Below, piece after piece: positions 1 through 64,000 of a stretch of 64,000 nt of DNA. Made by a program: the position numbers and the translations under genes. The first letter of the stretch is position 1. The number at the start of each line of letters is the position of its first letter. Origin of the DNA: Mobula hypostoma (taxonomy: Eukaryota); NCBI RefSeq assembly GCF_963921235.1, contig NC_086097.1:74216001-74280000 (forward strand), given 5' to 3'. The notes beneath the pieces were generated by a model. The model had not been told where the DNA came from. It did not search any database and saw only the letters and a list, made by a program, of their open reading frames with translations.

Positions 1-696
1 TGAGGTTATAGGTTCATCAGATTTTAAAAGGATTACAGTCTAATAGCTAGCCGTATACTACATTTTATATATATATTATATAATTTAAATAATCTGCAAT
101 TTCCTATCTAGAAGAGCTCATCATTACCATTTCTCTGTCCTCTTCATTTAATCAATTTATTCCACTAAGTTTTTATCACCCTCCCTCCAAAGATCTTCTT
201 CCTTGCATTGGCAATCACCTTTATAATTACTGCCTGGAGATATTTAAATTGCAGCTATCAATGAGAGAAGAGTTGCTTAAGTTATTTTGACAAAGGTTTG
301 ATAATGACAGAGTTGAAATTGTGTTGGAGGTGAATAAGGGCTGCAAAATCTACCATGTGCAGCAACAGTCAGAAGGATGGCCAGAGTGGAGAGTTCTGGC
401 AGATGCAATTAGGTATAAAGTGCAATCGAGATTACTGAATGTGGTCAGATTGGATCCTGCTCCAGGGCTATTAATCAGTTAACATTTACAGCAGATGAAA
501 TTAGAGTCTCAACACTTGTAACAATGCTGCTTGCATCTGCACCTATAGAAGTGAGTGTAGAGAGGGGTTCAGTGATGTGACATTTTGTCACAACAAAGAG
601 TTTTTTTATTTAAGACTACAAGGAGATTCAGAAGTGACAGGCAATTTAGGTAAAGAAAAATGAGGTTTGGTTGAGCTTGAGATGATGGTGAGTGAA

Positions 697-2960
697 TCTG
701 AATCAGAAAAGAATCAGGTTTAATATCACTGGCATATGTCATGATATATGTTGTTTTGCAGCAGCAATACCTTGCAATACATAATAAAATATGTAAATCC
801 TCCCGGGAGGGGGGAGAAGATGGCGGTGCAATGGCAGCGCGCGTGGCCACTTCAGTGAATGATATCTGTTATCTGTCAAGTAGGGGACCGTGCACAATTC
901 TGATTTGATGGAGACAGATGTGAGAGCACGGAGAAACTTCTGGAATGCCCGCTTCGCTGCCGCTGCTACTGTGTGGTAACCAGAATCTCCGCAGCTGAAG
1001 GCCCCGAAATCCTCGGCTTTGTGTGTTTCAGTGGCCGGAGAGAGGTCGAAGACATTCGGCAGAGGATGGTGCTCGGGAGGCTGTATCGGAGAGGCTGGTC
1101 GGAAGCTCGAAGTTTTGGGACGGATGGACTCAGTGTTGGCTGTGGTCGGCTGCTTCCAGGGTATCGGCAAGTTGACGGTGCCTGGAGGTTTATGGCAGGG
1201 AGTTTCTCCCTTTTGCCACCTGCTATCGGGAACTCAGGAGTCGATTGACTTGGGTCTTTGAGATTTTTTTTTACTGTGCCCATGGTCTGTTCTTCATCAA
1301 ATTATGGTATTGCTTTGCACTGCCGTAACTATATGTTATAATTATGTGGTTCTGTCAGTGTTAGTCTTGGTCTGACCTGTTTTCTGTGATATCACTCCGG
1401 AGAAACATTGTATCATTTCTTAATGCATGTATGCATTTCTAAATGACAATAAAAGAGGACTGAGTGTTCTCATAATCTAATCTAACTTAAATCAGTAGTT
1501 CAAAGAGAGAGCAAAAAAGAGAACAGTAATGTAGTGTACATGGATTCATTGTCTGTTTCGAAATGTTGAATGTGCCTTCAGGCTTCTGTACCTCCTCCTT
1601 GTTGGTAGCAATGAGAAGCAATGTACTCCTGTAGAAATTTACTAGAATGTTTGGTGACATACCTAATCTTCTCAAACTCTGAATGAAACATAACCACTCT
1701 TGTGCCTTCTTTGTAATTGCATCAATATGTTGAGCCCAGGATAGATCTTCAGAGATGTTGATACCCAGGAACTTGAAACTGCTCACTCTTTCCACTGCTG
1801 ATTCGTCAATGAGGACTGGTGTCTGTTCCCTCAACTTTCCGTTCCTAAAGTCCACAATTAATCCCTTGATCTTGCTGACATTGAGTGCAAGATTGTTTTT
1901 CCAACACCACTCAGCAAGATGATCTATCTCACTCCTATACACCTCCCCGTCACCGTTTGGGATTCTGCCAACATAGCTGTGTCATCATCAAATTTATAGA
2001 TGGTGTTTGAGTTGTGCCTAGTCACATAATCATGGGTGTAGAGACAGCAGAGTAGTGGGCTAAGCATGCATCCTTGAGGTATGCCAGTGTTGATTGTCAA
2101 TGAGGAAGAGTTGTTATTTCCGATTTGCACTGACTGTGGTCTCCTGATGAGGAAGTCAAGGATCCAGTTGCAGAGGAAGGTGCAGAGGTCCAGGTTTTCA
2201 AGCTTGTTGATTAGAACTGTGGGTGTGAAGGTGTTGAACACCGAGTTGTAATCAATCAACAGCAGCATGATGTAGGTATTGCTATTGTCCAAGAAGGCTG
2301 AGTGGAGAGACAGTGATATTGCATCCGCTGTAGACCAATTGTGTTGATTGGCATATTGCAGCAGGTCCAGGTCCTTGCCTAGGCAGGAGTTGCTTCTGGC
2401 CATGACTAACCTCTCAATGCACTTCATCACAGTTGATGAAGGTACAACTGGGTGATAGTTGTTGAGGCAGCTTACCCTGTTCTTCCTGAGTATGATTGTC
2501 ACGCTTTTGAAGCAGGTGGCAATCCCTAACTGTAGCAGTGAGAGATTGAAGACACCCTTGAATATTCCCATCAATTGGTCGGCACAGGTTTTCAGTGGCC
2601 TACCAAGTACACCATCAGTGCTTGATGCCTTGGAGGTTTCGCACTCTTCAAAGGTGTTCTGATGTCTCCCTTTCAAGCAAGCTTAAAAGGAGTTGAGCTC
2701 ATCTGGGAGGGAAGCACCACGTCTTTCATGATGTTAGATTTTGCCTTGTAGGAAGTATTGGCCTGCAAACCTTGCCAGGGTTGATGTGATTCCAATTCCA
2801 TCTCTAACTTCATTCAGAATTGTTCCTTCACTCTTAAAATAGCATTCTGTATGTCAAACCTGGACTTCTTGTATAGTTCTGGATCACCGTTCTTGAATGC
2901 CACAGATCTAGCCTTCAGCAGACTACAAATCTCCTGGTTCATCCACGGCTTATGGTTTGG
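697..2960 (-). mobile_element. Rex1/Babar-type LINE, 5'-truncated and degraded, interrupted by the 800-1487 insertion
   Basis: ORFs 1924..2676 and 1487..1942 carry RT motifs (TGIPQGCMLSPLL..LYTHD, YKFDDDTA, VERVSSFKFLGINISEDLSW). The 3' tail (reverse complement of GATATTAAACCTGATTCT) is at ~697-730. Confidence 0.85.
800..1487 (+). mobile_element. Non-autonomous CpG-rich SINE-like retroposon, copy 1
   Basis: Colinear with 10911-11590. AAGATGGCG at 817-825, AATAAA at 1448-1453, (TAATC)n tail. Possible TSD TAAATC at 794-799 and 1488-1493. Confidence 0.8.
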
Positions 2961-3184
2961 GGCACACACTCATCTATGCAGGTCTTGATGAAGTTGGTGA
3001 AATAGGTAAAGAAGGAAATACTTGGATGTTGCCTTTCATAATTTTAGGATGTAGGAAACAACTTAGAGCGAGGGAAGTACTTTCTTGTCATGTGGTTTTC
3101 CAAGATAAAAGCCATTGGTTAGGCTCGCTCTGTATCATTTCTGCTGGTAGCAGGTGGATGGCTCAGCAAATAAGAAGGAGCAGA

Positions 3185-3745
3185 AGAATTGTGGTACAGA
3201 AACCGGGGTATATGTCAGGAAGCTCTTCATTGACTGTGACTCAACATTCAACACTGTCATCCCCTCAAAACTTGTCACCAAGCTCCAACACATGGGCCTC
3301 GGTACCTCTCTGTGAAATTGGATCCTCGACTTCTTCAATGGCAGACTCCAGTTAGTACAGATTGGCATCAACATCTCCTCAACAGACATCATCATCACAG
3401 GTGCACCACAAGGCTGTGTGTCTAGCCACCTACTCTAATCACATTATATTTAAGATTACTGCTCCAATATTGTATATGAGTTTGATGATGACATCACTGT
3501 TACTGGCTGGATCAAAGGTAATGATGAATCAACAAAAAAGAGGGAGTCTGAAAATCTGGTAGCGTGGTGCCACACCAATATCATCTCACTATCACCAAAA
3601 CCAAGGAGCTTAGTATCAACATTAGGAGGAAGAAGCCTCGGCGTTATCTTATCAGAGGGACAAGTAATTGCACCTCTACTTTTTTAGAAGTTTGCATTGG
3701 TTCGGCATGTCATCAAACATTTTGAGAAACTTCTATAGGTGCACT
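3185..3745 (+). mobile_element. Rex1/Babar LINE RT fragment, degraded
   Basis: Frameshifted remnants of FNTVIP..LVTKL, LC*WILDF and TGAPQGCV. Confidence 0.7.
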
Positions 3746-3749
3746 AACT

Positions 3750-3925
3750 CAGTGGTCCCCAACCTCCGGGCCGCAGACTGATACGGAGCCACAAAGAATG
3801 CAGTGATGCAGCGGTAGCCGGAATGCACCCAGCACATCTTTAAGAAAAAAGTCGAAATAAACAAACTAATTAATTAGGTGCCGCCGGGCACGTAAATGTC
3901 GGCCCAGATCAGAGGCGACGCAGTG
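3750..3925 (+). mobile_element. Left end of a hAT (Charlie-like) DNA transposon or MITE
   Basis: Starts CAGTGGTCCCCAACC, typical of hAT-Charlie TIRs. Cut off by CR1 at ~3925; no right TIR seen. Confidence 0.5.
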
Positions 3926-4697
3926 TGAGGTGGCACATTTTGGAAGGACAAACTCCAAGGCAGAGTACAAAGTAATTGGCAGGATACTTGGTAGTGTGGA
4001 GGAGCAGAGGGATCTGGGGGTACATGTCCACAGATCCCTGAAAGTTGCCTCACAGGTAGATAGGGTAGTTAAGAAAGCTTATGGGGTGTTAGCTTTCATA
4101 AGTCGAGGGATAGAGTTTAAGAGTCGCGAGGTAATGATGCAGCTCTATAAAACTCTGGTTAGGCCACACTTGGAGTACTGTGTCCAGTTCTGGTCACCTC
4201 ACTATAGGAAGAATGTGGAAGCATTGGAAAGGGTACAGAGGAGATTTACTAGGATGCTGCCTGGTTTAGAGAGTATGGATTATGATCAGAGATTAAGGGA
4301 GCTAGGGCTTTACTCTTTGGAGAGAAGGAGGATGAGAGGAGACATGATAGAGGTATACAAGATATTAAGAGGAATAGATAAAGTGGAAAGCCAGCGCCTC
4401 TTCCCCAGGGCACCACTGCTCAATACAAGAGGACATGGCTTTAAGGTAAGGGGTGGGAAGATCAAGGGGGATATTAAAGGAAGGTTTTTTACTCAGAGAG
4501 TGGTTGGTGCGTGGAATGCACTGCCTGAGTCAGTGGTGTAGGCAGATACACTAGTGAAATTTAAGAGAGTACTGTACTAGACAGGTATATGGAGGAATTT
4601 AAGGTGGGGGGTTATATGGGAGGCAGGGTTTGAAGGTCGGCACAACATTGTGGGCTGAAGAGACTGTACTGAGCTGTACTATTCTATGTTCTATGTT
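3925..4697 (+). mobile_element. CR1 LINE 3' fragment, relatively young
   Basis: ORF 3930..4541 is open (LYKTLVRPHLEYCVQFWSP, RRMRGDMIEVYKI, FFTQRVVGAWNALP). Ends in a (TTCTATG)n tail. Confidence 0.95.
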
Positions 4698-5983
4698 AAG
4701 CATGGTGAATTTCTATCACCACTTCACTCTGCAGGCTGCTTTCCCTGTATAATGAGCTTAAAGGAAATACCCATAATTAAGTGCTTGAGTGGTTGGCGGA
4801 CATGACCAGACATTTGATGATGCCAGTAGAGCTCTTTTAATATGACCCTGCTGGTGCACCCACTCGCATAGATAGCCTCTCGCATCTGTGCCGGAAGGGC
4901 TCACTGCAACTGATTGCACTAAAGTTTGTTTGGCATGGTCTCAAAAAGGACATGTGTGATTGGACTGCAGCTTGTGTGGAGTGCCAAGGGGCAAAAATTA
5001 ATCATCACGTTCAGACGTCATCGGCACCTTTTGAGGTCCCTAACCGACAGTATGACCATGTCAATCTGGACCTTGTTGGTCTTCTTTCCACCTTCACATA
5101 CCTTCTTACCATGGTGGACCATACCACCATGTGGTCAGAGGTCGTCCCTCTAGCATTGACAATGGCCACAGATGTGGCTCAGGCATTCATTAGAACCTGG
5201 GTTGCTCGGTTTTGCACCCCATCTGATATGTCCTTTGACCGCGGTTCCCAGCTCCTCTTAGACTTCTGGGCTGTGATGGCCCAGAACCTCGGCATTAGGT
5301 TACAACACACCACGGCATATCACCTGCAGTCCAATGGTCTATGCAAGTGGTTTCACCACTCCTTAAAGGCTGCTCTGAGAGTTTCCCTGATGGACAAGTG
5401 TTGGCATGATTGTCTCCCGTGGGTCCTGCTAGGGTGCAGAATTGCTCCAAAAAAGGACCTGCAGTCACCTATGGCAGAGATGGTATACAGGCAGCCATGA
5501 CGAGTGCCAAGTGATTTCATTCCTGACGCTGCAACTGCCTGGCTGACTTCTCAACAGCATTCCAATCTCCTCAGTAAATTCAATTCCTTTTTACCTATTC
5601 CCTCTTCCCAACATGGCATTCAGCACTCTTGGGTTCCTGTTGACCGAAATCCTGCCTCATTTGTTTTCATCCACCATGATGCATACCAACCTCACCGTAG
5701 GCCAGTTCCGCGTATTGGAAGGGAGAGAAAGGACTTTTGTCATAGATAAAAGGAGTAAACTTGAACATATTCCAGTAGATCACCTTAAGCCGGCCCACCA
5801 AGACTTGGAGTATTCTGCTGCCATGCCCCTAGTGTCACAACATGATAAAGTGCATGTCAACGCTCCTCCAGTCCAGCCTGCTGTTCCTCCACCCATGGAA
5901 TGCTGGACCTGAGCCGGGCAGCTTGTCCAAGCTCCAGACAGGCTCACAATGCCAGTTTTAGTGAATTCTGGGGTGTAGGGTAA
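4698..5983 (+). mobile_element. Gypsy/Ty3 LTR retrotransposon remnant (RT-thumb fragment and integrase)
   Basis: ORF 4952..5500: CVECQ, HVNLDLVG, MSFDRGSQ, TTAYHLQSNGLCKWFH. C-terminal IPVDHLKPAH. G-rich PPT-like tract at ~5970-5980. Confidence 0.85.
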
Positions 5984-6179
5984 TGTAATTGGTGGAAACG
6001 TACATAATTCACAACCACTGAGTTTGAGTTGGGGTTCACTTTAAGAGGTTGGTCTTTCATGATGACATAATAACGTGAAGTTCTTTTTACTGCATTTCGT
6101 GTTCAGTATTGGAGTTTGAGTTGTTATGGTTTTCTTAAACATGAAACACCTCACACCATTTTGTTTGTGAAAACCAACA
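5984..6179 (+). repeat. Putative 3' LTR of the 4698-5983 Gypsy element
   Basis: Begins TGT right after the PPT-like tract and ends ..CCAACA. No second copy in the window to confirm. Confidence 0.4.
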
Positions 6180-6189
6180 CAAGCAGTAT

Positions 6190-6410
6190 CTCAAGTGCTT
6201 GATTATGGTTGATTGCTAGTGGTATATAACTCTGGTTAGGTCCATTGATGAGAACTCGCTAGGTAAATAGAATGGATGGCATTTTGATCGTAAGGTGTTT
6301 AAGGTCAGGGAAGTTCCACAAAACCACCACATCAGAGAACACCAAGAGTCTATCATAAAACACACAACTCCAAATTTTGCCTTATCCAAATCAGCGTGAG
6401 ATGTACAGAG
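6190..6410 (-). mobile_element. Rex1-type endonuclease fragment
   Basis: ORF 6216..6416 contains KCHPFYLPSEFSS, resembling the Rex1 APE motif CRPFYLPREF. Confidence 0.55.
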
Positions 6411-7848
6411 AAACATAAAGTTAGCAGCTTGAAAGATATTAGAAGGAATCTAAAACTCACATTTACAATAGAACATACCAGTCAAAATCATCAGGAAGTG
6501 AGGTGTTTATATAGAGTTGTTATGTGGTTGGAAGAATGAGAAAGCCAAGGGCTTAACTGATGTGGAAATATTAAATACTATTGTTTGTCAATGTTGGAAT
6601 CTTCATGCTGCAGAGAAAAATAACATATTTGGAAAACTGCAAGTAAATATGACCTTACAGCTTTCCAGTAATGTAGTACTGTTGAAGCTACTTAAGGATA
6701 AACAACTGTATTGGCTTAAGTATGATAAAATCCTATGCAATAAAATTAAATACATGAAGTGATAATATTGTACTATTTACAATCACAACCAGCTGTAAAA
6801 ATCCAAATCTCATAAAAAACTCACAAATTGACTCAAACATCAAACTACATCAAAATACTAGCAAAGCTTACATTGATGATGCCAGTTCAGTTTCTAAAGT
6901 CTCAAGCTGATCTTGACACTGCACCAATATTTGAACAAATGGGACCACACACATCCCCAGAAAATGCCTTGTTTCAATTTGCAGTTTGTCACTTTTGCAA
7001 GAAGCACAATTTTTCAAATAATGTTATCCCATAGTTTCATACAAGGAAGGGAAATTAACTCCAGTAAATCATTTGTACAATTTTCTTTCTTATAATATTG
7101 TTAATATTTTATTATTTTAATGTCATTAAGTATAGTGACTGGCCAAATTTTGTTTGATTCAATTTGCAAAAAGAAAGAGATAGCTGTATTAGGGTTGAAG
7201 ATAGGAAAGAAAATTTTAGCCACAACCAAATATCCCTCTGGAATATGTTGAGAGTTAAATTAGCCCCCTATTTTATTCTTTATTCTGGGATGTAAACCAG
7301 GTTTAAGACTGCAATTTAACAAAAAAAAACACTGGAGTGTGTACTGCACCCTCTTCCCTCAGATTTTTCAATGACCTTGCAGGAAGTCCATATGGGGACA
7401 GCAAAGGATCACCGAAGAGCAAGAAGTCCATGGTGTTTTTAAGTGGAACTTGAAGGAAGACAAGTGTTCTAGTTGTGCAGTACCAACATCGTGGTCTCTC
7501 CTCCCATCCACTTATGGGAGTTATTTACAAGACAAATTGATATTAGAGTTGGCCAATGTTTCTTGGGCTGCATCAGGGCAGTTTATGGCTATTGGCAGAT
7601 TACTGAAATTATTTAATTGAGGGTCTAAGACTGAATTTAGAGTTAGCTTGTGCCTTTCACCTTTTATATGGCATGTGAAGTTCCATTAGACTACTTTTTT
7701 GGCTTTATGGACAGGGGAAGTCTATTTGGTAGTGTGGCTGTGTGGCTCTGTGGGAGAGCAATCTGATAGTAGCAATCCTCACTCTTTCCTCATCACTCCA
7801 TTGGAAGGAAAAGTTAATTGACTTTCTTTCTCCACACCACGGATACAT

Positions 7849-8618
7849 TCAGAATCAAAATCAGAATCAGTTTTAATATCACTGGCATATGTCATGAAAT
7901 TTGTTAACTTAGTGACAGCAATACAATGGAATACATGATAATATAAAAAAAACAGTAAATCAATTACAGTAAGTATATTTATATGTATATTAAATAGTTA
8001 AATTAAAAATAGTGCAAAACAGGAATAATAAACAAGTGAGGTAGTGTTCATGGGTTCAATGACCATTTAGGAATCGGATAGCGGAGGGGAAGAAGCTGTT
8101 CCTGAATCACTGTGTTCCTTTAGGCTTTTGTACCTCCTTCCAGATGGTAACAATAAGAAGAGGGCATGTCCTGAGTGATGAGGGTCCTTAATAATATGAC
8201 ATCGCCTTTCTGAGGCACGGGTCCTTGAAGATGTCTTGGATACTATGGAGGCTAGTACCCAAGATGGAGCTGACTAATTTTACAACTTCCTGTAGATTTT
8301 TTCAATCCTGTGCAGTAGTTCCCCCATAAGAGACAGTGATGCAGCCTGTCACAATGCTTTCCTCAGAACGTCTGTAGAGGTTTTCAAGTGTTTTAGGTGA
8401 CAATCCAAATCTCCTCAAACTCAATGAAATATAGCTAATGTCTTGCCTTCTTTATAGGAGCATTGATATGTTGGGACCAGGTTAGATCCTCAGAGATCTG
8501 CACACCCAGGAACTTGAAATTGCTCGCTCTCTCTCTATGTCTGATCCTTCTGTGGGGATTAGTTCATGTTCTCTCATCCTACCCTTTCTGAAGTCCACAA
8601 TCAGCTCTTTGGTCTTTC
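7849..8618 (-). mobile_element. Rex1/Babar LINE 3' fragment
   Basis: Reverse-complement match to 14330-15082, with an (AGAATC)n tail at the left end. Confidence 0.85.
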
Positions 8619-8982
8619 TGCTGAATATATCCAGTACTTTCTGTTCTTATTGCATCAGCTAAACCAGTAAAGTATGAGTTCTAATGGTAATGGCCACATC
8701 CCCATAATGCAGAAAAGTCTGGAAGGAGAAACAGTGATCAATGTTTCAGTTCTATAACCTTTCATCGACACTCAACTGAAATTTAAACTAACATTCCCAC
8801 TGCTGATGCTGCCTGATTTATAAAGTATTTCTATCATTCTCTCGTTTATTTCAGATGTCCAGCAACTGTATTGTAATGTTTTTCAAAAGTAATCATGGTA
8901 GTACCCTCAATTTCAGTATTCTGGAAGTTACCATTGACCTTAAGCTTAAATGAACCATAAGCACAGTACAATTGCCACAAAT

Positions 8983-10455
8983 AAGACCAAAAGACGTAGG
9001 TGCAGAATTATGCCATTTCGCCCATCAAGTCTATTCTGCCATTTTATTATGGTTGATCTATTTTTCCTCTCAGCCCCAATCTCCTGCCTTCTCCCTGTAT
9101 CCCTTCATGCCCTGACCAATTAAGAATCTTATCAACCTCTGCCTTAAATATACATACAGACTTGGCCTCCACAGCTGCCTGTGGCAATGAATTCCACAGA
9201 TTCACCATTTTCAGGCTAAAGAAATTCCTCCTCATCTCCATTTTAATAGGATACACCCCTATTCTGAGACTGTATCCTCTGGTCTTAGAATCTCCCAACA
9301 TAAGAAACATCCATCATATTAAGGCATTTCACTATTAGATAGATTTCCATGAGGTCAGCCCCCATTCTTCTGAATTCCAATGGATGCAGCCCAGAGACAC
9401 CAGATGCTCTTCATGTGACAAGCCGTTCAAACCTGGAATCATATTTGTGAACTTCCTTTTGAATGCTCTCTAGCTTCAGCATATCCTTTCAAAGATAAGG
9501 GGCTCAAAACTGTTCACAATACTCTTAAGTGAGACCTCACCAGTGCTTTATAAATTCTCAACATTATATCCTTGTTTTTTTTTATACTCTAGCCCTCTTG
9601 AAATGAATGCTAACATTGCATTTGCCTTCCTCACCACAGACACAACCTGCAAATTAACCTTAGGGAATCCTGTACAAGGATCCCCCAAGACCCTTTGTGC
9701 CTCAGTTTTTTTGTATTTTCTCTCCATTTAGAAAACAGTTAATCATTTCATTTCTTCTACCAAAGTGCCCGACACTATATTCCATCTGCTACTTCTTTGC
9801 CCATTCTCCTAATCTGTCTAGGTCCTGCTGTAGCCTCTCTACTTCCTCAAAACTACCTGCTCCTCCATCTATCTTTGTATCATCTGCAAACTTTGCAACA
9901 AAGTCATCAATTCCATCATCCAAATCATTAACATATAACAGAAGAAGAAATGATCCCAACACAGCCCCCTGTTGAACACCACTAATCACTGGAAGCCAGC
10001 CAGAAAAGGCACTCTTTATTCCCACTCTTTGCTTCCTGCCAATCAACCACTGCTTTATCCATGCTAGAATCTTTCTTCTAATACCATGGGCTCTTAGCTT
10101 GTTAAGCAGCCTCACGTGTGGCACCATTGTCAAAGGCCTTCTTAAAATCCAAATACACATCAACCGATTCTCCTTTGTCTATCCTGCTTGTTATTGCTTC
10201 AATGAATTTCAACAGATTTGTCAGGCAAAATTTTCCTTTGAGGAAACCATGCTGACTACGGCCTGTTTTATCACGTGCCTCCAAGTACCCCAGAACTACA
10301 AGCATAACAATCGATCCAAAGTCTTCCCTACTACCGAGGTCAGACTATCTGGCCTATAATTTCCTTTCTTCTGCCTCCCTCCCTTCTTGAAGAGTGGAAT
10401 GACATTTACACCTGCCCAGTCTTTCAGAACCATTCCAGAATCTAGTGATTATTGC
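8983..10455 (-). mobile_element. CR1 LINE fragment (RT to 3' end)
   Basis: ORFs 10102..10305, 9789..10163 and 9047..9310: SQHGFLKGK, VYLDFKKAFD, KFADDTKI, VNLWNSLP. Confidence 0.9.
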
Positions 10456-10910
10456 AAGATCATTTGATCATCAATATCACTTAAAATATAGCTCAGAGTC
10501 TGGATACTTTGTAAAGTATGTCTCTTCTCCTGACCGCTAAAGTCTTTGCACCATCTACAAGGCACATGTATGTGATGGAAAATTCTCTTGTACAATTCCA
10601 ATAACACTTCATGTTGTCCACGACAAGGCAGCCTATTTGACTAGCATCACTACACCACTAAATATTCACTCCCTTCATTACCCTGAATGTCATGGTGAAT
10701 CATTAATGAAATAAGCAAATTGGAGCACAAGTCCCATTCCAGCAACCTGGACATGAAAATCCAGACCAATACGCAATTAAATTAGCAAATGAAAATTAAA
10801 GGAAAACTGCAAATGCAGCAAAACTGACATACAAACAGAAAAGACCGGTGAAGTCAGGCGGAGCTCCAGTTCAACTTCTTTCATAAAAACTGGGACCTTC
10901 TGGCTAAGTA

Positions 10911-11590
10911 GATGGAGAGGAGAAGATGGCGACGCGACGCAGCTCGCAGCGGCCACTCCGGTGGTGATGTCTGTTATTTCTCAAGTAGGGTGCCGTGCAC
11001 AATCCTGATTTGATGGAGACGGACGTAAGAGCATGGAGGAACATCTGGTGAAACTTCTGAAATGCCTGCTTCGCGGCCGCTGCTACTGTGTGGTCCGGAA
11101 TCTCCGGAGGGGAAGGCCCCGAGTCCTCGGCTTTGCTTGTTGCTTGGCGGCCGAGGCGGGGTCGAAGCGCTCGGCAAAGGATGGTGCTCGGTGCTCGATG
11201 TCGAAGGGCTGGTCGGAGGCTCAAAGTTTTCGGACGGACTCAGAGTCTGCTGCGGTCGGGTGCTTCCAATGGTGCCGCATCGGCAAGTTTGCGGCGCTTG
11301 GAGGTTCATGGCAGGGAGAGTTTCTCCCTTCTACCGTTTGCGTGAGATGATGAGGCTATCGGGACTTTGAGACTTTTCTTACCGTGCCCATGGTCTGCTC
11401 TTTATCAAATTACGGTATTGCTTTGCACTGTTGTAACTATATGTTATAATTACGTGGTTTTGTCAGTTCTAGTCTCGGTTTGTCCCGTGTTTCTTGTGAT
11501 ATCATTCTGGAGGAACATTGTATCATTTTTTAATGCATGCATTTCTAAATGACAATAAACGAGGTCTGAGTGTCTTCAAAATCTAAAAAA
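10911..11590 (+). mobile_element. Non-autonomous CpG-rich SINE-like retroposon, copy 2
   Basis: Colinear with 800-1487. AAGATGGCG at 10923-10931 and a GACAATAAA...AATCTAAAAAA 3' end. Confidence 0.8.
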
Positions 11591-11594
11591 GTCC

Positions 11595-13635
11595 ACATCT
11601 GACATGTGAAGTGTGTTTAAGGACCACCTATACAGAGCACAGAACAAGAACTGTCTGTTCCAGTAAGGAGGAAGGACAAGGATGGCAAGGTAAGAGAAAC
11701 TTGAATGTTGAGAGAGAGGATGAATGTAGTCAAGAAGAGAAAGGAAAGCTAGATTCAAACAGAGTCCTGGAGGATTATAAAGAAACAATACAAAAGCTCA
11801 AGAAGGGAATTAGGAAAGCCAGGAGGGGCCAGGAAAAGCCTTTGGCAAGTAGCGTTAAAGAGAATCCCCAGGCATTCTATGCATACATCAAGAGCAAGAG
11901 GATAAAAGAGGAAATATTTGCTTGGGTGTGGAGGATGTGGATGAGGTCATTAATGAACACTTTACATCTGTATTTACCAAGGAGAAGGACATGATTTATA
12001 TGGAGATCTTTACTGAGTGTATTACTATTATAGGGCATTTTGAAGTAAAGGAGTATCTAAAGTTGGGTCTCTTTAAGAGCATTGAGGTAGATAAATCCCC
12101 AGGACCTGATGGATATACCCTGGGATATTGAGAGAGGCAAGAGAAGAGATTGCTGGAGCTTTGACCAAGGTCTTTCTCTAGTCACAAGTGAGGACTGGCA
12201 AGTAGCTAATATTGTTCCATTATTCAAGAAGGGAATCAGGGATAATCCTGGAAAGCATAGACCTGTGAGTTTCACATCAGTGGTAGCAATGTTATTGGAG
12301 AGAATTCTTAGGGATAGGACATAGGAGCATTTGGAAAACAATAGTCTAATTAGGGAGAACCAGCACAGCTTTGTTAAGGGCAAGTCATGTCTTACTAACT
12401 TGATTGAGTTTTTTATGTGGTGATGAGGCTGTTTGATGAAGGTAGAGCTGTGGATGTTGTTTACATAGATTTTAGTAAGGCATTTGACAAGATCCCTCAT
12501 GAGAGACTCATCCAGAAGATTAAAATGCATGGGATCCATACTGAAATGTCCATTTGGATTCAGAACTGGCTATTCATAGAAGACAGAGGGTAGTGGTTGA
12601 AGGAACTTATTCTAGCTGGAGGTCTTTAATTAGTGGAGTTCTGCAGGGATCTGTGCTAGGATCTCTGTTGTTTGTGATGTACATAAATAACCTGCATGAA
12701 ATGTGGTTAGGTGGTTTGGTAAATTGAAGATTGGTGGTGGTGTGGATAGTGTAGAAGACTGGCAAAGAATGCAATGGGATATACAGTAGATCAGTTGCAA
12801 ATATTGTATGGGCAGAGAAAAGGCAGATAGAGTTTAACCCGGCTAAATGTGAAGTGCTGCACTATGGTAGGTCAAATGTAAAGAGAATGTACACCGTTAA
12901 GGGCAAGGCCCTTAATAGTGTTGTTGAGCAAAGGAATCTTGGGGTTCAAGTTCATAGCTCCCTGTAAATTGTTACACAGGTGAAGAAGGCATATGGCATG
13001 TTTGTGTTTATTACTCAATGCATTGAGTTCAAAAGTCAGGAAATTATGTTGCAGTTTTATAAAACTCTACTTTGTCCACATTTGGAGTATTACATACAGT
13101 TCTGGTCACCCCGTTATAGAAAGGAAGTTGAGGCTTTGGAGGGATGCAGAAGAGGTTTACCAGGATGTTGCCTGGATTAAAGGTCATGTGCTATAGTGAG
13201 AGATTGGACAATCTTGGGTTGTTTTCTCTGGAGTGGCAGAGGCTGTGGGAGATCTGTTAGAGGTTTATAAGATTATGAAAAGCATAGTTAGAGTGGATGG
13301 AGGGTATCTTTTTCCAAGGGTTTAAATGTCCAATATCAGACTGCATGCACTTAAGGTGAGAGGGATAATTTTAAAGGGGATGTGAAGGGCATTTTTTTTT
13401 ACACTCAGGGTGTAGAGGGTGCCTGAAATACCCTGCCTGGGGTGGTGGTAGAGGCAGAAACTTTGAGGACTTTTAAGAGACATTTAGGTGGGCACATGAA
13501 TGTAAGGAAGATGGAATAATATGGACATTGCATGAGCAGAAGAGATTTGTTTAGTTGACAATTTAATTACTGATTTAATTGGTTTGGCAAAACATTATGG
13601 GCTGTTCATGTACTGTTTTTTGTTCCATGTTCTGT
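11595..13635 (+). mobile_element. CR1 LINE, 5'-truncated and degraded
   Basis: KENPQAFYAYIKSKR, KSPGPDG, DWQVANIVPLFKKG, HLEYYIQFWSP. TTCCATGTTCT tail. Confidence 0.9.
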
Positions 13636-14329
13636 GAGGTGTGGATGGGAAGAGGAAGGAGGCTATCATTGTGGTTTTGGAACATAAAGGTCACACAACT
13701 TTACTCAACTTCAAAAACAAACATTGCAATTAATTCAACATTTTAAAATACTTAATGGATTTTCCCAAGGTATTAAAGGAAAACTCTTAATTGCAAGCAG
13801 CCTTCCGCTGCTTGCCAGTGTTATAGATTGATATGAGTGGAAATGTAAAATATCTGGTGCTTTGAACAGCTGATGTGTTGTTTCATTATTCCACAGATCC
13901 ATTCTGTTACATAAAAATCAATTGTTCTCATTGTATCAGCCTACATTCAAAGGTTGACAACTGGAAGTAAATATTTTACCAGATAGTGCTCTGAAAATTA
14001 TATTAAGGATTCTATTCATTGGCTGCCCTTCCAAAGCGAGTTAATATGCTAGAAAGACACAAGGAACTGAAGACACTGGGAACCTTGAGCAACACACAAA
14101 GTGCTGGAGGAACTCATGTATTGAACATCACCCGTGGAGAGAAATGAGGTGGGACCTTTCATCTAACTTAAGTCAGACTACTGTCACCTTTGTTGTAGTC
14201 AAATATATAATTGTTATTTTCTTTGCAGTTTATCTATTCTTATGCCTGCTTGTATTTTAAATAATTACCAATATACATGTAATTGTTCAGTGTGTCCCCT
14301 AGTGGCTACAGTTTTATTCTCTTAAGACC

Positions 14330-15082
14330 GTAGAGCTGATTGTGGACTTCAAAGAGGGGAGGACAAGTGAACACGAACCAGTCCTCATAAGGGTATCAGA
14401 AGTGGAGAGAGTGAGCAAATTCAAGTTCCTGGGTGCTAAGATCTCTGAGGATCTAACCTGGTCCCAACATATTGATGCAGCTACAAAGAAAGCAAGACAG
14501 CGGTTATATTTCATTAAAAGCTTGAAGACATTTGTTTTGTCACTAAAACTCTTGAAAATTTCTGCAAGTGTACTGTGGAGAGCATTCTTACAGGCTGCAT
14601 CACTGTCTGGAACGGTGATGGGGGGAAGGGGGGAGCTACTGCACAGGATTGACAGAAGCTACAGAAAGTTGTAAAATTAGTCAGCTCCATCTTGGGTACT
14701 AGCCTCCGTAGTATCCAAGACATCTTCAGGGTGTGCTGCCTCAGAAAGGCAGCATCCATTGTTAAGGACCCCCATCACCCAGGATATCCCTGTTCACGTT
14801 GTTACCATCAGGAATGAGGTACCAAAGCCTGAAGGTCACACTCAGTGATTCAGGAACAGTTTCTTCTCCTCTGCCATCTGATTCCCAGTTGGGCATTGAA
14901 TCCATGAACACTACCTCAGTTTCTTTTATTATTTCTGTTTTTGCACTATTTTCAATTTAACTATTATATATATATTAACTTACATATTTTATATATTATC
15001 ATATTATATATTATTGTACTGTTGCCATTAAGTTAACAAATTTCATGACATATGCCGGTGATATTAAACCTGATTCTGATTC
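14330..15082 (+). mobile_element. Rex1/Babar LINE 3' fragment
   Basis: ORF 14342..14674 (VERVSKFKFLG..ISEDLTW..KKARQRLYF). Ends GATATTAAACCTGATTCTGATTCT. Confidence 0.9.
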
Positions 15083-15454
15083 TTTCTGGAAGCTTCTTTG
15101 GTATCGCATTATTTGAATAGGGGTCTACCTGGGCAATGGCAGTTATATTGGGGAAAGTTAAGTAGGGAAAGGGAAAGAAACATACGATAAACTATAAAAA
15201 AATAGCACAATGGAGACAGTAAAAAGTCTAAAGAGTAAATTTCTTCATTAACCGAATGAGTAAAAAACAGCATAAAAAGTGTAATTGAATTGGTGCAGTG
15301 TATGAAACTTTGAAACTAAGTGCAGCAATATGAGAAACTGCAGCAGGGGTGACAAGTAGGCAGTCCTGCCAGTGACACTTCTTGGAAAACAGCCCTATGT
15401 TGAACAGCCCTCCGAGACAACGCCACCATCTGAACTCCAAGGAATATAACATCT

Positions 15455-18070
15455 AAGGAGAAGAATGTTGAATCCATCTGAGCAGAGATTAGGAATAGTA
15501 AAGGGGGAAAGAAATCACTGGTGGGAGTTGTCAATAGGCCACCGAGTAATAATGTTATAGTGATACATGCAACAAACCAAGAAATATCTGAGGCGTGTAA
15601 GAATGGAGCAGCAGTTATCGTGGCGGACTTTAACTTGCACATAGATTGGTGAATCAAATTGGTTGAGGCAGTCTAGAGGAGGACTTTGCAGAATGCATAC
15701 ATGATAGCTTTCTTGAACAGCATGTTACTGAACCTACAAGGGAACGTGCTATCTTGGATCAGGTCCTGTGTAATGAGACAGGTAAAATGAGCAATTTTGT
15801 AGTTAGGGATTCTCTTGGAAAGAGTGATCACAGTGTGATTGAGTTTCTCATACAAATGGAACGTGCAATAAAACCAGTGTATTATGCCTAAACCAGGGAG
15901 ACTACAATGGGTTGAGGGAGGAGTTGGATAGGGTAGAATAGGAATGCAGGCTATATGGTGGGACCATTGAGGAACAGTGGAAGACTTTCAAAGATATTTT
16001 TCACGGTGCTCAACAAAAGTACATTCTAGTTAAAAGAGAGGACAGTAAGGATGGAGAGAGCCAGCCTTGGATAACTAAGGAAATAAAAGAAGGCATCAAA
16101 CTAAATGCTTATGCTTACAAAGTTGCCAAGAGTAGTGGGAAATTGGAAGATTTGGAAAACTTTAAAAAGTATCAAAGAACCACAAAGTGATCAATAAAGA
16201 AGATAGATTATGAAAATAAACTAGCACAAAATGTAAAAACGGATAATAAATGTTTTTATAATTATAAAAAATGGAAAGGGGTGTCTAAAGTGAACATATG
16301 TTCCTTGGAGGACAAGAAGGGGGAATTGATATTGGGTAGTGAGGAAATGGCCGAGGCTTTGAATGACTATTTTGTATCAGTCTTCATGGTGGAGGACACG
16401 TCTAACTTGCCAAAGATAGATGGTCTGGATGCGATGGGAGGTGAGGACCTTGATACAAAAGCTAGCACTAAAGAGTTAGTGCTGAGCAAAGTTGTGGGCC
16501 TAAAGACAGATAAGTCCCCGGTCCAGATGGATGCATCCCAGGGTACTGAAAAAAATGGCAGAGGTTATAGTAGAGGCTCTGGTGATAATTTATCAAAATT
16601 TTCGGGACTCTAGGCAGGTCCCAGCAGATTGGAAGCAGGTAAATGTCACACCACTGTTCAAAAAAGGATGTAGGCAAAAGGCTGGTAACTATAGGCCTGT
16701 TAGTTTAACATCTGTGGTTGGGAAAATGCTTGAGGCTTTCACTAAAGAGGTGTCTGCAAAGAATTCGATCCATCAGGCAGATGCAGCATGGATCCAGCAA
16801 AAGCAGGTCCTGTTGACAAACTTAATGAAGTTCTTTGAGGATATAATGAGCGCCGTGGATAGAGGGGAACAAATAGATGTTATTTACTTGGATTTCCAGA
16901 AGGCATTCGATGAGGTGCCACTTAAAAGACTTATCCATAAGATAAGGATGCAAGGAGTTGGGGGTGATGTATTTGCATGGATAGAGCATTGGTTAACCAA
17001 TAGAAAGCAGAGAGTTGGGATGCATGAAGTTTCTCTGGTTGGCAATCAGTGGTGAGCGGTATGCCACAGGGGTCGGTGCTGGGCCCGCAACTGTTCACGA
17101 TATACACTAATGATCTGGAAGAGGGGATCAGGTACAGTGTATCTAAGTTTGCTAATGACACTAAATTGAGTGGAAAAACAAATTGTGCAGAAGATAAGGA
17201 GAGTCGGCAGATAAAGATAGGATAAGTGAGTGAGCAAGGGTTTGGCAGACGGAGTACAATGTTGGTAAATGCAAGGTCATCCACTTTGGAAGAGAAAATG
17301 GAAGATCAGATAATAATTTAAATGGTAAAAGATTGCAGCATGCTGCTGTGTAGAAGGACTTGAGAGTGCTTGTGCATGAATCGCAAAAGGTTGGGTTGCA
17401 GGTGCAGCAGGCTATCAAGAAGGCAAATGGAATGTTGGCCTTCATTGCTAAAGGGTTGAATTTAAGATCAGGCAGGTTATGCTGCAACTGTATAGGGTAA
17501 TGGTGAGGCTGCATCTGGAGTACTGCATGCAGTTCTAGTCTCCTTACTTGAGGAGGGATATACTGGCTTTGGAGGCAGTGCAGAGGAAATTCACCGGGTT
17601 GATTCCGGAGATGAGGGGGTTAGACTATGAGGAGAGATTGAGTTGCCTGGGACTGTACTCGCTGGAATTCAGAAGAATGAGAGGAGACCTTATAGAAATA
17701 TAAAATTATGAAAGGGATAGATAAGTTAGAGGCAGGGAAGTTGTTTCCATTGGTAGGTGAGACTAGAACTAAGGGTCTTAGCCTCAAGATTCAGGGGGGT
17801 AAATTTAGGACGGAGGAACTGCTTTTCCCAACGACTGGTGAGTCTGTGGAATTCTCTGCCCAATGAAGCAGTGGAGGCTACCTCAGTAAATATATTTAAG
17901 ACAAGTTTGGATAGATTTTGCATAGTAGGGGAATTAAGGGTTATGGGGAGTATGCAGGTAGGTGGAGATTAGTCCATGGTCAGATCAGCCATGAACTTAT
18001 TGAATGGTGGAGCAGGTTCGGCGGGCCAAATGGCCTACTCCTGCTCCTACTTCTGATGTTCTTATGTTGT
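15455..18070 (+). mobile_element. CR1 LINE ORF2 (partial APE endonuclease and RT) with 3' UTR
   Basis: APE motif VADFNL, ORF 16531..17055 (GNYRPVSLTSVVGK, YLDFQKAFD), PQGSVLGP. TTCTTATGTT tail. Confidence 0.92.
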
Positions 18071-18074
18071 TATG

Positions 18075-19236
18075 AATTACAGGCTAGACATGATACAGAG
18101 TCTACAATGGCCTCCAGCAACTCAAACAAGGATGACAGTAATGAAACAATAGGATTGGCAGCTATCTCACTGATTGCTCCAATTAAGACCAAGAGAGTCA
18201 AGACACATATGGCTGGAGATGGAACCTATAAAAGGAGACAGATAGTTTACCATCAACCACCTGAAACAGAAAAGATTGATAAGTGGTCCAAGGACGTTCC
18301 ACCTCCTCAAAAAGTACAAACGTTTGTAAGTTTAACGATCTGGCTGAGCTTCAACATATTAAGAACATATACAAACTGCACCCATATGATGGCATCCAAA
18401 TTTTGGCTACTGTGTTGTCTTCTCTGCAAACTTGGTAGTTGAGTAATAGAGTTCATAGTAGCATAGGAGATGATAAGCAAAATATACAAGATGGTTGGAA
18501 TGCTATTAAGAGATGGTTGGAAGGACAGGCCCTAATGCAGACTGATTGGAGGAACTTGGTTGACTGCAAGCAAGAGATTTCTGAGGATGTTTCAGAATAT
18601 GAGGAACACTACAGGGTAGCATGGTTAAGTTATTCAGGAGTTCTGCACGTAAATGAAGATGACATAGAGGATTCTGCATATGATTGCTTGAAGTCAACTT
18701 TTAAGGTTATCCTGAAACCAGATGCCACCAAAATGATGAAGATGACAACCTGAACTGGAGTGAAGTAGCTGTTTCATATAGTGAGCTAGTGTGGGTCACC
18801 AAACAAGCGGAACAAGATATCGAAATCTGTATGAGATCATTACAGGTGGGTCAGTTGCCTGTTGATCAGCTGCCACAAACCATTGGTCAACAAGTATTGC
18901 TCGCTAGTCAACAGCCACATCTACTGCAGATGAGTCAACAGCAAATATCTATTAACAAACAGAGGAAGTTGGACTAGAATTCACTGCATGTATTATAGCT
19001 ATCTCAGTCTGAGTCAAACATCTGAGGCCAATCCCTCAAAGCACAGTGTCACTTCTGTGGTAAAAAAGGACATAGGGCTAAAAATTATTGGCAAAAGAAA
19101 CAAGGTGGACTACAGAAACAAGCTGCCAAGAAATTTGAATCCCCTGCCTCACAAAAGTCAGAAGATTCTAATTTGATGACATGATTTCAACAAACAATGG
19201 TGGATGTATGTATTGTCACAGTAAAAAAAAACGTGA
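18075..19236 (+). pseudogene. gag: Endogenous retrovirus gag remnant (capsid C-terminal region and zinc knuckle)
   Basis: TDWRNLVDCKQEISEDVSEYEEHYRVAWLSYSG resembles the retroviral MHR region. CHFCGKKGHRAKNY at ~19047-19090 is a degenerate CCHC knuckle. Confidence 0.7.
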
Positions 19237-22200
19237 CTAGGGTCTTCATTGCAGCCCTTGCTTGCCTTGACAGAGCAAAAACTGGACAGCTTCTATGTTA
19301 ACTTATTGATTGGAAATTAATGTGCGCAGGAGCTGAGCTACACATATAACATAATCTATTGGCCAACGGTGCAAAATGTCATTGACTGATATACATAAAT
19401 GTGCATATGTTGCAGGAGAATTATACTAATTAAAAGCAAACCATTCCAGGTAAGTACAACTTGGTCATCACCCATAAGAAATGCAATACTGGGTAGAAGA
19501 GGTCTTGCAACCTCATCTTGGAATGGGTGGCTTCTTAACTGGAGGGTAAAGTCATTTGCAATCTCATAAAATTAGCCAAATCTGAATTAACTATTCATCC
19601 CATATGGTCGAAAGTAAAAACAACTGGGGCCTACTGAAAATGGATCCTGTTAAGTTTACCGTTAAGGTGCCACCATCTACTAAGTAGTATCTTCTGAGCA
19701 GAAGATCTATGGAAGGTATTTTACCTATTTATTAAGCAGCTGGAGGAGCAAAGAATTCTTGTTAAAACTCGCTGCATGTCTAGCCTGGTTTGTTAAGAAA
19801 GCGAATGGTACCTGGAGACTGACAGTGAATTACTGAGTTGCTAATCAAAGTACTGTGTTGGCAAGCTAACCCCTCTAATGACAGATCCATCAACGATTTC
19901 CAAAGCCTTGAAGCCATCACACAAGTGGTTTATAGTTATTGATTTGGCCAATGGATTCTAGTCTGTACCACTGGCGCCTGAATGTCAATTACGGTTGGCT
20001 TTCACAGTTGATGGTCAACAATACCAGTGGACAAGGCCACCACAAGGGCTTCAGAACAGTTCCACTGTCTATCACATGACTTTGAGACAACATCTGGGGG
20101 ACTTACAGGAATTAATTTGACTATTATACCCAGAAATGACTGGTGTTACTGAATCGTTGTAGGAGGCTTAGCACAACGCTTTACACTTCCAGTGATCCAT
20201 GTTTACTTCTTGTCGCTGTCTGCAAGGTGTTTGTACATTCTTCCTGTGACTGCATGGGTTTCCTCCAGGTGCTTTGGTTTCCTCCCACAGTCCAAAGATG
20301 TACTGGTTGGAAGGTTAATTGGGAATTGTGAATTGTAAATTGTCCAGTGAACAGGCTAGGATTAAATTGGAGCATTGATGGGCAGTGTAGCTCGAAGGGC
20401 CAAACGGGCCTATTCTGTGCTGTATCCAGTTTCCTTCCACAGTCCAAAGATGTACCGGGTTAATCAGGCATTGTGAATTGTCCTGTGAACAGGCTATGAT
20501 TAAATTGGGGGATTGCTGGGCAGTGTGGCTCGAAGGGCAGAAGGGCCTGTTCCATACTGTAACTCAATAAATAAATAAAATATTAGTACTATGTGGATGA
20601 TGTCCTGATTGTATTCAAAGCTGCAGACCAGCATGAACATGATGTGCTTTGTTTGCTCAATTATTTATTCTCCAAGGGTGACAAGGAAAATATAGACAAG
20701 GCATAATTGCAACAAGAAGAATTAATTTACTTGGACAGACCCAAGGTAAGAGTGAAATCACTGAGGATCGTGCAAAGGCCATTAAGTTTGCAAAGCCTGC
20801 TACATCAGTTCAGTCAACTCCGATCATTTCTGATTTTTATGTGATTACAACAAAGCCTGGGTTGATTCATATGCTGAAATTGTACAACCACTCAACAAAT
20901 CTGCTGAAGTGCTCAGACGATCCTGTGATTCTTAATGAAGAGCAACTGAAAATGTTGCAAATATTAAAGGTGACATTGTGTACTGCACTCACATTAGGAA
21001 TCCCTGATACAGGTAAACCATTTACCCTGTATGTCAACAAGAAACATGGCTACATGATAGTAGTCTTAACTCAAGAACATGGAAACCAATGGAGCCTTAT
21101 TGGTTATTGCTCTGCCAAATTGGATAATGTTGCTTTTGGATGGGGTTTGTGTTTACAGGCATCCAGGCAACCTAGCTGACAGTCATGATGGTTTCTAGCA
21201 TCATTTTTGATCAAGTTTTAAATGTTCCATGACCATACTCAGTACACACTTTACTGACTATGAATAGGGCCTATCGAGTTACATTTGCTCAGAGGTCTAA
21301 GTGGCACCTAATAATCTTTTAACAAGCAAGTTCAGTGAATCCAGCTATACTGTTACCATCAGACATGGAAGACTGCAATGACCATGACTCTGCAAGAATA
21401 ATAACATGTCATGAAGATGCATATTTTTTCTAAAAATGCCTCTGTTGAACACAGATCTGTACACTGATGGTTCCTCAACAACTGAGGGTGGAATTCAAAT
21501 GACTGGATGAGCTGTTGTTTCTGAAAGTGAAGTACTGGCATCAGGCACTTCTGTGCATCAGGTAAAACTAAAAGCTCTGATTGAAGCCTAGAAGTTGGTA
21601 GAATGAAGATCTGCTAATATCTGTACTGATTCTTGATAAGCTTTAGAGTTGTTCATGCCTTTGGAAACTTATGGAGACAAAGGGAATTTCTTATGGCTGT
21701 AGGAGCCCCTATCAAGAATGGCCAACTAGTACAAGAGCTCATGAATGTCATACAACTTCCGTCAGAAGTGACTGTATTAAAATGTAAAATCCATTCCAAA
21801 TTGGCTGCAATGGAAGCTGTGGAAATGCATTCATGGATGAAGTTGCAAAAAGGGAAGCACAGGAAGAGGTAAAAGGAATAAAAGAAGCAAAACAAAGTCA
21901 AAGAATTAAAGGAAGTACCAAGAACATCTGCCATGAACTTGCCAACTGAAAGTAAGGAAACAAGGTTGGACTCTGTCACAGATGGATGTACTAGATGGTT
22001 GAGAGAATCAACCCCAGTGCTCTAACCAGGAAAAGTGGTTCTGGATTGAGGATAGAAGGTTAGACAGTGAGGGAGGATGGCGATATAGTACTCACCATAT
22101 ACTAGTAGCTTCAATTACATTGTGTCCTTATCCGGCACAGCAGATACTGTATACTCCACTGCACACATTGGAGTGGAAAAGATGATCAACAGATTCTCCC

Positions 22201-23120
22201 AATCATGGTGGAATCCACGGTTCAGGGCACAAGCTTGACAAACATTTGAAAGATGTATGACATACCTTAAGACAAATCCTGAAGCACTGGAAAACCTACC
22301 ACACTTAAATGCTCCTGACCCACCTGGTCCATTTTTACTCTTAGAAGTGGAAGACATTACTTCATCAAAGTGTCAAGAATACTCAGTCATACTAGTAATA
22401 ATAAGTTTTTAAGGTGGGTGAAACCTATTTCAACAAGGAAAGCCACTGCCATGCACACAGAAAAACTCTGATCAAGGACTATATTCTTACACAGGGATTG
22501 TCATGTCACATTGACTCTGAACAGGGAACAAGGAACACATTTCACTGTGAGTGTCTGTCAGGAATTATGTCGACTGAAAAACATTGTATGGTTTTTCATT
22601 GTCCACATCGTGTAGAATCATCAAGACAAGTCAAACAGATGAATGGAATCATCAAAGAATGACTGACTTAAGTATCTTGAGGAAGGTGCACCATAGCCTA
22701 TGCCTCTACCTATGGTCTCATGTAGCATCAGAACAACCTCAAACATGAAAACTAAATTAGGTCCATTCGAGATGGTAACAGGGCATCCTATGTCATTGCC
22801 GGGAACTCTTGATCTCAGAGAGGCTAATATGCATCTTATGGCAGACAGTTTAGTTTACTATTGTGAGAAATTAACCCAAGCTGTACAGTCTGCTTCTCAA
22901 CAAGCTTCTGCCATTTGGAGTGATCCAACAGAGGGAGGACACACCCAAATTCCTTGAGTGGGTCCTATCTAAGAAATTGCATAAGGAACCATTAGGAACT
23001 CAATGAGAAGGTCCTTATCAAGTGCTGTTAACCACTAACTCAGTGGTGAAGGTAGAAGGCAAAAGTAAGTGGATACATGCTAGCCACTGCAAGCAAGCTA
23101 ATGTGGTACACATTAAGGAG
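19237..23120 (+). pseudogene. pol: Endogenous retrovirus pro-pol remnant (RT, tether, RNase H, integrase) with many stops and frameshifts
   Basis: RT: VKKANGTWRLTVNY, WFIVIDLANGF*SVPL..AFTVDGQQYQWTRPPQG, YVDD at 20590-20601. Tether: ORF 20841..21179. RNase H: LYTDGS, ICTDS, FGNLWRQREFL. Integrase: H-rich N-terminus, [36 protein letters not shown]. Confidence 0.9.
20130..20580 (+). mobile_element. V-SINE (HE1-like) with internal tandem duplication, inserted in the ERV RT
   Basis: V-domain-like GGGTTTCCTCCAGGTGCTTTGGTTTCCTCCCACAGTCCAAAGA. The ~150-bp 3' part occurs twice. (AATA)n tail. It splits RT between the PQG and YVDD motifs. Confidence 0.8.
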
Positions 23121-23546
23121 AACAAGTGCTGTGGTTTATGTGCTAGTAACCTCTGACTCAGCGCCTTCATGCTGGCCTACAATGAGCTAATCCCCAGCCA
23201 GAAGACATCGACAACTACTGGACACTATGAAGTTTATTCTAAAATTCGTTGTTGTTGTTACATTTTTCCTACTTTTTCCCTAATTACAAAATGAGTGATA
23301 ATATTTGTCCTGATATGCTACATCATAATTTATATCTTTTTAATTTGTATAAGGATAATCATTAATAGAGTGGTTCAAACTCACGTAAGTGTGCCTACTA
23401 ATCTAACTAACAGTGACACAATCCTACAAATACTCTTAGATATTGCCATAAATTGAGTAGATCATTTTATACTTAATGTAGATACCACAAATTCTTCTGC
23501 CTCTCAATTTTCAGATGTTATCATTCTAAATGTGTGATTTAGAATC

Positions 23547-23610
23547 AGAGGGGAATGATGGATTAGACGATAGAATTGTTATTTCGATACAGTTTATCTG
23601 TTCTTATGCT
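23547..23610 (+). repeat. ERV polypurine tract and start of 3' LTR, truncated by the Gypsy insertion
   Basis: AGAGGGGAA (23547-23555) is immediately followed by TG. Confidence 0.5.
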
Positions 23611-26600
23611 TGTGATGAGAGTCCTTGACGAGGATGGTTTGGACCCAAATGCTGGGGTATCTGAAGCAAGGTTCGAGACATAGTATCAAACTGGATCTGA
23701 ACACAAAGCAAATGCTAGACAATATCACTAGTAGTCTTACAATTGAGCCTGAACTGCAGTTCAGATGCTCCTTAAATACTTGATTCTCAGTGCCCATAAC
23801 ATGCTTACCAATTAGCGGGATCTTCCTGAACCCTTAAAGTGGCCACGTCAGCTATCCATACTCCGGGGTGTTAGAGTGTCTAAATCCTGGAAGCTGGCAT
23901 GGTTGTGAGCAGCTGGTAACAGGATCCCCTCGCCTATGCTAACTCCTGGCGGCCTTGGTTGCTCGGAGAGGCGGTGATAGTAATCGTGGATGAGAGCCCG
24001 ATCCAAGATGTCCCTTTCAAGCACCCAGCACTTCTCCTCGAGTCCGAATCCTTCCCAGTCCATGAGGTATTGCTGAGCACCTTGAATAGTGTGTGAGTCC
24101 AAAAGTCTTCTCATTGTGAAGGCCTATTCCCTCAGGGCTAAGGGCTGATACAGACAGCTTTTAGCTTAGAGATGTGGAAGGTGGATTTGATCTTTAGGGT
24201 CTTGGGCACGCAAGATGTAAGCCACTGGATTTACTTCCCTCATGAACTTAGGCACCAAGTTTCTAGATTCCACTCAGAGAGGTAAGTCATGAGTGGACAG
24301 CCAGGCCTGTTGACCTGTCTTCCCTTTGGGTCCACCTTGGTCTCCACTTTCATGCTAGAGGCCAGCAAAGTCTGTCTTGCCCTAATCCATTTTTGCTTGC
24401 AGTATTGGATGAGATCTTCAGCGGCAGGGACCCCAACTCTGTCCTCTTGTTACGGAAAGAGGTGGAGGATAACTAAAGTGGTGAATTTTAACATACCGTG
24501 TGCTGAATGCTGTAAGGTGTTGTGGGTGACCTCTGACTACATCAAATGTTCACACCATACATAAGGTCTTTCCAAGGCCAGGCATCTTAGGTTACATTCT
24601 AAATCTTGGTTGGTCTGCTCTGTCTGGCCATTGGACTGTGGGTGAAACCCAGAGGAAAGGCTTGCTGTTGCCCCTATCAGTTTATGGAATGTCCTCCAGA
24701 AATGTGATGTAAATTGTAGACAACAATCTGAGCAATGTCCGCCAAGAACCCATGGATCCTGAAGACCTGGTGCAATTCTGGCTGCCTCCACTGCAGATGG
24801 TGGCTTCTCCAAGGCAATGAACTTGCAGGCTTTGGAAACCTGCTCAACAATTGCCATGATGACTGACCTCCCCTTGGATGGCGGGAGAGCTGTGAAAAAG
24901 GCCATGGCGAGGTGTGTCCAAGCTCTTTTTGGAACAGGTAGGGGGTGGAGGAGCCCTTGCGGTCAGGTATGGTGCTCCTTGTTCTGAACGCACATGTCGC
25001 ATGATGTCCTGATGTCATAGCTCCTCTCTGCCAGTGATAGCCACCTGGAGAAGAATGCACACGGGTGCATTTTACTGTCCAAAGGTAGTCATTGAGACTA
25101 CCAATGTCTGTGGGGTCCACTTCCACACTGAAGGGAAGGTCCAGGTTAGGAGAAACCAAGATGGGAACTGTTGTGATCTGCTGTTAAAGCTTTGCAAGAG
25201 CAGCCTCCACTTCAGTTGACCAGACAAAAGGGTCTGTGGATTTCTTAGTTAGCACCATCAACAGAGCTATCGCCAAGCTAGGGTTCCTGATCAACTTCCA
25301 GTCGAAGTTAGCAAATCCCAGGAATCACTGGACTTGTTTGATACTGGATGGTCTCTGACTGCCTGGGTCTTGATAGGGTCCATCTTGAGTTTGCCATTGG
25401 AGATGATGAAACCCAAAGATGAAATAGTCGTCCCGTGAAACTTGGACTTCTCCGACTTGACATAAAGAAGCCTCTTTAAACCGTCCCTGACATGAATGCC
25501 CTCCTCCATGGACTTTGAGAAGATTAGGCTGTCATCGAGGTAGATGGTCATGCTTATGGAGAATATCCCGGTGCACATCATTTATGAAGGCCTGGAAAAT
25601 GGCTGGAGCATTTGCAAGGCCAAAGGGCATAACCAGGTACTCACAGTGCCCTATTGGTGTATTGAATGCACTCTTCTACACATCACCTTCTCTAATACAG
25701 ACCAGATTGTATACACTCCAGAGGTCTAGTTTTGTGAATACGCTCACCTCTTGGACCATCTTGAAGGCTGTATTCATGAGTGGAAGGAGTAACAATTCTT
25801 GACCATTATGCAGTTTTTATCCCCTATAATCAATACACAGCCATAGACTCCTATCATTTTTTGTACAAAGAAGAGGCCTGCACTGGAGGGCAGGATGAAG
25901 CCCATGGCAAGAGCCTCCATTATATACTCCTCCATTGCGCTTCTCTCTCGGCCTGAGAGCGCATACAATTGACCCCGCAAAGGACAAGTACCAGGCAGTA
26001 GGTCTATAGCACAGTCGTAGGGTCAGTGCAGTGGAAGAGTCGAGGCTTTTCCCTTGCTGAAGACCTCCTCCAGATCCTTGTAGATGGGAAGGTTTTGATC
26101 AATCTGGGTGTTGCTATCTCCTCTGGACCTTCATTTGAGGAGAACTCCTGAGGCTTCTTAGATGGCAGGGGTGATCCAACAGACCCGTGAGTCCTCTCTC
26201 TAGGCTCACAGAGTTCATTTGTAGAAACAGCGGCCAAATCAGAGTCTAAATCCCCATTTGTACCCTCAGGTAACAGCAGCGAGGCGTTACAGAGGGATCT
26301 TGCCCCCTGGGAATAGGCTTCAAGGATTAATGTAAAGGAGTCTTTCTCTTCCTTGAGACCAGGTGGCTGAATTCCTTAAGCTTAGCAGCAAATTTCCCAG
26401 ACTGCTTGGGCATCTCCTTCGGGCTCTCCTGAACTAGAGATTTCCCCTCTCTAGTTCCTGCAGGATCCTGACTAGACAGTGTCAGGACTTGCACAGTCCA
26501 GTTGGCTGGAACCAGTCTTTCCGCTGTTGAGAGCAGGACAAGGTCTCCAGACAGTTTCAAATTCCCTCGCACTGAAGGCTGCCCCCTTACTGATCATTGG

Positions 26601-27395
26601 TCACGGGACACTCTGGGTGATGGAACACCATGCCGCAAACAAACCCTTTTACAATGACTGGGCCAAGCAATAATTCTCCCCTCCTCCCCAGTCCATGAAT
26701 GGGTTATGCTGGAACAGACAAGTGTACCCGAGGATCAGGAGTATGAGTGGAGAGTCAATAATGTAGTAACTAATATCTTCCACATGATCCCCCATCCTCA
26801 TCTGCAAAACCACAGTCAGCACAGTCCCGCTAAGGAGTCTTGGCCTGAAATGTCGACTGTACTCTTTTCCATAGATGCTGCCTGACCTGCTGAGTTCCTC
26901 CAGCATTTCATGTGTGTTGCTTGGATTTTCAACATCTGCAGATTTTCTCCTGTCTGTTGCTGGATCCACCCAGAATCTAGCGGGCGGCCATTCAATTCAG
27001 TTGCTGGCATGGACTGGCTTAACTCTCACAGTGATATGTCAAATCGATGGGCGGATCTTAAATCCAGAAAACCACCCGCTGCCCCAGAGTCCACAAAAGC
27101 CTTCAATTGCCTCAAGTTCTTACCCCCGGTGAGTTCTGCCTCAGCATGAAACCAGAATCCATGAGATTGGGTGTAGTGGCTGTTACTGTCCTGACACTGG
27201 ACAGACTCCCGGTGGCTGCAACTTCAGATATTCGGCCCGCAGGCGACCTGCTTTCCTGTAGTAAAAGCAGCAACCTTGACTTCAACGCTGGGACCTCTTA
27301 TCGGTGGAGAGTCTAGTACTGCTGACCTGCATGGGTTTGATTGGATCTTGAGCACTTTAAACCTCGACCTTCCAGTTCTGGATTCACTTCAAAAT
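23611..27395 (-). mobile_element. Chromovirus-type (Sushi-like) Gypsy LTR retrotransposon, degraded; 3' LTR ~23611-23921
   Basis: Degenerate zinc knuckle at ~27230-27280, protease [25 protein letters not shown], integrase SSGFHPQSNGQTEQTNQ, chromodomain (ORF 23848..24114: YLMDWEGFGLEEKCWV). On the minus strand a PPT precedes a TGTTA...TCACA LTR. Confidence 0.92.
26821..26953 (+). mobile_element. Penelope-like terminal repeat with degenerate hammerhead, inserted in the chromovirus
   Basis: CAGTC..GAAATGTCGACTG followed by the family tail ATAGATGCTGCCTGACCTGCTGAGTTCCTCCAGCATT. Confidence 0.8.
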
Positions 27396-27396
27396 G

Positions 27397-27855
27397 CTAT
27401 ACCTTTCTATAAGAACACCCCCTGTCTGCTGTGCTATGCTCCTGTGAAATAAGAGCCAACCCACTCAACCTCTCCTCATAACTCAGTGCCTCAATCCTGG
27501 CAGCATCCCTGTAACTCTCCTCAGCACTCTTCTCACTTAATGGCATCTTTCCTACATATGGGGGCCAAAACAGAATACGATATTCCAAAACACATGCTGG
27601 AAATCCAGAGTAAGTCTCAGTCCGAAACATCAACTGTTTATTCATTTCCATAGAGGTTGCCTGACCTGCTGAGTTCCTCCAGCATTTTGTGGGTATTGTT
27701 CAGGATTTCCAGCATCTGCAGAATCTCACAATATTTCAAATGTAGCCTCCCCACTGTCTTGTACAACTGCAACATATCATCCCAACCTGTCATCTCAGTG
27801 CTCTAACTTATGAATGCCAATGTGCCGAGTGCCTTCTTCACCACCCTTTCTACCA
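27397..27855 (-). mobile_element. CR1 fragment containing a Penelope terminal-repeat insertion (27590-27727)
   Basis: CR1 motifs LEY..FWPPY and LSYEERL. Insert flanked by an imperfect 13-bp TSD, ACGATATTCCAAA / ACAATATTTCAAA. Confidence 0.75.
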
Positions 27856-29504
27856 AAAGAAAACCTTGCATTGAATGGCAAGGAAAGTCTGATGATATTT
27901 TATCATAATGGAGCAGAAACTACTCACCTGCCTGCATGTGGAATTTTTTTTTCACTGTCTTAAAACACAAGTAATGTTTAATAATCCTAAATTCTAAAAA
28001 TAAACTTTGAGCAAATCTTTCATTCTGGCACCTTGATGTTACAAAACATCAAAAATGAATATGCTCACACACACAAGGAGCAAAGGACTTCTACGTGTCC
28101 CTGAGCTTAGCCTGGGAGCGGGGCTAGGAGTATTATCACTCATAGTTACAGCTCAAGTGAGAATAGTGGAGTGAATATCAGAAGAAAATAAATAAAAATA
28201 AAATTAATGGCTGAAGACCCACGTTCCGTTTCACAAATAGAGCATTGTCATGGGTTACATGTTGATAACACAGCTTGTTCTATCCTAACCCTAGATTCCG
28301 ACTCTGTACAGAGGGTGGATGATTTTCTTCTAAGATATTCTGGTTTCCACCCAGATTTCAAAGATGAGTGAGTTAGCAGATTAACTGGCCGTTGTAAATT
28401 GCCCCTTGTGTACAGGTGTGTGGTAGAATCTGGTGGGAATTATAGGAATGTGGGGAGAAGGAAATGGGCTGCATGTAGGATTAATTTCAATGGGTGAGGA
28501 TTTAGTTAGGCCTGGGGGTATGTTCCTGTGCTGTGTGACTATGAATATATTTTTTAGTGTTTATTGTTTCCAATATTTATCTGTAGTGAACTTTCTGTAG
28601 CAAGTTCAGTCCTAGAGGAAATACATACCATTCCTGAATGATGACCCACAAAGATCTCATACACCTAAAACCTAAATCGTCATCTGGAAAAGGTTTACTA
28701 GCTATTTAAGAATAAAGTTCAAGGTAGACCAAACAAATGGACAGGTGTTTGCAGAGATGTAAGGTAATGGGCCAGTACAAACAAATTTTGGCTCTTTTCC
28801 TTTGAACAATCTAGGTTGCGGAGGTTCTCGCACAGTGCTGTAGCGAGATCCAGGACTTCATCTGAATGGTGGTGAAGGAACAGTGATATATTTCCAAGTG
28901 GGGATGTCACAGGGCTTGGAAAAGGATACATAGGGGCTACCATCTGTATGCACAAGGGCCTTTGTTTCTCTAGGCACCAGTGGCTGCAGAAGGAAAAGTG
29001 CAAGATGGGGGCTGCAATGAGCAGTGGGGAGAGGGGAGGAACACAAGAAGTAAGTGAAAACATGATTGCTGGCCTGTAAATAAGAAGAGTGTGGGGAAAT
29101 GAGAACACAAAGCTAGATATGAGCTTACCATCACCTTAGCTAATCCAGAGCTCTGAAACAGACTGAGCATTCTGGTCAAGAGCCCTGAAACACACTGAGC
29201 ATTCTCTCCTTCACAAGGATTTAGGGTGATGATGCCACACCTGTTCCTCACTGCCTTGCTGCAAGATCGAGTGACAAAATATTTTTAGATGATGCAATCA
29301 TCATTATAGTAGCGAGCATTGTGTGTAAGTTAAGCAATCCACCTGTGTGTGTGTGCATGTGCATGCATTCCATAGAACTAATGGATGCTGGATCCAAGTC
29401 CTCAGAGCTGATTCAGACTGTCTCCTGGCATACAAGTACAGTGGAGGTGGACGTAGGGGTGGGGGGTAGCTGGGTGATAAAGAATTTGAAAAAGGATTCA
29501 CTGA

Positions 29505-29640
29505 CCTTGAGAATGTACACAAGGCCAATGAAGTTTTTTTTTGCATTGTATCCAGGTCCACAGAGCTTTACTCCTGCATTCGTTTCCACAGTTGTCTCCT
29601 CCTCAGCTTTTTCAGCCTGCTGCTGGAGGACCTCTTGGTA
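29505..29640 (-). mobile_element. Degenerate Myb/SANT-like segment, possibly PIF/Harbinger-derived
   Basis: Frameshifted pieces EEETTVETNA / RSKALWTWIQCKKK / FIGL resemble the W..V...VNA....RTW.QCRKKFNDL signature. Confidence 0.4.
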
Positions 29641-29644
29641 TCCG

Positions 29645-30000
29645 ACTAATTCATGGTGGTTCCCTCTCATCAGATCAAGTTTTGCTGTATGTTTAGTCAC
29701 TTTGGCCTTAATTATAGCTTACAATAACTTCCACATAACAGATGTTAATGTAACATGCTTATAATTTCCTCTCTCACCTTTCTGAAACAATTTAGACATT
29801 ATTGCAATTTTCGTACCCAAAGGGACAATTGCTGATTCGAGAGTACCTTGGAAGATTACAGCTCAAGCATCTATAATTTCTCCACCTAATTTCTTTGCGT
29901 TCATCAGGGGTGGAAATAATCATATCCTGGGGATCTTTTCGGTCTTTAGTGTCATTATTTTTTTCTAATCCTGTTCTATATTTTATTTTAACTTTGGTGA
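29645..30000 (-). mobile_element. Old CR1 RT fragment
   Basis: GNYKHVTLTSVMWKLL and VTKH....LMRGNHH resemble GNYRPVSLTSVVGK...SQHGF. Confidence 0.55.
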
Positions 30001-31404
30001 ATTCTGAGTACAAAACTTTATGGCTAATGCTGAGGGCTGAGAATTCTTTCAGGAACCCTACAGGCACTGTCAAATTACTGATAGATTTGCATTCTGCTGA
30101 AATGCAGCGGGAGAGCTCCATCTTGCTGAGACTTCCCTAGCACTTACACAGGGGTAATTACCTCTTGGCTCCTGCTGAAGGATCTGCCCCACCCCCCATT
30201 GATTACAGTGGGAATTGTAGCGCTCAGTTCTCTTATTCAAAGATTATTTCCATTTTAATTTAATGATTTTAATTATTTGTACCTTTGGCTACCTTTTTTA
30301 AAAACAAAATTTTAATGATTTAATATGTAAAATTAATTACTTCAATTTTAATGTTTTTTTCAGTTCCTTTGAACATCAGAGATACAATACAGACTATTAC
30401 AAGCTTCTCAACAATTTTACAGCCGAGGAAGCTGGTGGGGGAGCTCTTCCAGCTGTCTATGATTTCATGAGTTTGTTTGCTGTGCCTTTGGAAGCTTCGC
30501 TGCCACTCAGCCCAGCCACTGGAGCTTCCATCCAGTGACATTGGACCAGTTGAGGACTGGCTTAGGAAGACGACAAGTGGTGATTTAGCCCTCTGGACAT
30601 GGGTCAGTAAGGTTTAACCAATTGCTGATATTCTTGGAACATAATGTCTACTTCCTTTTACTGTGAATTTTGACAGAAATATGCAACAAATGTGCCATTT
30701 CTTTACTTCCACTGAGTAAAGTATATTTTTTTACTTTTACTTCACCTATTCCTCCTCTTGTTGAAGATTGCGCTTGATCTCTGATTCCTTCCAAGATTAT
30801 AAAAACATATTAACCTTTATGTCCATTGCATGCTTCACTTAATAATCTCATTGTTGAATTGAAGAATGATCACAACACAGGAGGCCATCGTGCCCACTGA
30901 GTCAGTGCGTGCTCTGTGTAAGACATTCCAGCTGATTTAATTCTCCTATCCTCTACCCAGAGCTCAGAAAATTACTTTCATTTTACCACTTACTAAATTC
31001 CCAGTTAATATATATGAACAAGCTTTCTCAACTACACTGGCTATGCATTCCAATCACTCACTGCAGAAATCTATAAGTGCTTTTGCCTTCCATTTCTCCA
31101 TATTTCCTTACAACATAGAAGAAAAACATTCAGTCCATCACTTCTGTGCAGGCTTACAGAGCAATCCCATTCCCCTTCATACTTTACTTGTAAACTTTCT
31201 CTCACATTCTCATTAATTTTACTATCCACCTATGCCAGGGGTAATTTTTCACTGGTTATTTATCTCCATAACTCAGCATGTCTTTTGGATATGGGAAGAA
31301 ACCAGAGCACCTGGGAGCATGTGCAAACTCCAATCAGACAGCACTGGAGGGCAGGACTTATCCTGAGTTGGTCGAACTGTGAGGCAGTGGTAGCTCAACT
31401 AATG

Positions 31405-31560
31405 TTGGTGCAAAAAACAAACAGCTGGAGGAACTCAGCGTCCAGGCAGCATCTATGGAGGGAAATAGACCATCAACGTTCTGAGTTGAGACCTTTCATC
31501 TGGACAGGTCTCAACCTGAAATGTATGCTGTCCATTTCCTCCACAGGTGCTGCTTAACCC
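31405..31560. mobile_element. Inverted pair of Penelope terminal repeats
   Basis: A minus-strand copy and a plus-strand copy meet at the hammerhead region (~31505), forming an imperfect palindrome. Confidence 0.65.
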
Positions 31561-31994
31561 ATCTCTAGTATCTGCGATTCTTCGTCTCTATCAATATTTG
31601 TTTCCACTATTTCACATTTACTTCCTTTTTTCTTTGAAGCCCATCCCCATCTCTGCAACTTTAATGTGCTTGCTTTCTCATTTTTCCAATTCTGATGAAG
31701 ACAGATTCACCTGAAATGTAAACTCTGCCCCACTTTCCACAGATTCTGCCTGATCCAGTGAGTATCTCCAGCATTTTGTCTTTACTTTTTTTTATTTTCA
31801 CTGTTACTGTGAATTTCCATTACAGAGCCATTTTTCTAAGAAATGTTGCCAATGTACCTTTCATGCTGTGAATTTCAATCTTGATATCAAGCCTATTCTA
31901 TGACACATTAAAATGGCATTTGGAAGTACATTTATACCACATCAGCTGCATTTTCTTCTTTGTTACTTGATCAGAATACCTAGTAAGCTAATTA

Positions 31995-33700
31995 GAACAA
32001 TTGATCTTTAAAGGAATCCATGGTGACATTTAGCAATTAAGCCATACCTATCCATGTGACCACATACCCCAATTATTTCCAGAGTTTTGCCCATTACTAA
32101 AGATAAATTGACTGATTTGTGGCTTCTGGTTTTGTCGCTAAACCCTATTTTGCACAAGGATGTAACTTTTGTAATTTTCCAGTCTTCAGAATCAATAGAT
32201 ATCTGGATGAATAGGACCTGTGTTTCGGTAAATTCTTCCTTGCTTTCCCACAACAACCCAAACACATTCAGTCTGGACTATGGGACTTACCTATATTGAT
32301 TGTTGTCTGTTGTATCCAACAATGACAGGCGGCCTGTGTGGGAGAGTTTTTAATGTGCAAAAGATGTTCACTGGGGTAATCTATCAATATAAAATAAAGC
32401 TAATAACTCCACTTCATCAATTTTTAGCATTCCATAATCTCAACAGCATCATCTGTTGGTGATACTTCAGCAGCGTCTTGTTTCTTGGCAAAGACTCACC
32501 TAATGTGTCAGCATCCTTGAATAGATTTCCTTTTAATCTCCAACTAGCTCCACCTCTCATTGTAAAATTTATTGTATCCACATGCTTGTAAAATAGTTGT
32601 CTCATTCCCATTTATATCTTTCTCCTGCTCTCTCTTTGCCTCATTTTTAACTTCCCCGACAAACTTTCTGTATTCCATCTGATTCTCATTTAATAACCTG
32701 ACATTTGCCACATGCTTTTTGTTCTTCTCAATTTTTCTCTGTCCTTTTGAACATCCATGAAACTCTACCCTTCCTTAACCTTCTCTGCCATGGGAATCCA
32801 CCTGGATGATAGCTGAAACCTTTCCAGTTTAAAGGCTCCCATTGCTTATGCATGGTTTTACCTGTCAAGCTTCGATTCCACTTTGTCCAGGTCAAATCTT
32901 TTAACATCCAATTGAAGCTGACGTTTCTCTAATTGACTGATTTTAACTCGCAGTGTTTAATATCCTTTTCCAGAGCTATTGTAAGCTCTATGATATCATG
33001 ATCACTGTTTTCTACATAGTGCCCCACTGACACCTGCTCCACTCGGCCTGGCTCATTTCCCAGAACTAAGGCCACAAATGGGACAGAAATGATCAGATCA
33101 AAAACGTACTCTTAAATCCCTTGCAGAAACTCCTCCCCCTTTTGGTTCCTCATGATATTGCTGTATTTGTCTATATTTGGATAGTTGAAGTCCTTTATTA
33201 ACGTTCCCCTTAGGGTCTTGCAGATCTCTGTAGCATTTTACAAATTTGCTTCTCTATATCCTTCCTGTTTGTTAGCAGCCCTGTGTCAATGAGTAAAGTG
33301 TATGTATCTAATCACAATCCTATACAAAATTGATATCTGTACCCGGCTGGAAGCCTGAGAAGAGTTTATCAATCTTATTGTTTAACTCTACATAGATGGA
33401 CTCTGTTTATCCTTGAAAGTTCCAGGACATCCTCTCTCTCCAGCAATGTAAAATTCCTTTTAGTCAACACTACCACTCCCCTCCTTTCAATCTTCTCCTC
33501 CCTCTCTAGCCCAGACACTTTGTACAGTTAGAGCCCATTAATGTCCCTTTCTTTTGGCTTGATCTAGGTTATTATTATGACATTGTAACCTCATATAGTT
33601 GTATGAGCCAGACATTTATAGGGTTTAAGTACATGTGCTGTAAGGTTTTCGTAGACATTGCTCTTCCCTCTCTTGGTCTAGCCCTGTATAAAACATTCCT
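31995..33700 (-). mobile_element. Old, highly degraded CR1 (endonuclease to RT)
   Basis: EDWKITKVTSL, VNLSLVMGK, CHHGFL, and a DFNYP APE motif remnant. Confidence 0.6.
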
Positions 33701-35834
33701 GAACACATACCAGTCTCTTTCTAGGTGATGATACCAAGTGACAAATGGCCCATGTTACTGTGAGCTACAGGTGGCTGAAAGAAAAACCCATAAATATCTT
33801 CCAGAATGTATAGTGTGCTGTTGGGTGGCTTCTTCATATATTCACCCTTCAGACACTGGAAAGCCCCCAAAGTGAAGTCAGCCAATTACTGTGCTTTTTC
33901 GTTGAAAATGAATTACACAGCGCAGAAAAGAAGGCGTATGCAATCTAATGTCAAGGCAGCAATAGTCATTTGAGTAACAAATTCCTGATGTGATTCACTG
34001 TTTGACGTTTATAATCCTTGATACAATTGCAGTGCCAAAGTCTGTTTGTGGATATTGCAAGGAAAAGACTCTCATCTCTTCCAATTCCCATGAAGGGAAA
34101 GACGATAAATCCTACAAAGACATTGAGGCAAAAGGATACGTTTCCGTGTGAAGTTGGGATTTAGTATAATATAACATTGATGATGTGGCAATATTTAAAT
34201 CAGTTATGAATCATACATAGATAAAAATTTGCCATTTAATCATGAAAGAGTTAAGTTTGAACACAATTTCTGATAGTTAAATGGGCTCACTATGTCTGAA
34301 GATTTGCAGAGATTAGGATCTGATGGAACCCAACATTTTATTAGCTCTAATGATTTTACATAGAATATTACTTTACAATTAGCTTTTGTAATGCAAAAGA
34401 ATGCCATTGTGCCTTATACTTATATCACAAAGTTTTATCAGTGATTTGCTGGATGTTGTAATTAGGATGGCTGCCCTATAATCTGCAGTGCACTGATTAA
34501 ATTCCATTTCATCTGACAAACACGATCTTTATCCAGGAAATAGTTTGTAATCAGAATATTGGATCTGACATCAGAGGTAGCCACACAGCCTTCCCTTAAA
34601 CTCCCTGCTTCAAAGGTCTTCTCATTGCTATTATTGGTCTTACTAATGATGAAGTATGACACTCAGTAAACAGAATCTGGACCAGTACAGGGCTCTGTGC
34701 TTTTCTTGGCAAGGAAAGCTCTACTGGATGCCAAATCAATTTGGCTTTCATTAGAGTGGCTTTATATCTGCAAATGTTTTTGTGTCTGGCTGTGGTTTTG
34801 TTTAAATGATGTAATTTCTCCCAAATCATAGCCAACACCTGTTTCTATTAACAGAGGCCTATGTGTATAACTTTATTTGAACCCACTTTTAGAAAAAGCA
34901 CTGAACTTGGGTCAGACTAATAACAAATTATGTCCCCCAAAAAATGAAAGGAAGTAATTTGTTATTGTGACATGATACATCACCGTCTTCACAGTGTTGG
35001 AAACATAACTGGAGTACATTTTTAAAAAATGCTCTTCATTTGATTATTCCATACCTGCTACAGAGTATCTTTGGTTGTCACTGTGGCTTATGTTTAGATG
35101 TTGTTATATTGTGTTTTTTTTTTCCTGGCATTGTGTAGCTATTTTTTATTTATAAGACACAGAAAAAAATGTCTAACAGATAAAAATTGGTTGTGGCTCC
35201 TTCCGGGCACATAACCAACCAAGAACAGGCAGTACAACCTCGAACTGAGAGGACTCCAGAGGCAGCTGATCCATTATATGGACTTCAGCTGTGTGCTGCC
35301 AGCCACATTGGCTGTGGTCCATGAATGGAAATTGATAGATAGACTAGGAGAACTGGTCTGTAGTGAATCTCTGGAACATGAAGGATGGAGAGAATTATTC
35401 CCACCCTCTTTTAGCTCCACAAGATTTACTTTAAATGGAGTAAGGGCTCACTGCTTATAATAAAAAAAAAGCTCAATAAGATTTTCAGAAAACCCTGTCT
35501 ACTCATCGTAAACAAATTTAATATAGAAAACAAGGCTTCTCCCGGTCGTTTGCTGAAGTAAAAAGGTTAAGATTTGTTTCAGGCTAGTGGTACAGACATC
35601 CAGATAATCACCTTAATCACCTCTGCAAGACAACACCAGGCGGAGGGTACTGCAGTACTATCATATCTTGTATTAAGCATAACCCTTGATGCAAATGCTT
35701 CCACTCAGACACTGGATTGCTTCTCTGCACCAGATTTAGAATGCAAAATTAGCACTTAGCCAACTGTACCCTATGATATAATTGGCAGAACCTTGGGGGG
35801 GGGCAGCGGTAGAAACACTAACTCTGCTAGCAAA

Positions 35835-36128
35835 GTGGCACATGGCCAAGTGGTTAGGGCATTGGGCTCACGATCTGAAGGTCGTGGGTTCGAGTCTCGG
35901 CCAAGGCAGCGTGTTGTGTCTTTGAGCAAGGCACTTAACCACACACTGCTCTCGTCCACTCAGCTGAAAATGGGTACCGGCAACGCTGGGGGTTAACCTT
36001 GCGATAGACTGGCGTCCTATCCGGGGGGCGGTGGGGTGGCGAGTGTCATACTCTCGGTCGCTTCACACCACAGAAACCGGCATAAGCACCAGCCTGATGG
36101 AGCACAAGGCTCGGGACAGACTTTTAAA
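35835..36128 (+). mobile_element. tRNA-derived SINE (Meta-SINE-like central domain), inserted in the head of a V-SINE
   Basis: A box TGGCCAAGTGG, B box GGTTCGAGTC, central AAATGGGTACCGGC...GGGGGTTAACCTTGCGATAGACTGGCGTCC. Flanking direct repeat CTGCTAGC at 35824-35831 and 36129-36136. Confidence 0.75.
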
Positions 36129-36136
36129 CTGCTAGC

Positions 36137-36462
36137 GGAGCCACTGCCTCACTGTTACTGAGACCTGTGATCAATCCTGATCTCAGGTGCTGTCTGCAGA
36201 AGTTTGTAGCTTCCCCCTGTGACTGCTTGGGTTTCCCCTGGGTGTTCTGGTTTCCACCCATGTTCCAAATACATGTGAGTTGGTAGGTTAATTGGCCATG
36301 GTAAATTTCCATTTGTCTACATGTGACCCAGTAGAACTGGGAGGAATCAAAGAGATTGTAGGTAGAGTGAATAAAAATTAGATTAATATAGGAGTGTAAA
36401 ATACCTGGTTGATGGCCAGCATGGAGTAATTGGACTAAAGGGCTGTTTCCATCTCTTAATGA
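36137..36462 (+). mobile_element. V-SINE body, degraded
   Basis: GTGACTGCTTGGGTTTCCCCTGGGTGTTCTGGTTTCCACCC V-domain-like core. Confidence 0.65.
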
Positions 36463-36865
36463 TTGACATTTCAGTATTTGAGTCAGGTACATGATTTTTA
36501 AAAAATCAATTTTAATTCCTGTTCACTGCAACTAAACATCTCAATCTCTCGAGATACATCAAGTATAAATCATGGACCACTAAAAAGGTGAAAAGTATGA
36601 ATGCAAAGACAATGGAAATAGGAACTAACAAGTTGGTTAAACCTAGCAGGGGTTGAAAAACTACAAGATCATAGCTGAAGGCAAAGTCAGAGAGCAATGA
36701 GAAACTTACAGTCTTCCAAAAAGAATAAATGTGATTTGTTTTTTAAAAATAATACTTAAGAGATTATCAAGGAAAGGTACAGTAATTGTGAATAGAATTA
36801 TGCCAAAGCATTTTGCAAAGTGCCAATGTTTTCGACTAAAGAGCCTAACATAGATCTGATTTCAC

Positions 36866-37865
36866 ATATTTATTTATTTTTATTTAGAGATACACTGTGG
36901 AGCAGGTCCTTTCAGCCCATCAAGCTGCCCAACCATCTACTGAACACTGGCCGAATCACAGGGCAATTTATAATGACCAATTAACCTACTAACGGGTACG
37001 ACTTTGGACTGTGGGAGGAAGCCGATGCGGTCATAGTCATAGTCATACTTTATTGATCCCAAGGGAAATTGGCTTTCGTTACAGTTTCAACAACCAAGAA
37101 TAGAATATAGATATAGCAATATAAACCATAAATAATTAAATAATGACATGTAAATTATGCCAGGATATAAGTCCAGGACCAGCCTATTGGCTCAGGGTGT
37201 CTGACCCTCCAAGGGAGGAGTTGTAAAATTTGATGGCCACAAGCAGGAATGACTTCCTATGACGCTCAGCATTGCATCTCGATGGAATGAGTCTCTGGCT
37301 GAATGTACTCCTATGCCCAACCAGTACATTATGTAGTGGATGGGATACATTGTCCAAGTTGGCATGCAACTTGGACAGCATCCTCTTTTCAGACACCACC
37401 GTCAGAGAGTCCAGTTCCATCCCCACAACATCACTGGCCTTACGAATGAACTTGTTGATTCTGTTGGTGTCTGCTACCCTCAGCCTGCTGCCCCAGCACA
37501 CAACAGCAAACATGATAGCACTGGCCACCACAGACTCGTAGAACATCCTCAGCATCATCCGTCAGATGTTAAAGGACCTCAGTCTCCTCAGGAAATAGAG
37601 ACGGCTCTGACCCTTCTTATAGACAGCCTCAGTGTTCTTTGACCAGTCCAGTTTATTGTCAATTTGTATCCCCAGGTATTTGTAATCCTCCACCATGTCC
37701 ACACTGACCCCCTGGATGGAAACAGGGGTCACAGGTGCCTTAGCCCTCCTCAGGTCCACCACCAGCTTGGTCACGGGTTGAATGTAAAAGCTCCTTATAG
37801 ACAGCACTGGAAATTAACTCTGAACTCCAACGCCCAGAGCTGTAATAGTATCGTACTATATTATG
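36866..37865 (-). mobile_element. V-SINE split by a Rex1 insertion
   Basis: 3' half at 36866-37033 with an (AAAT)n tail; 5' half at 37769-37865. Confidence 0.65.
37034..37768 (-). mobile_element. Young Rex1/Babar LINE 3' fragment
   Basis: ORFs 37562..37807 and 37184..37558 are in frame, separated by one TGA (YKYLGIQIDNKLDW..KKGQSRLYFLRRLRSF). (TGACTA)n tail. TSD GGTCA at 37029-37033 and 37769-37773. Confidence 0.92.
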
Positions 37866-38819
37866 GCAGCTCCCCAAGGCTGCCATATTGAATGGCACTG
37901 CAACCATAGCTGAAAGCTACAGACATTTCCATTTTATCAAAAAACTACAAAATAGATTATATAAATTTATAGCAACTTTTATGTGTGTTGCTTGAAATTC
38001 CAGCATCTGTGGATTTCCTCGTGTTTCGTATATAAATTTAAATCCTACTTGCAATATTGCAAGTGTTTTCTGTCTCACAACAAGTCTTTTCTGACTGAGA
38101 TAACTTAGGGCACTCCTTAGAGCACAATGTCAGGTCTAGCTAAAGCATTCCATTTCTACAGTTTTTTTTGATCATTTGATGGAGTGAAGATGGAGAAGCA
38201 AAACTGAAATACAAGGATTTGGCCTGCTGTTGATCCCAGTATTAGTAATATAGGAGTAAAAAGTTAATTCAACCGAGACTGACAGAAGTGTTCCACTAAT
38301 TACTGCCTGCAGCCTCTGGAGATAGCTTGGTTCATAACTCCAGATGCACAGATCCTAAAGAAAGTACTCTTTCCTAATTTAGAGATCAGCAAAGGGGACT
38401 TTGGCCTGATGTCTGCCACTAAGATCAAGCAATACCTATTTATCAACATCTTAGTGGAGGAGGAGGAGAGGCGAGTCGTGGCCAGCAGAAGGAAGTACAA
38501 AGAGCCTCCCAACAACACAAAGTCTGAGTCGGGTGCTTTGCAAGAAAGGTTTCCAAGAATGGCTAGAGGATTTGTTATAAAGATTATGCAGTCAAGCATC
38601 TATATCAGTGACTGCAAAAGACATCAGCAACTTGATTTTTTATTGTCACTGACTCATGTAGAGCAGCAAGAAGGAATTTTTGTAACATTATCCAAGACCA
38701 GGAACATTTAAACATTATATATATTTATAGATATATATAAACACACACACACAAATACAGTAGGACAGGAGGAATAGTGTTCTAGCTATATTGTAAACAA
38801 ATGATCGTAAAGCTTTCTC

Positions 38820-39410
38820 TTAGGTGAGATTGACCATGGTGTTGTGTCCTAGAAGTCTACGTGATACATAAGCCAGTACCCAATCCAGGACAGCACGATA
38901 TGGAGAGAAAGCTGTTGCCCATGCAGCAAGCTCCCTCTCTCCATGCAGCTGGTGAATCCAAGGGAATGGCAGAGAATAATACAGTTTGGCATCAGCAGCA
39001 TTGCAGAAGTTGCCAGTGAGCATTGAACTCAATATAGGACTGCCTTAGAGACCCCAGTTCTGAAGGGTTTACTCATGAAGCCTTCCCCATGAGTGGTTAT
39101 AGTCACAAGGCAGTGGAGGTTTGAGTTCAGAGTTTTCCTTCTCCTAGATGAGTTGCCAACCACAGACGATGAGCCCCTGTTGTCCAAAGTGACTGGTTTT
39201 AAGGTACCTGTAACCCAACTTTGCCCCTTTCTCCTAGCAGTAGAAATGGTTCTGCCAGGCTCAGTAGCTAAGCCACACTTGAAGGCCAAGAGCTGGACTT
39301 GGTTGTCAGAGGCTATTTGAAATGCACGCCATTGAGAGCATTTAATAGGTAGTGGGAGCTTATCGCCACTACCCCCCCCCCCCCTTGGCTAGGACAACCT
39401 TGAGGAACAA
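38820..39410 (-). mobile_element. RTE-related non-autonomous element
   Basis: Contains GGCAACTCATCTAGGAGAAGGAAAACTCTGAACTCAAACC, which I recall as an RTE 5'UTR-type motif. Its 3' ~200 bp resemble the body of the SINE at 55068-55366. Confidence 0.5.
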
Positions 39411-40469
39411 AATGACAGTGAAGCATAGAGCATAGAATAGTCCAGCACAGCACAGCACAGCACAGGAAAAGACTTTCAGCCCACAGTCTTACATGTGCTG
39501 ACTGTGATAACAATCTAATCTAATTCCATCTGATCCACTGGATAATAAAACAGTACAGGAAGTATTGAAGTGTGCAAAACAATAAAATATTTGCACATTT
39601 GAATGGAGACATTTCCCTTGGTCTTAGTGTTCTCGAAAAAGTGTAGAAAAAGGGATTCCTACTGCAGATTTCGACTTAAACTTCATTCTCTCAAAATATT
39701 GCCGATTTCAATATGCGAAATAGGCACAGAAAAATATTCGATGACGATACAGCAGAGTAATTGTCCATTTGATCCACAGTCCACGTAGCATTTATACGCC
39801 ATTATTCTTCATCTTAATCTATTGATCTTTCCAATTATATTTTGGAAATTTGCTTGCCCTGCCTCTTGGATTTTAACAATTACCAATCCTGTTTTCATCA
39901 ATTCAAAAGATCTAATGAAGTAATTATTCCTACCAATTCGATTTCAGACAGTTTTTTTTTGAGATACTGATGTCCAATCCAGTCCTTGGCAAAATATAAA
40001 GTTGCCTAAAATACATCAGAAACTCCATAAAGGTGGCTTACAACCAATATCATGTACAGTTCCAGACAGGCCCTCACCCATTTTAGCACGGCTAGGATCA
40101 TTTTATTACACAGTAATTTGAGAAGAGCATCAGCTGTTTAATAGATGCTCCACTTGGCAGCCAGACAATAACAGCACAATGCCTGCTGTGGAGGAGAGAG
40201 TAGCTACAAGAGAAGGAGAGAGAGCACCAAGTTTTGCTCAGAGAACCATAATGCACTGGTCAATGAGATGGAGGGCACTGGTGAGACCTAAGGCATCGGG
40301 GGACCAAGTCACTTCAACTGATCATTGACATTCTGTCCAAGCGTCCTGCAGACACAGGGGCCAAGACTTCACATGGAAGGGTCACTCAGTTACCTTCATC
40401 TCCTCTAATTAGACAAATTCAATGAGGAATAAAGAGGAGCCTACTTTGAATCTATGCAGTGCTGAGCAT

Positions 40470-43402
40470 AATAGAGCATTGACCAGTGACCAATCTGGAC
40501 ATGAAGATTGAGAGGAGGGGATTTCTATCAGGTCCACTGCCTAGTAGAGCAAGCGGGTCACAGCAACGTAATTGAGCATTGACCAGCGACCAGTCTGTGT
40601 TTGTGATTGATTAGCAAGAGCAAATTAAAGCATGGCAGGAGCAAGTGTTGCAGCCATATTCTCATATTCTGAGTGGACAGAGTCAGAGTGGTGATCTTGA
40701 GGCTTTAGCTCTTCGAGTCTTCAGCAAAGTCAGTCAGAGAAAACAAAATAAAAAGAAAAGCTCCAGGTTAAGTATTTTTTTCCTTTCCTTTCTTTATATT
40801 TTCTAATCTAGGACGAAGAGATGCCAGGCAGGTTAGTGGAATGCTCCTCTTGCAGGATGTAGGAAGGCAGGGAGACCTCCAGTGTCCCTGATGACTACAA
40901 CTGCAAGAAGTGCATCCAGCTGCAGCTTCTAACAATCCACGTTAAGGAACTGGATGAACTCCAAATCATCTGGGAGACTGAAAGGGTGATAGATAGGACA
41001 TGTAGAGAGGTAGTTACACCCAAAGTGTAGGACACAGGACGCTGCTGGGGTGTTGACCTGATGTAGGAAAGTCACAGCGGTCAGCTCTCTGGCACTGAGT
41101 CTGGCTTTGTGACTCAGACGGGAGGTGGGGGGGTAAGAAAAGGCAAATTTTCTTTTGTGTTAGGCAATTCATTAGAGGAATGGACAGGAGGTTCTGTGGA
41201 CGAGAATGGGATTCCCAGATGGTACATTGCCCTCCAGGTGCTGGGTCTGGGACATCTCGGATCAAGTCCTCAGCATTCTTAAATGGGAGGGTGGACAACC
41301 TGAAGTTATGGTCCATGTAGATACCAATGACATGAGTAGGATGAGTAACGAGGTTCTGCACAGGGAGTTAGGTGCTAAGTTAAAGGGTAGGACGTCCAGA
41401 GTTGTGATCTCAGGATTGCTACCCGTGCTGGGAGGGAGGGCTTAAGATTTTTGAATAATTGAATAATCAGGGAAGGTGGGACCTGTACAGAAGGGATGCT
41501 TTGCACCTGAATTGGAGGGGTCTAATATCTTAGTGGGAAGGTTTGTTAATGCTGCATGGTGGGGTTTAAACTAGAGTTGCAGGGGGATGGGAACCAGAGT
41601 GCCAGAACAATCAGTGGAGAGGTTGTGGAGGCAGATGTTGGTAAGCTCTCAGATAAAGTCAAGAATTAAAAGGTTGAGCATGGTGCAACTAGTGTCCTGA
41701 GTTGTGTATATTTCAGTGCAAGTAGTATCATAGGAATGGCAGATGATAGTGCTGAAGATGAGGTACCTGGTTTACAAACCAAAGCAATACGTAGCGAGAA
41801 AAGGCTGTTGATAGGGCAAAATTTCAGTCAACAGGATGAGTTGCAATGTAAAAGGCGGACGAAATTGAAAAGGGTGAATACAGAACTGAATGTGTTATAT
41901 TTTAATGCGTGCAGTACATGGAATAAGGTAGATGAACTTGTAACACAGTTACAGATTGACATGTATGATGTCGTAGGCATCACTGAATCATGGCTGAAAG
42001 AAAATAATAACTGGAGGCTTAATGTCCAAGAATACACATTGTATCGAAAGGACAGGCAGGAAGGCAAAGGAGGCAGTATTGCCCTGCTGGTAAAAAATGA
42101 AATCAAATCATTAGAGAGGAGCGTCACAGGGTCAGAAGGTGTTGAATCATTGCAGATAGAGTGAAGGAACTGCAAGGGTAAAAGTACCCTGATAGGAGCA
42201 GTATACAGAGCCCCAAACAGTAATAAGAATGTGGTCTACAAATTACAACAGGAAATGGAAAATGCATGCCAAAAGGGCAGTGTTACAGTAGTCGTAGGGG
42301 ATTTCAATATGTAGGTAGTTTGCGAAAAATCAGGTTGCTGCTGGATTCCAAGAGGCGGAATTTCTAGAAAGCCTACAAGATGGCTTTTTAGAGAAGCTCA
42401 TGCTTGAGCCCACTAAGGGATCAACTATTCTGAATTGGGTGTTGTGCAATGAACCAGGAATGATTAGAGAGTTTAAGGTAAAAAAACTCTTTGGAGAAAG
42501 TGTTCATAATATGATTAAATTCACCATGAAATTTGAGAAGGAGAAGCTAAAGTCAGATGTATCAGTATTACAGTGGAGTAAAGGGAATTATAGAGGCATG
42601 AGAGAAGAGTTAGCCAGAATTGATTGGAATAGAACACTGGCAGGGATGATGGCAGAGCAGCAATGGCTGGAATTTCTGGAAGCAATTCAGAAGGCACAGT
42701 ATACCTACTGTACATCCCAAAGAGGAAGAATTATTCCAAAGGTAAGATGATAGGACCATGGCTAACAAGAGAAGTCAAAGCCAACATAAAAACCAAAGAG
42801 AGAGCATATAATAAAGTAAAAATTAGTGGGAAGTTAGAGGATTGGGAAGCTTTTAAAAACCAACAGAAGGCAATTAAAATAGTCATTAAAAAGGTAAAGG
42901 TGAAAGATGAAAATAAGCGAGCCAGTAATATTAAAGAGGATACCAAAAGTTTCTTCGGATACATAGACCACTATCCAACAATGCTAGAGAAGTAGTGATG
43001 GGGGACAGACTGAATAAGTATTTTGCATCAGTCTTCACTGTGGAAGACACTAGCAGTATGATGGAGGTTCCAGATGTCAAAGGTCATGAAGTGTGTGGTT
43101 ACCATTTCTAGAGAGAAGGTTCTTGGAAAACTGAAGGGTCTGAAGGTAGATAAGTCATCTGGACCAGATGGTGCATACACCAAGGTTCTGAAAGAGGTGG
43201 CTGAAGGGATTGTGAACCCATGAGTAATGATCTTTCAAGAATCATTAGATTCTGGAATAGTTCCTGTAGTCTGGAAAATTGCAAATTTTACTCCACTCTT
43301 CAAGAAGAGAGAGAAGCAGAAGAAAGAAAACTATGGGACAGTTAGTCTGACCTCAATGCTTGGGAAGATGTTGGAGTTGATTATTAAGGATGAAGTCTCA
43401 GG
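40470..43402 (+). mobile_element. Long CR1 copy: 5'UTR, ORF1 (Cys-rich N-terminus and SGNH esterase), ORF2 APE and start of RT; 3'-truncated
   Basis: ORF1: VECSSCRM..YNCKKCIQLQLL, EVMVHVDTND, VVISGLLPV, LHLNWRG. ORF2: LYFNAC..NKVDEL, DVVGITESWL, YRKDRQEGKGG, VVGDFN, PLFKK. Confidence 0.9.
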
Positions 43403-43478
43403 GTATGTTATTTTCACTTTATATTTGCTAGTTGTGTCTTTCACTGTGTGCTATACAGTGTATTCACACATCCCTTTA

Positions 43479-43768
43479 TTAGCCTCAGAATAGAGGGGTG
43501 TCCTTTTAGAATGGAGGTGAGGAGGAATTTCTTTAACCAGAGAGTAATGAATCTGTGGAATTCTCTGCCACAGGCACCTATGGAGGCCAAGTCTTAATGT
43601 ATATTTAAGGCAGAGGTTGATAGGTTCTTGACTGGTCAGGGCATGAAAGGATACAGGGCAGGAGATTGGGGCAGAGAGGAAAATAGGATAGGCCATGATG
43701 AAATAGTGGAGTAGACTTGATGGGCCAAATGGCCTAATTCTGCTCTTATTTCTTGTAGTCTTATGACC
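43479..43768 (+). mobile_element. CR1 3' end fragment
   Basis: MEVRRNFFNQRVMNLWNSLP plus 3'UTR and tail similar to the reverse complement of 8983-9300. Confidence 0.85.
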
Positions 43769-45265
43769 TTTTGGACTTTTTTCTAGAAGAGTGGCCTTTG
43801 GGATACAAATCACAGGTTCTCTAGATATACTGCAATACTTAATTTCCCAAATTCATTTGCTATTAATGTTTACTATGATAGCTATATTCCTTTCAGTTTA
43901 AGTAGTTACAATCTGAGCTGCTACATCACCATAAATGTGTTTTGGTGGCAGTGTATGAGTGCAGTGTTTGCTTGGGTGTCTGTAGGATGTTGGGATCAGC
44001 ATTTGTTTACTCCTTCCCAGAAGAGAAGGAAACTGAATGGGAGAAACAAAAATGGAGACTGAAGGTAGAGGGAGACAGGATTATGAGGAAGGTCACCTCA
44101 GAGGCTAGATGTGAGGGAGGAAACCAGAGGGTTGAAGGGTTGCAAGTTGAAGGAAGATACACTGGGTATTGTAGGCTGCAATCCACATCAGGCATCAGGA
44201 ATCTGATGTGATTCTGATTGATCCAGCGGGCACAAATGAGGACTAGGCAGGTAGGCTGATAAGTGCATTATGCACCATCAAGACAATCTCCAGCCCAAAC
44301 ACCCAATGGCACACACTGTTGTCAGCCCAGTTTGGAGGAGAGTTATAAAGGACAGCAAGGCAGTCAGCAGCAACTGAAAGATTGAGAATTTGCCCTTAAT
44401 GTGAGTGTCTCTAACTTCATCTCACTTTCGATTTCACTGTCACCTTACACCAACAAGAAGTTGAAAAGGCTAAATGCCAAATGATAAACAAGCTCTATGG
44501 AGTGAGTGGCATCCTGTTGGTTTGAAAACTTAGCAGAGAGAACATGTGTTATAAATTCAGCTTCATTTTCTAAATCTGAGCAAGTTTCATATTGTGCAAT
44601 TGTCTGCAGGAAGGGATACAAGTCCAGTTGCTGGAATTATACTGCTGTCTGCTGGAGGGAAGACTAGAAGGCAAGAATCATCTTCAACCATCTCCTGTCA
44701 GTGACCACAGAATTACTCCTGAGTATCTCCATGAATGGATGTGACCTTCACTGCTCACCTTCTCCAAGAGAAGTACAAGGAGCATTATCAGCCACTGTAA
44801 ATGGCAGTTTTGACCTTAAACTTTTGACTCTGGTTGCCAAGGGAAACAGTGGAATGTGGAATTGAAAGAGCGGTGAATTATATGAGAAAATGGGCTTTAC
44901 ATTAACGCTCTGCAAAACAAAATTCCACATTGGGCTATTCTCACTGCTCCCTCAACAATGAAGTTCCACAAAGAAACCATGGAAATGTCAAATCTCTTTC
45001 TTCAGGAGGTCACCTTTCAGTAATCATACACTTTGAGAAAAAGCAACATTACTATGAGCACAGCTTTTAGCCATCTGAGGAAAGGAGTAGTCAAAAACTG
45101 TCTCACATCCATGTAAAATGTAATCCTTGCCCTCTAGTATGCTTTGGAGATCTGTACTACCCACATCCAGCACCTCCCTGCACTGCAGAGATGCCACCAA
45201 TGCTGTCTCTAGAAAATCCCCGACATCTAATGGCAGCATTAGCCTAGCAAGGTCAGTAATATTCC

Positions 45266-45393
45266 AAACAAGAGAAAATCTGCAGATGCTGGAGATGCAA
45301 GCAACAGACACAAAATGCTGGAGGAACTAAGATGGCCAGGCAGCTTCTATGGAAAAAAGTACAGTCGACATTTCGGGTCAAGACCCTTCAGCC
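45266..45393 (-). mobile_element. Solo Penelope terminal repeat, truncated inside the hammerhead core
   Basis: Minus strand reads GAAGGGTCTTGACCCGAAATGTCGACTGT followed by the family tail. TSD GGTCA(G/C)TAATATT at 45251-45263 and 45394-45406. Confidence 0.8.
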
Positions 45394-47315
45394 GGTCACT
45401 AATATTGTTTTCTTTTTCCTTCCTAGATTTCAGACATCAAGGCTCCAATTATACTCCAGTAAGTGGGCCAATCTTCCACATGCTTAACATTATAGTCCTG
45501 AAACATGCACTCTACAGTGGGCTCTGTTATAGCGATAATTTACAAAGAGGAGAAAAAGGTTTCAAAAAATGTTTTCAAAGCCTCTTTGAAAATACGTAAT
45601 GGCCCCATCAACTGATGGGACTTCCTGTCCTGTATCAGGTTGAAAGAGCAGCTGGGAAGACACCAAGGTTTACCTTCCTTAATTGACAACATAAAGCATT
45701 AAAAAAAGCACCTTTCTCACTATATACCCACATCCCCAGGGAAACACTTCCTGCCCCACTTTGTGGTTCACACATTGCTGTCATCAGTCACCCCACAACC
45801 CACGGAACTGAAATGGTACAAATTATCCTAATCCTGAGAGAGTAAAGCAGGCGTGGTTAAGTAATTGGCAGGCCCACCTCAATGAAGATATGGAGGTGTT
45901 CATCTCCAAGCTCTTACAAGAGGCTGTGCAGAGCCAGGGCACATTCATCTGTGCCTTCAGTCACCAAACCCAAATGACTGTGAGCAGTAGTCTGAAGCCA
46001 GCCAATCCAACCCAAATGGTTCTGTGCATTCAGAAATATCGTGAACTCTGTCTCGCAGGCCAATGCCAAAATATCCTTCCAGACGGTGAACCCTCACAAG
46101 GCATCATACCCCATCAGTGCATTTGGATGGGTACTGAAAAACAGGGCTGAGTAGCTGGCTGGAGGATTCTAGGACATCTTCAGTCTCTCACTGTTGCGGA
46201 CTGAGGTTCCCACCTGCTTTGAAATGGACTGCAACCGGTGCTTAGGTGATATTACGTCTACAGTAATGAAGTGTTTTAAGAAGTAGACATGACTAGAATT
46301 AACTCCTGCCAGACCTGGACCCGCAGCTTCTCACCTACTGCTGCAACATGTCTACAATGGAAACAATATCACTTGCTCTGCACCCTGCTTTCTGACAGTT
46401 AGACAAAAGCCACACTTATGTCAAGCTACCTTTTGAAGTTTCATGTTCAAAACCATCAAATTTCTCATCATGAAAGCCAATAACAATCAAATTCAGAAAT
46501 ATGATTCTGATTTTTGGTCATTAGGAGCACCAAAGACATTTTCACAGAGTCAAGTGTAAATAAGCAGCCTTCTGGCAGGCACTCAGGGTGCAGGGAGTCA
46601 GGGAGGGGTAGGTGGTTGTACCACTTTTCTGCATTCACAGATAAATAGCACAGACGTGGGAGATCCTGTCAAATCTCAGAGGCACAGGTTGTTAATGGAG
46701 TACAGTCAGTGAATGCACAGTGAGGATCTTATGAGATGACTACCTCTGCAACCAAATGCTTAAGAAGCAACTTCTGTTGGCTTAAGCGCACTCCGAGCTT
46801 TGAAAGGTATTTCTACTGTCTATACAATGAATTTGAAAGCTGACCAATCAGTCGTCCCAATATTTGCAAAAATTAATTGGAAACTAATATAATCAAGTAT
46901 CATGGTCGTTCCTAGTTACATCATAAATGTTCACAAAGATTTTAGGCTGCACCAAAGAGCCAAGTTAACTCATTAAGGAAGGAAACGTGTGTTATGGAAT
47001 CTGTGACAGCATTTGGTGTACAACAGATTGTGGGACATCATCAGATAGATGTACTGGGATGACCTGACCAATTATCTAATGTGCATCTGGCTAGCATGAT
47101 ATCTGCTTGATAAAATGGCTTTTTATGCAATAACCACCAATACAGCAACTTTACAAGCTTTCATCTCTGAGGTAATTCATGGACAGTTGCTTTGATTGAG
47201 GGCATCGGATATTCCCAACCCCATCTTGATGTAAATATACACAATTCACAACGGATTTTATTAATTCAAGGAAACAGCTTCCTTGCAGCTGATGGAAAGT
47301 TTTCATTCAAAAAAA

Positions 47316-48305
47316 TCAGCGAAACGATCTCCCAGTCTGTGTCGGGTCTTGCCAATATATAGAGGGCCACATCGGGAGCACCGGATGCAGTATATCACCC
47401 CAGCCGACTGACAGGTGAAGTGTCGCCTCACCTGGAAGGACTGTCTGGGGCCCTAAATGGTGGTGGGAGGAAGTGTAAGGGCATGTATAGCACTTGTTCC
47501 GCTTACAAGGATAAGTGCCAGGTGGGAGATCGGTGGGGGGGGGATGAATGGACAAGGGAGTCGCGTATGGAGCGATCCTTGTGGAAAGCAGAGAGATGGG
47601 GGGAGGGAAAGATCTGCTTAGTGGTGGGTCTCCCGATGTGGCCTTCTATATATTGGCAAGACCTGATGCAGACTGGGAGATCATTTTGCTGAACACCTAC
47701 ACTCTGTCCACCAGAGAAAGCAGGATCTCCCAGTGGCCACACATTTTAATTCCACGTCCCATTCCCATTCTGATATGTCTATCCACAGCCTCCTCTACTG
47801 TAAAGATGAAGCCACACTCAGGTTGGAGGAACAATACCTTATATTCCGTCTGGGTAGCCTCCAACCTGATGGCATGAACATTGACTTCTCAAACTTCCGC
47901 TAATACCCCACCTCCTCCTCGTACCCCATCCGTTATTTCTTTATATACACACTTTCTTTTTCTCTCTCTCCTTCATCTCCCTCTGTCCCTCTCACTATAC
48001 CCCTTGCCCACCCTCTGGGCTTTTCTCCCCCCTCCCACTTTTCTTTCTCCCTAGGCCTCCTGTCCCATGATCCTCTCATATCCTTTTTGCCAATTACCTG
48101 TCCAGCTCTTGGCTCCATCCCTCCCCCTCCTGTCTTCTCCTATCATTTTGGATCTCCCCCCTCCCTCTCCCACTTTCAAATCTCTTACTAGCTGTTCCTT
48201 CAGTTAGTCCTGATGAAGGGTCTCGGCCCAAAATGTCGACTGGACCTCTTCCTAGAGATGCTGCCTGGCCTGCTGCATTCACCAGCAACTTTTATGTGTG
48301 TTGCT
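47316..48305 (+). mobile_element. Penelope-like element (GIY-YIG end, 3'UTR, hammerhead) with inverted 5' segment (47316-47628)
   Basis: GLLYIG..R..LGD.F.EHL..DLPVATHFN..LRLEEQYLIFRLGSLQPDGMNIDFSNF. Cys-rich linker PPGTYPCKRNKCYTC on the minus strand. Pyrimidine-rich UTR, then AGTC CTGATGA AGGGTCTCGGCCC AAAATGTC GACT at 48206-48241. Confidence 0.9.
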
Positions 48306-48324
48306 GGAGACTGTCTGTCTTTGT

Positions 48325-48655
48325 TGCAGGTTGTTGTTCGTTCAATATTGTCGTCGATGAAGACCTCGACACCATGATGGTGTTGAGACTAGCACGTGAT
48401 TTGGATTTAAGTAAGGAGGAGTTGCGCAGCGTCAGCCTCACTCTCTCTTCCCAATTCCCATCTGGATCCACTGGCAAGACAGAGTTGAGACGGCTGGAGA
48501 TGGGACTAGGCACAATGGATGACCAGGACACCTTCTGTGTCTTGTCCTGCTCTACACGTTCCACGACGCTTGCAGAGACTGCGTTCTTGACCATTGGACC
48601 TTCCACTGGTCTTGTCCGCTCAGTCTGCCGGAGTCTGTCTTCACATGCTGGGTAT
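48325..48655. mobile_element. RTE-associated SINE/LINE-like segment
   Basis: GATTTAAGT..GAGTTGCGCAGCGTCAGCCTCACTCTCTC..CACTGGCAAGAC..GGATGACC..GTCTTCACATGCT resembles RTE-related repeats. Recalled similarity only, not searched. Confidence 0.4.
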
Positions 48656-48877
48656 CAGTATTTTGAACACTGTACAAAGCATTTTGTACATCAGTTTACA
48701 GAACATACCACGTTACACATTTGTGTTGTGCTGTATTGAATATTAGATGAAAATCTGAATAATTCCAAGTGACACTTTAGCTCTTTGTGAGCTTGCAGCA
48801 CGTAAGGTGTCTGTGCAAGTTAAACACTGTAGATTTGTTCAATGTTTGTTAATAGCAATTGTATTCTTACCCTAGAG

Positions 48878-49008
48878 GAGAAACTCTGCAGATGCTGGAA
48901 ATCAAAGTAATACATACAAAATGCTGGAGGAACTCAGCAGGCCAGGCAGCATCTGTGGAAAAGAATAAATAGTCGACGTTTCAGACCGAGACCATTTATC
49001 AGGACTGG
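48878..49008 (-). mobile_element. Solo Penelope terminal repeat with hammerhead remnant
   Basis: Minus strand reads CAGTC CTGATAAA TGGTCTCGGTCT GAAACGTC GACTA followed by the family tail. Confidence 0.8.
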
Positions 49009-49454
49009 TTTAGGTTTGTTTAGTGTTTGCTGATAGCTTCTGGATTTGTTCTTAGCCCGGGCACTAGTGACATGAAAACAAAAGACGAAAGGATTTATTC
49101 ATCTCTCCACCTCACAATGCTTGTGGATTGAACCCTACTTATTGAGGCACCTCTTGCTGAGTTCTTGGGACTTCAGCTAGTCCAACGATCATGATCAGTA
49201 GGTACCTAGGAGCCAGGGTGATTTCCCGAGTCAGAACTTGGAGCTCCCTCAACAACTGCGACAATCAAGTGGCGGCTGAGAATCATGAGCGTTAAATCTT
49301 TATGGGAATCTTTGTAACTTACGACATAGTATTTCATGTGGCTTATTTGTACTTTTGTTTATGGGAATAAGTTAGGCTTAAGTTACTTTGTTATGCTTGT
49401 ACACTTATTGTCACATCTGCTGAATACGCAAATTGGTTTGGGTCTTTTGTAACA

Positions 49455-50325
49455 GTTGTAACAGAAGTGGTTGAGCAGAGAGTACTGCAGCACAACTTAC
49501 CTCATGCCCCATGCAGCACAGAACATCGCATATCATTTTTGAAAGAAGGCTCCAAGTCAAGGGTGTACAGCGCAAGGCCACAACCAAGCATACTTTCTTC
49601 AGCCAATGATTGGTGTGTTAAGGCCGACCTGGATGGGAAAGGCAGTTTCCCGAAGCAAATAGATTTCACCACATTGCGTCCAGATATAATCGTATGGTCT
49701 GACACCAGTAGAGAGGTGGTTATTGGTGAACTCACAGTCCCCTGGGAAGACAACAACAATGAAGCCCATGAGTACAAGTTAACCAGGTATGTAGAATTAA
49801 GATCAGAGTTTAGAGACAGAGGGTGGAAGGTCTCATGCTATCCATTCGAAGTAGGTTGCCATGGCTTTATTGCATTCACTTTCCAGAAGTGGCTGCGTGA
49901 CCTTGGCTTCACTAGAAGAGAGATCAAATCAACCCGCAGGGCTGTAGCTGAGGCAGCAGAGACAGGATCATCATGGGTGTGGACCAAGTATGTCCAGAGG
50001 GGCAGATAGTCGGACAGTGTATCCATCTTTTGCAAACCCTTCAGTAGTTGCAAAGACACCTGAAGAATAGACTGTTGGATGGAAGTGACCAGCAACTCTG
50101 ATGAAGGCAGATGCCAAGTTTTTAAGCTCACCAGTGGGAGGTGGTGCTTTAGCACTGCTGGCTCACCACCTCAAGGGAGTCTTGATCATAAGTGGGCCGA
50201 AACTCCTGACGACAGGTTGCAGATCAACCGATGATCCCACTGGTGATAGCACAGGACAGTTAACATCTTAGTCCAAGTGTACTTTCAATTCTGGGTCTGA
50301 TCAATCTAGCCATTACAACACTGTA
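49455..50325 (+). mobile_element. HERO-like (R2 superfamily, RLE-type) non-LTR retrotransposon 3' fragment
   Basis: ORF 49467..50009 is open and encodes a restriction-like endonuclease (TTLRPDIIVWS...IGELTVPWE...AHEYKLTRY...PFEVGCHGF), followed by a 3'UTR. Confidence 0.85.
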
Positions 50326-50784
50326 ACTCACAGGTGTGGAACAGTTCAGCTGATCCTTAAAATTCAGTGTTTGCTCCGTGCAAGTGGGAGTTAGAAATAA
50401 CTAACATACTAGTAAGAAGAAATGTCATCTTGGCCACTGCACCTGTTTGAAATAAATAACTGTAAATTTCAACTTTAATAGCTAATGTGTTCAAAATAAA
50501 TTGGCCAATATTAGACCCATTGGCTATTATACACTGAAATCAAAATAGGACAAAATTAGGCTTTGTTCCAATACATCCCCTTGTAAATCTCCTAAAAGTT
50601 CCATCCCACGTTTTCTATTTTCAGCCTTATCTGAAACTGTTACTCTAAGAAAATAATAGCAAAAGAAATAAGTAAATATTCCTTGAATCTTTTAGTTGTG
50701 AGTTCACAAAACAGAAAGAGGTTCTGTACTTCCTTCTCACAGAAGAAAACTACTTGTTTACTTAATATAAGACTTCTAGTTCAA

Positions 50785-53600
50785 GATACTTTTAAACTCT
50801 CCTTGTTTGAGTCTGAGGTTCCCACCTGCTTTAAGAATACTGTTACATCTTGGTATCTAAGAAAAACAATGGAACATGCCTTAATTACTACCACCTGGTA
50901 ACTCTAACATCCACTATCATGAAATACTTCGAGAGATTGGTCATGGTATCCACTAATTCCAGCCTCCCAGTCAACCCTAACCTACTACAATTCATTGACC
51001 CCTGAAACAAGTCAATGGTAGATGCCATCTCTCTGGCCCTACACTCATTCCTGCAGCATCAGGACAGTAAATACCTACATTACACTATGGTATATTGACA
51101 GCAGCTCCACCTTCAATACTATAATTCCAAGCAAATTTTATCACCAAAACCCTCAACCTGAAACTCAACTTTGCAATTAAATCTCTACCTTCCTGATGAA
51201 CAGACCATCGTTATTGAGGACAGGCAGCAACACCTCAACCACAATTATCCTCAGCACTTGTTCATCACAAGGCTGCATCTTCAGTCCCTTGCTCCACTCC
51301 CGATACATTCACCAATCCATGTCCACATTCTGCTTTAATCCCACCTACATGATGATTCCACCACAGAGAGCCGTATCTCAAATAGCGATGAGTCAGCGCA
51401 CAGCACAGAGATAGAGAGCCTAGTAACATGTCATGACAGCAGTCCTTCCCTCAATGTCAGAAAAAGAAAAGAGCTGGTCATTGACTTCAGAAAGGACTTA
51501 GTCTACATGCTGCTATGTCCATCCATTGATTGAGATTGAGAGGATTGACAGCTTCAAGTTCCTAGGAGTGAACATGAAGATAGCCTATTTTGGTCCAACC
51601 ACATATCACCATGGCCAAAAAAAAAAGCTCACCTTTACTTCCTCAGAGGGCTGAAGAAATTTGACATGTTCCCTTTGACACTCACAAGCTTTTAGTGATA
51701 CATTCCATCCGGATTCATCACTGCTTGGTATGACTGCAGAGAAATGTGGGCATAGCTCAGCCTATCACAGAACCCATCTTCCCCTCCATGGACTCTGTGT
51801 CCACTTATCGCTGCCTCAGTAAAGTCGTCAGCATATGAAAGACCCCCACCCAATGCAAACATTGTCTCTTCTCCCCCTCTCCCATGGTGCAGAAGATTCA
51901 AAATCCTGAAAGCATGTGCCACCAGACTCAAGGACAACTTCCAACCCACTTTTACTGGACTATTGAAAGACTCCCTAGTGCAAAAAGATTGGTACTGACA
52001 TTAGTATTGGTTTATTATTGTCATGTGTACCCAGATACAGTGAAAACCTTCTCTTGCGCACTGTTCATGAAGATCAGTTTATGACAAAGTACACTGAGCT
52101 AGAATAAGGTAAGATAATAACAATGCAAAATAAAGAATGAAAGTGACTGAAAAAGTACAGCGCAAATAAATGATAATGTGTAAGATCATATTGAGGTAGA
52201 TTGTGAAGTCAAGAGTTCATCTTATCAAGTCTGATTACACTGGTGTGGAGCTGTCCTTGAATCTGGTGGTATGTGCCCTCATCTGCCCAGAAGGAGAGGA
52301 GAGAAGAGAGAATGTCTGGGCTGGGTGGGGTCTTTGATTATGCTGGTTCAGCAAGAAGTGTAGACATAGTCCATAGAAGGGAAGCTGGTTACCCATGATG
52401 TACCCAGCTGTGTCCACAACTCTCTGCAATTTCTTGTGATCATGTGCAGGACCGTTGCCATACCAAGCCGTAATGCAACTAAGTAGTATGCTTTTATTGT
52501 ACATTGAGAAAGATTAATGAATGTCAAAGGGGACATGCCAAATTTCTTTAGTTTCCTGAGGGAGTAAAGGCTTCAATGGGCTTTGTTGGCCATGGCATCA
52601 ACGTGGTTGGACCAGGACAGGCTTTTGGTGATGTTGGCACCTAAGAACTTGAAGCACTTGACCTTCTCAACCTCAGCACCTTTGATGTAGACAGGAGCAT
52701 GTGCTCCACCTCCTTGTCTGAAGTCAATGACCAGCTCTTTTGTTGACATTGAGGGAGATGTTGTCACAACACCATTTCACTAAGCTCTCTATCTCCTTCC
52801 TGTATTCCAACTTATCATTACTTGAGATACTGCCCACTACAGTGGTATCATCTTCAAACTGGTAGATAGAGTTAGTGCAGAATCTGGCCATGCAGCCTTG
52901 AGTATACAGGGAGTAGAGTAGAAGCCCGAGGTCGCAACATTGTGGAGAACGAGTTTTTAAGAATAGTCATAGGATAGGCAGCAATACACCCACTTACTGA
53001 TTGCAATCTATTGGTCAGAAAGTCAAGGATCCAGTTGCAGAGGGAGGCATTGATTCCCACGATCTGAAACTTGGTGATGAGATTGCTTGGAATTATAGTA
53101 TTGAAGACAGAACTCTATTCAATAAATAATAGTCTGGACTTCAGTGTCTTTACTGTAAAGATACTCCAAAAGATGAGCGTAGGGCCAGAGAGATGGCATC
53201 CGCTGTACAACTGCTTTGGTGGTGGGCAAATTGCAGTGGGTCGAGATTGCCAGGAACGGTGGAGTTGATGCGTGCCATGACAGCCTCTCAAAGCACTTCA
53301 TGATGGCAGATGTCATAGCTACTGGTTGGTAGTCATTAAAATGTTTATCTTGGGTAATAGGATGATAGTGGTTGAACTCATGACCTCACAATCTACCTTG
53401 TTATGACCTTGTACATTGCTGTCTACCCGCACTGCACTTTCTCGGTAACTGCAATATCTATTTTTACACTCTGTTTTCCTTTTACCTTGTACTACCTCAG
53501 TGCACCATTGTAATTAATTGATCTGTTTTAACAGTATGCAGGACAAGTTTTTCCACTGCAACTTAGTGTATGTGACAATAATAAACTAGTTTACAATTTA
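50785..53600 (+). mobile_element. Degraded Rex1 LINE, interrupted by an antisense Rex1 at ~52000-53372
   Basis: EVPTCFK, SQGCIFSPLL, FKFLGV remnants. The 3'UTR resumes at ~53373 and ends GACAATAATAAAC. Confidence 0.7.
52000..53372 (-). mobile_element. Rex1/Babar LINE fragment, nested
   Basis: TSAIMKCFERL, LCNWILDFLTNR, KELVIDFR, FKFLGANIT, KKLQRVV. Confidence 0.85.
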
Positions 53601-54309
53601 CCAGAGGTCTCTTCTGTATTATGAGGCCTGTGAGCCACTGCAGCATGTCGTAGAGCATTGGGCTCCCAGCGTTCGCAAGCACCCATATTTACTCATTGTT
53701 GTCTCAATCAGAGTCATTAACCCTTGCGCTTTCTGTTTAATATTGTCAAGTTAATTGTGACAGGCACAGGTTTTCCACTTTCTATGATTATTTAATGCAG
53801 ACTCCAGTTTAGCTCTCATCGTGGGGTCCTTGTGATGAGAATGATTTGTCTCACAATGTTGCTCAGTTATGCCTCCGATGTTGTGTTTGAATTCCTCTGC
53901 GTAACCTCTTGTTTACATCTCTACATGGGAGTCTGCTGTTCCTCCACACCTGGGTTCAGTCATTGCCAGTGCTCACTGTGACATTCTGCCATTTACCTGC
54001 TGATAAAAATCACAGTTAAAAATTCAGTGGTGCTCAATGAGGCTATTAGATATTCCTGTAGTTAAAGAAAGACCCTACTCTCATCAGACTAGTCTACTGC
54101 ATGCCTGATCAGAAGTATAGTACAGATTAAATGAAAGATCAAAATCAGAATTAGGTTTATTATCACAGTCTTTTATGATGTGAAATTTGTTGTTGTACAG
54201 TACATAAAATTATTATAAATTTAAAAAACAAAAGAGTAGTGGAAAAATAAAGGAATAATGATGTAAGTGTTCAAGGGTTTATGGACCATTCAGAAATCTA
54301 ATGTAATCT

Positions 54310-55790
54310 ATACAAGCAATGGAGAAAGCTGATACGAACAGCCTACCTATCCAATTTCAGCTGGGTGGAGAGAGTTACTATCACCCCCCATGTAATTGAA
54401 GAATTTGATCCTGGTCTTCAGCCTTTATTTTCATCCATTGTTGAATTCCATACTGACTTTTGAGTTGTTGATTTACGTAGCTGAAGCTGGCTGTTTCTCA
54501 TTGGGCCTGTGCCTTGTTCAGGGAAGAAGTGGAAGGCCCTCAGATCTCTCTAATGTGCAAAGGACGTATGAATGGAACTGAACATCCAAGATAAGCTGAT
54601 TGGGACCAGGAGATCAGAATGGCAGAGGGCATCAGAAATGTAACAAATGTAACTGGGAAGGTACTGGAGCAGGAGGGCAGGGGTAAGTCAGGGTATGACA
54701 ATAGCAAGTAGAGACAATTAGTCCAGCAGAACAGTCCTGCTTAGGTATCATGGGTAGGTAAAATAGGGTAGTGCAAGGTTGGAGCACCACCTGGTTCAGG
54801 CTGTGGAGGGCAGATCTCCTGATGAAATCTGTGACAGTCTGGTCGCTCATGACCTGATGTTCGTTGGTGAGCCACTGTCAGGAGGGAAATATGAGATGTG
54901 TCTGAAAGCTAATGTTGGGCCTCTGCAAGGTAGAGGTCAGTCTGCCAGACAACAACAACAATACACCCCTCTGAGTGGGTTTGGAGTGAGTGGAATGCTC
55001 CACAGTGAGAAGAGGATAGGTTAGAGGTGAAGATGGAGGAGAGAGGTGTCACATTGGCAATTTATAAAGTAAAGTTTGCGAGACCATGGATCTGTGCCTG
55101 GAAAGTTTTCACTCTCCAGGGTGCAGGCCTGGGCAAGGTTGTATGGAAGACCAGCAGTTGCCCATGCTGCAAGTCTCCCCTCTCCACGACACCAATGTTG
55201 TCCAAGGGAAGGGCATTAGGACCCATACAACTTGGCACCAATGTCATCGCAGAGCAATGTGTGATTAAGTGCCTTGCTCAAGGACACAACACGTTCCCTC
55301 AGCTGGGGCTCGAACTCACAACTTTCAGGTAGTTAGTCCAATGCCTTAACCACTTGGCCACGTGCCCACACTGGCAATTCATAATGAATTGATTATAGGA
55401 AGATATAAGGCTTGCTCCAGGTATATCAAGAACACTGGAATGAGGCAGCAGTATGGGGTGATAACTCTAGGCCACAGAAATGGGCACTGAGGCAGCAGAA
55501 GATGAGTTTAACATCATGTCATTGCCTGAATTAATTGAGGTACAAGTGTAGGGCTGTGAAGCTGAGACCACTGCTGGGGATTGAAGTCACTTGGAGTCAA
55601 AGAGGAGGTGTGTGGAGGGGATGGAGCTGGAGGGATGAGAAATAGGGTCCGAGGAAGGTGAAGCAGAAGAAGGCTCAGGAAAAGGCTAGTTAAGTCTCTA
55701 TACTTTTGTATCAGAAAGAAATGAAAAGAGTCACCATGCTGCTCAATTTGGCGATGAATAAAGTGGAATTGTTGGTTGATACAGCTTTGA
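54310..55790 (-). mobile_element. Old Penelope-like element, N-terminal and RT region
   Basis: QPCTTLFYLPMIPKQDCSAGLIVSTCYCHT resembles the PLE RT motif FY.LPKIHK..PGRPIVS. An ELFFRRLRLRAHF-like remnant lies at ~55470-55510. Confidence 0.6.
55068..55366 (-). mobile_element. tRNA-derived SINE
   Basis: A box TGGCCAAGTGG, B box GAGTTCGAGCC, head like 35835-35950. 18-bp TSD CACA(T/C)TGGCAATT(T/C)ATAA at 55050-55067 and 55367-55384. Confidence 0.85.
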
Positions 55791-55807
55791 GACAGATTAA
55801 ATTGGTA

Positions 55808-56871
55808 GCAACACACACAAAATACTGGAAGAACTCAGCAGATCAGACAGCATCTATGGAAATGAATAAACAGTCAATGTTTCGGGCTGAGACCTTTCAT
55901 CAGGACTGGAAAGGAAGTGGGAAGACTCCAGAATAAAAAGACGGGGGAAGAGTAAGGAAGAAGGTGGTGAAGTTAGAAAGATGGAAAGATAAAGGGCTAG
56001 AGAGGAAGGAATCTGATAGGAGAGGAGAGTGGAAGGGAAGGAGGTGGGGACCCAGGGGAAGGTGATAGGCAGGTGAGAAGAGATAATAGGCCGGAGTGGG
56101 AATAGAAGAAGTGAGTGGGAGGAAAATTCTTCTTTTATCGGAAGGAAAAAAAAATTGACATTCATGCCACCAGGTTGGAGGCGACCCAGATGGTGTTTCT
56201 CCTCCACCTGAGGGAGGCTTCATCACGGCACAAGAGGATGCCAGGGGTTAACATGTTGGAACAGGAGTGGACATTGGCATTAAAATGTTGGGCCACTGGG
56301 AAGTTCCACTTTCGGTGGATGGAGCAGAGGTATATGTTGAAGCAGTTCCCCAATTTACGATGGGTCTCACCAATGTAGAAGAGCCTGCATAGGAGCACCA
56401 GACAGAATAGACGATCCCAGCAGATTTGCAGGTGAAGTATTGCCTCACCTGGAAAGACTGTTTGGAGCCCTGAATGGAGATGAGGGAGGAGGTGTATGGG
56501 CAGGTGTAGCACTTGCAGGGATAAATGCCTGGAGGGAGATTAGTCGGGAGGGATGAATGGACAGGGGAGTCACAGAGGAGTCACTCTGGAGAGTGGGGAG
56601 GGGGAAAGTAAAGTTATGTTTGGTGGTAGAATTCCTTTGAATGATGCAGAGGCTTATTGGGGCCCCCGGTAGTGGCCAAAGAGCTACATCTGCCCATTTA
56701 CCTCTTTTTATTCTACTGTCTTCCCCTTCCTTTCCAGTCTTGAAAAAAGATGTCAGCATGAAGCGTTGACTATTAAATCATTTCCATAGATGCTGTCTGA
56801 TCTCCTGAGTTCCTACAGTCTTTTGTGTGGGTTGCTTTGGATTTCCAGCATCTGCAGAATTTCTTGTGTAT
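55808..56871 (-). mobile_element. Penelope-like element (GIY-YIG) with inverted terminal repeats
   Basis: LFYIGETHRKLG..NFPVAQHFN on the minus strand. Hammerhead at 55871-55908 (-) and an inverted tail at ~56730-56871 (+). TSD AG(A/G)TTAAATTGGTA at 55794-55807 and 56872-56885. Confidence 0.88.
55871..55908 (-). ncRNA. Minimal type I hammerhead ribozyme motif (one of the best-preserved copies, with substitutions)
   Basis: CAGTC-CTGATGA-A-AGG TCTCAG CCC-GAAAC-ATT-GACTG: perfect stem I CAGTC/GACTG, CUGAUGA and GAAA boxes present; GTC decayed to ATT. Confidence 0.7.
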
Positions 56872-56989
56872 AGGTTAAATTGGTATTGTTTGAAGAACAG
56901 TTGAGAACATGCATATGCTCACATATGGCCGAGCCCCAACACTGCCTGTCATCTTGTTAGAATTAAAGGAATAGAATGGGAACTTGCAT

Positions 56990-57300
56990 GTATCCTGGCT
57001 ATTCCTGTCCTTTGTTCAATATGTGGAACAGTCTCTGATCCAGACTTACGTATTTGGGACCATTCCCACAACTTGTGCGTTCACAGTTAGGGCACCATTG
57101 TTTTTTTTCCCATTTGTCTCCATAAGATGATGAGGCCTTCCACTTTGCTGCCTCTGAAAGGTCCTTCTTCCTCCTGAAACGTGGTTTCTCTTCTGTATTT
57201 GTGGATGGAGCACTCAACCACATTTCCTTTATTTCCAGCTTCTATCCTCTTTCTCCTGTGACAGGCCTGAAACATCGACTATTTATTTCCCTCCATCGAA
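56990..57300 (+). mobile_element. Degraded Penelope RT fragments and terminal repeat remnant
   Basis: YSCPLFNM/YVEQSL and DDEAFH..SE.SFFL.KRGF remnants, then CCTGAAACATCGACT. Confidence 0.55.
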
Positions 57301-59099
57301 TCATACTAATCACATTCAACTGAATTTATTCCTTGTCCCTCATTACCCTTGCTCATTCCAGAATCTGTCAAGATAAATGTCATTACTCTTCCTGCCTCCA
57401 GCACCTCCTCTGTTAGCAAATTCCTGATACCAATTGCTTCTGGTGTGAAAAAAAAATCCTCTTTAAACCTTTGCTTTCTCACTATATATATATAAATGTC
57501 CCCTAGATTAAGACATTCCTTCTATGGGAAATGGACACGGGCTACCTACCTTACCTATGCCTCAGATAATTTTATATCCTGCAGAGGAACTTGCATATAC
57601 TGGTGTTACCACATAAAATTATCCTGCAAGTTATCCTGCAAGATGCACACTGATTTGGAAATGTACTGTATTTCTTTATTGTTGTTGGATCTAAATCCTG
57701 GAATCACCTTAAGGAGTCTGGGAGTACCTTCACCTAATAGTCTGTAACAATACAGGAAAGTGGCTCATTGCCACCTTTTCAAAGGCAACAATCCTGGCTT
57801 TGCCAGGATGTTCATATCCTGCAAATAATAAAAAAAAATATGTCAAAATCCTTCCTCATAGCTGGGTGCCTGAATCATAGCAATGAGGTGGTAACACCAA
57901 TCTTACACTGGATCCCATATGCATGGGTTGGTTATACATCATCTTCCCAGTGTATATTCTCCAATTTCTTCTAAAAAAAACCCTCTCTCCTATTTACTTA
58001 GAACAAAATAGTTTCAGCTTCATTGGAGAAGTGCACTGCTCTATGTATTCAACATTACAAAATGTACTCCCAAAATGAATACTAAATTTCCAGCCAGGCA
58101 GGAGCCGAACAACGTAAACAGGTTCTGGCTGGCTGGAAGCAGAACTTAATGCCCCTTCTTTCTGACAGTGTGTCTGCTCTCTGAAAAGCTACAGCTTATT
58201 GAAGTTCTCTTTTCAAAGAATTATGTTCTGATAAGTATTTCCGTCTAAATTATTTGAATAAATTATAAATTCTGACTTCAAGCTTCAAAATCTAGTTTTC
58301 TTCAAATGAAATCTAATGCATTCTTGCACATTTTAGGGGAGACGTCACTTGTTTTGGTAATGTTGAACTTTCCATTGAAGTTTCCATTCTGTGGATGCAA
58401 GAATGAAGTCATTGCAACACATCAACAAGGCTGGGTCATAGATTCCTGAACTACCATATGCAGCTGATTAGCACTCTTGCAACAGCTGCCAAAGCGTACA
58501 TTCACTTTTCCATTTAAGCAATCAGTTAAGCAAAAGTACTTTTTCAATCAGGAATTCATGGATTTATGTTGCTGTGGTTTTAAAACCATTATATAATATT
58601 CTGTCTTTATTGAAGATGGAATTGTAATTATTTCAGACAACAGTTTTAAAAGTATAACTACTGCTATGATTATAATGTGCAAACGCTTGTGCTCCTCAGA
58701 GCACATTATATATGATCTTGGAATAGCATTGGGTACATGAACTACTGGTGCTCGCATTAGGTTGCCCTGGAGTAATTCTGGCCCCAGCAGGAGTGAGGTA
58801 TGGAGGGGAGAGGGTCACAATATTGTAATTGAAAATGTGCTGCCCACTCCTTTTTAAGACTTGAGGCCAAGTGATCAAACACATACTGAACTATCAATAG
58901 ATTCGAGTCCCATGACACAAAAGGGGCATTGACAACATAAATACAAAGTAACAGGCAACATAGAGTCACGGTGAATGTCTGTTTCTTGAACTGGCGGAGG
59001 GAGAATTGTGGCTTTCCAGTGATCGGTGTTAGGGTTATTTTTTTTTATCTTTATTAACGACTGAGATTTTGGGGATACAAGGTACAATTTCCAGATTTG

Positions 59100-60000
59100 C
59101 ATATGACACAAAATCTGGCTGTGTTGTTAATTAAAAAAAGGATTCTGATGATTGTCTCAGAGTATAAACAGGCTAGTGGAATAGGCAGATACGTAGCAGT
59201 TGATGTTTAATGTGGAAAAAATGTGGGCTCATGCATTTTAGTTGGAGGAATAAGTATGCGATGTGTAGAATGCAGGGCACTGTTCAAAAAGGCATACAGG
59301 GATAAAGAGAATAGGGAGTATGGGTGAACAAATCATGAAGACTGATCTGGCTTTGGCTGGAGTTTGTGTTAATTTCTGCTCATTATATTATAGGAAAGTT
59401 GAAAAGACATCAGGGAGAGTCCAGAAGAGGTGCATGAGAATGATTCCCGGGATGAACATCAATAGTTACAAGTATTGATTAGAGAAGGTAAGACTGAAGA
59501 AGCAATGGTTGAGGAGAGATTATGAGTCATAGAGTAATACAGCAAGGAAATAGGACCTTCGGCCCATTCCATTGCATCCATTCTGTCTTGTTGTATCTCT
59601 GAATTCTCCTTCATCTTATCTGTCAAGGATATCTCATTTCCCCTTTTTGCCTCCTGATTTCGATTTTAGGTGTACTCAATAAGGGATTCACTTGATCCCA
59701 GCTATCTGTTCCTGATGTATGCCTCCATAATAGCAGTGTACAAAATGATGAAGGATCTGGACAGAGCAGACAGTGGGACACTGCTACTTTTAGCAGAGGG
59801 TTGGGGTAGGGGGGCCAATGACTGGAGGTCACAGGTACAGTGCAAAATAAAGGAAAAGGGTATAAATAGCAACGTGAGGAAATATTTTTATTGCAGTGCA
59901 TGTTTGGATTGTGTTGCTTTGACTAGCAATGTGATATATTAAATAACTATTTGGTGGAGTCAGTTTCCATTTCGCCTTTCAAGAGGAAATAGAATAAATA
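59100..60000 (+). mobile_element. Old CR1 3' fragments
   Basis: Degenerate WADT.Q..FNVEK, ERVQKR..RMIPG, VYKMMKDLDR. Confidence 0.55.
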
Positions 60001-62250
60001 AGACCATTGGACAAGGGAGCAGAATTAGGCTATTTGATCTATGAAGTCTGTTCTGCCATTCCATCATGGCTGATGCATTATCACTCTCACCATTCTCCTG
60101 CCTTCTCCCTGTAAACTTTGATGCCCTAACTAATCAAGAACTCTCCACTTCAAATATATCCAATGACTTAGCCTCCACAGCCATCTGTTGTATGAATTCT
60201 ACAGATTCATCACCCTCAGCCTAAAGAAATTCCTCGCCATCTATGACAAACAAGAGAAAATCTGCAGATGCTGGAAATCCGAGCAACAAACACAAAATGC
60301 TGGAAGAGCTCAGCAGGCCAGGGAGTACCTATGGAAAAAAGTACAGTTAACGTTTTGGACCGAAATCCTTCGGCAGGACGGTAGAAAATAAAAGCTAAGG
60401 AGTAGATTTAAAAGGTGGGGGGGGGTGGGGAGAAGAGAGAAACACAAGGTGATAGGTGAAATCTGAAGGGGGAGGGATGAAGTAAAGAGCTGGGAAGTTG
60501 ATTGGTGAAAGAGATACAGGGCTGGAGAAGGGGAGTCCAATAGGTGAGGACAGAAGGCCATGAAAGAAAGAAGAGTGGGGAGGAGCACCAGATGGAGGCA
60601 ATGGCCAGAAAAAGAGATAAGGTGAGAGAGGGAAAAGGGGATGGGGAATGGTGAAGGAGACAGGAGGGGGACATTACCAGAAGTTCAAAAAATCAATGTT
60701 TATGCCATCAGGTTGGAGGCTACCCAGACAGAATACAAGGTGTTGTTCCTCCAACCTGAGTGTGGCCTCATCACGACAGTGGAGGAGGCCACGGACTGAA
60801 GTGGAATTAAAATGGGTGGCCGCTGGGAGATCCCACTTCTGCTGGCGGACAGAGCATAGGTGCTTGGTGAAGCGGTCTCCCAATCTATGTCAGGTCTCAC
60901 CTATATACAGGAGACCACACTGGGAGCATTGGGCCTTCTGTATATCTGCAAGACCCGACGTAGAACTTTCAGTAATGCCCCCCCTCCCCCCTTTACTATT
61001 CCCCATCCCTTTTACCCTTTCTCACTATATCTTCTTGCCTGTCCATCACCTCTGTCTGGTGCTCCTCCCCCTTTTCTTTCTCCCATGGCCTTTTGTCCTA
61101 AATCAGACTCCCCCTTCTCCAGCCCTGTATCTCTGTCACCAATCAACTTCCCAGCTCCTTACTTCATTCCTTCCCCTCCCATTTTCACCTATCACCAAAG
61201 AAGAAGAAAACCAGGAAAGGTTTCGGCCTGAAACATAGCTGTACTCTTTTCCATAAATGCTGCTTGGCCTGCTGAGTTACTCCAGCTTTTTGTGTGTGTT
61301 CCTCATTATCTATGTTCTAAATGCACATTCCTCTATTCCTCTATTCTGAGGCTGTGCGCTCTGGTCCTAGAATCCTCTCCACATCTGCCCTATCTAGGAC
61401 TTTAAATATTCAATATGTTTCAATCAGATCTCCCTTCATGTATATCTCCAGTATGTACAGGCATAGAGTCATCCAACACTCCTCGTATGTCATTCCTTTT
61501 ATTTCTGGAATCATTTTCATGAACCTCATCTGGACCCTCTCCAGTGTCAGCACATCTTTTCCAAGATAAGGTCCCCAAAACTGCTCATAATACTCCATGT
61601 GTGCCTGACCAATGCCTTATAAAGCTTCAGCATTGCATCTTTGCTTTTATATTCTAATCCTCTTGAAATGAATGCTAACATTGACTTTGCCTTTCTTATC
61701 GCCAACTCAACCTGCAAGTTACCCTTTAGGGAATCCTGCATGAGGACTCCCATGTCCCTTTGCACCTCTGAGTTTTGAATTTTCTCCCCATTTAGAAAAT
61801 AGTCTACACCTTTATTCCTTCTACTGAAGTGCATGAACATACACTTCTCTGCACTATATTCCATCTGCCACTTCTTTTGCCCATTCCCCAAATCTGCAGA
61901 CTCTCTGCTCCATCAACATTTCCTGCCCCTCCAAACTTCTTCATATTGTCTACAGACTTGGCCACAAAGCCATTTAATCTATCATCCAAAGCAATAACAT
62001 ACAATGTGAAAAGAAACAGTCCTAACACTACCACCTGCAAAAAAACACTGGACACCAGAAGCCAACCACAATAGACCCTGTCTATTCCCACTCTTTGTCT
62101 CCTTCCAGTCAGTCAGCCTTCTGTCCATGCTCACATCTTTCCTGTAGTACCATGGGCTCTTCTCTTTTTAAGCAGCCTTATGTGCATCACCTTGTCAAGG
62201 GCCTTCTGAAAATCCAAGAAAGCAACATACATTGACTGTCCTTTCTCTAT
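60001..62250 (-). mobile_element. CR1 LINE fragment interrupted by a Penelope insertion
   Basis: KWQMEY..EKC, MLAFISRGLEYKS, LTLERVQ.RF..MIP. Confidence 0.85.
60246..61298. mobile_element. Penelope-like insertion: two 3' fragments in inverted orientation
   Basis: Minus arm ~60246-60929 (GDRFTKHL..LRLEEQHLVFCLGSLQPDG); plus arm ~60930-61298 (LGLLYICKTRRR, UTR, tail). Imperfect 16-bp TSD at 60230-60245 and 61299-61314. Confidence 0.88.
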
Positions 62251-64000
62251 CATAGAAACATATAAACATAGAAAACTTACAGCACAATACAGGCCCTTCA
62301 ACCCACAATACTGTGCTAAACATGTACTTATTTTACAAATTACCTAGGGTTACCCATAGCCCTCTATTTCTCTAAGCTCCATGTACCTATCCAGGAGTCT
62401 CTTAAAAGACCCTATCGTGACTACCTCCACCACCGTCACCGGCAGCCCATTCCACGCACTCACCACTCTCTGCGTAAAAAACTTACTCCTGACATCTCCT
62501 CTGTACCTACTTCCAAGCACATTAAAACTGTGCCATCTTGTGTTAGCCATTTCAGCCATGGGAAAAAGCCTTTCATTATCCACAAGGTCAATGCCTCTCA
62601 TCATCTTATACACCTCTATCAGGTCACTTCTCATCCTCCGCCGCTCCAAAGAGAAAAGGCCGAGTGCATTCAATCTTTTCTCATAAGGCATGCTCCCCAA
62701 TCCAGACGACATCCTTGTAAATCTCCTCTGCACCCTTTCTATAGTTCCCACATCCTTCCTGTAGTGAGGTGGCCAGGACTGAGCACAGTACTCCAAGTGG
62801 TGTCTGACCAAGGTCCTATATAGCTGTAACATTACCTCTCAGCTCTTAAGCTCAATCCCACTTTTGATGAAGGCCAATGCACTGTATACCTTCTTAACCA
62901 CAGAGTCATCCTGCATGGCAGCTTTGAGTGTCCTATAGACTCAGAACATAAGATCCCTGATCCTCTACACTGCCAAGAGTCTTACCATTAATACTATATT
63001 CTGCCATCTTATTTGACCTACCAAAATGAACCACCTCACACTTATCTGGGTTGAACTCCATCTGCCACTACTCAGCCCAGTTTTGCATCCTATCAATGTC
63101 CCGCTGTAACCTCTGACAGCCCTCCACACTATCCACAACACCCCCAACCTTTGTGTCATCAGAAAATTTACTAACCCTTCCCTCCACTTCCTCATCCAGG
63201 TCATTTATAAAAATCACCAAGAGAAGGGATCCCAGAACAGATGCCTGAGGCACACCACTGGTCATCGACCTCCATGCAGAATATGACCCATCTATAACCA
63301 CTCTTTGCCTTCTGTGGGCAAGCCAATTTTGGATCCACAAAGCAATGTCCCCATGGATCCCATACCTCCTTACATTTTCAATAAGCCTTGCATGGGGTAC
63401 TTTATCAAATGCCTTGCTGAAATCCAAATACACTGCTCTACCTTCATCAACGTGTTTAGTCACCTCCTCAAAAAATTCAATCAGGCTCATAAGGCACGAC
63501 AAATCCTGCCTCTCAAGATCTTTTCCATCAACTTACCAACCACTAAAGTAAGTCTCACTGGTCTATAATTTCCTGGGCTATCTCTACTCCCTTTCTTGAA
63601 TAAGGGAACAACATCTGCAACCCTCCAATCCTCCGGAACCTCTCCCATCCCCATTGATGATGTAAAGACCATTGCCAGAGGCGCAGCAATCTCCTCCCTC
63701 ACCTGGGGTGCATCTCATCAGGACCTGGAGACTTATCCAACTTGATGCTTTCCAAAAGCTCCAGTACATCCTCTTTCTTAATGTCTATACGCTCAAGCTT
63801 TTCAATCCACTGTAAGTCATCCCTACAATTGCCAAGATCCTTTTCTGTAGTGAACATAGAAAGTATTCATTAAGAATGTGTGTTATCTCCTCTGGTTCCA
63901 TACACACTTTTCCACTGTCACACTTGACTTGTCCTATTCTGTCATGTCTTACCCTCTTGCTCTTTACATACTTGTAGAATGCCTTGGGGTTTTCTTTATT
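62251..64000 (-). mobile_element. Younger CR1 LINE (RT to 3' end), extends beyond the window
   Basis: ORFs 63487..63702, 63068..63502 and 62350..62832: EDWRVADVVPLFKKG, YLDFSKAFDKVPH, KFSDDTKV, HLEYCAQ. (CATAGAAA)n tail. Confidence 0.95.

Follow-up and report, generated by a model that had tools for sequence, protein, structure and literature searches.

A decayed env-less provirus of an unnamed fish retrovirus lineage, a probable sister group of the gamma- and epsilonretroviruses

The window, the whole stretch of 64,000 nucleotides that was analyzed, contains the remnant of an endogenous retrovirus (ERV) at positions 18075..23610. In the reading favored here with reasonable confidence, this provirus is a dead, env-less member of one unnamed group of fish ERVs (the fish lineage), likely the sister of all gamma- and epsilonretroviruses, and not a recombinant.

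The gag-pro-pol order is present in the provirus, with heavy decay: 20 frame changes and 15 stops were counted, both ends are incomplete, env and the 5' LTR are absent, and a SINE interrupts the reverse transcriptase (RT). This copy is now unable to encode a working enzyme. A Pfam domain search, run on three frames with stops read as X, recognized two domains in the integrase region, Integrase_H2C2 (E 3e-3) and MLVIN_C (E 7e-8), in addition to the RT, tether-type and separate RNase H domains listed in Table 1, and matched no Gag family. The YVDD RT, the tether accompanied by a separate RNase H, and the integrase with a GPY motif ending in WIHASHCK, all claimed in the original prediction, are present; the motif reads EGPY and lies inside the MLVIN_C domain, and WIHASHCK is located near 23070-23095. 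An intact relative is collinear with the provirus from protease to integrase, as evidenced by tblastn and alignment. Rfam gave no match across 15000-28000, and a scan for an ERV-L-type pattern returned three loci, none related to the provirus.

Table 1. Features of the provirus and its neighbors (positions in the window).
Position	Strand	Feature	Evidence
15000..18073	+	Flanking decayed LINE, start approximate	RVT_1 E 2.6e-8; tail (repeat D20) recurs in window; summed depth very high
18075..19240	+	gag remnant	MHR-like segment inside a capsid-like piece (18364-18750); knuckle degenerate, beginning at 19047; TAG at 19238-19240
19300..19530	+	Protease remnant, active-site motif degenerate	tblastn with P0001/P0002; translation
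19586..20096	+	RT N-terminal part with DLANGF block	RVT_1 E 9e-10; 72% identity to P0001 over 19854-20096
20150..20580	+	SINE inside RT, upstream of YVDD, internally duplicated, ends approximate	Further copies in window; A-rich tail
20587..20736	+	RT palm/thumb, YVDD at 20590-20601	52-56% identity to fish-lineage members
20739..21415	+	Tether (degenerate first RNase H / connection)	RT_RNaseH_2 E 1e-5; fish lineage best for 3/3 pieces
21439..21865	+	Separate RNase H	RNase_H E 5e-3; 58-59% identity to P0001
22140..23102	+	Integrase with HHCC zinc domain, core and a C-terminal domain of MLV type, end WIHASHCK	Integrase_H2C2, MLVIN_C; P0006 identity 44-58% by piece
23103..23546	+	Stretch between integrase and PPT, about 450 nt	Short hydrophobic ATG-started stretch at 23228; env undetectable
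23547..23557	+	Probable PPT, 9 purines (23547-23555), then TG	Resembles PPT-TG junction of L097
23850..26800	-	Decayed chromodomain Gypsy, inverted, unrelated neighbor, ends approximate	RVT_1 E 4e-9; Chromo E 5e-3

The PBS, the 5' LTR and the start of gag are missing, and the 3' tail of the LINE abuts the provirus. No env homology was found in 23103-23560, either by Pfam in three frames or to the env of a relative, L097, which carries an LTR, a PBS, a gamma-type env (TLV_coat, E 4e-12) and a PPT. The PPT claimed for the provirus is indeed present and followed by TG, but it is short, and no paired LTR or repeat was found around the provirus within the window. The DNA past the PPT-TG junction is high-copy, as indicated by a jump in depth, and is at most a candidate for the provirus's own LTR. 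The summed depth of the SINE exceeds 10^5 in all four sequencing runs; no RNA run was among the matches listed. We take the SINE to be V-SINE/HE1-like and the LINE to be CR1/L2-like, and judging by their features the host is presumably an elasmobranch (shark or ray).

All ten single-frame pol pieces had their top identity in one lineage of intact ERVs of ray-finned fish (carp, Coilia, Alosa, Astyanax and gar), one of them being nearly tied (57% to the fish lineage versus 56% to a WEHV). An integrase stretch (22400-22670) was left out of placement because it is broken into four short frames. In quick trees, the window pieces fell inside the fish lineage for RT (98) and integrase (99), and in an 89-supported group for RNase H. 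The Gag capsid piece was also closest to this lineage: in a comparison with 23 Gags, the fish-lineage member P0217 was matched at E 1e-7 and every other Gag at E of at least 0.06. Since all pol pieces and the Gag piece match one lineage, this copy is not a chimera, and the suggested recombinant origin finds no support in it. Outside the fish lineage, the highest identities in most domains were to WDSV/WEHV and epsilon ERVs; the whole Pol of P0001 gave blast scores of 622 with WDSV, 558 with MoMLV and 438 with SnRV, and no relative of it was found in IMG/VR.

The gag had been described as carrying an MHR-like motif and a CCHC knuckle. The former is present, and the latter only in part, with the fourth Cys missing (zf-CCHC E 0.03); in P0217 the knuckle is intact. 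As for the class I look ascribed to the Gag, that of P0217 matched generic retroviral Gag clusters of the Atlas, with Gag_p30 and Gag_p24 mixed (0.87-0.90), and the Gag of WDSV with 19% identity (E 5e-7). Folded from its sequence alone, the capsid piece reached a pLDDT of 53, too low for a structure search. The TAG codon at the end of the gag remnant, in the context GAC TAG GGT, lies between the knuckle and the protease and, by comparison with the gag junctions of MoMLV and SnRV (PMC13517186), likely represents a readthrough junction, the frame being blurred by later frame changes.

In the RT tree of 44 rows, the fish lineage was supported at 93/96, class I without it at 100/99, and both together at 95/98; with eight motif columns removed, the respective values were 99/97, 100/99 and 91/98. 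The tether-only tree supported the fish lineage at 100/98 and its union with class I at 93/95. The RT+tether tree with more SnRV-like rows, whose bootstrap had not yet settled, gave 100/99 for the fish lineage, 100/99 for class I without it and 98/94 for both; here the fish lineage lay inside a 98/95 clade from which lamprey, eel and Zoarces rows, inferred to be loki-like, are left out. On RT alone, the AU test rejected a grouping of the fish lineage with WDSV (p 0.003) and did not reject one with foamy viruses (p 0.21) or SnRV (p 0.16). On RT+tether, groupings with WDSV (p 0.001), SnRV (p 0.006), all Huo-like rows (p 0.004) and these loki-like rows (p 0.0006) were rejected, and that with foamy viruses was borderline (p 0.051); on the tether alone, a grouping with SnRV was not rejected (p 0.14). 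The fish lineage is thus likely the sister of all sampled gamma- and epsilonretroviruses. The expectation of a deep-branching lineage agrees with the position of its RT outside the gamma+epsilon clade and with the rejected nesting with WDSV, and the same two results contradict the opposite outcome, a concordant nesting of all domains in a described epsilon-like family. Membership of the lokiretroviruses was rejected: the loki-type RT that had been suggested fails the AU test against the rows inferred to be loki-like, the fish lineage does not take the loki position as sister to all other retroviruses, and the env of the relative L097 is of gamma type. The spuma-related RT also proposed is absent from every best tree, although the AU tests on RT and RT+tether do not reject it.

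The careful trees were built under LG+G4, with class II rows left out, and the groups for the tests were partly named once the first tree was seen; 13 names were dropped from the quick-tree sets for speed. The sampling comprised a single ERV-L-like RT, and none of the rows could be recognized as SSSV, ZFERV or a fish foamy-like ERV. When class II rows were added, class II landed inside class I, as did the foamy tethers in the tether tree, which were dropped from the RT+tether tree; long-branch artefacts are therefore present.

The likeness of the RT block to that of foamy viruses holds at the motif level, where a 77-aa piece searched against the PDB scored 44 bits with foamy Pol and 38.8 with MLV, but not in identity, which for the same piece was highest with the fish lineage (72%), followed by WDSV (46%), SnRV (37%) and foamy viruses (27-33%). 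The spuma-like motif is an ancestral state. It occurs also in SnRV (NGFWS) and in a Gypsy, and in the RT tree G-[FY]-W was found in 12/17 outgroup rows, 2/7 fish-lineage rows and none of the 20 class I rows. Being ancestral and shared with SnRV and a Gypsy, DL.NGFW was rejected as evidence of foamy kinship, and caution is advised against using it as a marker.

As predicted, the RNase H and integrase are class I-like: the fish lineage grouped with class I at 97/98 in the RNase H tree (without Gypsy and P0078) and at 96/95 in the RNase H+integrase tree (without foamy viruses and Gypsy), with SnRV outside that group, and for integrase alone it joined the gamma- and epsilonretroviruses in 153 of 200 bootstrap trees. 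The RT tree shows a long stem of class I that has no counterpart in these domains. Forcing class I without the fish lineage cost 10.1, 0.5 and 1.6 log-likelihood units for RNase H, integrase and the two combined, and was not rejected (AU p 0.31, 0.49 and 0.44). The separate domain trees called for originally are therefore in no significant conflict, and recombination is not needed to explain the fish lineage as a whole.

The fish lineage would have split from the class I stem once the RNase H and the integrase C-terminus were class I-like, with the RT motif still G-F-W and its change to A-F-F yet to come. The mixed-looking motifs would then arise because the branching fell between those changes, with no recombination needed. 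Pol was likely expressed by readthrough of the gag TAG, and infection likely carried the lineage from one fish class to another. The copy studied here would have lost env before germ-line integration or amplification, and then its 5' end beside the LINE, with insertion of the SINE and neutral decay.

The main competing explanation, to which we assign a small but real probability, is that the whole fish lineage is an ancient recombinant, whose RT and tether would trace back to a stem virus not belonging to class I and whose RNase H, integrase and env would have been contributed by an epsilon-like virus near WDSV. RNase H places the fish lineage within class I beside WDSV, WEHV and P0024 (90/92), the best integrase and RNase H+integrase trees place it weakly beside WDSV (56/58 and 70/85), RT rejects the very grouping that RNase H favors, and replacement of RNase H and integrase is documented in retroviruses in the sections consulted of PMC7947760. 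However, RT and tether concur in placing the lineage once, adjacent to class I, and the small costs given above show that the other domains tolerate the RT-like arrangement. On the scale of this locus, the SINE that splits RT, and the lack of a contig spanning the whole element among the Logan contigs listed, could suggest that two unrelated proviruses were fused here or that the assembly was wrongly joined at the SINE; this is refuted, with hardly any doubt left, by the match of both sides to the same lineage and their collinearity with one intact Pol.

Two simpler placements are disfavored. An ordinary SnRV-related ERV (clade Huo, class III), owing its class I likeness to slow evolution, would agree with the tip order of Xu et al. 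described below, with the NGFWS motif of SnRV and with the p values of RT or tether taken singly, yet it is improbable, given the RT+tether rejections (p 0.006 and 0.004), the exclusion of SnRV from the 96/95 group and the lower SnRV score of the P0001 Pol. A divergent but ordinary epsilon-like ERV (clade Mu), pulled out of class I because a few residues were retained, is slightly less probable still: WDSV/WEHV and epsilon ERVs are next in identity in most domains and relatives carry a gamma-type env, but class I without the fish lineage is recovered at 100/99 even without the motif columns and in RT+tether, and nesting is rejected for WDSV, the epsilon subgroup tested.

The locus is inert, and its value is phylogenetic, as it represents a group ill-served by the class I/II/III and Jin/Mu/Huo labels. 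Its occurrence in what is probably a shark or ray, and the placement as class I outgroup, may be new. There is about an even chance that the Cy_ca_ERV4 group discussed below is a genus-level clade, the closest outgroup of the gamma- and epsilonretroviruses, which continues to enter the germ lines of teleosts and at some time passed into elasmobranchs. If so, class I would be rooted and "Huo" would be a grade; the RNase H, the integrase tail and the gamma-type env would precede the RT motif in the order of class I traits, and the locus would provide a calibration at an age of tens of millions of years. From an insertion shared by related hosts, a minimum age could be derived, together with evidence of jumps between fish classes.

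Members of the fish lineage occur in two published data sets, so that its description as poorly sampled is only partly right. In the supplementary figure and data of Xu et al. (2018; PMC6001957) they are Cy_ca_ERV4, Le_oc_ERV2 and Es_lu_ERV3, which follow Snakehead retrovirus and precede the foamy block in the S2 Fig tip order (Huo block). By eye, the Pol of cy_ca_ERV4 in S2 Data is nearly the same as that of P0217/P0192, the RT block is the same in le_oc_ERV2, and the es_lu_ERV3 Gag is close to the window capsid piece. These members are from ray-finned fish and stand in the Huo block, whereas the window copy is dead, env-less, from a probable elasmobranch and placed here with class I. In the portion consulted of Wang and Han (2023; PMC10435555), which reports intact invading ERVs (Mamb.ERVi.1a-c, Oste.ERVi.1a and Eluc.ERVi.2), RT rows match, by eye, the P0192-type and fish-lineage-type RT blocks. 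No name for the lineage was found in the parts consulted of PMC5210030, PMC8922424, PMC12287698 and PMC11089739, subscription journals and Repbase lying outside this search.

Among known systems, WDSV/WEHV (clade Mu, class I) resemble the provirus lineage in the tether and RNase H, the class I-type RNase H, the MLVIN_C tail, the likely gag-stop readthrough and the fish hosts, and differ in an RT within class I with motif A-F-F instead of G-F-W; an intact relative shares 44% (RT), 49% (RNase H) and 37% (integrase) identity with WDSV. SnRV and CmiERV lineage I (clade Huo) are alike in NGFWS, YVDD, a single Gag knuckle and the TAG-G gag junction, but SnRV falls outside the fish lineage and class I in the RNase H+integrase and RT+tether trees, with identities to the intact relative of 34% (RNase H) and 29% (integrase). 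Foamy viruses and lokiretroviruses share the DL.NGFW motif and the dual RNase H layout. This layout, taken in the original prediction to set retroviruses apart from ordinary Gypsy elements, is not exclusive to them, being also reported in plant Tat elements (PMC9040795, in part), although the RT does group with retroviruses. The Gag of Spumaretrovirinae is described in the available part of PMC2717909 as lacking both MHR and zinc knuckle, and the foamy and loki RNase H is assigned to group I in that of PMC7947760. In contrast, the provirus lineage has an orthoretroviral Gag bearing a knuckle, seen as a remnant in the window and intact in P0217, and a class I-type RNase H (97/98 with class I; 27-32% identity of the intact relative to foamy RNase H where detected), and its relative L097 carries a gamma-type env rather than a foamy or paramyxovirus-F-like one.

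The provirus in the window is real but dead. With stops read as X, Pfam recognised RVT_1 (E 9e-10), RT_RNaseH_2 (the tether; E 1e-5), RNase_H (E 5e-3), Integrase_H2C2 (E 3e-3) and MLVIN_C (E 7e-8) in its frames, and these domains and the gene order confirm the predicted layout of gag, RT with YVDD, tether plus separate RNase H, and integrase. Aligned to an intact relative, pol falls into 23 ungapped stretches in collinear order and shows 20 changes of frame plus 15 in-frame stops. Degeneration has also reached the protease active-site motif and the final Cys of the Gag knuckle. A LINE tail adjoins the 5' side at 18073, neither a 5' LTR nor a PBS is left in the element, and env homology is absent between integrase and PPT. 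Readthrough at the gag stop may be proposed from its resemblance to the MoMLV and snakehead retrovirus (SnRV) gag-stop contexts in PMC13517186.

Features of the endogenous retrovirus (ERV) and neighbouring elements in the window
Feature	Position	Strand	Remark
ERV: gag, protease, RT, tether, separate RNase H, integrase	~18075-23560	+	retroviral order
Putative gag readthrough site, GAC TAG GGT	19235-19243	+	inferred
SINE	about 20150-20580		splits RT upstream of YVDD
PPT, 9 purines, then TG	~450 nt beyond integrase	+	
Chromodomain Gypsy, decayed	23850-26800	inverted	directly downstream of ERV, unrelated to it
Gypsy-type integrase remnant	4841-5737	+	unrelated to ERV

Part of the ERV stretch occurs in 20 of the 24 sequencing runs listed. 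In the longest contig among the matches listed, 74 of 4,499 letters differ from the window in organism B (1.6%), 228 of 3,552 in organism C (6.4%) and 230 of 3,486 in organism D (6.6%). The insertion is likely orthologous in organism B, since its contigs run across both the junction with the LINE (18039-18402) and the 3' boundary (as far as 23640); organisms C and D have a short integrase-to-PPT stretch in common with the window. Using substitution rates from PMC10699275 and PMC4422223 and assuming a cartilaginous host, which the SINE and LINE features suggest, these divergences correspond roughly to 16-36 million years for B and, if orthologous, to 65-150 million years for C and D. The organism D match ends at 23552, followed by 419 differing letters, while organism B matches through 23640; the DNA 3' of the PPT (23552-23640) may be a later insertion.

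When 22 candidates were searched with the window RT block, two proteins matched, one at 70% identity and the other at 68%. Protein P0001, which clusters with a common carp protein, aligns over the whole window pol, and searching with it yielded a Pol family (51-92% identity over RT and tether) from Coilia, Alosa, Astyanax, spotted gar and further assemblies, here termed lineage X. Reference retrovirus genomes were retrieved from IMG/VR by RT patterns, and labels other than WDSV, SnRV and MoMLV are tentative, drawn from motifs. Those three were identified by lengths or gag-stop contexts in PMC13517186. One lineage X Pol cluster, P0192, has 3,937 member sequences, which may point to extensive recent amplification or to the number of assemblies sampled; by eye it is like Oste.ERVi.1a of PMC10435555.

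Ten single-frame pol pieces of the window copy (two RT, three tether, two RNase H and three integrase) were kept separate, leaving out the integrase stretch 22400-22670 with its short frames. All ten have their highest identity in lineage X, one integrase piece being a near tie (57% against 56% for a WEHV), and the capsid piece matches the lineage X Gag P0217 (E 1e-7), no hit to the 22 other Gags falling under 0.06. Quick mixture-model trees placed the pieces inside lineage X for RT (98) and integrase (99), and within an 89-supported group for RNase H. The window copy is therefore not a chimera, and the recombinant option of the original prediction gains no support at this locus.

The RT tree (44 rows, LG+G4) recovered lineage X (93/96), class I, the gamma- and epsilonretroviruses, without it (100/99), and the two together (95/98; still 91/98 without the motif columns). 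The tether tree agreed with this placement (93/95), the long branches of foamy viruses being wrongly drawn into class I. Ten further rows of SnRV-like and loki-like elements and a single ERV-L-like RT from a bird were added for the RT+tether tree, which supported lineage X (100/99), class I (100/99) and their union (98/94), the bootstrap being not fully settled. AU tests on RT+tether rejected lineage X with WDSV (p 0.001), with SnRV (p 0.006), with all rows like the SnRV-related Huo clade (p 0.004; this constraint also forces Huo-like rows together) and with loki-like rows (p 0.0006), and left X+foamy unrejected (p 0.051); the tests restricted to RT rejected X+WDSV/WEHV (p 0.003) but neither X+foamy (p 0.21) nor X+SnRV (p 0.16). 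A deep-branching position is thus upheld, class I excluding lineage X at 100/99 and nesting with WDSV being rejected; a loki-type RT is not. With class II rows added, lineage X branched outside a group of class I and class II (96), so the order of lineage X and class II is tentative. In the RT+tether tree P0242, P0156, P0093 and P0277, among them a horn shark element, branch stepwise (94/91, 83/92) from the SnRV-like elements towards X+class I, and Huo looks paraphyletic in this sample.

The predicted spuma-like RT held in one respect: the 77-aa window RT piece scores 44 bits on foamy Pol vs 38.8 on MLV. Its identity to WDSV (46%), however, exceeds that to SnRV (37%) and to foamy viruses (27-33%), and the intact RT-RNase H scores 458 bits on XMRV/MLV vs 224 on foamy. 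The G-[FY]-W motif is ancestral and was lost in class I, because it occurs in 12/17 outgroup rows (SnRV and one Gypsy among them), 0/20 class I rows and 2/7 lineage X rows. As A-Y-W, A-F-H, G-F-F and G-F-W all occur within lineage X (P0180, P0178, P0193), the motif changes readily and says little about clade membership.

In the RNase H tree lineage X joins class I (97/98), near WDSV (90/92). The integrase tree keeps it intact (100/99) in an unresolved position, with class I in 153 of 200 bootstrap trees, and RNase H plus integrase unite it with class I (96/95) and WDSV (70/85). This repeated weak pull towards WDSV keeps an ancient domain swap in lineage X within consideration, and RNase H and integrase swaps are reported in PMC7947760 for retroviruses. 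Such a swap is nevertheless unlikely: forcing class I to exclude lineage X, as in the RT arrangement, was never rejected (p 0.31 for RNase H, 0.49 for integrase, 0.44 combined). A single history with lineage X as sister to class I therefore fits all domains, recombination is not needed to explain the lineage, and the mixed signature most likely comes from a place on the stem beside class I.

Contig L097 carries an LTR, a PBS, a PPT-TG junction resembling that of the window ERV, and an env of 427 aa carrying a TLV_coat domain (E 4e-12), closest to gammaretroviral envs; lineage X is therefore orthoretrovirus-like, and one or more of its members bear a gamma-type env. Its Gag has no firm class I or class III affinity, Pfam recognising no Gag domain and the P0217 Gag matching a mixture of Gag_p30 and Gag_p24 clusters. 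At L097:2690-5836 an in-frame internal deletion joins the Gag N-terminus to tether-RNase H-integrase in a single 1049-aa ORF, removing capsid, protease and RT, with env and LTRs intact. At L098:539-3112, behind a leader similar to that of L097, lineage X RNase H-integrase continues in frame into an extended coiled-coil segment resembling a captured host gene, perhaps Bicaudal-D-like; gene capture or a chimeric contig is possible.

Neither a name for lineage X nor its placement as class I sister was found in the open literature, outside paywalled papers, Repbase and bioRxiv supplements. The window provirus is a new member of an already sampled but apparently unnamed fish lineage. The locus is ordinary in itself; its use lies in indicating a possibly misplaced clade and a host that may be an elasmobranch. 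Naville and Volff (2016; PMC4977317) mention divergent epsilon-like families, Bai et al. (2021; PMC8672886) find most zebrafish class I ERVs apparently ancestral to gamma and epsilon, and Wang and Han (2023; PMC10435555) describe X-like elements, intact and polymorphic, in Megalobrama and pike. One sequence each from the shark, skate and chimaera sets of PMC6001957 was covered; in its S2 Fig, no such tip lies within the X-like run of names, a whale shark tip following a few lines later. In that run, cy_ca_ERV4, le_oc_ERV2 and es_lu_ERV3 of Xu et al. (2018), which follow SnRV inside the Huo block in tip order rather than branching, are by eye like lineage X.
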